Source: Octopus vulgaris (taxonomy: Eukaryota). Taken from it: a DNA stretch of 64,000 nucleotides. The translations under genes and the position numbers were made by a program. Shown here one piece after another: positions 1 to 64,000 of the stretch. Positions within the stretch are counted from its first letter, which is position 1; each line of letters starts with the position of its first letter. Under the pieces are notes generated by a model. That model had not been told where the DNA came from, made no database searches, and saw only the letters and a list, made by a program, of their open reading frames with translations. The stretch covers positions 21,080,001 to 21,144,000 of the forward strand of contig OX597817.1 of NCBI GenBank assembly GCA_951406725.2. Reading direction: 5' to 3'.

Positions 1-996
1 AGATTCGTTATAACAGAAAGCAGAGTGGCAAAAGAGCTCCGCTCTAGTTTCTTGCTCATCAAATGGGAAGGAAAAAAATTAAGAGATGATTTAGGGATGC
101 TGATATGTAATAACAATATATATGAGCGATCTAAGAAGAGGCTGATCCCCAAAATGGGAAATTAATGGCAGTTTTGTGGTCCGCTTAGATAGCATATAAC
201 CAAGGCGGGCGATATCAAATGCGCCGTTTATCTTACAAGCAACGCCACCATTTTCAGCTGTCATTTTCAAAATATCACTGTTGCCCAAGATGCAGAGAAA
301 GCAATGGATGCAGTCAAATTCATGTATTTCATATTTTATTTCTACATTTCAATTATTTCACATATAAATGCAGGCGCTCAGGTCTAATTTATATTACGTA
401 GATTTAGGGCATTTTTTCACCTAGCATATTAGATCACATCTTTAATCCGGTATACTCCTCCTCCTTGAGAGGAACATGAATTAGTTCTTCGCAGAATAAA
501 ACATTATGACTAGAAACAAATCGTAATACCTGCAGTAGATTTAAACTTACATTTCTGAATATTTAAATCAATATTTCAATGCTACATCTATATTGATTGT
601 CTATCATGTTGCTTAGTTCATTGAAAAAGACGCTTAAAATTAATATATCTGCAAGGCACAGACAGTGTCACGGTTTCTTGTAACTGAACATCCATTCTCT
701 GTTTGAAAAATGAGTCCAAACATACTCATTACAAATAGCATGTTATTAAATACTTAGTATAGTTTAGAAATGTGTATGTATTATGTGTGAAAACTTTCGA
801 GGTTTTAAAATTACACACGCGTACACGCTTCATATTAAATTGACGTTTTTATTAATCAAAGAGACAGCCTCTAGTAGTGGTGCACTACCAGACACAGCGG
901 ATGAGTATGCATCACATTTCTTTCTATCCTAGAGAAGTGGAAACTGAAAAAACAAACCAAAAACGGATTTCATTAGTTAGATGGCATACGTGTGTA

Positions 997-1050
<54 letters not shown>

Positions 1051-1946
1051 AGAGAGAGAGAGTAAACGATGCGCTCAAAACACCCAGGCATCTCTAAACA
1101 TACACAATTAGAACAACACACACTGCTTGGGTAGATCATATTTTTATAATAGAAATATCTACACGAGTAAACGTTTCCAATCTATTCAATAATACAATAT
1201 ATATCACTTATTGTCTCTAACGTATGGAAATATATCCACAGTCCACACGTCCCCTATGTACGAAGGCTTTAAATTGGCTTTATGAAATAATTATGATTGT
1301 TTACAGCATCACCTATTTGTTATATATTTAATACAAATACATTAAGAAATGTATATGCTTATTATAGTATAGACATAATTATAATATCGACACGCAAATT
1401 AACCTAATTACATTGCATTAAAAATATGACCTTACGTGGTCGATATATCCGTGGACTACTTACCCCATAGAAGTATAAGGCAATGATATAAACACAGCGC
1501 ATAACAACTGCACGGGATTAAAAGGAGTATTTTGATACAATGTTTCGCGTTACCTTTGTAACTATTATCACCCTAAACTACCTCTCTTGAATGAGGGTTG
1601 CGTGTAACCTCTCATTTGCATTTGACACATTTGAAGAGATAGACAGTCACTTCTATAAACTTAGTCTACGTTATTTATAACTAAAGACAAAGCCAAATTA
1701 CAGAAGTAGAATTGCTAGGACCTGTAAATTTTCCCAAGTAATGTATGTGTAACATTTCCCTCAAACAAGAAATCGTTTGTTATGCATGGACATCTTCTAG
1801 AAGCATGAACGTATTTGTTAAGCTTCAATATCTACCTGTTTTAACCTTCACTGTTTCATTTGCTCAAGATTACCTACTCTTATTTTAAGAAACTAAATTC
1901 TTGATATGCTTTTGAAACCTTAAATGATTTCGATTAAATGAAATCA

Positions 1947-2343
1947 TTTCTTACTATAGGCACAAGGCCTGAAATTACAGGGAGGGGGATAAACGATTGC
2001 ATTGACCCTAGGACATAACTGGAACTTAATTTATCGACCCCGAAAGAAGGGAAGAGGTAATGTCGACCTCGGTGGAATTTGAACTCAGAAGATAACGGCA
2101 AACGAAATACCTATTTCTTTACTACCCACAAAGGGCTACAGACAGAGGAGACAAACAAAGACAAACAAACGGATTAAGTCGATTACATCGACCCCAGTGC
2201 ATAACTGGTATTTAATTTATCGACCCCAAAAGGATGAAAGGCAAAGTCGACCCCGGCGATATTTGAAATCAGAACATAACGCAGACGGAATACGGCTACG
2301 TATTTTGCCAGGCATGCTAACATTTCTGCCAGCTCGCCGCCTT
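1947..2343 (-). mobile_element. tRNA-derived SINE, family A (dimeric copy)
   Basis: Minus strand starts aaggcggcgagctggcagaa (A-box-like); the body module with gagttcaaattcc (B-box-like) and gtcgactttgcctttcatcc occurs twice; homologous to 13305-13720 and 34258-35008. Confidence 0.85.
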
Positions 2344-2952
2344 TGAAACCATAAAAAATACACATCATGAAAGCAAATTTTTCTGTATTGGAAACACTAT
2401 TAGGTGATGGAGGTTCTATGGTACAAGCTTTTTTTTCTGTATGCCAAAACGTTTTTACTAATATGATAAATAAACCAGACGCGAATATAAGTCTTATCGC
2501 AAGGCAAAAAATAAATTCCGTATATACTATCACTTGTATCTAATCTTCTGATTATAAACAATTACAAGATGTTGTTACAGACTATTCGCTGTCTTTTGTG
2601 TTCTGCACCATTTTATTCAAATACTACCTGCTTCTACTAAGTTTTGTATATTTCCGACTGATTCGTCTATCGTGGGAAAACACCAATGATATGATGTGGA
2701 ATACATACATTTATAATGTAGAAAAGCTTACAAAATCTTAAGACTATTTTATTGTTATTTCATAATAGTAGGTCGAGAGAAAAATTGTGGTGCATGAGCG
2801 AATACGCTTTCATATATACTTTGATACTTTGATACTTTGATAGGTTTCGGCCATTATTGGCCCAGGCCATGTCTAACTTAATAGCACCACCTGGTGAAGT
2901 CTTTCAAGTCAGAATTTGGGCACTATGGCCCACTCAAGTAGAGAGTTATTGT

Positions 2953-4641
2953 TTACAGAGACATATCCGGGTGTAGGGGGTTATCCGGGATTTCTTGAAG
3001 GAATCTGTCCAAAGACTTCTTGAACCCTATAGGGTCAGTTTCTGTTTTAATGTGTTTTGGTGTAATGTTAAAGAGAGAGGGGCCAATTGAGGTGAAATAA
3101 TTGTGCCGTATTGTTGTTATGAGATGAGAGTACGATTTTTGTTTTGGGCGGATGGCACGGGGCCCAAGCCTTTGATGTACCCTAAAGGTGATGCCAACAT
3201 CATTTGGGCAATGCTGATGGAATATTTTCCACATCATGCAGATGATGTAGCGCTCACGACGACGTTGGAGAGAATAAAGTTTTAGCTTTTCTAGTCGACC
3301 CCAATAGTCGAGGCCTGTCATGCCATCTATCTTTTTTGTGATTGCCCTTTGAGATGCTTCAACTTTTATGATACCTTGTATTGTGTGGGGAGACCACAGT
3401 GGACAACAGTATTCAAGGTGGGGCCGGGCAAAAGTGGAGAAGAGAAGGATAATGGTGTGGATATCTCTCGACTGGAAAGTTCTGAGAATCCAGGAACACA
3501 TTCTGCGGGCCATGTCAACTTTGGTGTTTATATGAGTGGCCCAGCTTATGTTGTTGTCCACAATTACTCCCAAGTCTCTGATGTTGTTGGACGCCGCGAG
3601 AGTTTCACCTGAAGGAAGGGAGTATGGGAGTTTCAGGGCATCCTCTTTTCCAAAGTGGATTAACTCAAATTTATCCTCATTCAGCAGCATATTGTTTTTT
3701 TCTGCCCATTGGATAACAGCCAGTAGATCTGACTGAATGCATGTCCGGTCACTCGCCTCATTTATGACCTTCTGTAGCTTGGAATCATCTGCAAAAATTT
3801 TTATGTTGCTGTGCTTGATGATGTCATTAATGTCATTAATGTAAATGATGAAAAGAAGTGGGCCCAGCACAGTGCCTTGCGGAACGCCACTACTGACTTT
3901 GTCTGGGCTTGATTTTACCCCTTCAACTACAACATGTTGAGATCTGTCTGTCAGGAAATAATTGATCCATTTCAGTAACTTTCCAGAGACACCAATGTTG
4001 GATAGTTTTTTCAATAGGATCTTGTGATCGACCCTGTCGAAGGCCTTACTGAAATCAAGGTAGATGACATCGGTGTTGGAGCCCTCTCCCAAAGCTCTCA
4101 AAATGTCATCAAAGTGATGCAGGAGCTGCGTTAGGCAGTCCCTTCCATTACGGAACCCATGTTGTTTGGAGATCAGCCGTCTGTTGCTTTCCACAAATTG
4201 GGTTATTCGAGATCTCACCACCCTCTCAAATACCTTGATGATATGAGAGGTGAGTGAGATCGGACGGTAGTTCACTGCAAGGGACTTGTTTCCCTTTTTG
4301 AAAACTGGGACAACAGACTGGGACAGAAGGTTTTTTGGAATATAGCCAGCATCCAGTGAGTTTCTCCACAGATTAGCAAGTGGAGATGCAAGTTGGTGTC
4401 GACACACCTTCAGGACACAAGCAGGGAACCTATCGGGGCCTACTGCTGAATTGTGTTTTATTTCGTTTATCGCCGCTAAGACATCAGGGGCACTAAACGT
4501 TATGTCCGATATAGTTGGGGTTGACATCACTGATACAGCCCAGATCGGCCATATCAGGATTGCTGAAAACAGAGCAGTATTGTTTCTGCAGTATCTCGGC
4601 CATGGATTTGGCATTATCTTGGAGAGTGCCAGTTTCGTCAA
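2953..4641 (-). CDS. LINE ORF2 reverse transcriptase portion (frameshifted from the APE portion)
   Basis: YRPISLTS, QHGFR, YLDFSKAFDRV, GVPQGTVLGPLLF, FADD, DLGV, RPHLEYC, LYSLQRRR; a 1-bp shift near 2975 would restore a C-terminus PPTPGYVSVNNNSLLEW. Confidence 0.93.
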   Translation of the reverse strand: MTKLALSKIMPNPWPRYCRNNTALFSAILIWPIWAVSVMSTPTISDITFSAPDVLAAINEIKHNSAVGPDRFPACVLKVCRHQLASPLANLWRNSLDAGYIPKNLLSQSVVPVFKKGNKSLAVNYRPISLTSHIIKVFERVVRSRITQFVESNRRLISKQHGFRNGRDCLTQLLHHFDDILRALGEGSNTDVIYLDFSKAFDRVDHKILLKKLSNIGVSGKLLKWINYFLTDRSQHVVVEGVKSSPDKVSSGVPQGTVLGPLLFIIYINDINDIIKHSNIKIFADDSKLQKVINEASDRTCIQSDLLAVIQWAEKNNMLLNEDKFELIHFGKEDALKLPYSLPSGETLAASNNIRDLGVIVDNNISWATHINTKVDMARRMCSWILRTFQSRDIHTIILLFSTFARPHLEYCCPLWSPHTIQGIIKVEASQRAITKKIDGMTGLDYWGRLEKLKLYSLQRRRERYIICMMWKIFHQHCPNDVGITFRVHQRLGPRAIRPKQKSYSHLITTIRHNYFTSIGPSLFNITPKHIKTETDPIGFKKSLDRFLQEIPDNPLHPDMSL

Positions 4642-5870
4642 TTAGAGGGCCTACAGTGGAGACAGTGACCCTGCGTTTCCTCGCAAATGAAAAGAACACT
4701 TTGGGGTTGAGTTTGATTTTTTCAATGGCCCACTTCTCCTCAGCTGATCTTTGGTTATTGATGAGGGTCTTCATGCATTGTTGGAGGTTATATTTTTTGG
4801 ATTCAAGCAGTGCGATAGCCGTCGAATGTGTGTGTTGCTGTTGGCAGTACTTTAGTTTGTTAATTTTTTTGTTTGTTCTTTTTATTTTTCTGATAATGGT
4901 TTTTCTGTTTTGGGGGATTCTGCACTTTTTGTTCACAGGTCTTGGTGGGGAGTGTTTTGCACATATGTCTGTGACGGTGTCTACAAAGATCTGCCAAGAT
5001 GTTTTATGGTTGGTGGAGATGTGTGTATGTGTAAAGGACCAGTCAACATGTGATAGCTCGTTCCTGATTGCATCCCAGTTGGCATTATGGAGATCCATGT
5101 TGTCAAATGGGTGGGCTGGAGGAAGGTCACTAGGATTAGCTTTCGGCTGGTGGAATTTCATGTTACAGAGAACCATGTCATGGTCTGAAAGAAGGGTTTT
5201 TTCCACTGTAACGTCATGTATAGTGTTAGTGTGGTTACTAAACACTAGGTCCAAAATGTTCTGATGTCTTGTTGGTGCAAGGACAAGTTGGGACAAGAAA
5301 AACTCATTCGTAAAGTCGAAAAGTGACTCTGCTGCTTCTTTGTCAGCGGTTGAGGCGGGAGTGCTTGGTTTCAAACAGTTTGTAGTCCAGTCAACACAGG
5401 GTAGATTGAAGTCTCCCATCATGAGTATGTTGCTAGAATGGCACTGTTGAATAAAGCACTTAATGCTGTTGAGGCATTCTTTAAAGCACAGTATGGGTGT
5501 TTGGGGCGGCCTATAGAGCCCAATTACTGTCAGGTCATTGGCTTTGTTGTGCACGGTGACTGATTCACAGTAGCCGTTGGAGAATATACTATTTCCATCT
5601 GCCGTAAATGAATCATGCAGGAAAATGGCAGTTCCACTCTTCCTCCTGCCGATACGATCCGCGCGGATGGTTGTGATATTCTTCACTCTCACTTCGGCTT
5701 CCAAGTGGGAGTTGTCAAGGTGGGTCTCAGTGAGAATAAAAAAGCGATGTGGTGTGAATGGTTACCAACCCAGTCTTCAATGAATTGATTGGACCTTCCA
5801 TTTTTGTGCATTGATGGAAGGGCTGACACCTTGTGCATTGAGTAGGAATGTGGAGGTTAGTGTAGTGGCT
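4493..5870 (-). CDS. LINE ORF2 apurinic-like endonuclease (APE) portion
   Basis: ILTETHL, RADR, GLYRPP, MGDFN, LDLVFSN, SDHD motifs in the frame of ORF 4493-5704; the N-terminal FLLNAQG motif near 5830-5850 is cut off by a stop/frameshift near 5780. Confidence 0.88.
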
Positions 5871-6171
5871 GGTTTTGACTGTTGCAGGGGGCTTGGATTT
5901 TTTGTGTGTGTTAGTGGCAGCAATGTGGGGAATTGGTGCACTGGGGTAATAGCATAGGATGGTGTTGAGTGATGGCTAGAATGTTTTTGTGTATCTCTTT
6001 TGCCATGTTCAACATGGCTACAAAAGAATTTTCCTGCTTAGCGAGCAGTTTTTTGCTGGAGGTGTGGTTGCACTGTTGGATAGGGTTGTAGTTTCCACTT
6101 TTGTTGTTGTTGTTTTTGTGTCTTCCTGAAAAGACTGGACCAGCATTACTGCAGCATGATGTGTTTCTATT

Positions 6172-7134
6172 TTAATTTTTATTCAGGTTTGTGTGTTGGC
6201 TTGAAGCCCCGTTTCTGTTTGTGCGTCGGGTCCCTGGAAGATGAGTGAAGGGACAGTCACTCAGCAGACATGTTCTCTCACGTTGGGAATACCGGCAGAT
6301 TTTGGGACTCCGAGTTGTGTGTGTTTTGAATTTCGATTTACTATTTGGTGGTGTTGATGTTATTGTGGGATGAGTGCTTTGGCCTTGGCCAGTAGTGCGT
6401 CTAGTGCCGGGTAGATGCGTGAAGATGCAGTCACTATTTGTGCAGAGTCTCTGGCGCAGTGAATAGCGGCATATTTTGGGATTTCTTGTTTGTGCCGTGG
6501 GGGGCACATTCTGATTCCTATGTTTCTTTAAGTTTTTGTTACTGCAGTAGTATTGAGGTGGTGATGTGGGGGAAGAGGGCAGTGGTTTCTTATTTGGTTT
6601 TCTGTTGGTATTTTTGGTGATAGAAGACGATGGTGGCAGCGGTGGTGATGATGATGATGATAATTGTGGTGGTTGCCGTGAGAGCGGTGAAAAGTTACTG
6701 GCATTTAGTGAATCATCTAGTAAGCTAGAGTTGAGGAGTGGCTGTTGTTGTTCTTGTTGCTGTGGCTGTTGTTGTTGTGCTTGACCGATGTTAGGGTCAG
6801 CCATTGTGCTGGGAACCAGGAGTGGCTCATTATGTTGTTGTTGTTGTTGTGGCTGCTGATTTTCTAGCTGTTGCTGTTCTTGAACTGTGAAAATATGAAG
6901 AAGCTTTTCATAATGGCCTTTTGTCAGTTTGAAAGATACTTCGATATGTTTCAGTTTGCTACGAATCTGTTTGACGGATCGTGTGTTGACCACTTGTGAT
7001 GTTTTTTCGGCAATCTCATTCAAACACAAAACATTTAGATTTTCTGTTTGGGAAAGAGAGAACCATGTGTTTATTAAAACATCAAATTCGTTATCAGACC
7101 ACTTTCGTCTGTTGCAGGCCTGCAAGTTAGTCAT
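6172..7134 (-). CDS. LINE ORF1 with Myb/SANT-like N-terminus and two CCCH zinc fingers
   Basis: RRKWSDNEFDVLINTW...EIAEK...RSVKQIRSKLKHI; Q/P/S-rich linker; two CX8CX4CX3H motifs at about 6415-6471 and 6241-6297. Confidence 0.8.
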   Translation of the reverse strand: MTNLQACNRRKWSDNEFDVLINTWFSLSQTENLNVLCLNEIAEKTSQVVNTRSVKQIRSKLKHIEVSFKLTKGHYEKLLHIFTVQEQQQLENQQPQQQQQHNEPLLVPSTMADPNIGQAQQQQPQQQEQQQPLLNSSLLDDSLNASNFSPLSRQPPQLSSSSSPPLPPSSSITKNTNRKPNKKPLPSSPTSPPQYYCSNKNLKKHRNQNVPPTAQTRNPKICRYSLRQRLCTNSDCIFTHLPGTRRTTGQGQSTHPTITSTPPNSKSKFKTHTTRSPKICRYSQRERTCLLSDCPFTHLPGTRRTNRNGASSQHTNLNKN

Positions 7135-7605
7135 GTTTGTTTTTCTTTTGTTTGTTTTCCTTTTGATTTTTGAAAATATATATATTCTTTCTTGAGAGTT
7201 AAAGAAGTGTATATATATATAAATGTTCTCTCTTAAGGGTGTGAGTTTTTGATTATTTGGTTGTTTGATGATATTAAAAGAAAAACAGGTGTATATAACA
7301 ATTTGTAGTTAAATGAAAACGTACTTACGGGTTTGTAGGCAAACACGTTGTTACAAATATATATATATTTAAGGTCAGTTAACTTTTGAAGCTGTGTAGC
7401 TTGCTACTGACTTGGGAGAGAAACAAATAGACGTCCGTCCACTTCAACAGTTCAGCATATATATAAGATTTAATCTTTTTTCAGGGCACTGTTTCAATGT
7501 TTATAAACAGTTTAAAACTATTTTTTCTCCGTCTTATTCAACTGATGAGTTTATATTTCAGTTATACCAGTTGTGATTGAAGAGATATTCGTAAAAATGA
7601 AAACC

Positions 7606-8303
<698 letters not shown>

Positions 8304-9183
8304 TATATATATATATCTCACGGTATATTAACAGAGTGTCAATCTTTGTGTAATTTTACTATTTATGTTAATTTCTGAACAAAATACGACACTTCCTTTA
8401 TTACGATGTTTTTGAACGATGTTAGGCAAGATGCAGCTGTGAGAAATATTAGCCAACAGAAAATAATACTAAAAGGTTTTACAGCTTCAGTACACATAAT
8501 GTAGAGCCCTGCGTTTATAATACATGTATTTGATACATTCGTTAACAGAGATCATCCTTGCCATTTGAAGACAAGTAATTTCTTAACAGATATTTAAATT
8601 CTAAATTATTTGTAAACAAGCAAGGAACAGTATTCCATTAATATCAGCCGATCAAAATCTTTAAAAAAAAATAATAATGCAGTTAAGATTAGTTTTCTAT
8701 TTAGAGCCGTTTGACACAAGTTGTAGTTAACAGTTTTCATATGGTCATAGGAAACAAGTTATGAAACGTTTTTCACTGACTGGAGTTCTGTCTATGTGTA
8801 ACGAATGGGTAGCACTCATAAACAACAGCATTCGTAAAAAAATTACTCGACTATCACGGGTGTTACGTTCTAAAACCCAGCGTAGTTGGTTAAAATCCGC
8901 GAAGTTGAAACAGTAGCGTACTGTATGCTTTTAAAAATTATTTTAATAGTTTTTTAAAATATGTTTTTAATTATAAATGCAAAATAACACCACGGAGGAA
9001 TCGATTAAGCTTAAATAATAAACTCTGATTGGTGAACCGTGGTAGGTGAACTGCGATATGGCGATGGATTACTGTAAAATAATTTTATTTCTCTGCACAA
9101 ATCTTTTACATGATGGTCGTGACTTGAAACTGCAAAAACAAAGTTTACACACTGGAAAAGACAATTCTATAGCTGTTAGAATT

Positions 9184-9406
9184 GTGGAGGCGCAATGGTC
9201 CAGTGGTTAGGGCAGCGGACTCGCGGTCGTAGGATCGCGGTTTCGATTCCCAGATCGGGCGTTGTGAGTGTTTATTGAGCGAAAACAACCTGTATTTCAA
9301 GGGGCCGGCCTTGTCACTCTCTGTGTCACGCTGAATATCCCCGAGAACTACGTTAAGGGTACACGTGTCTGTGGAGTGCTCAGCCACTTACACGTTAATT
9401 TCACGA
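9184..9406 (+). mobile_element. tRNA-derived SINE, family B (internally deleted, 3'-truncated)
   Basis: Head ggaggcgcaatggtccagtggttagg...ggtttcgattccc; 15-bp TSD atagctgttagaatt at 9169-9183 and 9407-9421; homologous to 33353-33737. Confidence 0.88.
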
Positions 9407-10548
9407 ATAGCTGTTAGAATTAGTGGATTGAAAACGCTCTGTAAATAAACTACCAAACCGGCAGAAAGCATATCATGCTCTGTTCATTACTGCAAAATAT
9501 TCGCTGGCTTCTGCTAGATTGAGTAAAACGTCAATAAAATGACTGTTAAGAAAAAGCTAAATGTGAATGTGGTTAGCTTAGCCAGCCAGAAACTGAAGCA
9601 AATGGTGAGATGTGTGAAATGAAGCAGCCGCTCTCTGCGCAATATGCCTAGTTGTCTTTGACACTCCAAAAATACGCCTGGTTATAAGCATTGTAAAGGG
9701 ACGTTCTAGGTGATTCCGGAAAGTTGTATCATGTGACGTCTGGATGCTGATTGGTCCATGCCTCGCTTCATTATGTGAAAAGTCTGTTGTTTAAATCTGT
9801 GATTCTAACTTTGCAAATTGTCGATCCTGTTTCGAAACAGCTACATGCTATTTTCGGCTGAATTTGAAAATTGTATTTTAAATATATTTTCATATTTTGC
9901 CCTACATTGTATTCAATAATATTTAATATGGATAGTCTAAATATTTGTGTGTTTCCATTATTCCTTCAAACTTTTAGAGACCTGTTCATTTGCAAAGCGA
10001 ACCAATTGAATTTTCAAGCAAAATTATTTTCGGTTTTTAGATACAACCACTATAGATTTTTAGAAAAATAGATACTTGAACTTTTTAAAACTAAAGCGAT
10101 TGAAGTGGGAAACATGTGTTTTCTCTGCATAAAGATTATACATGTAACAAGCAATAAAGATTTTTCATTGTCAACAAATATTTTATATCTAATCAATTAA
10201 GCTGATTTCGAAAAAAATATTAACATTTAAACTTCACAATTGTTTTCACAAATGAGAAAGGATATTCCGTACTCCAGTGGAGTGCATTACGCAAGTACGT
10301 AAATTTGCATTAATTGATCTATCAATTTTATGGTTTATAGGTTTATTGTTTCTATATATTTTCAGAATTGAAAACGAGAAGAACCTACTGAAATAATACA
10401 GATATATTTTGTTATAAATCAAGAGAATATACACGTATATACGAAGACAAAATATATAGTTTGTAAAACAAATATTTCCTCATACCATAAATAACGCAGT
10501 GCTATGAAATGTTTTATTTTTCAAAATTACGATAAACAAGGTTCTTTT

Positions 10549-10814
10549 TCAATCTAAACTCTTCGGTCTTTCATTTTCAACAATGCCCTTCTATCTATAC
10601 GGTAGACATGCAAGGACCCTCTTCCAAAATTCACTTGTCCGTGACGAAAAATACCGCTCCAATACTGTTCTGATCTCGTCTACATAATTCATATTTTTTC
10701 CGCCCTAATCATTTTGAAGAATGCCGAATAAATGATAATTGATTGGGGTTATGTCCAGCGAATATGGTGAGTGGGTCGTCGTTCCCCATTCAGTCTGCTC
10801 CAACTTTTCGAATG
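10549..10814 (-). pseudogene. Mariner transposase C-terminal fossil
   Basis: Translates EWGTTTHSPYSLDITPINYHLF...YFSSRTSEFWKR...LPYR*KGIVENE, matching the mariner HPPYSPDLAPSDYHLF motif; contains stops. Confidence 0.8.
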
Positions 10815-10838
10815 TCATATGCCCAGGGGCATATATAT

Positions 10839-10905
10839 GGCGTAGTGGTTAAGAGCGCGGGCTACTAACCCCAAGATTCCGAGTTCAATTCCAGGCAGTG
10901 ACCTG
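10839..10905 (+). mobile_element. tRNA-like SINE head followed by (AAT)n
   Basis: tggcgtagtggttaagagcgc (A box) and gagttcaattcc (B box), then (AAT)n at 10906-10995. Confidence 0.7.
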
Positions 10906-10927
10906 AATAATAATAATAAAAATAATA

Positions 10928-10976
<49 letters not shown>

Positions 10977-11376
10977 TAATAATAATAATAATAATAGGTA
11001 AACAACAAGAAAAACGAGAACATGAAGTACAAAAATATGGAAAAAGAACTCTTTTTGAACAACGAAAGAAACAAATAGAGTCAAGAGACAAGCAAGATAA
11101 AGAACCATCTCCTTATCAGTTGTCCACTGTTTTAGAAACGCGGAGTAGATAAAACAATGGACAACATGTGTAGAGATTGTCCTTTGTGTTGCCTCTCTCA
11201 TTTTACATGCTGTTCATGTTTTTTGACATCCTATACACATATATGCATGTGTATATACATATATATGTAAGTATCAACATGTATGTATGAATATATACAC
11301 ACAAACACACACACATATATTTATATTATTTATTTTATTATATGATCGACCGCCACGCATCCATTTCCATGTAAGT

Positions 11377-11462
<86 letters not shown>

Positions 11463-11495
11463 CTATATATATGTCTATCTATGTATCTATCTATG

Positions 11496-11596
<101 letters not shown>

Positions 11597-11689
11597 TCAT
11601 ATTTAGCAATTCGTTTTGCAAGATTTCACATCCTCATTTGAAACAATGTGTTGAAACAGATATTATTGTACTTTGGGATGGTCACTTTT

Positions 11690-14040
11690 TTTCTTATTTT
11701 TATTATTTTGACGCCCGTCCATTGTTTACAAATCCTTCGTGAATTCTTCAGCGGCAATTTTGGTTTCCGTGTGTGTTCTTGCTCCAATCACTCCTTTATG
11801 TTCTTCTAAGATGTGTATCTTTATGTGCGCATACGATTGTATCTTTGTTTGTTTGCGTGCGTAAGTGTGTGTATGCATGTGTGTGTCATAGTTTTTAGCA
11901 GCAGCATGGCCTTCCTCTCAGCCCCAACACTGTTACTGTCCTTAGACGGGAGAAAAATAAAAGTAATTATCTATTTATCTATTTATATATTTACTTATAT
12001 ATTTCTTTATCCTTTATGCATCTATCTCTATTTCTCATACGTAACACAGCTACGTGCATATATATCTATTGTATGTGTAGTGTTCTGTATGTATTTGTGT
12101 GTAATTTAGGTTTTTTTTTTGTTGTTTTAGTTTCTTAATCTTTCCTCCGTCTTTACTCTCTCTTCGCTGCCTTTAAATGTATAAAGGAGACAGCACTAAG
12201 TAAAAAGCTATCATAGAGAGTGAATCTAAAAGGATCTGCTCGCTGTACTGGAGTATATCCTGGAACAACACAGAATGGACCAGTAATATGTTAAATAAGG
12301 CCTTGGTATGACAACAAAACACCAGAGTAACATGTACGTCGATGCTACCTCTGGCGGCGAACTAGCACATCTTTTAGAAAAAAGAATAAGTAAGGCTCAT
12401 CAACGAATTAAAATAGTTGGGAGGCCAGTTGCTCTTTTAAAATCGCTGATCGCCAATATCTATCTCTTTACTAAGTCCCCGTGTGCGGGGTACAATTGTG
12501 TTATATGTAGGGTGAACCCACGGGTTAGCTGTAAGTTTAGGAATGTAGTGTAAAGCTTATGATGTAGTGAGAGGCGGTGCAGAAACATGACAGCTACCTA
12601 CATTGGAGAGACTGCACGCAATACAGGAGAGCGTATTGGTGTCATTGGCGAGAGCTCAAAGAAGGGAATAGCTCGTGAGTGTTCTACCAACATGCTCAGG
12701 CAGAATATGGAGGCTCGATTAATAGCATAGGGATTAATATACTATCGACACATAAAACTGAAACGACACTTAGATAGATCACAGAGGCTACACACATAAC
12801 AATAGACAGCCCGAGACTCAATAGAAAACACGAATAGAACAGTAACACCCACCACCACGCTACATGACTAAAGACAGGAAGGATGAGAAGAGAGAGAGAA
12901 AATGATCGTAAATAATATACAAAAAAAAACACAGCGTAATACATAATATATTTGTGTCATATTTATGAGAAACAGATATTTATATATAGATAAATATATA
13001 AATACATAAATACGTAAATATATAAATATATTTGTCACATACTTTTGATAAATTTGAGACATAGAGATAGATAAAATAAATAAATGAAAGTATATAAATG
13101 CCATGGACACATACAATATACAAAGCGAAAACTTACACACACAAACACGTAGACACGAAATTTGATGGACGGCTATAACAATGCCAACAACATAATTAAC
13201 AACGACAGCAGCAACAATAATAACAAATTGGCAATAACAACAACTGCCACGATGGCAACACCGTGGGTGCAAACTTATACATAGAAGAATACCGGAACTA
13301 TACCTATTTCTTTATTACCCACAAGGGGCTAAACACAGAGGGGACAAACAAGGACAGATATAGGTATTAAGTCGATTACATCGACCCCAGTGCGTAACTG
13401 GTACTTAATTTATCGATCCTGAAAGGATGAAATGCAAAGTCGACCTTGGCGGAATTTGAACTCAGAACGTAGCGGCAGACGAAATACCTGTTTCTTTACT
13501 ACCCACAAGGGGCTAAACACAGAGAGGACAAACAAGGAGAGACAAACGGGTTAAGTCGATAATTCGACCCCAGTGCTTAACTGGTACTTATTTAATCGAC
13601 CCCGAAAGGATGAAATGCAAAGTCGACCTCGGCGGAATTTGAACTCACAACGTAACGCAGACGAAATAACGCTAAGCATTTCGCCCGGCGTGCTAACGCT
13701 TCTGCCAGCTCGCCGCCTTTTCTACAGGAACTATACCATAGTCTTCTGGAGTCTTAAGACAGCTGCTGTACAATGGGTTTAGGAGATGGGCCTGAGGAGA
13801 AGGCCACACAGATGCTAAAAACTATGACACACATATACACGCACATGCACACACACACACAAACAAGAATATAAAAGCATGCGCACATAAGGATACACAT
13901 CTTAGGAGAACAGAATGAAGTAGAGCAAGAACGTGCGAAAACGAAAAGTGTCACTGAAAATGTCACAGATGTTAGACGAAAGATTTATGGACAATGGACA
14001 TGAGAGACAATATTGAAATAAGAACAGTAATAAACGAGTG
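11690..14040 (+). mobile_element. Old Penelope-like element: GIY-YIG fossil flanked by diverged inverted pLTR arms
   Basis: 12308-12850 encodes SCKFRNVV*SL*CSERRC...ATYIGETARNTGER; 11690-11945 is an inverted homolog of 13745-14040 (gctaaaaactatgacacac, gcgcacataa.gatacacatcttag). Confidence 0.65.
13305..13720 (-). mobile_element. tRNA-derived SINE, family A (dimeric), nested in the old PLE
   Basis: Two SINE body modules; flanking direct repeat ggaactatacc at 13294-13304 and 13727-13737. Confidence 0.88.
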
Positions 14041-14249
14041 AAGAAAAGATGCATAGTACGTGTGTTTATTTGGCCAAAAAATGACCATCCCGATATACAG
14101 CGATTTCTGCTTCAATACACGATTAGACATTAGGAATCTTGCAAAACGAAATAATAAACGTATATAAAACAACAGGTCCAGTGTGTATGTGTGTGCGTAT
14201 GTGAGTGTATGCATGCATATATCCCTAAATATATCTATATTCAATCGTG

Positions 14250-14282
<33 letters not shown>

Positions 14283-14834
14283 TTATTTATATGTGTGTGT
14301 GTGTGTGTATAGATGCGTTTATATTTATGCTTCTTTTTAATACATGCATGCTTATTTTCAATATCCTATCGTTGTACGGTTAATATATATATATATGTCG
14401 CGTGTACGAATAAACGATCTTTCGAATGTGTTCCTTAGATATAATTCTTCTACTGTCTATAGCAAACTTGCGTTTCTCCCGCTACTTATAAATATTTGCT
14501 TTCTTTTTTTCTCCCAGTTTTTTATCCCTCGTCTTTATTATTCTGTTACTTATCAATTTTATACAGAAATATTAATCTACATTCATTCTACATCTATAAA
14601 AACCCAAACAATTAGAAATGAACTTGAAAGTCCATAATGGGTTACAGTCTGATATACGCTACATAACTTATAACTTAAAACTCTCAACCGTGCCTTTGTA
14701 AAAGATATAATACATATATATATGTATTATTAAATACACGTGTATTATTTATATATATATATATAAACACATACGGGCATTGAAGCACAAATCCTTATAT
14801 GAACGCATATGCCTGTGAGCAGCATACGTGTCTC

Positions 14835-15236
14835 TCTTTATATAAAGCTGAAGTTGTCTGTGTGTGTGTGTGTGTGTGTACGGCAGGTTTGGTAGCCTTC
14901 AACTAACACTATCTTCTCCGAGACCCTGCGGCACAAGTTGACCAAAATGGAGAGTATGACAGAAGAAGACTTGTTCTTCCTTCCGTAGGAGAAAAAATTC
15001 AAATTGGACCATGTTATCACCAAAAATTATTTACATCAAAAGGTGCTTTTTTCTATGAAAATCCCTACTTTTTACAATTTTTTTACTGCTGTGTCGCCAT
15101 TATTCGGTTTATTTCAACCAGAAAAATGTTCGCTTAAAGAGAATAACAAGCTACATAATGTAAAATTTTTACTTTTAAAAAATTCCGATTCTAAAGGGTC
15201 GAAACAAACCCAAGCAATGCTGGGCGATACTGCTAG
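14835..15236 (+). mobile_element. Non-autonomous Helitron
   Basis: 5' TCTTTATATAAAG; 3' hairpin cccaagcaatgctggg then CTAG|T; termini shared with 43392-43788. Confidence 0.75.
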
Positions 15237-16200
15237 TACTTCATAAAAATAAGTCTTTATGTCGTAGATTAGGTTTTCAAAACAAAATATATATACACTT
15301 GTGTGTTTGTGTATCATTGTATGCGTTCCTTTGTATGTATGCGTGTGTATGTCTTTGTGTGTTTGTATTGTGTATGCGTGTATATGAATGCACCTATGTC
15401 AGTAGGAATGCATGTATGAACATTTACGCATAAAAATTATTACGTGGATATATTTATTTTTCTATACAAGAACAAATGTATTAGTTCCTCTACAAAAGTA
15501 TATTTGTATTCTGTTATTCTATAATTCTATCCATATATAACAAGTAGAATTTATAAAGTTTACTGTTTTTCTGCAAACTATAACATTACTTATGTTTCGG
15601 TAAAAGTGAAATACATTCTTTTTTTTATGTGAAGTGTGTCTCTTGGGATAGTGTAAAATCAAACAGGTAGTTTTTAATGTGTACTCTTAGGAGAGAATAT
15701 CTTTGAAAATATTTCTTAGCTCTTACAGTTGTCACCTCCGCTAAATTGAGATTTATTATCACTTATTTTCATCTTTACGTCAAGACGTAAACAATTTTAA
15801 GTATGGAAAGAAATTTAAGATATTATCGATATCATTATTATGCTAGGGTATGCCACATTGGTAAAATTGTAAAAAAAACATATTTACACACTGCTGCATT
15901 TTAAATCTCATTTAAGACGAGGATGTGTATGGTTGGGTTTGAACCAACTGTCCTACTGAACGATGTGTTACAGGTACCCTGTTGAGATTTAGATGTTAAA
16001 GAAAATATACGAGAAATATTTAGATATTACAATGTTACTATATTTCAGTTATTCATTATCGATTTCTTTACATAAGTTTAGCTTTACCTATAGGTGCAGT
16101 AACAGAACAATATTATAGTTTTATCAATTTAAATACATATGTGTGTCTCTAATCTGTGAAACTACTAGTGTCCTCTATCTGTGTATTCATCGGTACGTCC

Positions 16201-16248
<48 letters not shown>

Positions 16249-16251
<3 letters not shown>

Positions 16252-16523
16252 TATGAAAGAATGGAGTTCAACGACGAATTAACTAAATTCCTTCATTTTC
16301 GACATGGAATAAGGAGTATATTATGTCGCTTTCTCATCAGGAAAAGCAAGGAGCGTATGTCAACATCAAGATGCACAAAAAACATTTAGATGACTGCTCA
16401 CACGGAGCCCATAGTGAAAATGAGTGTCTCTTTAAGAAATTCCTTCTCTGATGTGAATTTGCTACCCAGGTATCGGTTAACCGAATTATCCATAACAAGA
16501 TAATTCATTCAACTACTCAAATA

Positions 16524-16525
<2 letters not shown>
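16249..16525 (-). mobile_element. Non-coding pLTR-like element (family P4) with a partly deleted hammerhead
   Basis: Homologous to 50915-51281; keeps ttttc-CUGAUGA-G and the GUC-gaaaa end but lacks the GAAAC segment; flanked by (TA)n. Confidence 0.6.
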
Positions 16526-16570
<45 letters not shown>

Positions 16571-16726
16571 ATTATTATTATTATTATTATTTATATTATA
16601 TTGAGGGTACTACTATTCGTAGATACCAACACGCTAAGAGGGACCAATGCGGTCAAAACTACTAAAAATAAACAAAATTTTACCGAATGCAAAACTTCAA
16701 AACACATCATTTTAAAAAAGAATTCA

Positions 16727-16790
16727 GTTACATATCACATGTGATTTCGCATTTAATGCAGAATATGCATTTCATGTTCATCAGTGCAAC
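16727..16790 (-). ncRNA. Type I hammerhead ribozyme (P1)
   Basis: GUUGCA-CUGAUGA-ACAU..AAUGCA UAUUC UGCAUU..AUGC-GAA-AUCACAUGUGAU-A-UGUAAC; palindromic stem III; AUA cleavage triplet; A10.1/C11.1 mismatch. Confidence 0.8.
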
Positions 16791-17222
16791 AAGCTCAAGA
16801 AATATAAGAGAAAACATAACATTACAAGCTCGATAGCCAACCGTAGAATTCGTCGTAGCATGTACGAATGTTTATCTTTACATATCTATGAAAATGGCGG
16901 GCTTATTCGCAATGCATTTCGGTACCAAATTGTCTAGTCGGAATAAAAATTCAGTATTGAAATATTCCGGTGAAAAATATAAATTAACAATTGAGGATAA
17001 AATCTTTAAAAGAAATTATCAGTAGTCAGCATGAAAAACCTCGTAAGAGAAAAATCCGTAAATTCTTCCTCTTTGAAAATATTCATTTATATTATATTGA
17101 GGGTACTACTATTCGTAGATACCAACACGCTAAGAGGGACCAATGCGGCCAAAACTACTAAAAATAAACAAAATGTTACCGAATGCAAAACTTCAAAACA
17201 CATCATTTTAAAAAAGAATTCA

Positions 17223-17286
17223 GTTACATATCACATGTGATTTCGCATTTAATGCAGAATATGCATTTCATGTTCATCAGTGCAAC
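17223..17286 (-). ncRNA. Type I hammerhead ribozyme (P1, second copy)
   Basis: Same sequence as 16727-16790. Confidence 0.8.
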
Positions 17287-17397
17287 AAACTCAAGAAATA
17301 TAAGAGAAAACATAACATTACAAGCTCGATAGCCAACCGTAGAATTCGTCGTAGCATGTACGAATGTTTATCTTTACATATCTATGAATATCTTTAC

Positions 17398-17451
<54 letters not shown>

Positions 17452-20001
17452 ATACTCATGTGTATGTGTCTGTATCTCTGTACAGTATGTAGATGGGGGG
17501 GTAGGACACGTCAACCTCTAGTTATTAGAACAACAGAGACAAATTTGAAATGAATTCAAGATTGCTACTAGATGATATACCACTATTGTTCAGTTCGTTT
17601 CACGGTCTGTTAATCCTGTGAAAGCAAAATCCACTATTTTCTTTATTTCGTGGCCAATAAATATGCACCCGCCACACACACATACAGGCGCACATGCCTC
17701 ACGCACATACACACATAGATTTTATGCCGCAGTGCGTAATTGTGTGTATTTGGATTCTCTTTTATCTCACTATGAATTAGACAAATATTTCTATTTCCCT
17801 AAGATAGATTAAAGACAGTTTAAGATTTTATAACAGATATCTCTAAATAATCTCGCTAAAGCCTCTCAGTAGTGCTGGAAAAACAACACTTGAAGTGGTT
17901 TTCGTAGTGTATATTACAGTCGAGTCTATGTATTCCTGTTTTTTTTTCTTTCGTTACACCTAACGACGTAGGAACAGGAAATTTGCTCACAATATAAACT
18001 CGTTATTCATTAATATTTATTAGTTTATTTTAAAATCTTCAAGATAATCTTATTCCTGACTTTGGTGCATATTTATTGTGATGTGTTTAGCAAATATTCA
18101 TACATTAAATATCTCCTCCCTGTGGAAGGTGTGAACCGGGATTTAGATATTGATGGATAATATTACGTAGAGGCATATCCTCGACCAATGAATTTACAAT
18201 TTTTCATATTTTACTTCGCAATGTTAAGCTGGACAACGCTGCAATTTATCTTCCTTCGCAAGAGGTTTGACATAATACAAATTCGTTTAGATAAAACATA
18301 CTCCACTGTGAAAATTGGTGTAGTGTCTTGTCAAATGAAACGATTACTTGCATATAAAGTATGTCTTTCCAGTAGATCACTTTGGGCGATTTCGCTTCTG
18401 GACACCTATTAAACACTTATATTGACATTAAAGGAGTCAGTGTCACTTCTCTTTGAAAATAGTATTCTTGAGTCGAGAGAAGAGATGCTGAAAAAAGGTG
18501 ATCACTTGGTGGGTCAAGGTTTGCAGCCATTGTTCCTGAAACTGTCATATAATGCCTACTTTAATGATATATTTTATAATGATAGCACCATACGAACATT
18601 GGAATACTGGCTAGTATGTATTTGTTTTTTTCTGATAGGTAGACAGCAAAACATAGTTTTGTGAATATGATTGTACTTATTTAAGACTCATTTCAATTAA
18701 TTGCTTTAATAATGCATCCTAAATCCTTTACGATTTTTGTTTCGGCGATTGCATTGTTTGGAAATTCGTTCTCACTTTCAAACTTGTTTTGCTGAAATTA
18801 ACAATACAATACATTGACTAATCTTTAAAAGAGCTTACTTCTCTCCTGCTCAAATAATTTATATTTATCATCTCAATTTCTAATTATGTGATTTTCTTTC
18901 AAGTTCTGATTCTCGATGTGATGTCGAAATATTTTCATATCTACAGTTACGTGTGTTTACCAATTCTCCCACATTTTGCTATCAAATATCCTTTCTTTGT
19001 AATATATTTACATTGAAAATAAGAATGTTACAGTGGTCTACATATGAAACTCCTCTTCTAACATTCTTCTAAAATTCACTATATATTTGTATAATCAAGA
19101 AATAACCAAAAGCATTATGTAATGTGGTTTACGAATAGAATCCTTTAAATATATATCGCTATATGTAAATAGTATTACTTCACATTGCTATGTAATTCAC
19201 TGCCGGAAAAATATCGGCAATAACGCCTAATTCCTGAATCATACGTGTATGAGCAGGTATATTTCCACGGCCTCATATCTTGCTGTTATATGTTATGAGT
19301 ACATACTATTCTTTATCACTCAGGATAAATGAGTTTTAATCATATCGGAAATATAGATTAAACGTATCTTTTAAGTTTATGTTTTAATCTTGCTAGCATT
19401 CGACCTAAAACTAATTTCTAACTTTGAAGGAAGACCACACGTTTTGAACGGGCGTATGCTGGTCATATATGAATTCAGTATGTAAATGGTACACCATTAT
19501 ATCAACTCTAGAATAATGAAGTCCAATGTTTGAAGGGGAAACATTAAGCACAATAAATAAATCACTCTAGCTATTATGTCCAAAGCGTTAAGGTTTTTTC
19601 CAATCCTCAAGGCTTTTCAATATCATGCCAATAATATACATCGTCGACTTTAAAGTTTTAAATGACATATTCTGATCGAGATATAAACACTAGACTGTAA
19701 AGTCTTCAGCGTAAGTAACAAAGAAAATGAGAGCACTTGGTATTTAAAATATAGTATCAAAATACATGTTTATTAAACTAAATGTTCAGCTTCGTGTTTC
19801 GAAATTGCAAAGAAGACCATCATAGTAGAGGCCTGAAAGAGTGAAATAATATTCAGATAACGAAAACAAAAAGAAAATTTTGACTGGTTGCATATGTAAA
19901 TACAGATATGAATAACTAATCGTATATGACTTTATATAGTAAAGAAAAACTATTTACTTGTATAAAGTAATAAAGCATTTAACGAAACGTAATCATCCTA
20001 T

Positions 20002-20411
20002 AGGCGCAGGAGTTGCTGTGTGGTAAGTAGCTTGCTTACCAGCCACATGGTTCCGGGTTCAGTCCCACTGCGTGGCACCTTGGGCAAATGTCTTCTATTA
20101 TAGCCTCGGGCCGACCAAAGCCTTGTGAGTGGATTTGGTAGACGGAAACTGAAAGAAGCCCGTCGTATATATGTATATATATATATGTGTGCGTATATGT
20201 TTGTGTGTCTGTATTTGTACCCCTAGCATTGCTTGACAACCGATGCTGGTGTGTTTATTTCCCTGTCACTTAGCGGTTCGGCAAAAGAGACCGATAGAAT
20301 AAGTACTGGGCTTACAAAGAATACGTCCCGGGGTCGAGTTGCTCGATTAAAGGTGGTGCTCCAGCATTGCCGCAGTCAAATGACTGAAACAAGTAAAAGA
20401 GTAAAAGAGTA
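20002..20411 (+). mobile_element. tRNA-derived SINE, family C
   Basis: ggcgcaggagttgctgtgtggtaag...gggttcagtccc head, internal (TA)/(TG) tract, 3' gactgaaac followed by gtaaaaga repeats. Confidence 0.88.
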
Positions 20412-22081
20412 TCCTCATGTAACTGGATCTTATTAACTGAAAGAATCTGAAACTATTCACCGGAATCCATCCACTTCCAAATTTACTGCAGATAATAAGA
20501 ACAATAAGAAGGAATGCAGGAAAAGAACATGAAAGAAGAATGCCATCTATAAAGTGAGATTATTCTGGAAAACTCTCTAAATGGGATTTTCAATTATAAA
20601 TATGGTTTAATCCAAAGAGAGAGAGAGAGAGTGCGAAAAAAAGGAAAATATGTAAATATAAATTGCAATGAAACCCAGGTAATATCGGTATATGGATAAA
20701 ACAGAACCCTGCTAAATTTGAAATTTCAATTTACGAGTATTTCATTGAGGGTGCGCCTTACGAAAATTGCATGGCAACATGCTTTGATTAATACAAACTT
20801 ATCTCGCTATGTCATCACACATATTGACAAAAAATACGTATAACTTTCCCCCTAATATTCCCATGCATATAAGCAGATATTTAAGCAAAGATTATACTAA
20901 CGGAAAGGCAAACATGTTGTCTCAAGATTATATTTCGAATGTCCAGTAGCAAATCTCGGTTTTCCTAAAGAATTTACACGAGAATAAAATCACGTTTTAA
21001 ATTCTTTTGCTGTTGATTCGATACACGATTTCAGCTGCTAGCGATCATTCAAATATCCATTTCATACGTATAATAATGTAGCAGGGTAATTTCTATTGTT
21101 ACCGTTTCTACAATTAAACACGCTCACGGTCTTGTTCTATGTGTTTCGTGCATGTATCTGAAAACTGTAGGAAATATTCGAATATTTTTGCAACAAATTT
21201 AATGGAATTTTTGCAAAAGATTATATGAAGCCTGGCATCGTTATCGACGTGATGCTCTGACTATAAGCTATAAGCTTGAGTATTGTGTTATAATATTCAA
21301 ACTAAAATCGAATTATGAAATGAGATTTTTCTATTTCTATTTCTACATTTGTGAGTTGAAGTCATTTGTATATATGATGTATTATACGAAAGACTGCTGG
21401 TATTAAATGCTTTGTTGTTTAAATAGGAAACCTTAGCAACAGAATTTGCTCCAACGGATATTGATGATATATACCTACAAACCTAACTGTCGAAATTAGT
21501 GTTTTGTGGAAGATTATAAACTTTATCAATATAGACTTTTATTGGATTCATTATAAAGGAAACTGTCTTAGTATCTCACATTATGTCTAGGTGGACAACA
21601 TTTACTTGATAAATCTCGGAAGTAAAGTATAATATTAATTAACTTAATTTCACGAATCATTTGTATATTATTCTTCCTGAATCTTGTTACGATATGGTCA
21701 TTTATATTGCACCAGATAATGCATCATCTATCCAATATATACATATAGATATATACAGACATAAGTATATGTATGTGTGTTTGTTGGTTTGTATATGTGT
21801 ATGTCTATATCTGTGAGAATTAAGCGCTAGTGCCCTCGTCATGTTTGGAACTGGGAACGTAAGTAGACATAAATACAACCCTTTAGTTATTATGTATAAA
21901 ACTCCAAGGATTCCGCTATTTGATCCATTATAGATATAATTGTGGAGCAGGTTCCAGTGGAATTAATAAGTGACACATCTATTCTAGGTTACAGAGTTTT
22001 ACTGACAGAAATAGCATGAAAATATTAGATTATTTTCTTTCTTTGTACATTACGTACATACATTTATAATATATGTGCTTC

Positions 22082-22139
<58 letters not shown>

Positions 22140-23506
22140 TGTTTGTATCTTTGGTGCGGGCGCACAATTCTATGTAAAATTTGTTATGTTGAATATAATT
22201 TACTGAATATTCTAAGTTGATTATATTCAACATAATAATGTCCATATAATAGTCATTTTTTCAGTTTTCTAAGAATGTGTATCACAAACGTTAAATTATT
22301 TTCAGTGGGAACGTTGATGCAGTATTCTATCACATACGCCCATTCTTTTTCCTGCGGTAGTCTTACAATGCAAGGTCTTGAGACTACGTCCAAACTAGCA
22401 CCTTTTCAATTAAGGCGGATGCAAGACAGACATGAAACTGATATAAGCACGTTACTACCTTAATATTCAGATGCTCCTCGTGTAGTTTACGCGTGATTTG
22501 ATTACTTTCTAGAGAAGGTCGATTGATGAAATACCTACTGTGTGTGTGTAAGGTCTAATTGTTCTCGCAAATATATTTTGGTAGATAGAAATAAATAAAT
22601 CGTTAATCAAAGAAAAACTTCAAACTGCTAATTCTCAATCATTCATCGGGAGATATTTATGGTATCACGACGCGCAATCTCTACACGTATATTAACACAA
22701 AAGCACAAACACACATATCCACATCTCTCAACGTCAAAGTATATTCAATAATATGCATACATAATTATAATCGTATAAACTAATTCTCTGTAATGAGAAT
22801 TTCATTGGACATCGGTGTGAAGAGCTATGTCAAATTGTGATGAAATTTGCGAATACACTGTTTACTGCCTGGGCAGTATGTCCTGTAGATGATATTAAAT
22901 GCATAACAGTAAGAAGTAGATAGCTGTTTGATCTATTCCTCTATAATCACTGTGTACAAAAATTCGATAATTGTTTTAAATTTGGTAGGAAGCTAATTCC
23001 TACCTTCAGGGAAAACTTGGTTGCGTACCTTGATCTAATCAATAGTGTACTGTCATATGATGATGAAGGAACTACTAGACTGACATTAAGATACATTCAG
23101 AGTTTACGATCGTTTCTGGGTCCCATGGTGAAGAAAATGCTCCATCAATCTTTCGCTCTTCTCTACCTCTGACCTCTTCGTTGTGATAATGTCTACCATT
23201 GGCAACAAGACAAAGAAAAATATTTTCCTCGCCATGGTACACAGAAACGATCGTAAACTCACTCTCACTCTCACCTTCCTTAAGTAGTTAAATAATGGCT
23301 TCCTAGCGCAAAAGAACACTTCTTACTTTTATTGTCCCTCCATTTTCTTATTGTCTATTTAAAATTAACTACGGTTTACCCGCCAAATTACCTGCTGCCG
23401 CAATACCATTTTTGCAAGGGCTATACCTAATCAGGTAATTAGCAAGAGTGCCTTTGGATATATCTATCCCTTATATACATATATACTGTATATACATATA
23501 TATAAG

Positions 23507-23539
<33 letters not shown>

Positions 23540-24868
23540 AAATATGAATGCGTATGTATGCATATATATGTGTGTATCTCTGTCTCTGTGTGTATGCATG
23601 TGTGTATATGCGTGCTTTACTGTCCCCCACTACAACTTGCAACATGTTTCTAATCGATCTCCTCAAAACACTGAGAACCGGACTAAATCTTAACCACATT
23701 TCTAGAATCTTTTGGGGGCTTCTCTGAACTGTCATTGAGGGGCAGCTCACTTTTAACCTGATTACATAAAATGCCAACCCCACTTCACTTAAAAGAGCGA
23801 TCTTAAAGAACCAACACTTCACTTGATCTCTACATTTTCTATGGTAACATGATATCAGGAAGGAGAAATGGTGACTCCTTCCATTAAGTTTGAGAACGTT
23901 ATTACATAATAAAATAGTAATAATATTGCTATTTATGTTTGAGAATCTCTTATTGTAATATTTATCTAAGCTTTTCGGATTGAATAAATATTTAATTTAC
24001 TTTCATTCGCCAAAAACAGCGGACCGCCTGACTATATGGTGTCAGTGGGAAAATGTGTGCTCCAACAGATATCACCGTGAATATAGATTGATAACTATTT
24101 AACCCTAATGAAACGAATTTTTCTCTTTTTTTTTTGTCAGTCTGAAAAAATGTCTCTACTTCATAAATTTTTACTTGAAAGCAATTGATTAGGAAACTTA
24201 CCTTGTAGAGCTAAATTTCATTGAATAAATTACATTGCATATATTACGAGTACATATAAATATCAACGAGGTAACGATGTAACGTAAGGCTAATATCGTA
24301 TGTTTATGAATTCCAAATAGATTAGGAAAGTGAATAAATACGGGATTATATCTACTGCCCTGCATAAGTATATGTCTTCCACATTTGTTCTTCCCGATGA
24401 AATAGTTACAACGTTAATAAATATTACGATTAGAAGGGCAATTAAAAATGTTAGTTGAGTGGAGCAGCGAATACACCGAAAAGAAGATCAACAGCAAGCA
24501 TAAACTATAATAAATAATAACATCAGCGAGAAGATTATCGATCATTGCATAATATTTCATGTTAGAGACATATGAGAAATTTAATCTTTCCTCTTCAACA
24601 GTTTACTCCATTTAACAAGAGTCCATAGTATACAAACAGACACATCGCTATTGCTGAAATATTTGCAGACATCATTATCAACATCATCAACACACAAGCA
24701 GCAGATATTATATCAACATGAAATTCATCGTCATCATCCTCTTCCTACTCCACTTCTTCATCCTCCAACTCCTCATCATCATCGTAGTCGTTGGCATTGC
24801 CATTCTTATACTCTACATCAACAGTATTGCCAATCCCATCCTGCGCTTATAGTATTGTTGCATTGCTC

Positions 24869-24945
<77 letters not shown>

Positions 24946-24949
<4 letters not shown>

Positions 24950-25417
24950 CTACTAGTCCTTGTTGTATCACACATATCGGGGTATTTTCAACTCACCCTT
25001 ATTAATTAATTATAATTATGCTACATTTATTTCTAAATGTAGTATTTGTTCCCGTGAAAGTTTGGCGCGCTGTTAGTAGGGGCATTTGAATTATAACGTC
25101 GGATGTAATCAATTGAACCACACGTGTATTTATCGTTATGGTAAAATCTGGCGTGTGATTGAGTGGATTTCATCCAGATAGTTTTGGCTGAGGAGCTACA
25201 AGTAGATTTTTTTGTAAGTAAAATTACATTTAATTCATTAATAGCGAAACAATTGTCCCAAAATAATCTGTATTTTTGTTATTTTTTATTTGCCCTGTTC
25301 GTGTGAGCTAACAATCGTACTGACTTTCATGGGAAACATGTATTTTTGTGGTTGAAACCTTTTGGATTAACTAGTGCTAGAGTGAGCCATATAGTGACCA
25401 CTCTCTTATATTTATTT

Positions 25418-25476
<59 letters not shown>

Positions 25477-25521
25477 CTACTAGTCCTTGATGTATCACAC
25501 ATATCTGGGTATTTTCAACTC
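24946..25521 (+). mobile_element. Non-coding HHR-bearing element (family P2) bounded by a 49-bp direct repeat
   Basis: 24946-24994 and 25473-25521 differ at 2 positions and each follows a (TA)n tract; HHR at 25182-25263. Confidence 0.7.
25182..25263 (+). ncRNA. Type I hammerhead ribozyme (P2)
   Basis: UUUUGG-CUGAGGA-GCUA...UAGC-GAA-ACAAUUGU-C-CCAAAA; canonical core; GUC cleavage after 25257; stem I extendable (caga/tctg). Confidence 0.88.
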
Positions 25522-26600
25522 TCTTCATACATATCTCTCGTCTTGGGAGACCAAGAATCAGAAAAAGGAAACCTTTCGAAAGAAGAACTTTGAAACTAGA
25601 ATCAAAATTAATGCTAGGATTTAATTGTTAATTCAGGAAGACTACTGCTGGATCAAGAGAAAAAGATGATGCGTTGTTATAGAGCTGAAATATAACGTAA
25701 ACACAGCATTTCACATTGCTTTCATACGTATGGAAATTATGGGGTCAACAATCTAATACGAATTACCATGATTTAAATTGCCAACGATATAATAGTAATG
25801 ATTAAGTAGCTTAAAAGACTGAGTACTTTAAAAGGCAGAGCTCAATTTTGCCTTTTATTCTTTGGGATCAATTAAATAAGTATCAGCATTGGGGACGATT
25901 TGATCGACTTACTGACTTACTTGCTTGCCTGGTGTCTTGCATGACTTTGCTTGTCTGACATATAAGTAGGATGTTTTGAGAGTGGGGATCTGTAATTTTT
26001 ACTATACGCAAAAACATGAATATGCTACAAATATTTTATATCGCGAACACTGAAAGAACAAAGTATCGCGCACAGGTTTCCAGGTATTATGTTGGAACTT
26101 TATATTTCTGACGGCAAATGTGGCAGCGCATTGAACATGGAAAACACATGATCGCAAGGCAGAATTGTTAAATAAAACTTGGTGCTTGCTCTCAGATGTC
26201 ATACAGTTTTTTTTTTATCCTTTTGTATTCACGGTTTTACTTTCTCTTTTACTTACATCGTAGGAGTTTATTTCCTATGACGCATAAAACGAAGGCATTT
26301 TGACTTTGTGAATATACATAAAAGGAATTTTTACAACGAATGTTACATGTCTGCTGTATGATTAAAAGAACACATCCATACAAGATTGGTATAAGTGTGT
26401 TTCAACATTAACGCATTCATGTGGTTTGTAACTTTCTCACAACGCATGTTTCTAAACATTTCTAAAGGTGTTTTAACATTTCAGCAGGGTTTCCGAATCC
26501 GAGGGCTTACTTTCCCACAAAGACACTCGCAGACAGACACAAATTTGCACATAAATGGGTATAAAACTTTTTATACTAAACACATATCTGCTCGTATGGA

Positions 26601-26675
<75 letters not shown>

Positions 26676-26736
26676 ATATATATAGAGATAGATAGATAGA
26701 TAGATAGATAGATCGATATAAAACAAGGAACATATT

Positions 26737-26771
<35 letters not shown>

Positions 26772-27059
26772 GCACACATATATCGTGTAGGTTTGATGCA
26801 AGAATAAAAACCATTTTAAAATATTACAAAATATATTAAAAGAAAATGAAAGAAAGAGATATGTGAGCGTAAACGACAGAAAAGCAGGAAAACTATGAGG
26901 GAGACATCAGGTCGAGACATCGTTCCATCTAAATTTTGATCGATCGATCCAATGGTATATATCAATATGACTTCAGATCAAACACTAAACAACAACTGAT
27001 GCATATCCAAACTGCACGGATGTATTAAAACAAATATAGAAACAAAAAGAATAGTAAAC

Positions 27060-27400
27060 ATCATTATTACAATTATTATTATTATTTTGATTAATTTTAT
27101 CATTATTTTCCTAACGCTCATTGTTCATTCTGTTATTATTATTATCATTATTATTATTAGTGTTATGATTATTATTATTGTTGTTATCATCATCATCATC
27201 ATCATCGTCATCACCATCATCATTGTCGTCGTCGTCATCATCATCATCATCATCCACTTCCCTTTCCTCCTCCTCCTCATCATCATCATCATCATCGTCA
27301 CCTTCATCACCACATCATTATTATTATTAATATTATCATTGTTGTTGTTGCTGATGTTGTTGTTGTTATTATTATTTTTTTCATATTTTTATTATTATTA

Positions 27401-27456
<56 letters not shown>

Positions 27457-27545
27457 ATTATTATTATTATTATTATTATCATTATTATTATTATTAGTGT
27501 TATGATTATTATTATTGTCATGAATGTTATTGTTATTACAAAAAA
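27060..27545. repeat. Compound trinucleotide microsatellite (TTA/ATC/GTT)
   Basis: Direct reading. Confidence 0.9.
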
Positions 27546-27983
27546 TAGTGATAATGACAAGGAATAAAGAATTAAAACGAAATATGTAAATTAACAATAA
27601 AATAGCCAAAAAAAGGGCAAAGCATCACTGGAATCAGTTGTATCCATTTTACATCTCCTATCTGATGGAATTATATACCTCTGAAGCACTCGAAGCATGA
27701 TGATTGTAAGTGCATGGAACGACCTCTGTTCTGAACCTACTGTATTATTTAGATGTTGTTCATGTTATCATCATTGTGGTTGTTATTTATCATGTTTTTT
27801 GGTTTTGTTGTTGTTATTGTTTTATTGTTGTTGTTACAACAGTTGTTGTAGCAGATATTGCAGATGCCATGCTGCTATTAGTGGTTACTTTGCCATTTGA
27901 TACCCTTTATATGTTGTTTTGGCTTTTGACATTATGTATGTAAGCGTGTGATTCCATGCATATATACGTATCTACACAAATTC

Positions 27984-28093
<110 letters not shown>

Positions 28094-28448
28094 GCAAAGA
28101 TACACACATATGTATGCATGTACAGTGGAAGGTGTGTTTTGTTCTGAGTGCGAGTGTGCAAATATTTCTATGGCCATATACACATTCATATGTATACATC
28201 TGCCATTGAACATACGTATATTTATTAACGAGTGATATATAGATACGCACATATATTTATCCGTAGGTGTATATGTATGCGTGAGCTGTGTACATATTTA
28301 CATCAGTGTACATACACGTATATGCATGCATCTATACCTGATCAACACATATTTAAATATGACTGATGCACACACACACACACACGCATATATATATATA
28401 TATATATATATACATACATACATACATACATATATATGTATATATATA

Positions 28449-28494
<46 letters not shown>

Positions 28495-28495
28495 A

Positions 28496-28541
<46 letters not shown>

Positions 28542-29323
28542 TTGTGGTTGTGTCTTTGTGCATATGTTTATATTCGTGTGTATATGTACGTGCGCATTTC
28601 AATTGAAATGTTTATGCTTCGATGAGTCAGTTGACAACATCCCTTCAAAGTACTGTTCTCTCAATTGTTCACTCCCTCTCCTCCTTACAATTTCCTTTTC
28701 ACATTATCGGTCTTTCACTCTATCTATCTATCTATTTATATTGCATTCTCTTTTACATCTTCTACATATACCTAGCTATTATCATTCTATTTTTCGCATT
28801 GATCTGTTATAATTCCCTGCGGGGTGGTTAACTTTCTGGTTGTTACAAATCTCGGCGGTATTTTTTAAAATATTCATGATATTCAAAACTGCCTTATCAA
28901 GCGGCATTTTTATTTATATTTTATAAAATAGAGGTTTCTTTTTTTGGTCCTTCGTTTCTTTCTAACTTGTATATTATGTTGATTATTTCCTTCGTTTTTA
29001 CACGTAGTTTGGAAGGATTTTTCAAAGTGCTGCGGTATATAGAAGATATTTCTCCTCTCAAATAAACATACATACGTACGTGAGTACGTACATATGGATT
29101 GCGGGATAAAAAAGGGATGTAGCGATAAATGCATGCATACAGAGATGCAAACACATACCACACTAAAATACGCACACACATATATGTATATGTATGTGTG
29201 TATGTATGTATGCATGTATGTGTGTATATATATATCCATACAAATACACACATACACATGTATACATATATTTATATATACATGCATATATATATATGTT
29301 TATATATGTATATACATATATTT

Positions 29324-29365
<42 letters not shown>

Positions 29366-29419
29366 TAGTATATTTACATATACACAGATAGTTAGATGTA
29401 CGAAGACGGTTTACTATCT

Positions 29420-29478
<59 letters not shown>

Positions 29479-30208
29479 CATCAATTCAAATATGACGTAC
29501 GTCTATGTGTTCGCTTCGAGGAATCATGTCAATTTCCACATATATTTGTGAAACGTTGAACCTAAGCATATACGTGTGCTCTGTGTATGTGTGTATGTAT
29601 GCATGTCTGTGTATGTATGCATGTGTGTGTGTGTGTGGAGTGGTAGATGGATAGATAATTAAGTGTTTAGATAGATTGATAGATTCTCAAATATACGTAT
29701 TTACATGTATATTTACATACGTGTACATATATATTTAGTATCAATTTATATAAAAGTATATATAATGAATAACAATTAATATATACACACATTGAGTGAG
29801 AGCGTGCGGATGTGACGTGTGTGTTAGTATTAGCTTGAAATATCAGAAATAGATCTTCTTAGAAACCTGTAAGATAATTAACATGCAATAATAAATACAG
29901 TGATGTTTATATAGTTGGAAGAGCGGAAATATTTGAAAGCAAAATTGAAATATGAAATAAATGAAGGAACTTTCAGATTTGAAATACATAACTATAAATA
30001 TCAACTATAAGGTCTTCTCTTGTTTGAATAAACTATAAATAAACACGGTATTCTGCTTTTCCTTTTGGAATTCTTTTTCTATATTTGGAAAGAAATTCAT
30101 TGGAGAGTGGAACCAATAATATGGACATGATTGTACCATCTAAACTCTAAGGAACCTGTGAAGAATCATCAATGTTAATGAAAGAAATGTTTTTGATATT
30201 GTCAATTC

Positions 30209-32441
30209 TACTGGTCAATAATTTTTGGAAAATCATGTGCTCATTAACAAGGATTGGTTAATTCTTATGCAATTCCATGTCCTGAATCCAAATATCACCT
30301 TGAAAGATAATTATTACCAATAGGCTTAAATATACACAACGGAATATTTGATTATTTTATTATAATGTTGAATACATGTCAAGCTCTAGTCCATATCTAC
30401 TCTCTGCATTTTTGCTTGACTCTTACCAATGTCCAGCAATAGTCTGCAAGCATTTTTGTGCTCCATTTGCTGTGGTACCGCTTTTCCATGTTTCAAATAT
30501 TTTGGTGAAACGTTTCACTATACTCCTCACTAACTGCGTAACAGTTCGCTGGATAAAAAAAAATCTAAAAGTGAGTCCAGAACGTGGAATTTTACTGACA
30601 TGTTACATCGCATGATTTTGCAAGCCTTGTTGAGATTTTCCACCAATTCTTAATGGTTTCTTTCCCTTCTGTTTCCGAGAAATCCTTCGCCGCTAACTTG
30701 TATGATTCCCAAGCAGCTTTCTTCTCTCCGTCAAGAGTTAAGGGAAAGTCATCATCTTTAAGAAGCTCTTGATTCTGAGGATCAATGAAGACTCCCTCCT
30801 TTATTTTAGCGTCGCTAAGTAAGTGGGAGTTTTGATATTAAATACTCAAATCCCTAATTTGATTGTTCCATAGCTTTTGTAAAATTTAACATGAGCCTTA
30901 GTTTTATCTGTAATGGTGGTAGCAAAATTTAGTTTAGTTCAGTGAGAGGTAGATATTCAACCTTATTATTTCTATTTCCAATAATTGACGAAGTGGACAG
31001 TCTCTCATGATATAGATGGAACTTCTTGCATGGCTGACGAAAGCGGCAGTATTTTCTGTATCCGCCTTGCATGTCCATCACAAGAGCAACCACCTTTAAG
31101 TCACCACTGAGCTGCCCTTGATTTCCATCATATTTTATACATTGCAGCATATGCTTTATTTTGTCATAAGCTCCTTTTATATGTGATGCATAACGCAGAG
31201 GAACTGATGGATCACTATTGCTATTATGCAGCAAGGCACGTTTCGGACTAGTGTTTGATGAATATGTGAACAGCCACCGTTGACTAGTATCGTATTCAAT
31301 ACCGGGCCAATTATTCAATGTCTATTATGTAGAAATTGCTGAACTGCAGCTGACGGTCACGAATTTTGAAATCTTCACATAAGCTGCAAGAGATTCCATT
31401 GTTGAAGATGAGAGCCTGGCAACCCTGCTTATTCTTAGGTAGTTGCGGGTCATTGAGTTCCTCTTGTGTTATGAGATATTGTCTAGAGGAGTGTGCTTCG
31501 TTAAAATTTATGTCATTCTGCAATCCAGCACCGTCATCATTTTCTGCTTCCCCCTCACCATTTCCTCATCTGGCTCAAATGATACTGAATTTGGTGCATT
31601 AAGAATAGGTAGATCTTTTCTATGTGAAACTGGGCTAATTTTTTAATGGAATGTTTGGATATTCAATGGAGAACATTTTATTCTTTGACAAGCCTTTATT
31701 TCTTACTGATGGTACCATGCAGAAATGACAAATGCTGGCATGGTCTGTTGGCTCACAGCACATCATTCTTTCCTTCTTCCTGTTCAACCATTGGTGAAGG
31801 TTAGTAGGACAAGTGTTGCTTCATATGTGAGGAGCCCTCTACTTATCCTAGTCACAAGACTTGCATCCAAAATATAGGTGATATGCCTTTCTAACCAGAC
31901 TTACCATACGGTGCTTCAGGGATGCAAAAGTCACCTCAGTACGAATGTAGCAGAGGTCGTCTGCCTTATTCACATCTGAAAGAAGAAAGCAAGCAATTAG
32001 AATATATCCAGAACATACATTCATAAATTCATCATTAGAATATAAAGTAAGCCAGCTTAGCAGAAGTTTTTTTTATCGTTCAGCGGGAAAATAAAATTAA
32101 TATACAGTGCTTCAAACCCATTGAATAACTTATTCATTGAATATTTATTTTAAGTTGAAAAAGTATTTGACTAGAAAATCGCCTACTTTTTACCCCAATA
32201 TACATACATTTGCACAGCACAACCACCTCCTATGACTGTTGGAACAATACTGAAGGGCAGCAGGACTGTGAGTGTTGTAAGAATCAAACTGCCACAAGCA
32301 CGTTGGAACCTGTGGTGTCACGTACGTGTATCTTGAAAAGTAGAGATAATCAGTTTTAACCATTATAAACATTATCAGTGACCTAAATTTAGTTGGAAAT
32401 TGCTACTCTGGTCTCCGAAGTATTTTGGTTGGTGACCAGTA
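30209..32441 (-). mobile_element. Degenerate Chapaev3-like (CMC superfamily) DNA transposon
   Basis: Fragments DDLCYI...RKAYHLYFGCK, GDLKVVALVMDMQGGYRKYC, PPLQIKL..MLNFTKAM, LSDAKIKEGVFIDPQ, AAWESYK, KIPRSGL, VKRFTK; many stops; candidate short TIR tactggtca at 30209-30217 and 32433-32441. Confidence 0.7.
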
Positions 32442-33352
32442 CTATCAATATTTGGTGGATGTTCACTCCAGTGACAAATTCGTTCCAGTCTTAGCGATTG
32501 AATTGCCGCAACCTATCATGGCATGTGGTCGATTGTTGGGCTTTATGGACATATTTCTATATGATTAAGAGACTGCTCAGATTTTGCAGGTAATGCCGTG
32601 TAAGTTTTTTTTTTATTGTGATTTGATGAGTCATTACCTGGCCTTAATTTGTTTGATGGTAAACTAGTTTTCATTTTTAATTGAACAATTTTAGCTTGAT
32701 TCACATATCCTTCCATTACGTCACTGCTACTCTAGCCTCTATTTCAAATACTTTCATTTCTTTCAATACATTCCATAGACTTTTCAGTTGTTTTTGTTAT
32801 GTATTTATATTTTTCTAATCTTCATTATGTTTACTCAGTATCCTCGATAATCTACAAAAGAATTTTCACAATAGTTTTCTGGTTGCAAAAACATGCTGTT
32901 TACCTAAAAGCCTGTTAAACGTATTACCATAACAAATTTTTATGCTGAATTCTACAAGCAATTACAACACATATCGATTTCCTGTCTACCGTTGCTAAAT
33001 ACGATTATCCTCTAATTGAGAATATACCAGTTACAACTTATTACTGGTATAACTAAGATGGTAATCGCTGTTACGTTATTTGTTGAATTTATCGCTATTT
33101 TATGTATTTATCTATCGTGTCTAAAATATTTCTTCCTTATATTTTACATTGAACCATGTAATATTTAGTTGACTGATTCTTTTAAGTATTTGCTAATTTG
33201 TGTTTTTGATTCAATTTTCTTATCTGATTGTTATTCATGTTTATTTAGTAGCGCGTCTGTACATTTATTTGTACATATCGATGTTATAAACACAAGACTG
33301 TTCAGTGCTCTTATGAAGTATTTGTATTACACTCTACTATTCCTTAGTATGA

Positions 33353-33737
33353 CGGAAGCACTCCGTCGGTTACGACGACGAGGGTTCCGGTTGATCCGAA
33401 TCAACGGAACAGCCTGCTCGTGAAATTAACGTGTAAGTGGCTGAGCACTCCACAGACACGTGTACCCTTAACGTAGTTCTCGGGAATATTCAGCGTGACA
33501 CAGAGAGTGACAAGGCCGGCCCTTTGAAATACAGGTACAACAGAAACAGGAAGTAAGAGTGAGAGAAAGTTGTGGTGAAAGAGTACAACAGGGGTCGCCA
33601 CCATCCCCTGCCGGAGCATCGTGGAGCTTTAGGTGTTTTCGCTCAATAAACACTCACAACGCCCGGTCTGGGAATCGAAACCACGATCCTATGACCGCGA
33701 GTCCGCTGCCCTAACCACCGGGCCATTGCGCTTCCAC
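33353..33737 (-). mobile_element. tRNA-derived SINE, family B, full length
   Basis: tRNA-Arg-like head (TCG loop); 12-bp TSD tccttagtatga at 33341-33352 and 33738-33749. Confidence 0.9.
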
Positions 33738-34257
33738 TCCTTAGTATGATGATTACCGCAAATAGAATAAGAGTTGTCAGAGACAAACTCTTAGAGAGAT
33801 GGAGATAAATTTCATAGTGTTTTTATGTGAGCATGTAGAATTGTTTTGCCATTTAATGTGTTTAATATGTCTGCTTGTTAGTGGAATTCCTGCAATTTTT
33901 TACTTGTGGCTAATATTGTCTATGTCACGTGTAACACCTTTAAAACTTTACTATCTCTACTCAATGCTCTTTCTCCATCTACATCTTTCACGTATGTTTT
34001 TTTGTTGAAAATTGATGCACATCTATGAAAATGAAATTTCTTTGCAAATGAAATTGTCTGATATATTTCTTTTACCCATATATTTCCTTTACCTAGTAAG
34101 CAATATTATTTCTTTTACTTAGTAAACATTGCGATTTCTTTCATTTAATATGCATTATTTTCAGTGCTTCTGCCTGGAATAATTCTAATTACGAAATAAA
34201 ATACATTACTATACTACATGAGCACATTGTTCAAAGAGTTGTTTTTAGTGTTGTTAT

Positions 34258-35008
34258 AAGGCGTCGAGTTGGCAGAATCGTTAGGACGCCGGACGAAATA
34301 CTTACCGGTATTTCGTCTGCCGCTACGTTCTGAGTTCAAATTCCGCCGAGGTTGACTTTGCCTTTCATGCTTTCGGGGTCGATATAATCGACTTAATCTG
34401 TTTGTCTGTCCTTGTTTGTCCTCTCTGAGTTTTGCTCCTTGTGGGTGGTAAAGAAATAGGTATTTCGTCTGCCGCTACGTTCTGAGTTCAAATTCCGCCG
34501 AGGTCGACTTTGCCTTTTATGCTTTCGGGGTCGATATAATCGACTTAATCCCTTTGTCTGTCCTTGTTTGTCCTCTCTGTGTTTAGCCCCTTGTGGGTAG
34601 TAAAGAAATATGTATTTCTTCTTTCGCTACGTTCTGAGTTCAAATTCCGCCGAGGTCGACTTTACCATTCATCCTTTCGAGGTAGATAAAATAAGTACCA
34701 GTTGAGTACTGGGATCGCTGTAATCGACTTAACCCTTTCCCTTGAAATTTCCCGCTTTGTGCCTATAGTAGAAAGGATTATTTTAAAGACGGTGAGCTGG
34801 CAGAAACGTTAGCAAGCTGGGCGAAATGCTTAGCGGTATTTCGTTTGTCTTTACGTTCTCAGTTCAAATTCCGCCGAGGTCGACTTTGCCTTTCATCTTT
34901 TAGATGTCGATAAATTAAGTAGCAGTTGCGTATTGGGCTCGATCTAATCGACGGACCCCCTTTTCCAGAAATATCGGGTCTTGTGCTTAGAATAGAAAAG
35001 TATATTAT
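34258..35008 (+). mobile_element. SINE family A cluster (trimeric copy plus a second copy)
   Basis: Four repeats of the agttcaaattccgccgagg module; heads at 34258 and about 34787. Confidence 0.88.
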
Positions 35009-35239
35009 TTCATTCAAAGCTGGTCGTAATGATGATCATGTCAAATTTATTACCTGCAAGGCTGTTTTACCTTCGTGGTTTGTTGTTGTTTCATTGCTGT
35101 TTCCATTTTTATTTAGTTATGTTTTAGCTGAAACAGAAATTTTCTTCAGGTCTCTACGGGTTTTTCTAGGAACATTGACGCTTTAGTGTTTCTAGGGAAT
35201 GGTACATTCTGGGTACATATTCAAATTGCGTGGGTCTAG

Positions 35240-36540
35240 AGGATAGGAAAAACGGATACACAAGTCTCACAGACCGGGTAAGCGATTCCTACTGTGCGAG
35301 ATACTAACCAAATTTCTCGGGTGCCTCACTATGGGCTTGGAGGAACCGCATTGTGTCATCCAGATAATATCTAAGGAATTCACTAGGATAGTGATGATAG
35401 CATAGGTTATTTACAATTTAAATACTTGTTTACGCAGGCCACACCGCCGGAGTGGTGTAAAAATCTCATTGCAGGTTAGGAAATTCGGAAAACATAATTC
35501 CGTTACATGGCAGTCAAATCACCTGGTTTGGATATTCTGACCTGCATCTATACTTTTACAATCCTGACTTGTTTGGAGATGTTTTGGCAGATATCAACTA
35601 CAATTTTCAGATAAAGAAGTCATGTGACTCGATGTACGGTGGCGTTGCTAAGAAAGGATCTCAAGAAAATAAGTTTTTGTTTATAAAGTTATCATTCACA
35701 AATTCCAAAGATTTCCGAAAATTCTTGAGCAAAGTGCTCGCAAAAATCAGAGATACTCGAATTGGTAATGTAAAAAAATGCGCCATCTCGGAATGATCTA
35801 TGCACGATAAAACTTCATTTCATACGATAAATCGTAGAGAGTGGTAATCGATCCCAGGTAAATTCTTCATGAATGGAAGAGCAGTCACCCAGAACTGCCC
35901 GAAATGTTCACCGAACGACGGAATTGTCTTGCACGTTCTCAACCAGTAATGGATTATTGCTTACTTCTCGAGTTAAGCCGAACTTCTTTGGTCGCGTACT
36001 GAACGGATCCGTCTATCAACTATCTCCATTATGAAAACCGTCATTTCACTTTATTTTGGCTGCGAAAGACAGGCAGATATTATAACCCTCAACTGGACTT
36101 AGCTAAATAGATTGTGCCGTTGACCAAACTGAAAGGACAGATGACAAACGCATTCTTGTTTGTCAGAGACCTCACCAATTTCAATTTAAACTTGCAAAGG
36201 ATGCTGCAGGTGAAGTGGAAAGCGCTTTGAAGCAAAAATGTGGAAAAGAGGATTGTTGTAGCGCAAGTTTCAAGGACTGCCTTGAGCTCGGGACTTTAGA
36301 TTGTGGGAGGAAAATGGAAAGAGGGTTGTCAGTCAACAGGCCGGGATCATGGTCTTGTAGGTTTACCGAAAGTAGCCCTCAGAGGTCTCCACACATTTGT
36401 GGAATGCATCCTTGTTTCTCTATCCGTTTCCCTCTGATTGTGCTCTTCTATGACTTTATGTATCTCCAATACTGTGTTTTGTTATATCATCCTCTACCAT
36501 CCCTCTTTTTGTAAGCCCTCACTGGTTGTTAAAGAAATAA
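35240..36540 (+). mobile_element. Degenerate L1/Tx1-like LINE 3' region
   Basis: Zinc-knuckle remnant NCPKCSPNDGIVLHVLNQ near 35893-35947; relatively GC-rich; pyrimidine-rich 3' end. Confidence 0.45.
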
Positions 36541-36544
36541 TCCT

Positions 36545-36845
36545 CATTATGATCATCGTCGTTGTCATCATCATATCATTATTATTATTATCATTCTTCT
36601 TCTTCTTCTTCTTCTTCTTCTTCTTCTTCTTCTTCTTCTTCTTCTTCTTCTTCTTCTTCTTCTCCTCCTTCTTCTTCTTCTTCTTTCTTCTTTCTTCTTC
36701 TTCTTTCATGTTCTTCTTCTTTTTATTATTATTATTTGTATTGCAATTCTTTGTAAAGTAGTATTATCTTATCATTATTTGTAGTGAAAAGGAATTATCA
36801 TCTTTGCTGTTATTATATATGATTGTTAGTTGTCGTCGTCGACGC

Positions 36846-36889
<44 letters not shown>

Positions 36890-37070
36890 CAGCAGCCGCA
36901 GTAGAAATGGTGGTGGTGGTAGTGTTTCTGTTTGCGTTAGTGGTTGTGGTGGTGTGGTGGTGGTGGTGGTGGATGTGGTGGATGTGGTGGTGGTGGTGGT
37001 GGTGGTGGTGGTGGTGGTTGTGGTAGCGGTGGTAGCGGTGGTAGTGGTGGTGGTCGTGATGGTGACGGTG
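36545..37070. repeat. Compound microsatellite (TTC)n/(TAG)n/(TGG)n
   Basis: Direct reading. Confidence 0.92.
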
Positions 37071-38190
37071 TGCTTGTTAGGCGAACAAGTTGTACCGGGT
37101 TGAGAAGAATGAATTTAAATATGTATAAAAGAGTCAAAATTCTCTTTAAACATTGATTTTTTCCTCTGCTCAATATTAGAAGTTACATTTTATGAAAAAC
37201 CATCATTCATATTTTTTAATTACTTTTAGACTTTAGAAATTCATGAAACTGTTTAACATTATTGACTATCTCGCCATCCATCTATTCAGCCATCCGACTA
37301 CTTAAACAATAATAATGTTAAAACTACTACGATATGATTTCGGGGGTAATGTTTGTTTAATTATTGTTCTGCTGATAACGCTGCTTCTAGTATTTAAGAT
37401 GATGTTGAAGACGAGGATGATGATGGTAGTGGTGATTGTGATTGAGGCAGCGGCGGTGGCGGCGGTGTTGATAGTAGTGATAATTTTGGTGGTGGTGCTG
37501 GATGTGGTGGTGGTGATAAAGTGTTTGAGGAAGATCTTGTTAATGCAAAGGAGCAGGAGGATATTAACGAAGCCCGCAATGAGGATGATGAATGATACAA
37601 TAGCACAGAAGCAAGATTTTGTATTATCGATTAATTCATTCCAATACACATACGGCAATTATTTTATCCCAAGTTTATGAACGACAAATTCGATCCTGGT
37701 TGGATTTTAAGTCGGAACAATAAAGAAATGTTTTGTAATGCTTTTCATTGATGTAAATTAATTGCGCAGAACCATATACGACGGGCTAAGCATTGTCCAT
37801 TAAAGACAATATAGGGACGTTGTTGTGACGTCATACTTCTGTAAATCAGGCCTATCGAACATCAAAGCCTAAGTTATCCCTATTTTGACGCACATATTTC
37901 CGTATTTAGCATCGAACAAATTGGCAAGATCTATTATCGCCTTCACTATATTAACTACACTGTCATTCCCAGACGTCTCTTGAAGACCATTTAGTAAATA
38001 ACTTTCTAATATTGTTCAGAATGCATTTGTTTGGCGAGTATTTCAGTTAGACATTACCTAATGCTCTCGCTCTATGTGTTTATATTAATCAGTTTCATGC
38101 AATCCATGAAAGCGCCATAGGTATTTCAGATGCTAGGGTATTGAAGCATGTCTGCTGCGTGTATTACATTTCTTTTGCAGCTGCATTTGA

Positions 38191-38260
<70 letters not shown>

Positions 38261-39310
38261 GCGTTTTGTTAGGCTTTTCTATTTTATGTCCTACTTGCAA
38301 AATTTGCTCTTGCTCTTTCTTTTGCACTTTTTTGTCGCTGACATTGGTGTACAGCCACTGTTCGGCTCCTATTCATCAGATCTATGATTTGTATGCAGTC
38401 AACTGTTTCTGGTACAATCTAAAATAGATTTAGCTGCAAATTTAGCAGGCTAAACTAAGTTGGTTGTCTCTACATTATGTTGTTAAATATTTTCTGTGCT
38501 CTTGACTCGGATGTTCTTAAATATATTGGTATACATGCAGTCATTTTTTTTATGCCTTTCTCGCTATTCTTTGTTTAAATTTTCTCATGCTGCTTTCATT
38601 GTTGCCAACGTAGTTTCCGAATGATTTTAGTTGAGAGTTTCATAAGAGTTCTCTCATATTTTTCTCCAATGTTACGTTCATCATTTTCTGTGTTGATTTT
38701 GGTAGTGCCACCCTGTATCAATCCTCTTAAGTGACAAATTGTTACTTGAAGTGCATAATTTCAAAAGAAAGTTTGATTTCACTAAAAATATGTACTGTTA
38801 CTATTGGCGTAGATGTTATATTTGTAATAAAGCCAAACTTTCGGTGATTTATCAGTAAGGATTGAGCTGCGATTCATTGAGGATATTTCAAAAACTTATT
38901 GTTATAAACACCAGCTGGGATTCTTATTCAATAAAATATAGTGGTGTGTTATCTTGTGTTCCCAAAACTTGGATTCAGTTAACTAGTTGACCATTTTTCA
39001 GAGAATGAAACAGCGAAATTACGAATTGCCTGGCAATTTCTCTCGACACAGCCTTCACGGTCCAGACCCTGGCTAATGACACATCCATTGACATCACTTT
39101 AAAGATGTTTCAGTTTGATGAAGCTTCGACATATATACTTTCGGATGAGGAAGAATCAATCAGTAATAGACGAGAATTTACATTTGTCCTATTCTCTCTT
39201 GAATATATTTCGTATATTTAACTATACTTCAGTAATGATACCGCAGTAATGATATTTGTTGGGCATTACAGCGGACATAGCTTGTCGTTTGGATAATTTT
39301 GCTATCGGCT

Positions 39311-39767
39311 ACTCTTTTACTCTTTTACTTGTTTTAGTCATTTGACTACGGCAATGATGGAGCACCGCCTTTAGTCGAGCAAATCGACCCCGGGACTTAT
39401 TCTTTGTAAGCCTAGTACTTATTCTATCGGTTTCTTTCTCATTGAACCGCTAAGTTACGGGGACGTAAACACACCAGTGTCGGTTGTCAAGCGATATTGG
39501 GGAACAAACACAGACACACAAACATACACACACACACACACACACACACAGACACACACACACACAAACACACACACACATATATATATATATATACATA
39601 TATACGACGGGCTTCTTTCAGATTCCGTCTACCAAATCCACTCACAAGGCTTTGGTCGGCCCGAGGTTATAGTAGAAGACACTTGCCCAAGGTGCCACGC
39701 AGTGAGACTGAACACAGAACCATGTGGTTGGTAAGTAAGCTACTTACTACATAGCCGCACCTACGCC
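39311..39767 (-). mobile_element. tRNA-derived SINE, family C
   Basis: Reverse-complement homolog of 20002-20411. Confidence 0.88.
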
Positions 39768-41102
39768 TTGTGAAAATGTTAGTGGTAATTATTTTACTAT
39801 TCTAGTACCTTTAACCATCAACTTTTACATCTGTGGTTCTATTTACTGTACAGGTATTCTTTAAATTTTCCTCGTTTTCAGAGAGCAGCAAATGCCTGTA
39901 TGCTAGCAAAATTCCCGTTAAGGATATAATATTTCAGCTGCCTACAATACTAAACCACAAATCTTTCTCGAAAAAAATATTGACAATTGCTAACGTTCTG
40001 GCTCTGATTGTTGCTATCGAAATATTTCTGACAATCTCGGAAAATAGTAAAAAAAAGTCTCTACTAATTATTCAGGTTGTCATCGTCGTCGTCGTGGTTG
40101 CTGATGTTGTTGGTATTATTGGTGTCATTTTTATGAAGAGTATTGGCAGATTTATTGGTGTTTGTAATATTAGTGATATTTTTTAGGCTCATTGTTTTTT
40201 TTTAACATTTTTATAAATGTTGTTTTGTGACAGCTGTTATTGTTGTTATCTTTTAATTATTTTTGGCGATATATTTTTATTATCGTTTTCGCCGTCATCG
40301 TCGTTGTTTTTGGTTTAGCTGCTGATATTTTTCGGTGGTTTTAGTGGTAGTGGTGGTAGTGGTGGTAGCAGTGATGTTTTATTTGTTAAACTAGCTGACT
40401 GATTTCTGCAATTTTTGTTCCATTAGCAATGTGTTTTATTTAATCTTATGTTGTATAAATTTTTAATTACCCTTAGTGATATTATTGTCATTGGTGACAG
40501 TTTATTTGTCCTGTTTAATTCTTCACAGCTTTCCTTGTGGTGTTAGCTGTTGGGGGTAGTAGTTCGGAATGGGTGCGCTGATGGCAATCGACTACAAAGA
40601 CACACAAATATTTTGGGTGTACGTGGGAGGGGATAATATTTCCTTTTTCTAATTAAGTACAGTTTGGATTTTTTAAAATCACGTTTGAGATAATATTCTT
40701 GAATGCGGCTTTATAGGAGGAACGATGGAACAACACTAAATAACAGATTCAATGATGATTTACTACTAGTTATTCAAGGTGAATAGTGCCATCTGTCTCA
40801 AACAAAATGAGAGCAATAGATCATATTTGTTGCGACATTAAGTATTCAGAAGATTATGGCAGTAACTGAAGAAAGTACTTTGTCAGTATAATATTCGGAA
40901 AAAGTTGAATCTGCTAACACAAAGTGAAAATTAACATAAGTGAAGAAATACATTATCAAATGTATGAATGAATGGAACGAAATGTATTTTACAAAATCAA
41001 GACAAAAAAATCAACAATTGAAGCAATACCATTAAATGTACATAAAAATAATAATTATTATTATAACGACACCATTATCAACATAAACAACAAAATATTA
41101 AG

Positions 41103-41293
41103 AGGCGCAGGAGTGCCTATTAATACCACAGAGTGGCTGTGTGGTAAGCAACTTGATTACCAACCACATGGTTCCGGGTTCAGTCCACTGCGTGGCATCT
41201 TCGGCAAGTGTCTTCTACTATAGCCTCGGGCCGACCAAAGCCTTGTGAGTTGATTTGGTAGACGGAAGCTGAAAGAAGCCCGTCGTATAGATG

Positions 41294-41365
<72 letters not shown>

Positions 41366-41582
41366 CGTGCGTGTGTGTGTGTGTGTATGTCTGTGTTTTC
41401 CCCCCAACATCACTTGACAACCGATGCTGATGTATTTACGTCCCCTTAAGATAGTGGTTCGGCAAAATAGACCTATAGAATAAGTACTAGGCTTACAAAA
41501 ATAAGTCCTGGGGTGGATTTGCTCGACTAAAGGCTGGCTCCATCATTGCTACAGTCAAAAGACTGAAACAAGTAAAAGAGTA
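41103..41582 (+). mobile_element. tRNA-derived SINE, family C (small insertion in the head)
   Basis: Homolog of 20002-20411; followed by a decayed family A copy on the minus strand (~41583-41770). Confidence 0.86.
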
Positions 41583-42204
41583 TTTCTGTTAGAGGCACAA
41601 GACCCTAAACTATTGAAGGAAGGTGATAGTCGATTACATCGACACCAGTATTTAACTGGTACTTACGTTTTCAATCCTGCTAGGCTGAATGGCAAAGTTG
41701 ATTCCTTCAGAATTTGAAGTAAGAATATACAAACGAAAGAAGTTAGCAATTCGTAAAATACCGTAAAACATATATAAATTTCTGAGATTAAAATAACAAA
41801 ATATTCCAATGGCTAACTAAAATGAAAAAAATCTTCATCCCCCAAATTAAAAGACTATCAGGCTCCACTGCCTATAACACAATACCTGCCCTTTTAAACT
41901 TTTACAAATAAGCTTCAGGTATAGAGTCGATATACATAACTCAGAAACCGATCCACGGAGCCTGATAATCATTTGATTTTGGAGATGGAGCTTTCTTCAT
42001 ACATTTGTTTATTATGCCTTATTTGGCGGATTCGAAGCTCCTGGAAACGTTGACGGAAATTCTATTGAAGCTTTTCTTATATCTATGACTATTGGGGAAA
42101 TGTTTTTCAATCACTGTTACGAATTTTTTACCTACAATAATCTAAACATAGAAGGAGAAATGTGGAACAAATAACTTATATAACTTATATATAACTTATC
42201 TTAG

Positions 42205-42303
42205 TTTATTATATATTAGTTATATTATTATATATTAGTTATATTATTATATATTAGTTATATTATCATATATTAGTTATATTATTATATATTAGTTATA
42301 TTA
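42205..42303. repeat. 19-bp minisatellite (tatattattatatattagt), about 5 copies
   Basis: Direct reading. Confidence 0.8.
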
Positions 42304-43391
42304 ATATAACTTATCTGAATTTATTATAAGAAAGTTTTTTTTTTTATAATATTTATATTTTCTGTTTAAATTCTCTGTCGTACAAGTCAGACGCCGTTAT
42401 ACTAAGGGACTGCCTTATCAAACATCTCTTTTGAGGAAGAGAGGTTAGACTTCGTATTATTAATGTTTGCTATATTTTTTTTGACGACAATAAAGTTGTG
42501 ATAAGTCTGTGTGCATACATAAATATTTCCCTTGGTTTATGGCAGGGCTTGGAAGCGTTTCGTTCTTAAGTCTAGCGAAATATCTAAAAAGTTAACTTTA
42601 GTCAAGTCTGTAGCCTATTAAAACACACTGTATATGACAGAATAAAAAAATGCTTTGCTCTCACCAATTATTACAGAACTTTATTTTAATGATGGTATAC
42701 GTCATTTCATGACGTATACTATAGTGAATCATGCTACATTTAATGTCTGTATGATGAATCACACACACACACACACGCGCACACACGCGAAGACATACAC
42801 AAACACATGAGTAATTTCAACACATAATTTGCTTCTATTGACACTACCACAGAAATGACTGACACCAAATGTGTGTAATAGATTATTCTAAAGGCATATC
42901 GTTCTTTTAACCGCTGTGTGATGCAGCTTCAATGCAATTATAAAAATGTCTACATCATACAGACAATCGAAGCATCGATGTTGGAAACTAATATATCGAT
43001 ATTGATCCGGCAGTGGACGATGTAAATCAGATCAAGAATAAATCAAGAGGAGGGCGATGGATTCGCTGAACTGTAAGAATGTCGGAGCGAATACGTTGTG
43101 GCCTTTGTTCTGACTCAATCTGTTACGAGTTCAAATCACATTGCTGTCAACTTCGCTAGTAGACTTAGTTATCATTAGGTTTCTATATACCACCTGGTAC
43201 CTTGATGGACCTTCAGCAGATTCAACTCTATCGCACTCAAGCAAGTACCGGGTTCAAGTTTCCATCCACCTCCTTCTCGTTAAATTCTTAGGCATTGTGT
43301 GGTGTCGATGACACTTCATTTTCTGATAGTAAAAATGATAACATGTACATAATAGATAGGCAATGAATGCAAACTCTAAATTATTAAAGAA

Positions 43392-43788
43392 CTAGCAGTA
43401 TCGCCCGGCGTTGCTCGGGTTTGTAAGGGAAATAACTATATAAGCATTTTTAGAGAGTTATAGCCAAAAAATAGCAAAAAAAATGCATTGAAAATGGGAA
43501 AAAAATGATGGTAATTTTTTTTTAAATCGTTGACTCATCGTAGACATTTTTAGAGAGTTACTTCCCTTATATAATAGCGAGAAAATGCATTAAAATGGAA
43601 AACAAATTATGTTAATTTTTTTAAAATCGTAGACACATCGTAGACGCGCGCTAATATCCAGAAAGGCTCGATATGAATCACGACTATAAGATACCCGGTT
43701 TTGGTTAAACTGCACCGCAAAATGTGGGAGTAGTTAGGAATCTAAATCGTAGGAGACAGACAGAAAACTTCACTTTTATATATAAAGA
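43392..43788 (-). mobile_element. Non-autonomous Helitron
   Basis: Minus strand A|TCTTTATATATAAAAG ... cccgagcaacgccggg hairpin ... CTAG|T; no TSD. Confidence 0.8.
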
Positions 43789-44576
43789 TATCCGTCTTAA
43801 CGTAATAAAATTCGAAAACAAGTTTTCTTAAATGTAGGCAAACCGTAGTGTAAAACAGAACGAAAATTTGCTCAGTAAAATATGTTCAACAAACAATTTC
43901 ACAAGTAACACAAGATAAAGTATTGCAGCAACTGAAAGTACATGAGTAGAGTTATAGAGAGGTGGTTAATACCGTAGCTGTACAAGTCTGCTTCCTGCAA
44001 ATAATTGCCTGCAGTTTTAATAGCCCCATATGTAAAAATGAGAAAAGGAAAATGAGAAAATATAGTTTGGTAGATTCGAATACGTTATAAAGCTCATCTT
44101 AATTTTGCGACTAGTATATGTGCTATAAATACAGTTACAGAACCAGCCAATATTAAATGAGAGTTGAACAAATCCAAGCGAAATTCCATGGACAGTAATA
44201 AGATAGATTTACTTACTGAAAATTACATACAGCAATATAAGTCTGAAACCTTATTATGTAATGCCTACGTAGAAGGAATAATGGCCTGCTGAGTTATAAG
44301 GAAGGACTAAAATGCAGTTATCTATTACCCACTGCCTTCCAAACTCAAAAGAAGACCTGCTGTGTTTTCACGCAGATTATCATACAAAATTTAACACAGC
44401 TAATATTTCTGTAGCAAGGGAATTCTGATACTAAAGCAGCTTCGAAAAAGGATATATATGCGAATTGCACACAAATCCAAAGCGGTGAAATGATCCTAAC
44501 TGCTTTCTTTCATATGGCCAATCCTTCACGAACTGGATATTCGATTTTTTCGTCTTACTCTTTTTCTCTACATTGT

Positions 44577-44607
<31 letters not shown>

Positions 44608-44609
44608 TA

Positions 44610-44938
44610 ATAATAAAATATTAGGGAATAAATCCAAACTTACAGGGAAAAATCAGATTTAGGATTGAATCCAATTTTATAGTAAAATATTATATTATAT
44701 TAAATTAGAGATAAAACCACTATTAGGCAAATCATACAATGAAAAACTTAAGCCAATACATAAGATTAATTAATTTATATTATTTAAATATATATCAAAA
44801 TTATTTAAAACAATAATTAATTATCTTTTTTAATAATTTTGATATATATTTAAATAATATAAATTAATTAATCTTATGTATTGGCTTAAGTTTTTCATTG
44901 TATGATTTGCCTAATAGTGGTTTTGTCTCTAATTTAAT

Positions 44939-44945
<7 letters not shown>
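44610..44945 (-). mobile_element. Non-coding pLTR fragment related to family P3: inverted arms plus tail
   Basis: Tail 44610-44690 nearly identical to 48410-48487; arms ~44693-44805 and ~44832-44945 inverted; (TA)n on both sides. Confidence 0.7.
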
Positions 44946-44997
<52 letters not shown>

Positions 44998-47319
44998 GTG
45001 TCCATTCTTTCTATGATCGCACAGAAGTCCTTCAATCAGGCTCGAACTCTCTGAATATAACAGGTTCTCACCGACTTGAAGTTCTTCCGTGTGTTTCTGT
45101 CACTTCTCGGATAACGTAGACAATAGCACGGGTTCAATTGTAACATGCAAACTTAGAATATATCCAGCGCAGCAGTGTTTTTGATCCTGATATTTAATAT
45201 CGTCCACTCCAATCTGATCTCAAATTAATTCGTGTCGCATAAGATCCAGCAACTATATTCCTAGCATGAATCTGTCCATGTGGATTTGTTTCGTAACTTG
45301 TACTTAGTCTTCTTTCTTCATCGCAATCAATGCGGCACTTACGTAAAGAAGCACAGTAGCACGGTTCTGTTGAAGCCATAAATGCCTAAAGTGTTGTCCA
45401 GCTGAGCGGTGAACGCGTCTTTCACCAGGACAGATGTTTGTCAGCTTCTTCTTATCCTCTGTAAGATATGTCTCACTATATGCTTACTGTTTAGACGTAT
45501 TCTTTCATCTCATCGATTACATCGCTTCTCACCACTGTCCGGCTTCGTTGTACGTTTTCGGACTGTATGTATTTTGTTTTAATTCGCTATATATTTGAGA
45601 CGTACTAATGAAATCTGGATGTCCAGCTCTGAGTGATAGTTTGCTACTTATCTGAGACTTCTGCGATTGTACGGTATCGTCTGTGAATCAGAGATGCATT
45701 AGTAACCCACACTGTTGCTGTTTACGTCACATTTCTAATCACTATCTGTTTACCATTTCAAGACAAGCGATGAAAAAATGTTTGGAGAGTAGTTATCTTC
45801 TTGTTTGGCCACTAAATTCCCGACTAGAATTCATACGGGTGTTGCTATTAGTTCAATATCGGTGGCTAAGATCACCTTCATACGCTTGCAAAATATGAAG
45901 TATTGCGCTTCGTCTTTTTGTATCTCTGCCGGTTTCAGCGCTGTATTCTTCTCGACGCTGTTAACAGAAATTTTGATATGCTTTGATGATATGGTAGTAT
46001 AGATATACTTTGTAGATATGGCAATGTTGATATGCTTTCCCTCGTTCTAGAAGATATGCGAGAGTGAATAGTTAGTGTGATTCATTCCTCGACCGTTGAT
46101 CATCGGGAAGATTCGACAGTCTGATGAGTGGCTTTTCTAAACAGTTCGCCGATGCGCTACACGAATCATACGGGGCCGAAGCTTCTCAAATCGTCCTTGT
46201 TACCATACCAATAAATCAAAATAGCATTGTATCAAAATGTCCTAGTGTAGCTTTAACGAAGTATACTAACCGAAAGAGTAGCTTTAACGAAATATACTTA
46301 GCGACAAAGCAGCAGAAGTCTTTTGATTTTACCTGCTTCAAGGAAATACTTTGTGAATTTCATCAAACTCCCTCATACCATAAGATAGCAATGCTCAATT
46401 CATATGGAATTTAGCATACGGACATAGAAGCATACGATAAACATAAATTTTATGAATGCTAGGACAATAATATTATGAAGAAACGAACTTAAAATTTACG
46501 CGTTTACTTCCAATTACACAAATTAATACAAAAGGTTTAAAATACTTCGAAGGTAAGCATCATCATATTTGTAATTTGTAAAAGTGATGTGAGGCCTAAT
46601 CCTGTCTGATAAAATACTGACACAGGATAGCCATGTACAATCCAAGAAAATAAAGGTAAAGCAAGATCAATAAAATATTCTGCTGTCATTTTTTTTCAAT
46701 CTGTTTTTTAACCATGAACAAAATAATACTAGCAATATTTTACATTCTGGATATAACGATGATGACGATGATGACGACGACGTCGATGACGTGGATGATG
46801 ATGATGATGATGTTGATAATGATGATGTCAAACTTCATACACAAAACTTTAGTTCATGCTTCATGTGTTGTACATTTGACGTTCATTAAATTGTTTGAAA
46901 TATTCATTTATGACAGCCAGAATTTAGGTGTATTTCCCGAATTCTATTCAGTGATATTTTATTATAAATGTCGCAATGTTATTTTGCTCTCTCGTTTAAT
47001 GTGCACTTTTTCACGGCGAATGTTGCCATGTTTGAATCACACGTGTTTGATATCTCTTCTTCGACTTCAGTTCGTTGAATACATTTATTTCCGTTCATTT
47101 AATAATATAATTATTGTGTGCAGGGACGAATGTGTCAATCAAATGAATTTTTTGTTTCTCTTTTTGAATAAATTGATTATATTTCTTTCCGTCAGCGCGT
47201 TAAATGTTTATTATTTTGCTCAACATTACGGTAATCAATTTGCAGAATGAGAATGTTTTAATTCTCTTGAGCTAATAACTCATAATATTGGCTCCTTGCG
47301 CTAGTTAATCTCACGAATA

Positions 47320-47910
47320 CCATCTGGATTACTGCTCACAGCTATGGTCACCCACCAGTGTGAAATTAACAGCGGACCTTGAAGCAATCCAGAGGAGATT
47401 CACAAAGGAGATCGTCTCTTTAAAACAGCTCAGCTACTGGGAAAGGTTGAAAGAGTTAAGACTCTACTTCCTGGAGAGAAGACAGGAGAGATATGCAGTA
47501 ATATATATCTGGAAGATCCTGGAAGGAATTGTGCCAAATTTTGGTATTGAAAGCTACACCAATTTCAGACGGGAAGACACTGCATAGTACCAAAGGTCCC
47601 AGCAATGCCATCACGCTTCAGGACCAGTTACTGAAACAGGCTGGATTTCAAGGGCCCACATCTTTTTAATATTCTCCCAAAGAGTCTGAGGAACTTGCAC
47701 AAAGTAGATGTAGGGGTTTTTAAATCAAAGCTGGACCTCTTCCTGTTGAGAGTCCCAGATGAACCTACCTCACCGCAAGAGATGCAAATGAGGTTAGATA
47801 TATCAAACGCCATGCTTCACCAAGTGCCACATATTAGGGGAGGCTTTTAGTAATAACAGTGTAGCAAAACGGCGGTGCATCAGCATGGCCACATCTCTGA
47901 GCTGAAACTA
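47320..47910 (+). mobile_element. 5'-truncated CR1/L2-group LINE 3' end (second family)
   Basis: DYCSQLWSP...LEAIQRRFTK...YWERLKELRLYFLERRQERY; 3' motif ggcggtgc...catggcc...gctgaaac. Confidence 0.82.
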
Positions 47911-48350
47911 GAGGAAAAAATACCAGTGAAATATTTTGGTCAAAAATGTTTAATTGTAAGAAGGGAATCATCAAAATACTGCTATATACGCAGATTTATC
48001 AGAATAGAGGAGAAACTATCTACTTTTCGATTCAGTAATATTGATAGGCACCTCTTTATTGAGCTATCTATCAAAGCTGGGCTTGATGTAAGACTTACCC
48101 TTCGCTAGAAACGAATCTTGATTTCAATATTATCAGCCAATATTTAATTTACATAATTTTTCTTACATGAACTCAAGTCCATTGACTTCCAGTTTCGTTT
48201 TCTGTTATTCAGATCACGGTAAAGAATTAGTTCATTCCAGGAGTCGATTCCTGTCCTTTTCAATCCACACGCTGTTTCTCTCTCCTTCATTTTCTCAGTG
48301 TCATACATACATACATACACACACATACATGCATATGCATACGCACATAC

Positions 48351-48411
<61 letters not shown>

Positions 48412-48584
48412 AAATATTAGGGAATAAATCCAAATTTACAGGGAAAAATCAGATTTAGGATTAAATCCAATTTTATAGTAAAATATTATATAATATTAAT
48501 TAGAGACAAAACCACTATTTTGCAAAACAAACAAGGAAAGACTTAATCAATACATAAAATTTTAGTAAAAAGTTAAAAAAACCG

Positions 48585-48627
48585 CCACTACAATTGTTTC
48601 ATGTCTTGAACGACAATCTTCAGGTGG
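48585..48627 (-). ncRNA. Minimal type I hammerhead ribozyme (P3)
   Basis: Reverse complement of 50701-50743. Confidence 0.78.
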
Positions 48628-50700
48628 ATTTCCGATCTAAAATATCAATATTTTAAAATATAAGTATAAAAAATAATTTTAAAATAATTAAAGTATCAAT
48701 GAAAAAATATAAATATATAATCTATATATAACCTAAATATAATCCATATATAATCAATATATAAACTAAAATAAACCTATCAACAATTAAATATAAAACA
48801 AAATAAAAATAAACTATATATACACCCATACACATATAACTAAGTATATATAACCATATCTAAATACATACACTAACTCACACACCTATATATATATCCC
48901 TATACAAACACATAAAAACGTCTAGGCAACGATAAATAAATAAAATAGCCAAATACTACAACACAATACTTATTTATACTCCCTCACACACACATACAAC
49001 CCACATTCATAAACAATATACGTATACCCGCTCACACATACATATACAAACATACAGAACTCGATATATACACCAATATATTCACACCCACATCTATACA
49101 GATAAATAAATTACGCAAACAATCACACACACATTCACACATCCATAAACACTCAAAAGAAAAATAAACAATTCTTTGCACGTGGTGATCGAACGTTTTT
49201 TTTTTTTTAAATTATGAATGGAATAATATATAATCAACTTAAATATACAGAATTTACTACAAATCATTAATAAACCATCATGATAAATGAAACCCATATA
49301 CATATAATGATAAAACTCCCTTTACCATACACAATTATACCTATATAGCAATCTCCATATATACATTCACACACAAATATACATAGGTAAAACACACACA
49401 CACACAACATATACGTATACCCCCTCACATATACATATACATACTTACTAAACTCGATATATACAACAATATGTTCACACCCACACTCATACAGATAAAT
49501 AAATTACACAACTAAAATATGCACACACACACACATTCACACATACATAAACACTCAAAAGAAAAACAACATTACTACACATAATACGATATATAAAATA
49601 CTTCATAAGTAACCAGAATATCATAAGTAACAAGATTAACATAAGGAGAAAAAAATATACATACTTTCAAATCAGTTTCAAATTATGAAGTGAAATTAAA
49701 CTCTAGCCGTTAAAAGCGTCAAACAAAATTACGTTAACATAGGAACCTAACATATGTATAAAAAGTATTCGCGCTCTGGAAACGAACGTCATTTAAAATT
49801 ATGAATGGAATAAATGGAATAAATGGAATTAAAAATTATATTCACGTGGTAAACGAACATTACTTAAAAATTATGAATGGAATAATGTAATAAAATAACA
49901 ATATGTGAGGGGGTATACGTATATGTTGTGTGTGTGTGTTTTACGTATGTATATTTGTGTGTGAATGTATATATGGAGATTGCTATATAGGTATAATTGT
50001 GTATGGTAAAGGGAGTTTTATCATTATATGTATATGGGTTTCATTTATCATGATGGTTTATTAATGATTTGTAGTAAATTCTGTATATTTAAGTTGATTA
50101 TATATTATTCCATTCATAATTAAAAAAAAAAACGTTCGATCACCACGTGCAAAGAATTGTTTATTTTTCTTTTGAGTGTTTATGGATGTGTGAATGTGTG
50201 TGTGATTGTTTGCGTAATTTATTTATCTGTATAGATGTGGGTGTGAATATATTGGTGTATATATCGAGTTCTGTATGTTTGTATATGTATGTGTGAGCGG
50301 GTATACGTATATTGTTTATGAATGTGGGTTGTATGTGTGTGTGAGGGAGTATAAATAAGTATTGTGTTGTAGTATTTGGCTATTTTATTTATTTATCGTT
50401 GCCTAGACGTTTTTATGTGTATGTATAGGGATATATATATAGGTGTGTGAGTTAGTGTATGTATTTAGATATGGTTATATATACTTAGTTATATGTGTAT
50501 GGGTGTATATATAGTTTATTTTTATTTTGTTTTATATTTAATTGTTGATAGGTTTATTTTAGTTTATATATTGATTATATATGGATTATATTTAGGTTAT
50601 ATATAGATTATATATTTATATTTTTTCATTGATACTTTAATTATTTTAAAATTATTTTTTATACTTATATTTTAAAATATTGATATTTTAGATCGGAAAT

Positions 50701-50743
50701 CCACCTGAAGATTGTCGTTCAAGACATGAAACAATTGTAGTGG
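50701..50743 (+). ncRNA. Minimal type I hammerhead ribozyme (P3)
   Basis: CCAC-CUGAAGA-UUGUC GUUCAA GACAU-GAA-ACAAUUGU-A-GUGG; GUA triplet; U10.1/U11.1 mismatch. Confidence 0.8.
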
Positions 50744-50828
50744 CGTTTTTTTTTACTTTTTACTAAAATTTTATGTATTGATTAAGTCTTTCCTTGTTTG
50801 TTTTGCAAAATAGTGGTTTTGTCTCTAA

Positions 50829-50901
<73 letters not shown>

Positions 50902-50914
50902 TATATATAGATAG

Positions 50915-51279
50915 ATAGGTATTTCAATAGGTGAATGAATTATCCTATGTTTATCCTCAGCATGGAAAATTCGTTGAACCGATACCAGGGTAGCAAATTC
51001 ACGTCAGAAACACGGTTGAAGCGACCTGTTCAAGGGTAGAAACTCCGGGTTCATGTGCAGAAATTTGTGTGTTATATATGAATAAATGAAAGAATGGAGT
51101 CGAACGAAGATGTTAACAAAATTCTTTTACTCTCGACATATGTTTCGAAGACAAGCTGGTTTCTTTCCAAAGGAATAAAGGGTGTAAGATGCAATCTTCT
51201 CATCAGGAAAGAAAGGGAGACTCTCTCGACAAGACAAACAAAAATTTAGATGACCGCCTACATGGTAGACAAAACGATA

Positions 51280-51281
<2 letters not shown>
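50915..51281. mobile_element. Non-coding pLTR-like element (family P4), internally inverted relative to 16249-16525
   Basis: 50915-51010 (+) matches the minus strand of ~16445-16525; 51083-51281 (-) matches the minus strand of ~16250-16410 and holds an intact HHR. Confidence 0.65.
51130..51211 (-). ncRNA. Type I hammerhead ribozyme (P4)
   Basis: CUUUC-CUGAUGA-GAAGA...UCUUC-GAA-ACAUAUGU-C-GAGAG; fully canonical core; GUC triplet; palindromic stem III. Confidence 0.88.
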
Positions 51282-51321
<40 letters not shown>

Positions 51322-51468
51322 GGTTAAGTAATTGAGATTCTAGTGAATTCTAAAGAATTCACATGAATATGTTCCTTAACTAGGATGCACCGGAAATCTA
51401 TATGGTGTTAACCATACGACAAATGGGGTGATTACAAATAGGAAAAAAGCAACAAGAATGGCTTAAAA

Positions 51469-51556
51469 TCTCGGTACGATCGTTTCGTACGAGGACATCT
51501 TTAATAAGCTACAAAAAATGCAGTGAATACAGATGGCTCGTACTCGTCAGCCGAAA
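51469..51556 (-). ncRNA. Type I hammerhead ribozyme (P5)
   Basis: Reverse complement of 51590-51676. Confidence 0.87.
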
Positions 51557-51589
51557 AAACATCAGAGAATTCCCAAACATCTGATGTTT

Positions 51590-51676
51590 TTTCGGCTGAC
51601 GAGTACGAGCCATCTGTATTCACTGCATTTTTGTAGCTTATTAAAGATGTCCTCGTACGAAACGATCGTACCGAGA
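51590..51676 (+). ncRNA. Type I hammerhead ribozyme (P5)
   Basis: UUUCGG-CUGACGA-GUACGAG...CUCGUAC-GAA-ACGAUCGU-A-CCGAGA; canonical core; GUA cleavage after 51670. Confidence 0.9.
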
Positions 51677-51702
51677 TTTTAATCCATTCTTGTTGCTTTT
51701 TT

Positions 51703-51841
<139 letters not shown>

Positions 51842-52060
51842 TATATATTATATATATATATATATTATATATTATATATATATATATATATTATATATTA
51901 TACATATATATATATATATTATATATTATATATATATATATATTATATATTATATATATATATATATATATATTATATATTATATATTATATATATATAT
52001 ATTATATATTATATAGATATATATATATATATATATTATATATTATATATATATATATAT

Positions 52061-52093
<33 letters not shown>

Positions 52094-52119
52094 CAATATG
52101 TTACATTACTCGGTAGTCA

Positions 52120-52182
52120 AGATAAAACTCTGAGTTTCAGATGCCGAAGTGGAAATCCACAACACCATCTCTTCGGTTATCT
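52120..52182 (-). ncRNA. Variant type I hammerhead ribozyme (PLE pLTR)
   Basis: Reverse complement of 55927-55989. Confidence 0.6.
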
Positions 52183-52377
52183 GGCTATTTGAAAACGTTA
52201 TGAAAAAATACCGTTAAAAATGAAGGGAAATTACTCTGTTATAACTCTGCTTTGCCTGCGTACTTATACATCGCTCGCATTTTTCGTCATAAAAATTATA
52301 TAAAAATACATAAAAAATATATAAAAATATATAAAAATATATAAAATCTTCTTGGGACATAACACAGAAAGCATGTT

Positions 52378-53835
52378 CTATCCGTTTTCTTTAGGGGACC
52401 AAAAACGTAACAGAAATTTAGTCACATGTGGGCATGATCCGAAAAGTTCTGTCCTTGTATTTAGACATGTGGTAGGGTCTAAGCTGCTTTTCCAGATAAG
52501 CCATCTCTCCATGTCGCATAAACCGCACCTTCCGCTGCCGTTAGTATAGGGCTTACATCTGGCCAAAATCTTCCATTGTATGTTATAATCGACACCTTTA
52601 TCTCTTAAAGACCAAATATGATTGGATAATTGTGTCGCTTTTCTTTTGTTCCAGTGCCTAAAGCTCAAAGTGTGGTTATTGAACCTGGCCTTGAAATTAC
52701 CCTCTGTCAGGCCCACGTATTTCTTCGTCAAAACGGTGTCTTTAGTGGTTATAGAGTTTACGGTAGCCTCATATATGATGGTCTTGGACATGCAAGCTCC
52801 ATTTAGCGGGCACAATTCTTTATTCCTGCATGAACAGCTGTTTTCTTCTTGTGTTTTTTGTATGTTATGATTGATTATGTTTTTAAAATTGGTAGTTGAA
52901 CTAAAACTAATTTTTAAATTGTGTCTATTGAAGAGTTTCCTATAAGCATGGTTAACTGGAAAATGTCTATCTATCAGTGCTAGGAAATATTTACCTATAT
53001 TGAAGGCCACCTCGGGTGAGTAAGGGGGCGTAAACCAGATGACCTTCCTATTTCTATTATTCCTTTTCTTTATTGTTGGGCTGGTGATAGGTGTATATTT
53101 TATTTTTTCGCTAAAACCACTATCTTTTAAAGCTTTATTATAAACTGGGGCAACGCTATTGAAGATGTCCTCATTAGATGAGAGGCTAGAAATCCTCTTA
53201 CTAATATTTTTAACTAAATTTTTGAATACTATAGGGGGATGGCATGAACCTACATTAATATAACTTAGTCTATCATTGGGCTTCCTATAAGGCTTATAAA
53301 TATTATTATTAAGATCTAAGGAAACGTCTAAGAAATTGACAACCGTCAGGTTAGTGTCTATAGTTATACTAAGTCCGAAGTGTTTCATTAACTGGATAAT
53401 ATCCTTCCTAAAACGATCTTGTGCTGGTCCATTTGTATTAGCTGTTAAGGCGAGGGCATCATCTTTGTAGATGGCGAAATGTACGTTAGGGAATGTCTTA
53501 CTGAAGGTATCTAGGAGAAAGAGTCCAATTAGATCACAGATGCCTGCCCCATCATATGAACCCATGCTCACATCGAAAGCGCCCTCCGTGTCGGTGTTTT
53601 TTACCCACTTTGCATTCTCACTGAAAAGTAATGTCTTTCTAGCATGGAAGATTATATCCTTATCATTGGTACTAATTTCTATGAAGTCACTAGCGAAGAT
53701 TAGGGCTTTATCTAGCAGTTCTTTAGAGATAGAGGCATAAAAATCAACAATATCGAATTGTGTAAACCTCGCTTTTTTCTTATTCTTAATAGCTTTAAAC
53801 CAGTCTACGACTTCTATACTATTGGACCATTGCAC
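52378..53835 (-). CDS. PLE reverse transcriptase + GIY-YIG endonuclease (5'-truncated, open frame)
   Basis: QFDIVDFYASI, FDVSMGSYDGA, YKDD, FLDVSL, WFTPPYS, CSCR..CPLNGAC, IIYEA...YVGLT..FKARFNNH, CGLCDME, LNTRTEL. Confidence 0.92.
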   Translation of the reverse strand: MQWSNSIEVVDWFKAIKNKKKARFTQFDIVDFYASISKELLDKALIFASDFIEISTNDKDIIFHARKTLLFSENAKWVKNTDTEGAFDVSMGSYDGAGICDLIGLFLLDTFSKTFPNVHFAIYKDDALALTANTNGPAQDRFRKDIIQLMKHFGLSITIDTNLTVVNFLDVSLDLNNNIYKPYRKPNDRLSYINVGSCHPPIVFKNLVKNISKRISSLSSNEDIFNSVAPVYNKALKDSGFSEKIKYTPITSPTIKKRNNRNRKVIWFTPPYSPEVAFNIGKYFLALIDRHFPVNHAYRKLFNRHNLKISFSSTTNFKNIINHNIQKTQEENSCSCRNKELCPLNGACMSKTIIYEATVNSITTKDTVLTKKYVGLTEGNFKARFNNHTLSFRHWNKRKATQLSNHIWSLRDKGVDYNIQWKILARCKPYTNGSGRCGLCDMERWLIWKSSLDPTTCLNTRTELFGSCPHVTKFLLRFWSPKENG

Positions 53836-53915
53836 TAGCCTAGTATCGGTCTTAATTTTCGTATTTATTTTATCTAAAATTTCTTTGCTAATAATCCCTA
53901 GTTCTGACTTGGCTG

Positions 53916-55731
53916 AAGCTCCAAGAAAAAAGCACTTTTTTCGGATAAAACCAAGAACTTATACCTGGTAGATAACAGCAAATACACACAACTCTTACAC
54001 AACAGCATCATTAATAATTATACTAAGGCTAGGGCACAGACATATAACGAAATTAATAAAGAAGCTAGCGTCATCGCCGCTAAACTTAAATTAGATAAAA
54101 AAATAGAAACCCTCCCCAAAAAGAGGCCTTTATTACTATTAAAGACCACAAAGAAAACTTCCTTTCCAATCCTAAATGTAGGCTTATCAACCCAGCCAAG
54201 TCAGAACTAGGGATTATTAGCAAAGAAATTTTAGATAAAATAAATACGAAAATTAAGACCGATACTAGGCTAGTGCAATGGTCCAATAGTATAGAAGTCG
54301 TAGACTGGTTTAAAGCTATTAAGAATAAGAAAAAAGCGAGGTTTACACAATTCGATATTGTTGATTTTTATGCCTCTATCTCTAAAGAACTGCTAGATAA
54401 AGCCCTAATCTTCGCTAGTGACTTCATAGAAATTAGTACCAATGATAAGGATATAATCTTCCATGCTAGAAAGACATTACTTTTCAGTGAGAATGCAAAG
54501 TGGGTAAAAAACACCGACACGGAGGGCGCTTTCGATGTGAGCATGGGTTCATATGATGGGGCAGGCATCTGTGATCTAATTGGACTCTTTCTCCTAGATA
54601 CCTTCAGTAAGACATTCCCTAACGTACATTTCGCCATCTACAAAGATGATGCCCTCGCCTTAACAGCTAATACAAATGGACCAGCACAAGATCGTTTTAG
54701 GAAGGATATTATCCAGTTAATGAAACACTTCGGACTTAGTATAACTATAGACACTAACCTGACGGTTGTCAATTTCTTAGACGTTTCCTTAGATCTTAAT
54801 AATAATATTTATAAGCCTTATAGGAAGCCCAATGATAGACTAAGTTATATTAATGTAGGTTCATGCCATCCCCCTATAGTATTCAAAAATTTAGTTAAAA
54901 ATATTAGTAAGAGGATTTCTAGCCTCTCATCTAATGAGGACATCTTCAATAGCGTTGCCCCAGTTTATAATAAAGCTTTAAAAGATAGTGGTTTTAGCGA
55001 AAAAATAAAATATACACCTATCACCAGCCCAACAATAAAGAAAAGGAATAATAGAAATAGGAAGGTCATCTGGTTTTACGCCCCCTTACTCACCCGAGGT
55101 GGCCTTCAATATAGGTAAATATTTCCTAGCACTGATAGATAGACATTTTCCAGTTAACCATGCTTATAGGAAACTCTTCAATAGACACAATTTAAAAATT
55201 AGTTTTAGTTCAACTACCAATTTTAAAAACATAATCAATCATAACATACAAAAAACACAAGAAGAAAACAGCTGTTCATGCAGGAATAAAGAATTGTGCC
55301 CGCTAAATGGAGCTTGCATGTCCAAGACCATCATATATGAGGCTACCGTAAACTCTATAACCACTAAAGACACCGTTTTGACGAAGAAATACGTGGGCCT
55401 GACAGAGGGTAATTTCAAGGCCAGGTTCAATAACCACACTTTGAGCTTTAGGCACTGGAACAAAAGAAAAGCGACACAATTATCCAATCATATTTGGTCT
55501 TTAAGAGATAAAGGTGTCGATTATAACATACAATGGAAGATTTTGGCCAGATGTAAGCCCTATACTAACGGCAGCGGAAGGTGCGGTTTATGCGACATGG
55601 AGAGATGGCTTATCTGGAAAAGCAGCTTAGACCCTACCACATGTCTAAATACAAGGACAGAACTTTTCGGATCATGCCCACATGTGACTAAATTTCTGTT
55701 ACGTTTTTGGTCCCCTAAAGAAAACGGATAG
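53916..55731 (+). CDS. PLE RT + GIY-YIG, longer copy with frameshifts (~54120 and ~55075)
   Basis: Adds DKTKNLY, TIKDHKENF and RLINPAKSELG upstream; an extra T at ~55075 splits ORFs 54273-55118 and 55099-55731. Confidence 0.9.
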
Positions 55732-55926
55732 AACATGCTTTCTGTGTTATGTCCCAAGAAGATTTTATATATTTTTATATATTTTTATATATTTTTTATG
55801 TATTTTTATATAATTTTTATGACGAAAAATGCGAGCGATGTATAAGTACGCAGGCAAAGCAGAGTTATAACAGAGTAATTTCCCTTCATTTTTAACGGTA
55901 TTTTTTCATAACGTTTTCAAATAGCC

Positions 55927-55989
55927 AGATAACCGAAGAGATGGTGTTGTGGATTTCCACTTCGGCATCTGAAACTCAGAGTTTTATCT
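55927..55989 (+). ncRNA. Variant type I hammerhead ribozyme (PLE pLTR)
   Basis: AGAUAA-CCGAAGA-GAUG...CAUCU-GAA-ACUCAGAGU-U-UUAUCU; U4C core variant; GUU triplet; offset at the base of stem II. Confidence 0.6.
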
Positions 55990-57189
55990 TGACTACCGAG
56001 TAATGTAACATATTGTATAGATAAATTTCCTCTATTTACATAATATTGAGGTCTCTTTCTTTCTTTTGTTATCTTACCGTTTTATCAATATATATATATA
56101 TATATATATATTTATTATATTATATATATATTATATTGTATTACATATGTCACACACACTCACAATATTTCCCTTTGTTTCTGCATTGTGACTGTAAATT
56201 GTAAATGCGAAGTCCAGACAGGTCGGCTCTAGAATTAGATTAACATACCGATGAAATATTCCTTCTTTTATTATATATCATCCACAATTCGCAATTAATA
56301 AACTGAAAGCACATCTTCGAAACCGACGGAGACTCTACCACCACTGTGTAGTATATGAGTATAAGCGCCGTGTCAAAGACACAGGTCTATTTGATGTAAC
56401 AAAAATATATATTGAGCCATTGCTCATGTATTTAGTACAATGTCAGGGTCGGTGCTGTTCCAGCCATATGATTAGATAAAATCCATGTTGCGCTATCGAT
56501 TGCTCTACCGTACATATTCGTATCAAGATACTAATATCAGAATTCATTATGTTTTCATAGTATTGATTTCTATCATCGGTACTAGGCTACGAATTCATTG
56601 AGCATAGCAGTAGTCAATTTAATCTACTCCAGTATTTGACTGGTAATTATTTTATCGATCTCAGATATATAAAAGGCGCGCCAGAATAATAGCATAAGGC
56701 ATTCATTCTGGCGCTCCACTCTTTCTTCCACCCTGTTAACCTTTATATGTTATTAATATTACTTTGTAAGTGAGCAGCTGGGGTCATCGTTTCTTTCTTT
56801 GAGAGGTCGTTCCGTGAGAAGGAAATAATTCTATCGCAGCCATGTTTGTGCGGTATCCTTAATTCAGCAGTTGTTCACACTAGAGGTTATATGAACAGTC
56901 TATACTTCAAGATTTTACTTTAGCATTTTAGTTAGAAATCCGAACTCAATGTTTCTAAGCCAACCAAATGCAGAGAAAGACTGCAGTGGTTATATGCTTG
57001 ATATTCTGCTTCAAGCTTAACGTCTAGTCGCAGAGAAATACTTGGGGTCTTTTAGAGCGAAAATATCTTAAATTATTAATGTTGCTACATTTAATCAAAT
57101 AAAGACAATATCTCTTCCCACGCACAAAAGCACACACAGACACATACACAGACACATCTACACGCACAGACATACAAAAGAAATCGGTT

Positions 57190-57508
<319 letters not shown>

Positions 57509-58661
57509 ATTGGTAGTCAAAATGGTAACATTTCGACTTCAAAAATTTAAATCGTTAACAAATTATTAAGCAAACAAATTATTGCTTACTTTTTTTTTCT
57601 GTGTTTCCATGGATTCCCCTAGAGAGGTAGATATTCACTGATGAAGAAGCCTTGAAATTTGCTAAATAAACAGCATGCAGATAACATCATGAAATCCCGA
57701 ATAGCAAATATGGACATTTTTTTTTGTTTTGTTTTCTTATCGTATTTTACATAGAAATACATTTGTATATTTCTTGTGTGTGCATGTGTATGTAAATTTC
57801 TCTCTATATTTTTGTATGCATTTATATATGCTTTCGAGTACGTACATACGCGTGCAAACACGCACAAATACACATATATAGGCATATATCTCTATGCGCG
57901 TACATGTGTATAATAATATATATGTGGATATATTTGTGTATGAACGTATGTTTATGTGTGATGTCGAGTTCTAAGTCTCTATATATATCACTCTAAGAAT
58001 TAATGCTTCGGTGACCCATCGTGTGCACTCAGAAATATTTCGGTTAGCTAAACTATCTAATTCTAAACTTTGGTAGTTCAGAGATCTGCAAAATTAATTA
58101 CATTATCTAGCATGTCAGCTGATGCAGATCTCGTTGCATGCATGCATTTATACAAAATAATGGGCGACTGCACATGGAAAAGTATATCTCCTAATACATC
58201 GTTTATTATACATTTATAACTGCATTGTATATTTCGTCCCTTTGTATCATTTTCCTCCCTTTGTTTCACTGTTTTGTTTTCTTATTTCTGTTGCCTTGAT
58301 TTCAATACTGCTTCTCTATGGTGAATGAAGTCTATGACTAATGATACAAAAGATAATGAGGGAGATAACTAAGGATGAGAGAGAGAGAGAGTGAGAAACG
58401 CATATGTAAAGAACAGTCTGTGGTAAATGAACACTGGAGTCAAATTGAAAACTGAAGGGAATGAGAGATACACTAGCAATGATAAGAGAGAAATAAGAGA
58501 TGAATAAAAAGTAGTACTATATAATAAGAAAACAGAATGAGAATGCAAGTATATTATTTGAGAGGAAGCAAGCGTGGAATGAAGAACAAAATTGTAGAGA
58601 TAAAGTAAATATTGAAGCATTAGGACTTATGAAGTATCATGCATATAGGATAGCAAGTACG

Positions 58662-58731
<70 letters not shown>

Positions 58732-58803
58732 GTGTGTGTGTGTATGCACATATCTGAATATACACAATTCTCCGCCACTAGCCCTACATATATATACACA
58801 CAC

Positions 58804-58859
<56 letters not shown>

Positions 58860-58913
58860 AATATACATATATATATGTGTATATATAATATGTGCGTGTG
58901 TGTGTGTGCAATA

Positions 58914-58960
<47 letters not shown>

Positions 58961-60109
58961 CATGTAAGGGAGAGATGCTGAAATTGAGAAATAGACGAGG
59001 GGAGCTTAATTGCTAGATACAGTGGTATATTCTTCATTGATAGCAGAACGGATGAGTGAATAATGTTGCAGTAAAATGATAGTATTTGTTCAAGGCAAAT
59101 TTTGGTTGGTCGCTGCAGATGAGTAAACTCTTTTTCTAAGTGAACAACATATGCTATCATATATCATAACATGCTGATATGAAAACAGATAGAAAATTAG
59201 GAACAGATAATCTCTTTATTCTTGTAATCTATATCGAAAATCAGCCTCCCCCACCCCACTATATATATTTCGCTGCAGCTAAAATTGCTTTTTCTGATGC
59301 TATACGCATGTCATTGAACCATTTCTGAGATATTAATTTTGCATCATAAACGTTTTTAAAAGTAATATGTCTAAAATATGAACACCGGCATCTGATCATT
59401 GGTAGTGAATAACATTTTTAACACATTGTTTCGTAGGAATAAAGGCGTTTCTGGTATTATGTCTTCTGCATATCTAAGTTTTATTGCTGTGATACGTCTC
59501 AAACTGTATGATATATTGAAAACTGCATAATATATCAAAACCCTGGTTATCCTGAATGTACTGAAGAAAGTACGGTATTTGAGGTTTAGGGGAGTCTGCA
59601 TTAATACTTCCATCTTGTCCAAAAATTTCGATACTAGGTTCTTGTGTTGGAATTAGCATCAATAATTGCATGAAACAAGCATATATAATGGATAATGTAT
59701 AATTGTAATTTTGTTACAATTATATACACTCCTTTTATGAAAAGAAATTTTGCGTACATGTTCGGGCCACTAATGTATTCGTGAATAATTTTGAATTGTA
59801 TTTTTAGTTTCATTCCTCTTTTATTATTTATTGTTCACTCATATCCAACTTTTTGCCGTGGTTCGTGTAACTGGTCTCCTCTTATAAACGCTGTGCATGA
59901 CGTTTGAATTCAGATTTTAAGTTGTGTAGATATACATTGACACAGTATTCTTGCCGCTCAGGACACATCTTAAGCCCAAAGGTTTGTGTTTTTTTGTGTT
60001 CATTTCTATGCATAGGAATTTTTTCTCCTGGCGTTAAGAATGTACTCGCCATGTTGCTAGCGAAACACCAATTTTTCATGACAGGTTAGGGCCTGAAATC
60101 TTTAAAACG

Positions 60110-61680
60110 GATGCATAGAGAATAAGGCTTGAGCTCTTCTATTCGATTCAAATAGTCAAAGCCTCTCATGCCATATATATTTTTCGTAATTGACATTTGA
60201 GATGCTACATTTTTCATAACACTTTGTTTCGTGTGGGGAGACCACAGTGAAAAATAGTATTCAAGGTGGGGTCGGGCAAAAGTTGAGAAGAAAAGGATAA
60301 TGGTGTGAATATCTCTCGACTGGAAACTTTTGAGAATCCTGGAACACATTCTGCGGACCAGGTCAACTTTGTTGATTATATGAGCAAGGCAGCATATGTT
60401 GGTGTCGACAATTACTCCCAAGTCTCTGATGTTGTTGCATGCCATGAGACTTACACATGAAGGAAGGAAATATGAGAGTTTCAGGGCATCTTCTTTTCCA
60501 AAGTGGATTAACTCAAATTTGTCCTCGTTCAACAGCGTATTATTCTTTTCTACCCATTGGATGACAACTAGTAGATGTTGCTCAGGGCATGGTCGGTAAC
60601 CTTCTTCATTGATGACTTTCTGGATCTTGGAATCAGCTGCAAACATTCTTATGTTACTGTACTTGATGACGTCAGTAATGTCATTGATATAGATGTTGCA
60701 AAAAAGTGGGACCGACATTGTACTTTGAGGAACACCACTATTGACTTTGGCTGAGCTTGATCTTACTCCTTGGACTACAAAGTGTTGCGTTCTGCCTGTT
60801 AGAAAACACTTGATCTATTGTAGGCACCAATGTTGGATAGGTTTTTCAATAGGATCTTATGATTCACTCTGTCAAAGCCCTTGCTGAAATCAAGGTGGAT
60901 GATAACAGTATTCGACTCCTCTCCCAAAACTCTCAACATTTTAGCAAGGTGATGCAAGAACTGCGTTAGGTTGTTCTTTCCATTATGGAACCCATGTTGG
61001 TTTGGGTTCAGCTGTCTGTTGCTTTCAAGAAAGTGGGTTATCCATGACCTCACCAGCTTGATGATGAGCGGTGAGCGAAATCGGCCGGTGGTTCACTACA
61101 AGGGCCTTATTTCACTTTTTGAAAACTGGAACAACATACTAGGACAGAAGGTTTCCAGGAATATAACCAGTATCCAGTGAGTTCCTCCACAGATTAGCAA
61201 TAGGAGATTCAAGTTGCTGTCGATACACCTTCAGGAGACAAGCAGGGGACCTATCAGCGCCTACTGCTAAATTGTGTTTAATTTCGTTTATTGCCGCTCA
61301 CTCAACAGGGGCGCAGGACGTTATGTAGTGTGATGAGGACTAACATCACTGATGTACTTTAGATCAGCCATATAAGGATTGCTAAAAACAGAGCAGTGCT
61401 GTTTCTACAGTATCTCACTCATGGTTTTTGGCATTATCTTGGAGAGTACCATTTTCATCAATTAGAGGGCCAACAAGGGACACAGTGAATTTGTGATTTT
61501 TCGCAAAAGTGAACAGCTGTTCTTTGGTTATTGATGATGATCTTCATGTATTGTTAGGGATTATATCTTTTTGATTCGAGCAGGCTGATGGCCGTCATAT
61601 ATCTGTGTGGCTGTTGGCAGTATTTCAATTTAGCAATTTTTTGTTTGTTCTTTTTATTCCTCTGATATCCGTTTTTCTCT
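60110..61680 (-). mobile_element. Diverged, truncated copy of the LINE at 2819-7455 (RT region)
   Basis: Collinear with ~3270-4905; QHGFH, HLDFSKGFDRV, FAAD (FADD mutated), RPHLEY; frameshifts. Confidence 0.88.
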
Positions 61681-64000
61681 ATAAGTATATATATATATAT
61701 ATATATACACATAAAGACTTACATGCATATATACATAAAAACACACATAAGTATATGTATGTTTTTGTATATGTAGAGTAGTCCTCTGAAAGCCACTCAC
61801 CTCAGTACGTGCGAGAACACAGCTTTTGCTAAATCACGTTCATATAATATTTATTTAATGATGTATATATTATGTGACACACTCAGCAACTTGCACCTGA
61901 TGTTAATATACAGAACAATAGATAGAGCCTGTGCATTCCATCTTGTAATATAAATCTGCTTTGTATACGTGTATATCTCATGGTCGTTCCTCTCGGTTTC
62001 GACGTATGAGTATTTAAAGGAGAGGAATTACATTTTAAGTGAGTGGTAGAAAGAGAACAAAAAGGAAAAAAGCTCCAAGAAACCGCATCTATTTTCGATG
62101 GATGGGTGAATATATTCGGAGCGCTGATATGCATTTTGCTATGAATTTGCATTGGGGATATGGATGATTCTGATTTTACCCGGGATTGGGCAAATGTTCT
62201 AGTACAGAAATAAAATTTATATTAAATTCGACTCCAATTTTAGCATATTGTCACCAGAACAATAAATGTCCTGCTGTTAGTCTGAAACTAGTTTTAAAAT
62301 ATTATCCGTAGCCTCTTAATCTTTAGGGAAAGCCCTATATATATGGTCTCCGGTCCAATAAGAGGATTCCTCTTTGATATTGCAACTGCATATTCCTCAG
62401 ATGTCTCCAATCAAATCTAATCAGCAATTAACTGTATGGCAAAGGTACCCCTGTGAATGTCGAGCGCAGCCCATCTGTCGAACTTATTTACAGTATTCCC
62501 TCTAGCAAATTCTTAACACGATGTTGTGGTAAATGTAACTTTCACGAATTCTCACACAGTAGCGTTGAGAGTAGGATAGCATGGTTGAGGAGGAATTTTT
62601 TATCGTTAAGGTATTTCGTCTTCTATATAAATGTTAGGGATAAATATATACACACTTCTTTACATAAACGTCTATGTGTGAGCGTGTAAGTGAACGTGTG
62701 CATATGAGTTTGTTTGCATCGATATGCATGAATGTACTCGCATTTAATCAATAATTGAATAGGAATTCTAGTATATTTCTGTATAGAATGGTATGCAACA
62801 ATCAATTTTAAAATGGAAAATGTGTATTCAAATAAAAACGTGTAATAAATTTATTGGAAGAATATCGAACAAAATCTGAAAATTTTACAAATCAGCGAGA
62901 AGTATTCATAATAATTATTGCATTATATTCTTTCTGATATCTCATAATTTGTTTGTTATTATTCCTTGTCTGTATGTACGTTGTGGTGCGGAAGTGTGTC
63001 TGTGATTTCTTACCTTTCCGAGATTTGTTAGTAAGTGACATTTTGTTTTTACTATGTTTTTTTTCTCTTTAGTGTTTTATTGGTGTTTTGTTTATCGTTT
63101 TTTTTTTCCTCTCCATTAGAAATATTGCAAAGCACAGTGAAATTTATTGCAATGCAATTTATCTTCTAATTAGTTACAATGCTCAACAAGCTAAATTAAA
63201 ATAACTCTAATGTTCAATAACTGTCGAACATATATTTAATTTCAGTTCATTTTTGAAAGAGAAGAGTGATTAGTTTGACCGGTTCGGTTATATATTATTT
63301 TTATATTTTCGTTTTAGAAATATAGTTCTGATTTTTGTCAATGTTGGAAATATTGATATGTGTGTTTAGACTGGAGTTTATTGTGGTCATTCTTGTGCAG
63401 ATTTTGATTATGACGCTGCTCACAGTGACTGCTATAAACTTTGTTAAAAATACGTTCATTTGTGAATTCGTTGATTGGTCAGAGAGATTTTCCTAAAAGA
63501 AAAAAGTATCAACAGAAGCAGTTTTATTCACAAGTTGTGTGTCTATATAGTTGTCATATATACATGGACAAATATATAAAGAAACAAATACGAACAATTT
63601 CAGAAACGCCAAAACTTCAAAAGATATACATCTATACATACATTCATATGCACACACACAAACAGATGTATATATACTTACATTTATATATCTGTGTGTG
63701 AACGTGTATGTGTTTATGTGTGTGTGTATACACATAAGCCTATGTCTATATATGCGTGCCTTAAGATAAATTGGTTCGTATTACTGGATATGTAATCCTC
63801 TATTTTGAATTGAGTTGGATTGCAGCTGTCTTCTATGTATATTGACAAGAGGTTAGATTATCTAAAGAAATAATTAAATGTTTACCCGGTGAAATATATC
63901 ATCATGAACATTCAAACGATTCTTGAAGGTAAATCACTAAATTTAGTAATACAGACTTGGCATTTAAATCAAAGATTTGAAATATTCTGTCAACTGGTAA

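Follow-up and report, generated by a model that had tools for sequence, protein, structure and literature searches.

A 1.6-unit hammerhead repeat in Octopus vulgaris is likely a non-autonomous retrozyme mobilized by Penelope-like elements

Introduction

Metazoan non-LTR retrozymes are non-coding and of low GC content (below 45%), with units of 150 to more than 1000 nt (PMC7229834). All of these properties are found in the insertion described here, which has a GC content of 32% and a unit of 496 nt, and which further shares with metazoan retrozymes the head-to-tail arrangement of the unit, a single type I hammerhead motif per unit that is predicted to be favored as a dimer, and the co-occurrence of autonomous Penelope-like elements (PLEs). 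The unit is longer than the retrozyme circles of ~170–400 nt detected by Northern blot (Cervera and de la Pena 2020, PMC7229834) and falls within the 51–972 bp consensus range of Li, Clavereau and Pollet 2026 (10.64898/2026.07.22.740005), where a link between retrozymes and PLEs is also argued. In contrast to the metazoan retrozymes, the insertion holds only 1.6 units and has an A·C combination at ribozyme positions 10.1/11.1, and its cleavage and circles are predicted.

PLE insertions are marked by a partial tandem, an inverted 5' copy, a one-sided tail, and a (TA)n target (PMC8557442). PLEs of the Hydra clade and non-autonomous ones such as MRC1 (Craig et al. 2021, PMC8557442) share with our insertion and its family the pseudo-LTR partial tandem, the inverted 5' copy, the one-sided tail, the position of the hammerhead in the repeat, and the (TA)n target. 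The tail is 108 nt here compared with 30–40 nt in the described PLEs (PMC8557442), and our insertion has no ORF. No description of such marks (tail, head-to-head copy) was found for retrozymes in the available parts of PMC7229834 and 10.64898/2026.07.22.740005. In vitro, reverse transcription by a PLE enzyme starts at two internal sites, whose spacing equals the tail length (PMC11167929). The Poseidon PLE PAc of Anolis (Frangieh et al. 2024, PMC11167929) resembles our family in that two fixed 3' ends delimit a tail downstream of the hammerhead, and in its AT-rich target, but it is an autonomous element with start sites near to each other and a ribozyme that extends over the start of the ORF. 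The minimal PLE hammerheads (Cervera and de la Pena 2014, PMC4209133) are, like the motifs described here, of type I with a long helix II and a palindromic helix III, and are predicted to act as dimers. They differ in their conserved G10.1-C11.1, a position at which one subfamily of our element has A·C and another has G, and the helix III palindrome is, at 10–12 nt, unlike theirs (PMC4209133). Judged by the sequence features tested, those of a non-LTR retrozyme or non-autonomous PLE, the insertion likely belongs to a type of element that has been described in other animals. No report of a cephalopod retrozyme or of an octopus hammerhead-Penelope element was found beyond PMC8557442 in a search that covered the main text of mainly openly accessible papers.

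Results

Anatomy of the insertion

The window analyzed is a 64,000-nucleotide stretch of the O. vulgaris genome (contig OX597817.1, positions 21,080,001 to 21,144,000), and all coordinates refer to it. The insert comprises ~800 bases without an ORF and corresponds to 1.6 units of a 496-base repeat, read on the minus strand. It begins with a 5'-truncated 5' copy of the repeat (17085–17388, 0.61 unit) and ends with a pseudo-LTR-like 3' copy (16589–16892), each of 304 bp, which recur with a period of 496. A preliminary description of this stretch had reported two near-identical copies of 299 bp separated by 197 bp of unique sequence. The copies are indeed near-identical, with three mismatches (16653/17149, 16679/17175, and 16793/17289), but they are 304 bp long, and the spacer (16893–17084) measures 192 bp. 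Nor is the spacer unique outside the locus, as 108 nt of it recur at 8201–8308 and, in each of two DNA runs, contigs span the unit completely (30 of 30 bins). The spacing of 496 nt given for the two hammerhead motifs was confirmed (core starts at 17280 and 16784, predicted cuts after 17229 and 16733), as was the lack of an ORF, since on the circularized unit the longest ATG frames measure 39 aa (minus strand) and 69 aa (plus strand).

The spacer consists of two parts. The first, a 108-bp "tail" (16977–17084, minus strand), directly follows the 5' copy and ends at 16977, where its final ~5 nt form a microhomology with (TA)n. The second, of 84 bp (16893–16976, minus strand), is continuous with the repeat in other copies, being joined to it across 16892/16893 in contig records 5, 16, 20, and 21. 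Two 3' ends 108 nt apart are recurrent, since the ends at 16589 (end 1) and 16977 (end 2) are both found again elsewhere, the former in the left arm of a second insertion at 8012.

On the 3' side the insert is flanked by (TTA)n (~16567–16590) followed by (TA)n (~16526–16566), which together (16526–16590) represent the insertion target; no target-site duplication is discernible in this flank. The 5' junction (17389–17439) shows a 13-nt duplication (17389–17401 repeats 17369–17381) followed by (AT)n. The ~100 nt upstream of the ribozyme (17290–17388, minus strand) are predicted to form one long hairpin (z -2.2; 6 of 200 shuffles were equally stable), and the 5' truncation of the insert lies at the base of this hairpin. 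Cleavage at both predicted sites would release a monomer of 496 nt (16733–17228, minus strand, 32% GC), which may then circularize. No Pol III B-box was matched in the 496-nt unit.

Two hammerhead motifs predicted to act as a pair

A type I hammerhead motif is present in each copy, in agreement with the preliminary description. The upstream motif (17223–17286, minus strand) has a predicted cut after A17229 and the downstream motif (16727–16790, minus strand) after A16733. Each motif has a helix I of 6 bp, the core elements CUGAUGA and GAAA, a long helix II, and an AUA triplet; in the downstream motif, helix II comprises 9 pairs with an internal loop. Helix III is formed by a 12-nt palindrome (16734–16745, minus strand) with a twin at 17230–17241, and pairing between the two ribozymes is predicted through these segments. 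The motifs were detected with our own type I descriptor, using dinucleotide shuffles as the control. None of 2000 dinucleotide shuffles of the monomer matched, and the whole window gave 8 real matches against 0 in each of 30 shuffles (10 matches in the window at a looser setting). Rfam gave no match in the whole window at the gathering score and no hammerhead up to E = 5 in 16580–17400, where a single lncRNA match (E 4.6) is attributed to chance. The motif call therefore rests on the descriptor, folding, and family variation.

Both ribozymes carry A10.1·C11.1 where the consensus has G-C, and thus deviate from the canonical G10.1-C11.1. From its sequence the ribozyme is classed as a variant and not as a canonical hammerhead. 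An axolotl retrozyme in which a U·U mismatch closes the base of helix II shows weak cleavage as a single motif and improved cleavage when dimeric, and one retrozyme with such a mismatch is among those that form circles (PMC7229834). Folding of the lone octopus motif favors an inactive hairpin (-13.5 kcal/mol) over the hammerhead (-9.3 kcal/mol), whereas two motifs co-fold freely as a double hammerhead, at -38.2 kcal/mol compared with -27.0 kcal/mol for the separate folds. Within the 804-nt transcript, too, the double hammerhead (-179.3 kcal/mol) is more stable than two single forms (-169.7 kcal/mol), and it comes near the free minimum of -182.5 kcal/mol. A double hammerhead between the two ribozymes is accordingly a prediction of the folding model.

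Variation within the family appears to avoid the ribozyme structure. Between 16725 and 16793, only 1 of the 10 listed substitutions hits one of the 48 core or paired positions among 69 (P = 4e-5, post hoc). When the dimer helix is counted as well, the figure is 2 of 10 (P = 1e-4, also post hoc), and for core positions alone P is 0.13; a single subfamily supplies the majority of the 10 variants. In one contig helix II carries a paired +A/+U insertion, which lengthens it by one A-U pair. These post hoc comparisons point to constraint on the ribozyme, and constraint on a ribozyme of the dimer type suggests that cleavage is of importance for the family.

Other copies of the family

A second insertion of the family (8012–8308) is arranged head-to-head and bounded by (TA)n at both ends. 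Its left arm corresponds to the 3' 116 nt of the repeat, and its right arm, which runs through the repeat-to-spacer junction, to the 3' ~75 nt of the repeat followed by the tail of 108 nt. The (TA)n insertion site is thus found for both family insertions in the window, and also at loose ends of run contigs.

The stretch is contained in 20 of the 24 public runs listed. These belong to 12 studies, represent 7 coded organisms, and reach a word share of 0.68 at best. Contigs of four runs (X1, X3, X8, and X20) were compared with the monomer 16589–17084 as reference. Only contigs were used; 995 were placed from X1, 7 from X3, 607 from X8, and 1 from X20. The RNA status of X3 is guessed and that of X20 is on record. 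All 30 bins of the unit are covered in X1, X3, and X8, and the return junction from 17084 to 16589 is present in three of the four runs, with length variants. The preliminary description had named a 496-bp period and permuted ends in other copies as a check on its reading, and the run contigs and the 8012 insertion show a 496-nt family unit that is closed, non-coding, and permuted in its ends. Five X1 contigs and 12 X8 contigs have loose ends that run into (AT)n at 16977, which is the same end as at 8308. The border between the tail and the 84-bp spacer part at 16977 is bridged by one X1 contig with at least 31 nt on each side. Among the 14 loose ends listed, with 105 others and 1615 pieces beyond these, none showed another common sequence upstream of 16976. 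The insert is a head-to-tail repeat with at least two ribozymes, its 1.6 units containing two complete motifs; neither two full units nor a long tandem source array was seen in the window or in the run contigs. Scans with an exact 24-nt pattern gave 0 loci in metagenome contigs, viral contigs, and prokaryote genomes.

In X1 and X8 the contig depths of most bins sum to ~1e4 to 4e5, values that are not usable as copy number, and contig depth in X1 dips over the ribozyme. At position 10.1, G accounts for 8903 of 17597 depth in X1 (~51%) and 7193 of 51567 in X8 (14%). The A·C version at 16777 makes up about half of the contig depth in X1 and most of it in X8, and therefore marks a spreading subfamily and not local decay. 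X1, X3, and X8 also contain a second subfamily of ~87% identity, which has G10.1, A7, and a 3' end of its own, as well as variants in unit length; in one X8 contig the ribozyme region is skipped. The family is young, widespread, and polymorphic.

In X3, four contigs of 298, 127, 63, and 129 nt (records 10, 14, 15, and 16) join through overlaps of 30 nt each into a closed loop of 497 nt, which is ~99% like the locus, contains no flanking DNA, and has a depth of 5–18, in a run whose RNA nature is a guess. The other contigs of the 7 are one bubble on the loop and two from diverged forms. The loop does not separate a circle from a tandem, because a tandem transcript or tandem DNA would close equally well. 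The single X20 contig (250 nt, depth 2.2) runs across the cut site and is compatible with a precursor, a circle, or DNA alike, and thus is no demonstration of transcription. We consider the chances that the family produces circular RNA to be about even.

Coding potential and neighboring elements

Protein searches gave no sign of a PLE ORF remnant in the unit. A 45-aa frame in the spacer had 0 matches up to E 0.001 among 1.84 billion proteins, a weak test given the short query. In a tblastn comparison of 121 PLE proteins with the element, the best E on the sense strand was 0.2. The best E overall, 0.001, came from a gapped 39-aa stretch on the antisense strand and was judged to be due to chance. 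An autonomous PLE ORF with RT and GIY-YIG endonuclease is absent from the element, and blastn against the PLEs inside the window gave no match, so that the element is without sequence similarity to the local autonomous PLE.

That local PLE lies at 52083–56026, where a head-to-head pair of 5'-truncated copies with near-identical arms of ~1.8 kb is very young. It contains a 526-aa frame (P0001) with RT and, at the C terminus, a nuclease of the GIY-YIG type, domains that were read from motifs, Pfam giving no match. P0001 has 208 relatives at E up to 1e-20 and a Hydra-like CxCX5C linker, as described for the Hydra clade (PMC8557442). This element is a candidate source of the mobilizing enzyme. Its hammerheads are variants with a CCGAAGA core, at 52176 (minus strand) and 55933 (plus strand), and a tail of ~60 nt is present on one side. 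A decayed fragment of another Hydra-like PLE ORF is located at 41971–42611 (minus strand).

The window is rich in microsatellites and crowded with hammerhead-bearing elements. A second non-coding hammerhead partial tandem (24882–25521) has a period of 527, a hammerhead at 25188 (plus strand), and (TA)n inside the unit. The head-to-head insert at 48414–50841 has hammerheads at 48623 (minus strand) and 50705 (plus strand), a 69-nt one-sided tail, and arms with strong AT and GC skew and no long ORF; a short head-to-head relative is found at 44608–44951. Another short head-to-head insert (51321–51707) carries hammerheads at 51550 (minus strand) and 51596 (plus strand) and a 117-nt one-sided tail. 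A further hammerhead family at 50900–51285 has an intact-looking motif at 51206 (minus strand), and a relative at 16250–16525, with a degenerate motif near 16340 (minus strand), adjoins our insert on the left between two (TA)n tracts. The window also contains a LINE (2953–7308, minus strand) with an ORF1 (weak Myb-like and CCCH matches) and with AP endonuclease and RT in shifted frames. Among 120 relatives listed its highest identity (62%) is to Argonauta hians, and an 82–86% identical fragment lies near 60086–61326.

Discussion

The insertion is likely a non-autonomous retrozyme mobilized by PLEs. The family shows PLE hallmarks in its (TA)n targets, partial tandem, inverted 5' copy, and one-sided tail, and a one-sided tail of ~60–117 nt is present in all four head-to-head inserts examined in the window, including the P0001 element. 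As these insertion marks are found on a unit without an ORF, mobilization by PLEs is supported by anatomy and not only by co-occurrence.

The explanation we favor, with moderate confidence, is that the 1.6-unit insertion was copied into (TA)n from an uncleaved RNA of more than one unit, the retrozyme being a passenger of a PLE. A tandem source would be transcribed from the minus strand, and a PLE protein, possibly of the Hydra type encoded at 52083–56026, would nick (TA)n. Reverse transcription would start at either of two internal positions of the RNA that are separated by 108 nt, in this case site 1 at 16589, copy 800 nt through both ribozymes, and stop at 17388, at the base of the predicted long hairpin, with a 13-nt slip. 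The two ribozymes, for which activity is predicted only when they pair with each other, would divide such transcripts into monomers of 496 nt, and ligation may turn some of these into circles. In vitro, unprocessed multi-copy RNA is the main substrate of a PLE RT and the PLE's own hammerhead is dispensable (PMC11167929).

The sequence difference between the copies suggests derivation from a multi-unit RNA rather than from one monomer circle. Copy 1 has T at position 16679, as do the runs, where no T-to-G variant reaches at least 5 in 100, whereas copy 2 and the left arm of the 8012 insertion have G. A single circle is disfavored, since one circle would give identical copies, and these differ at 16679/17175, with the letter of copy 2 as in the 8012 insert. 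The argument is weak, resting on one site, and gene conversion or back-mutation could explain the difference. Templates longer than one unit must also be rebuilt, because a 1.6-mer without a 3' tail shortens at every linear round. A circle is most simply the rebuilder of such templates, which counts against copying by linear RNA only.

We regard it as possible, though doubtful, that the double hammerhead frees the 496-nt monomer for closure by a host ligase, and that a PLE RT runs 1.6 times around one circle, priming 144 nt downstream of the ligation site. The geometry of the cut sites fits this route exactly, a double hammerhead is predicted over two separate folds, and the preference of the lone motif for an inactive hairpin would protect the circle. 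Coral, mussel, and axolotl retrozymes form circles (PMC7229834), and a circular template was earlier proposed for PLE replication (PMC4209133). The loop closed by the X3 contigs lacks flanking sequence, as expected of a circle, but could arise equally from a tandem, at a depth of 5–18 in X3 and 2.2 in X20, and the circular fold of the unit has only modest stability (z -2.1). A10.1·C11.1 is present in both motifs, eight of nine Xenopus retrozyme dimers were not cleaved in vitro (10.64898/2026.07.22.740005), and hammerhead mutants left PLE insertion in vitro unreduced (PMC11167929). The preliminary description had considered the locus a possible product of rolling-circle-like reverse transcription of a circular RNA. 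Its retrozyme reading is supported by the closed non-coding unit with permuted ends, and the less likely part is a single circle as the template, given the difference between the copies at 16679/17175.

It is improbable that two 5'-truncated PLE ends were joined by a template jump, or that the spacer is the ORF start or deleted remnant of an autonomous PLE, with the 496-nt period accidental. The tail starts with ATG directly behind the repeat end, PLE tails are the 5' start of the next unit (PMC11167929), and the unit could have originated by an ancient deletion. However, all unit junctions recur in other copies, the longest minus-strand ATG frame is 39 aa, and neither the short spacer frame nor the tblastn comparison with the 121 PLE proteins gave a significant match. 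The preliminary description had itself named a spacer that is the 5' start of an autonomous PLE as the case against its reading; no autonomous ORF was found behind the spacer, none of the 121 PLE proteins gave a significant match to it, and such an origin is unsupported because the unit junctions recur and the protein searches gave no ORF remnant. Local DNA duplication within a monomer insertion, covering a portion of it and combined with decay of the ribozyme, by slippage or by the unequal crossover accepted as a route of satellite growth and discussed for retrozymes (10.64898/2026.07.22.740005), is very unlikely despite the 13-nt slip at the 5' junction, because the same repeat-to-spacer junction is present at 8012–8308 and in three of the four runs, and the depth share of A·C in X1 and X8 is that of a spreading subfamily.

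Beyond copying from uncleaved multi-unit RNA, it may tentatively be proposed that the family replicates by way of an abundant 496-nt circular RNA, cut out by a hammerhead that acts only as a dimer and afterwards spares the circle, and that a Hydra-type PLE RT enters this circle at two fixed sites 108 nt apart. The family is suited to a test of circle against linear RNA because it is young, widespread, and polymorphic, and comparison of neighboring units could decide whether the partial tandems of PLEs originate from circles or from linear multimers. If a circle does serve as a PLE template, the family would offer a minimal non-coding substrate, provided by nature, in which the circles of retrozymes are connected with the tail and pseudo-LTR of PLEs, and the circular-template model of PLE replication would become directly testable.
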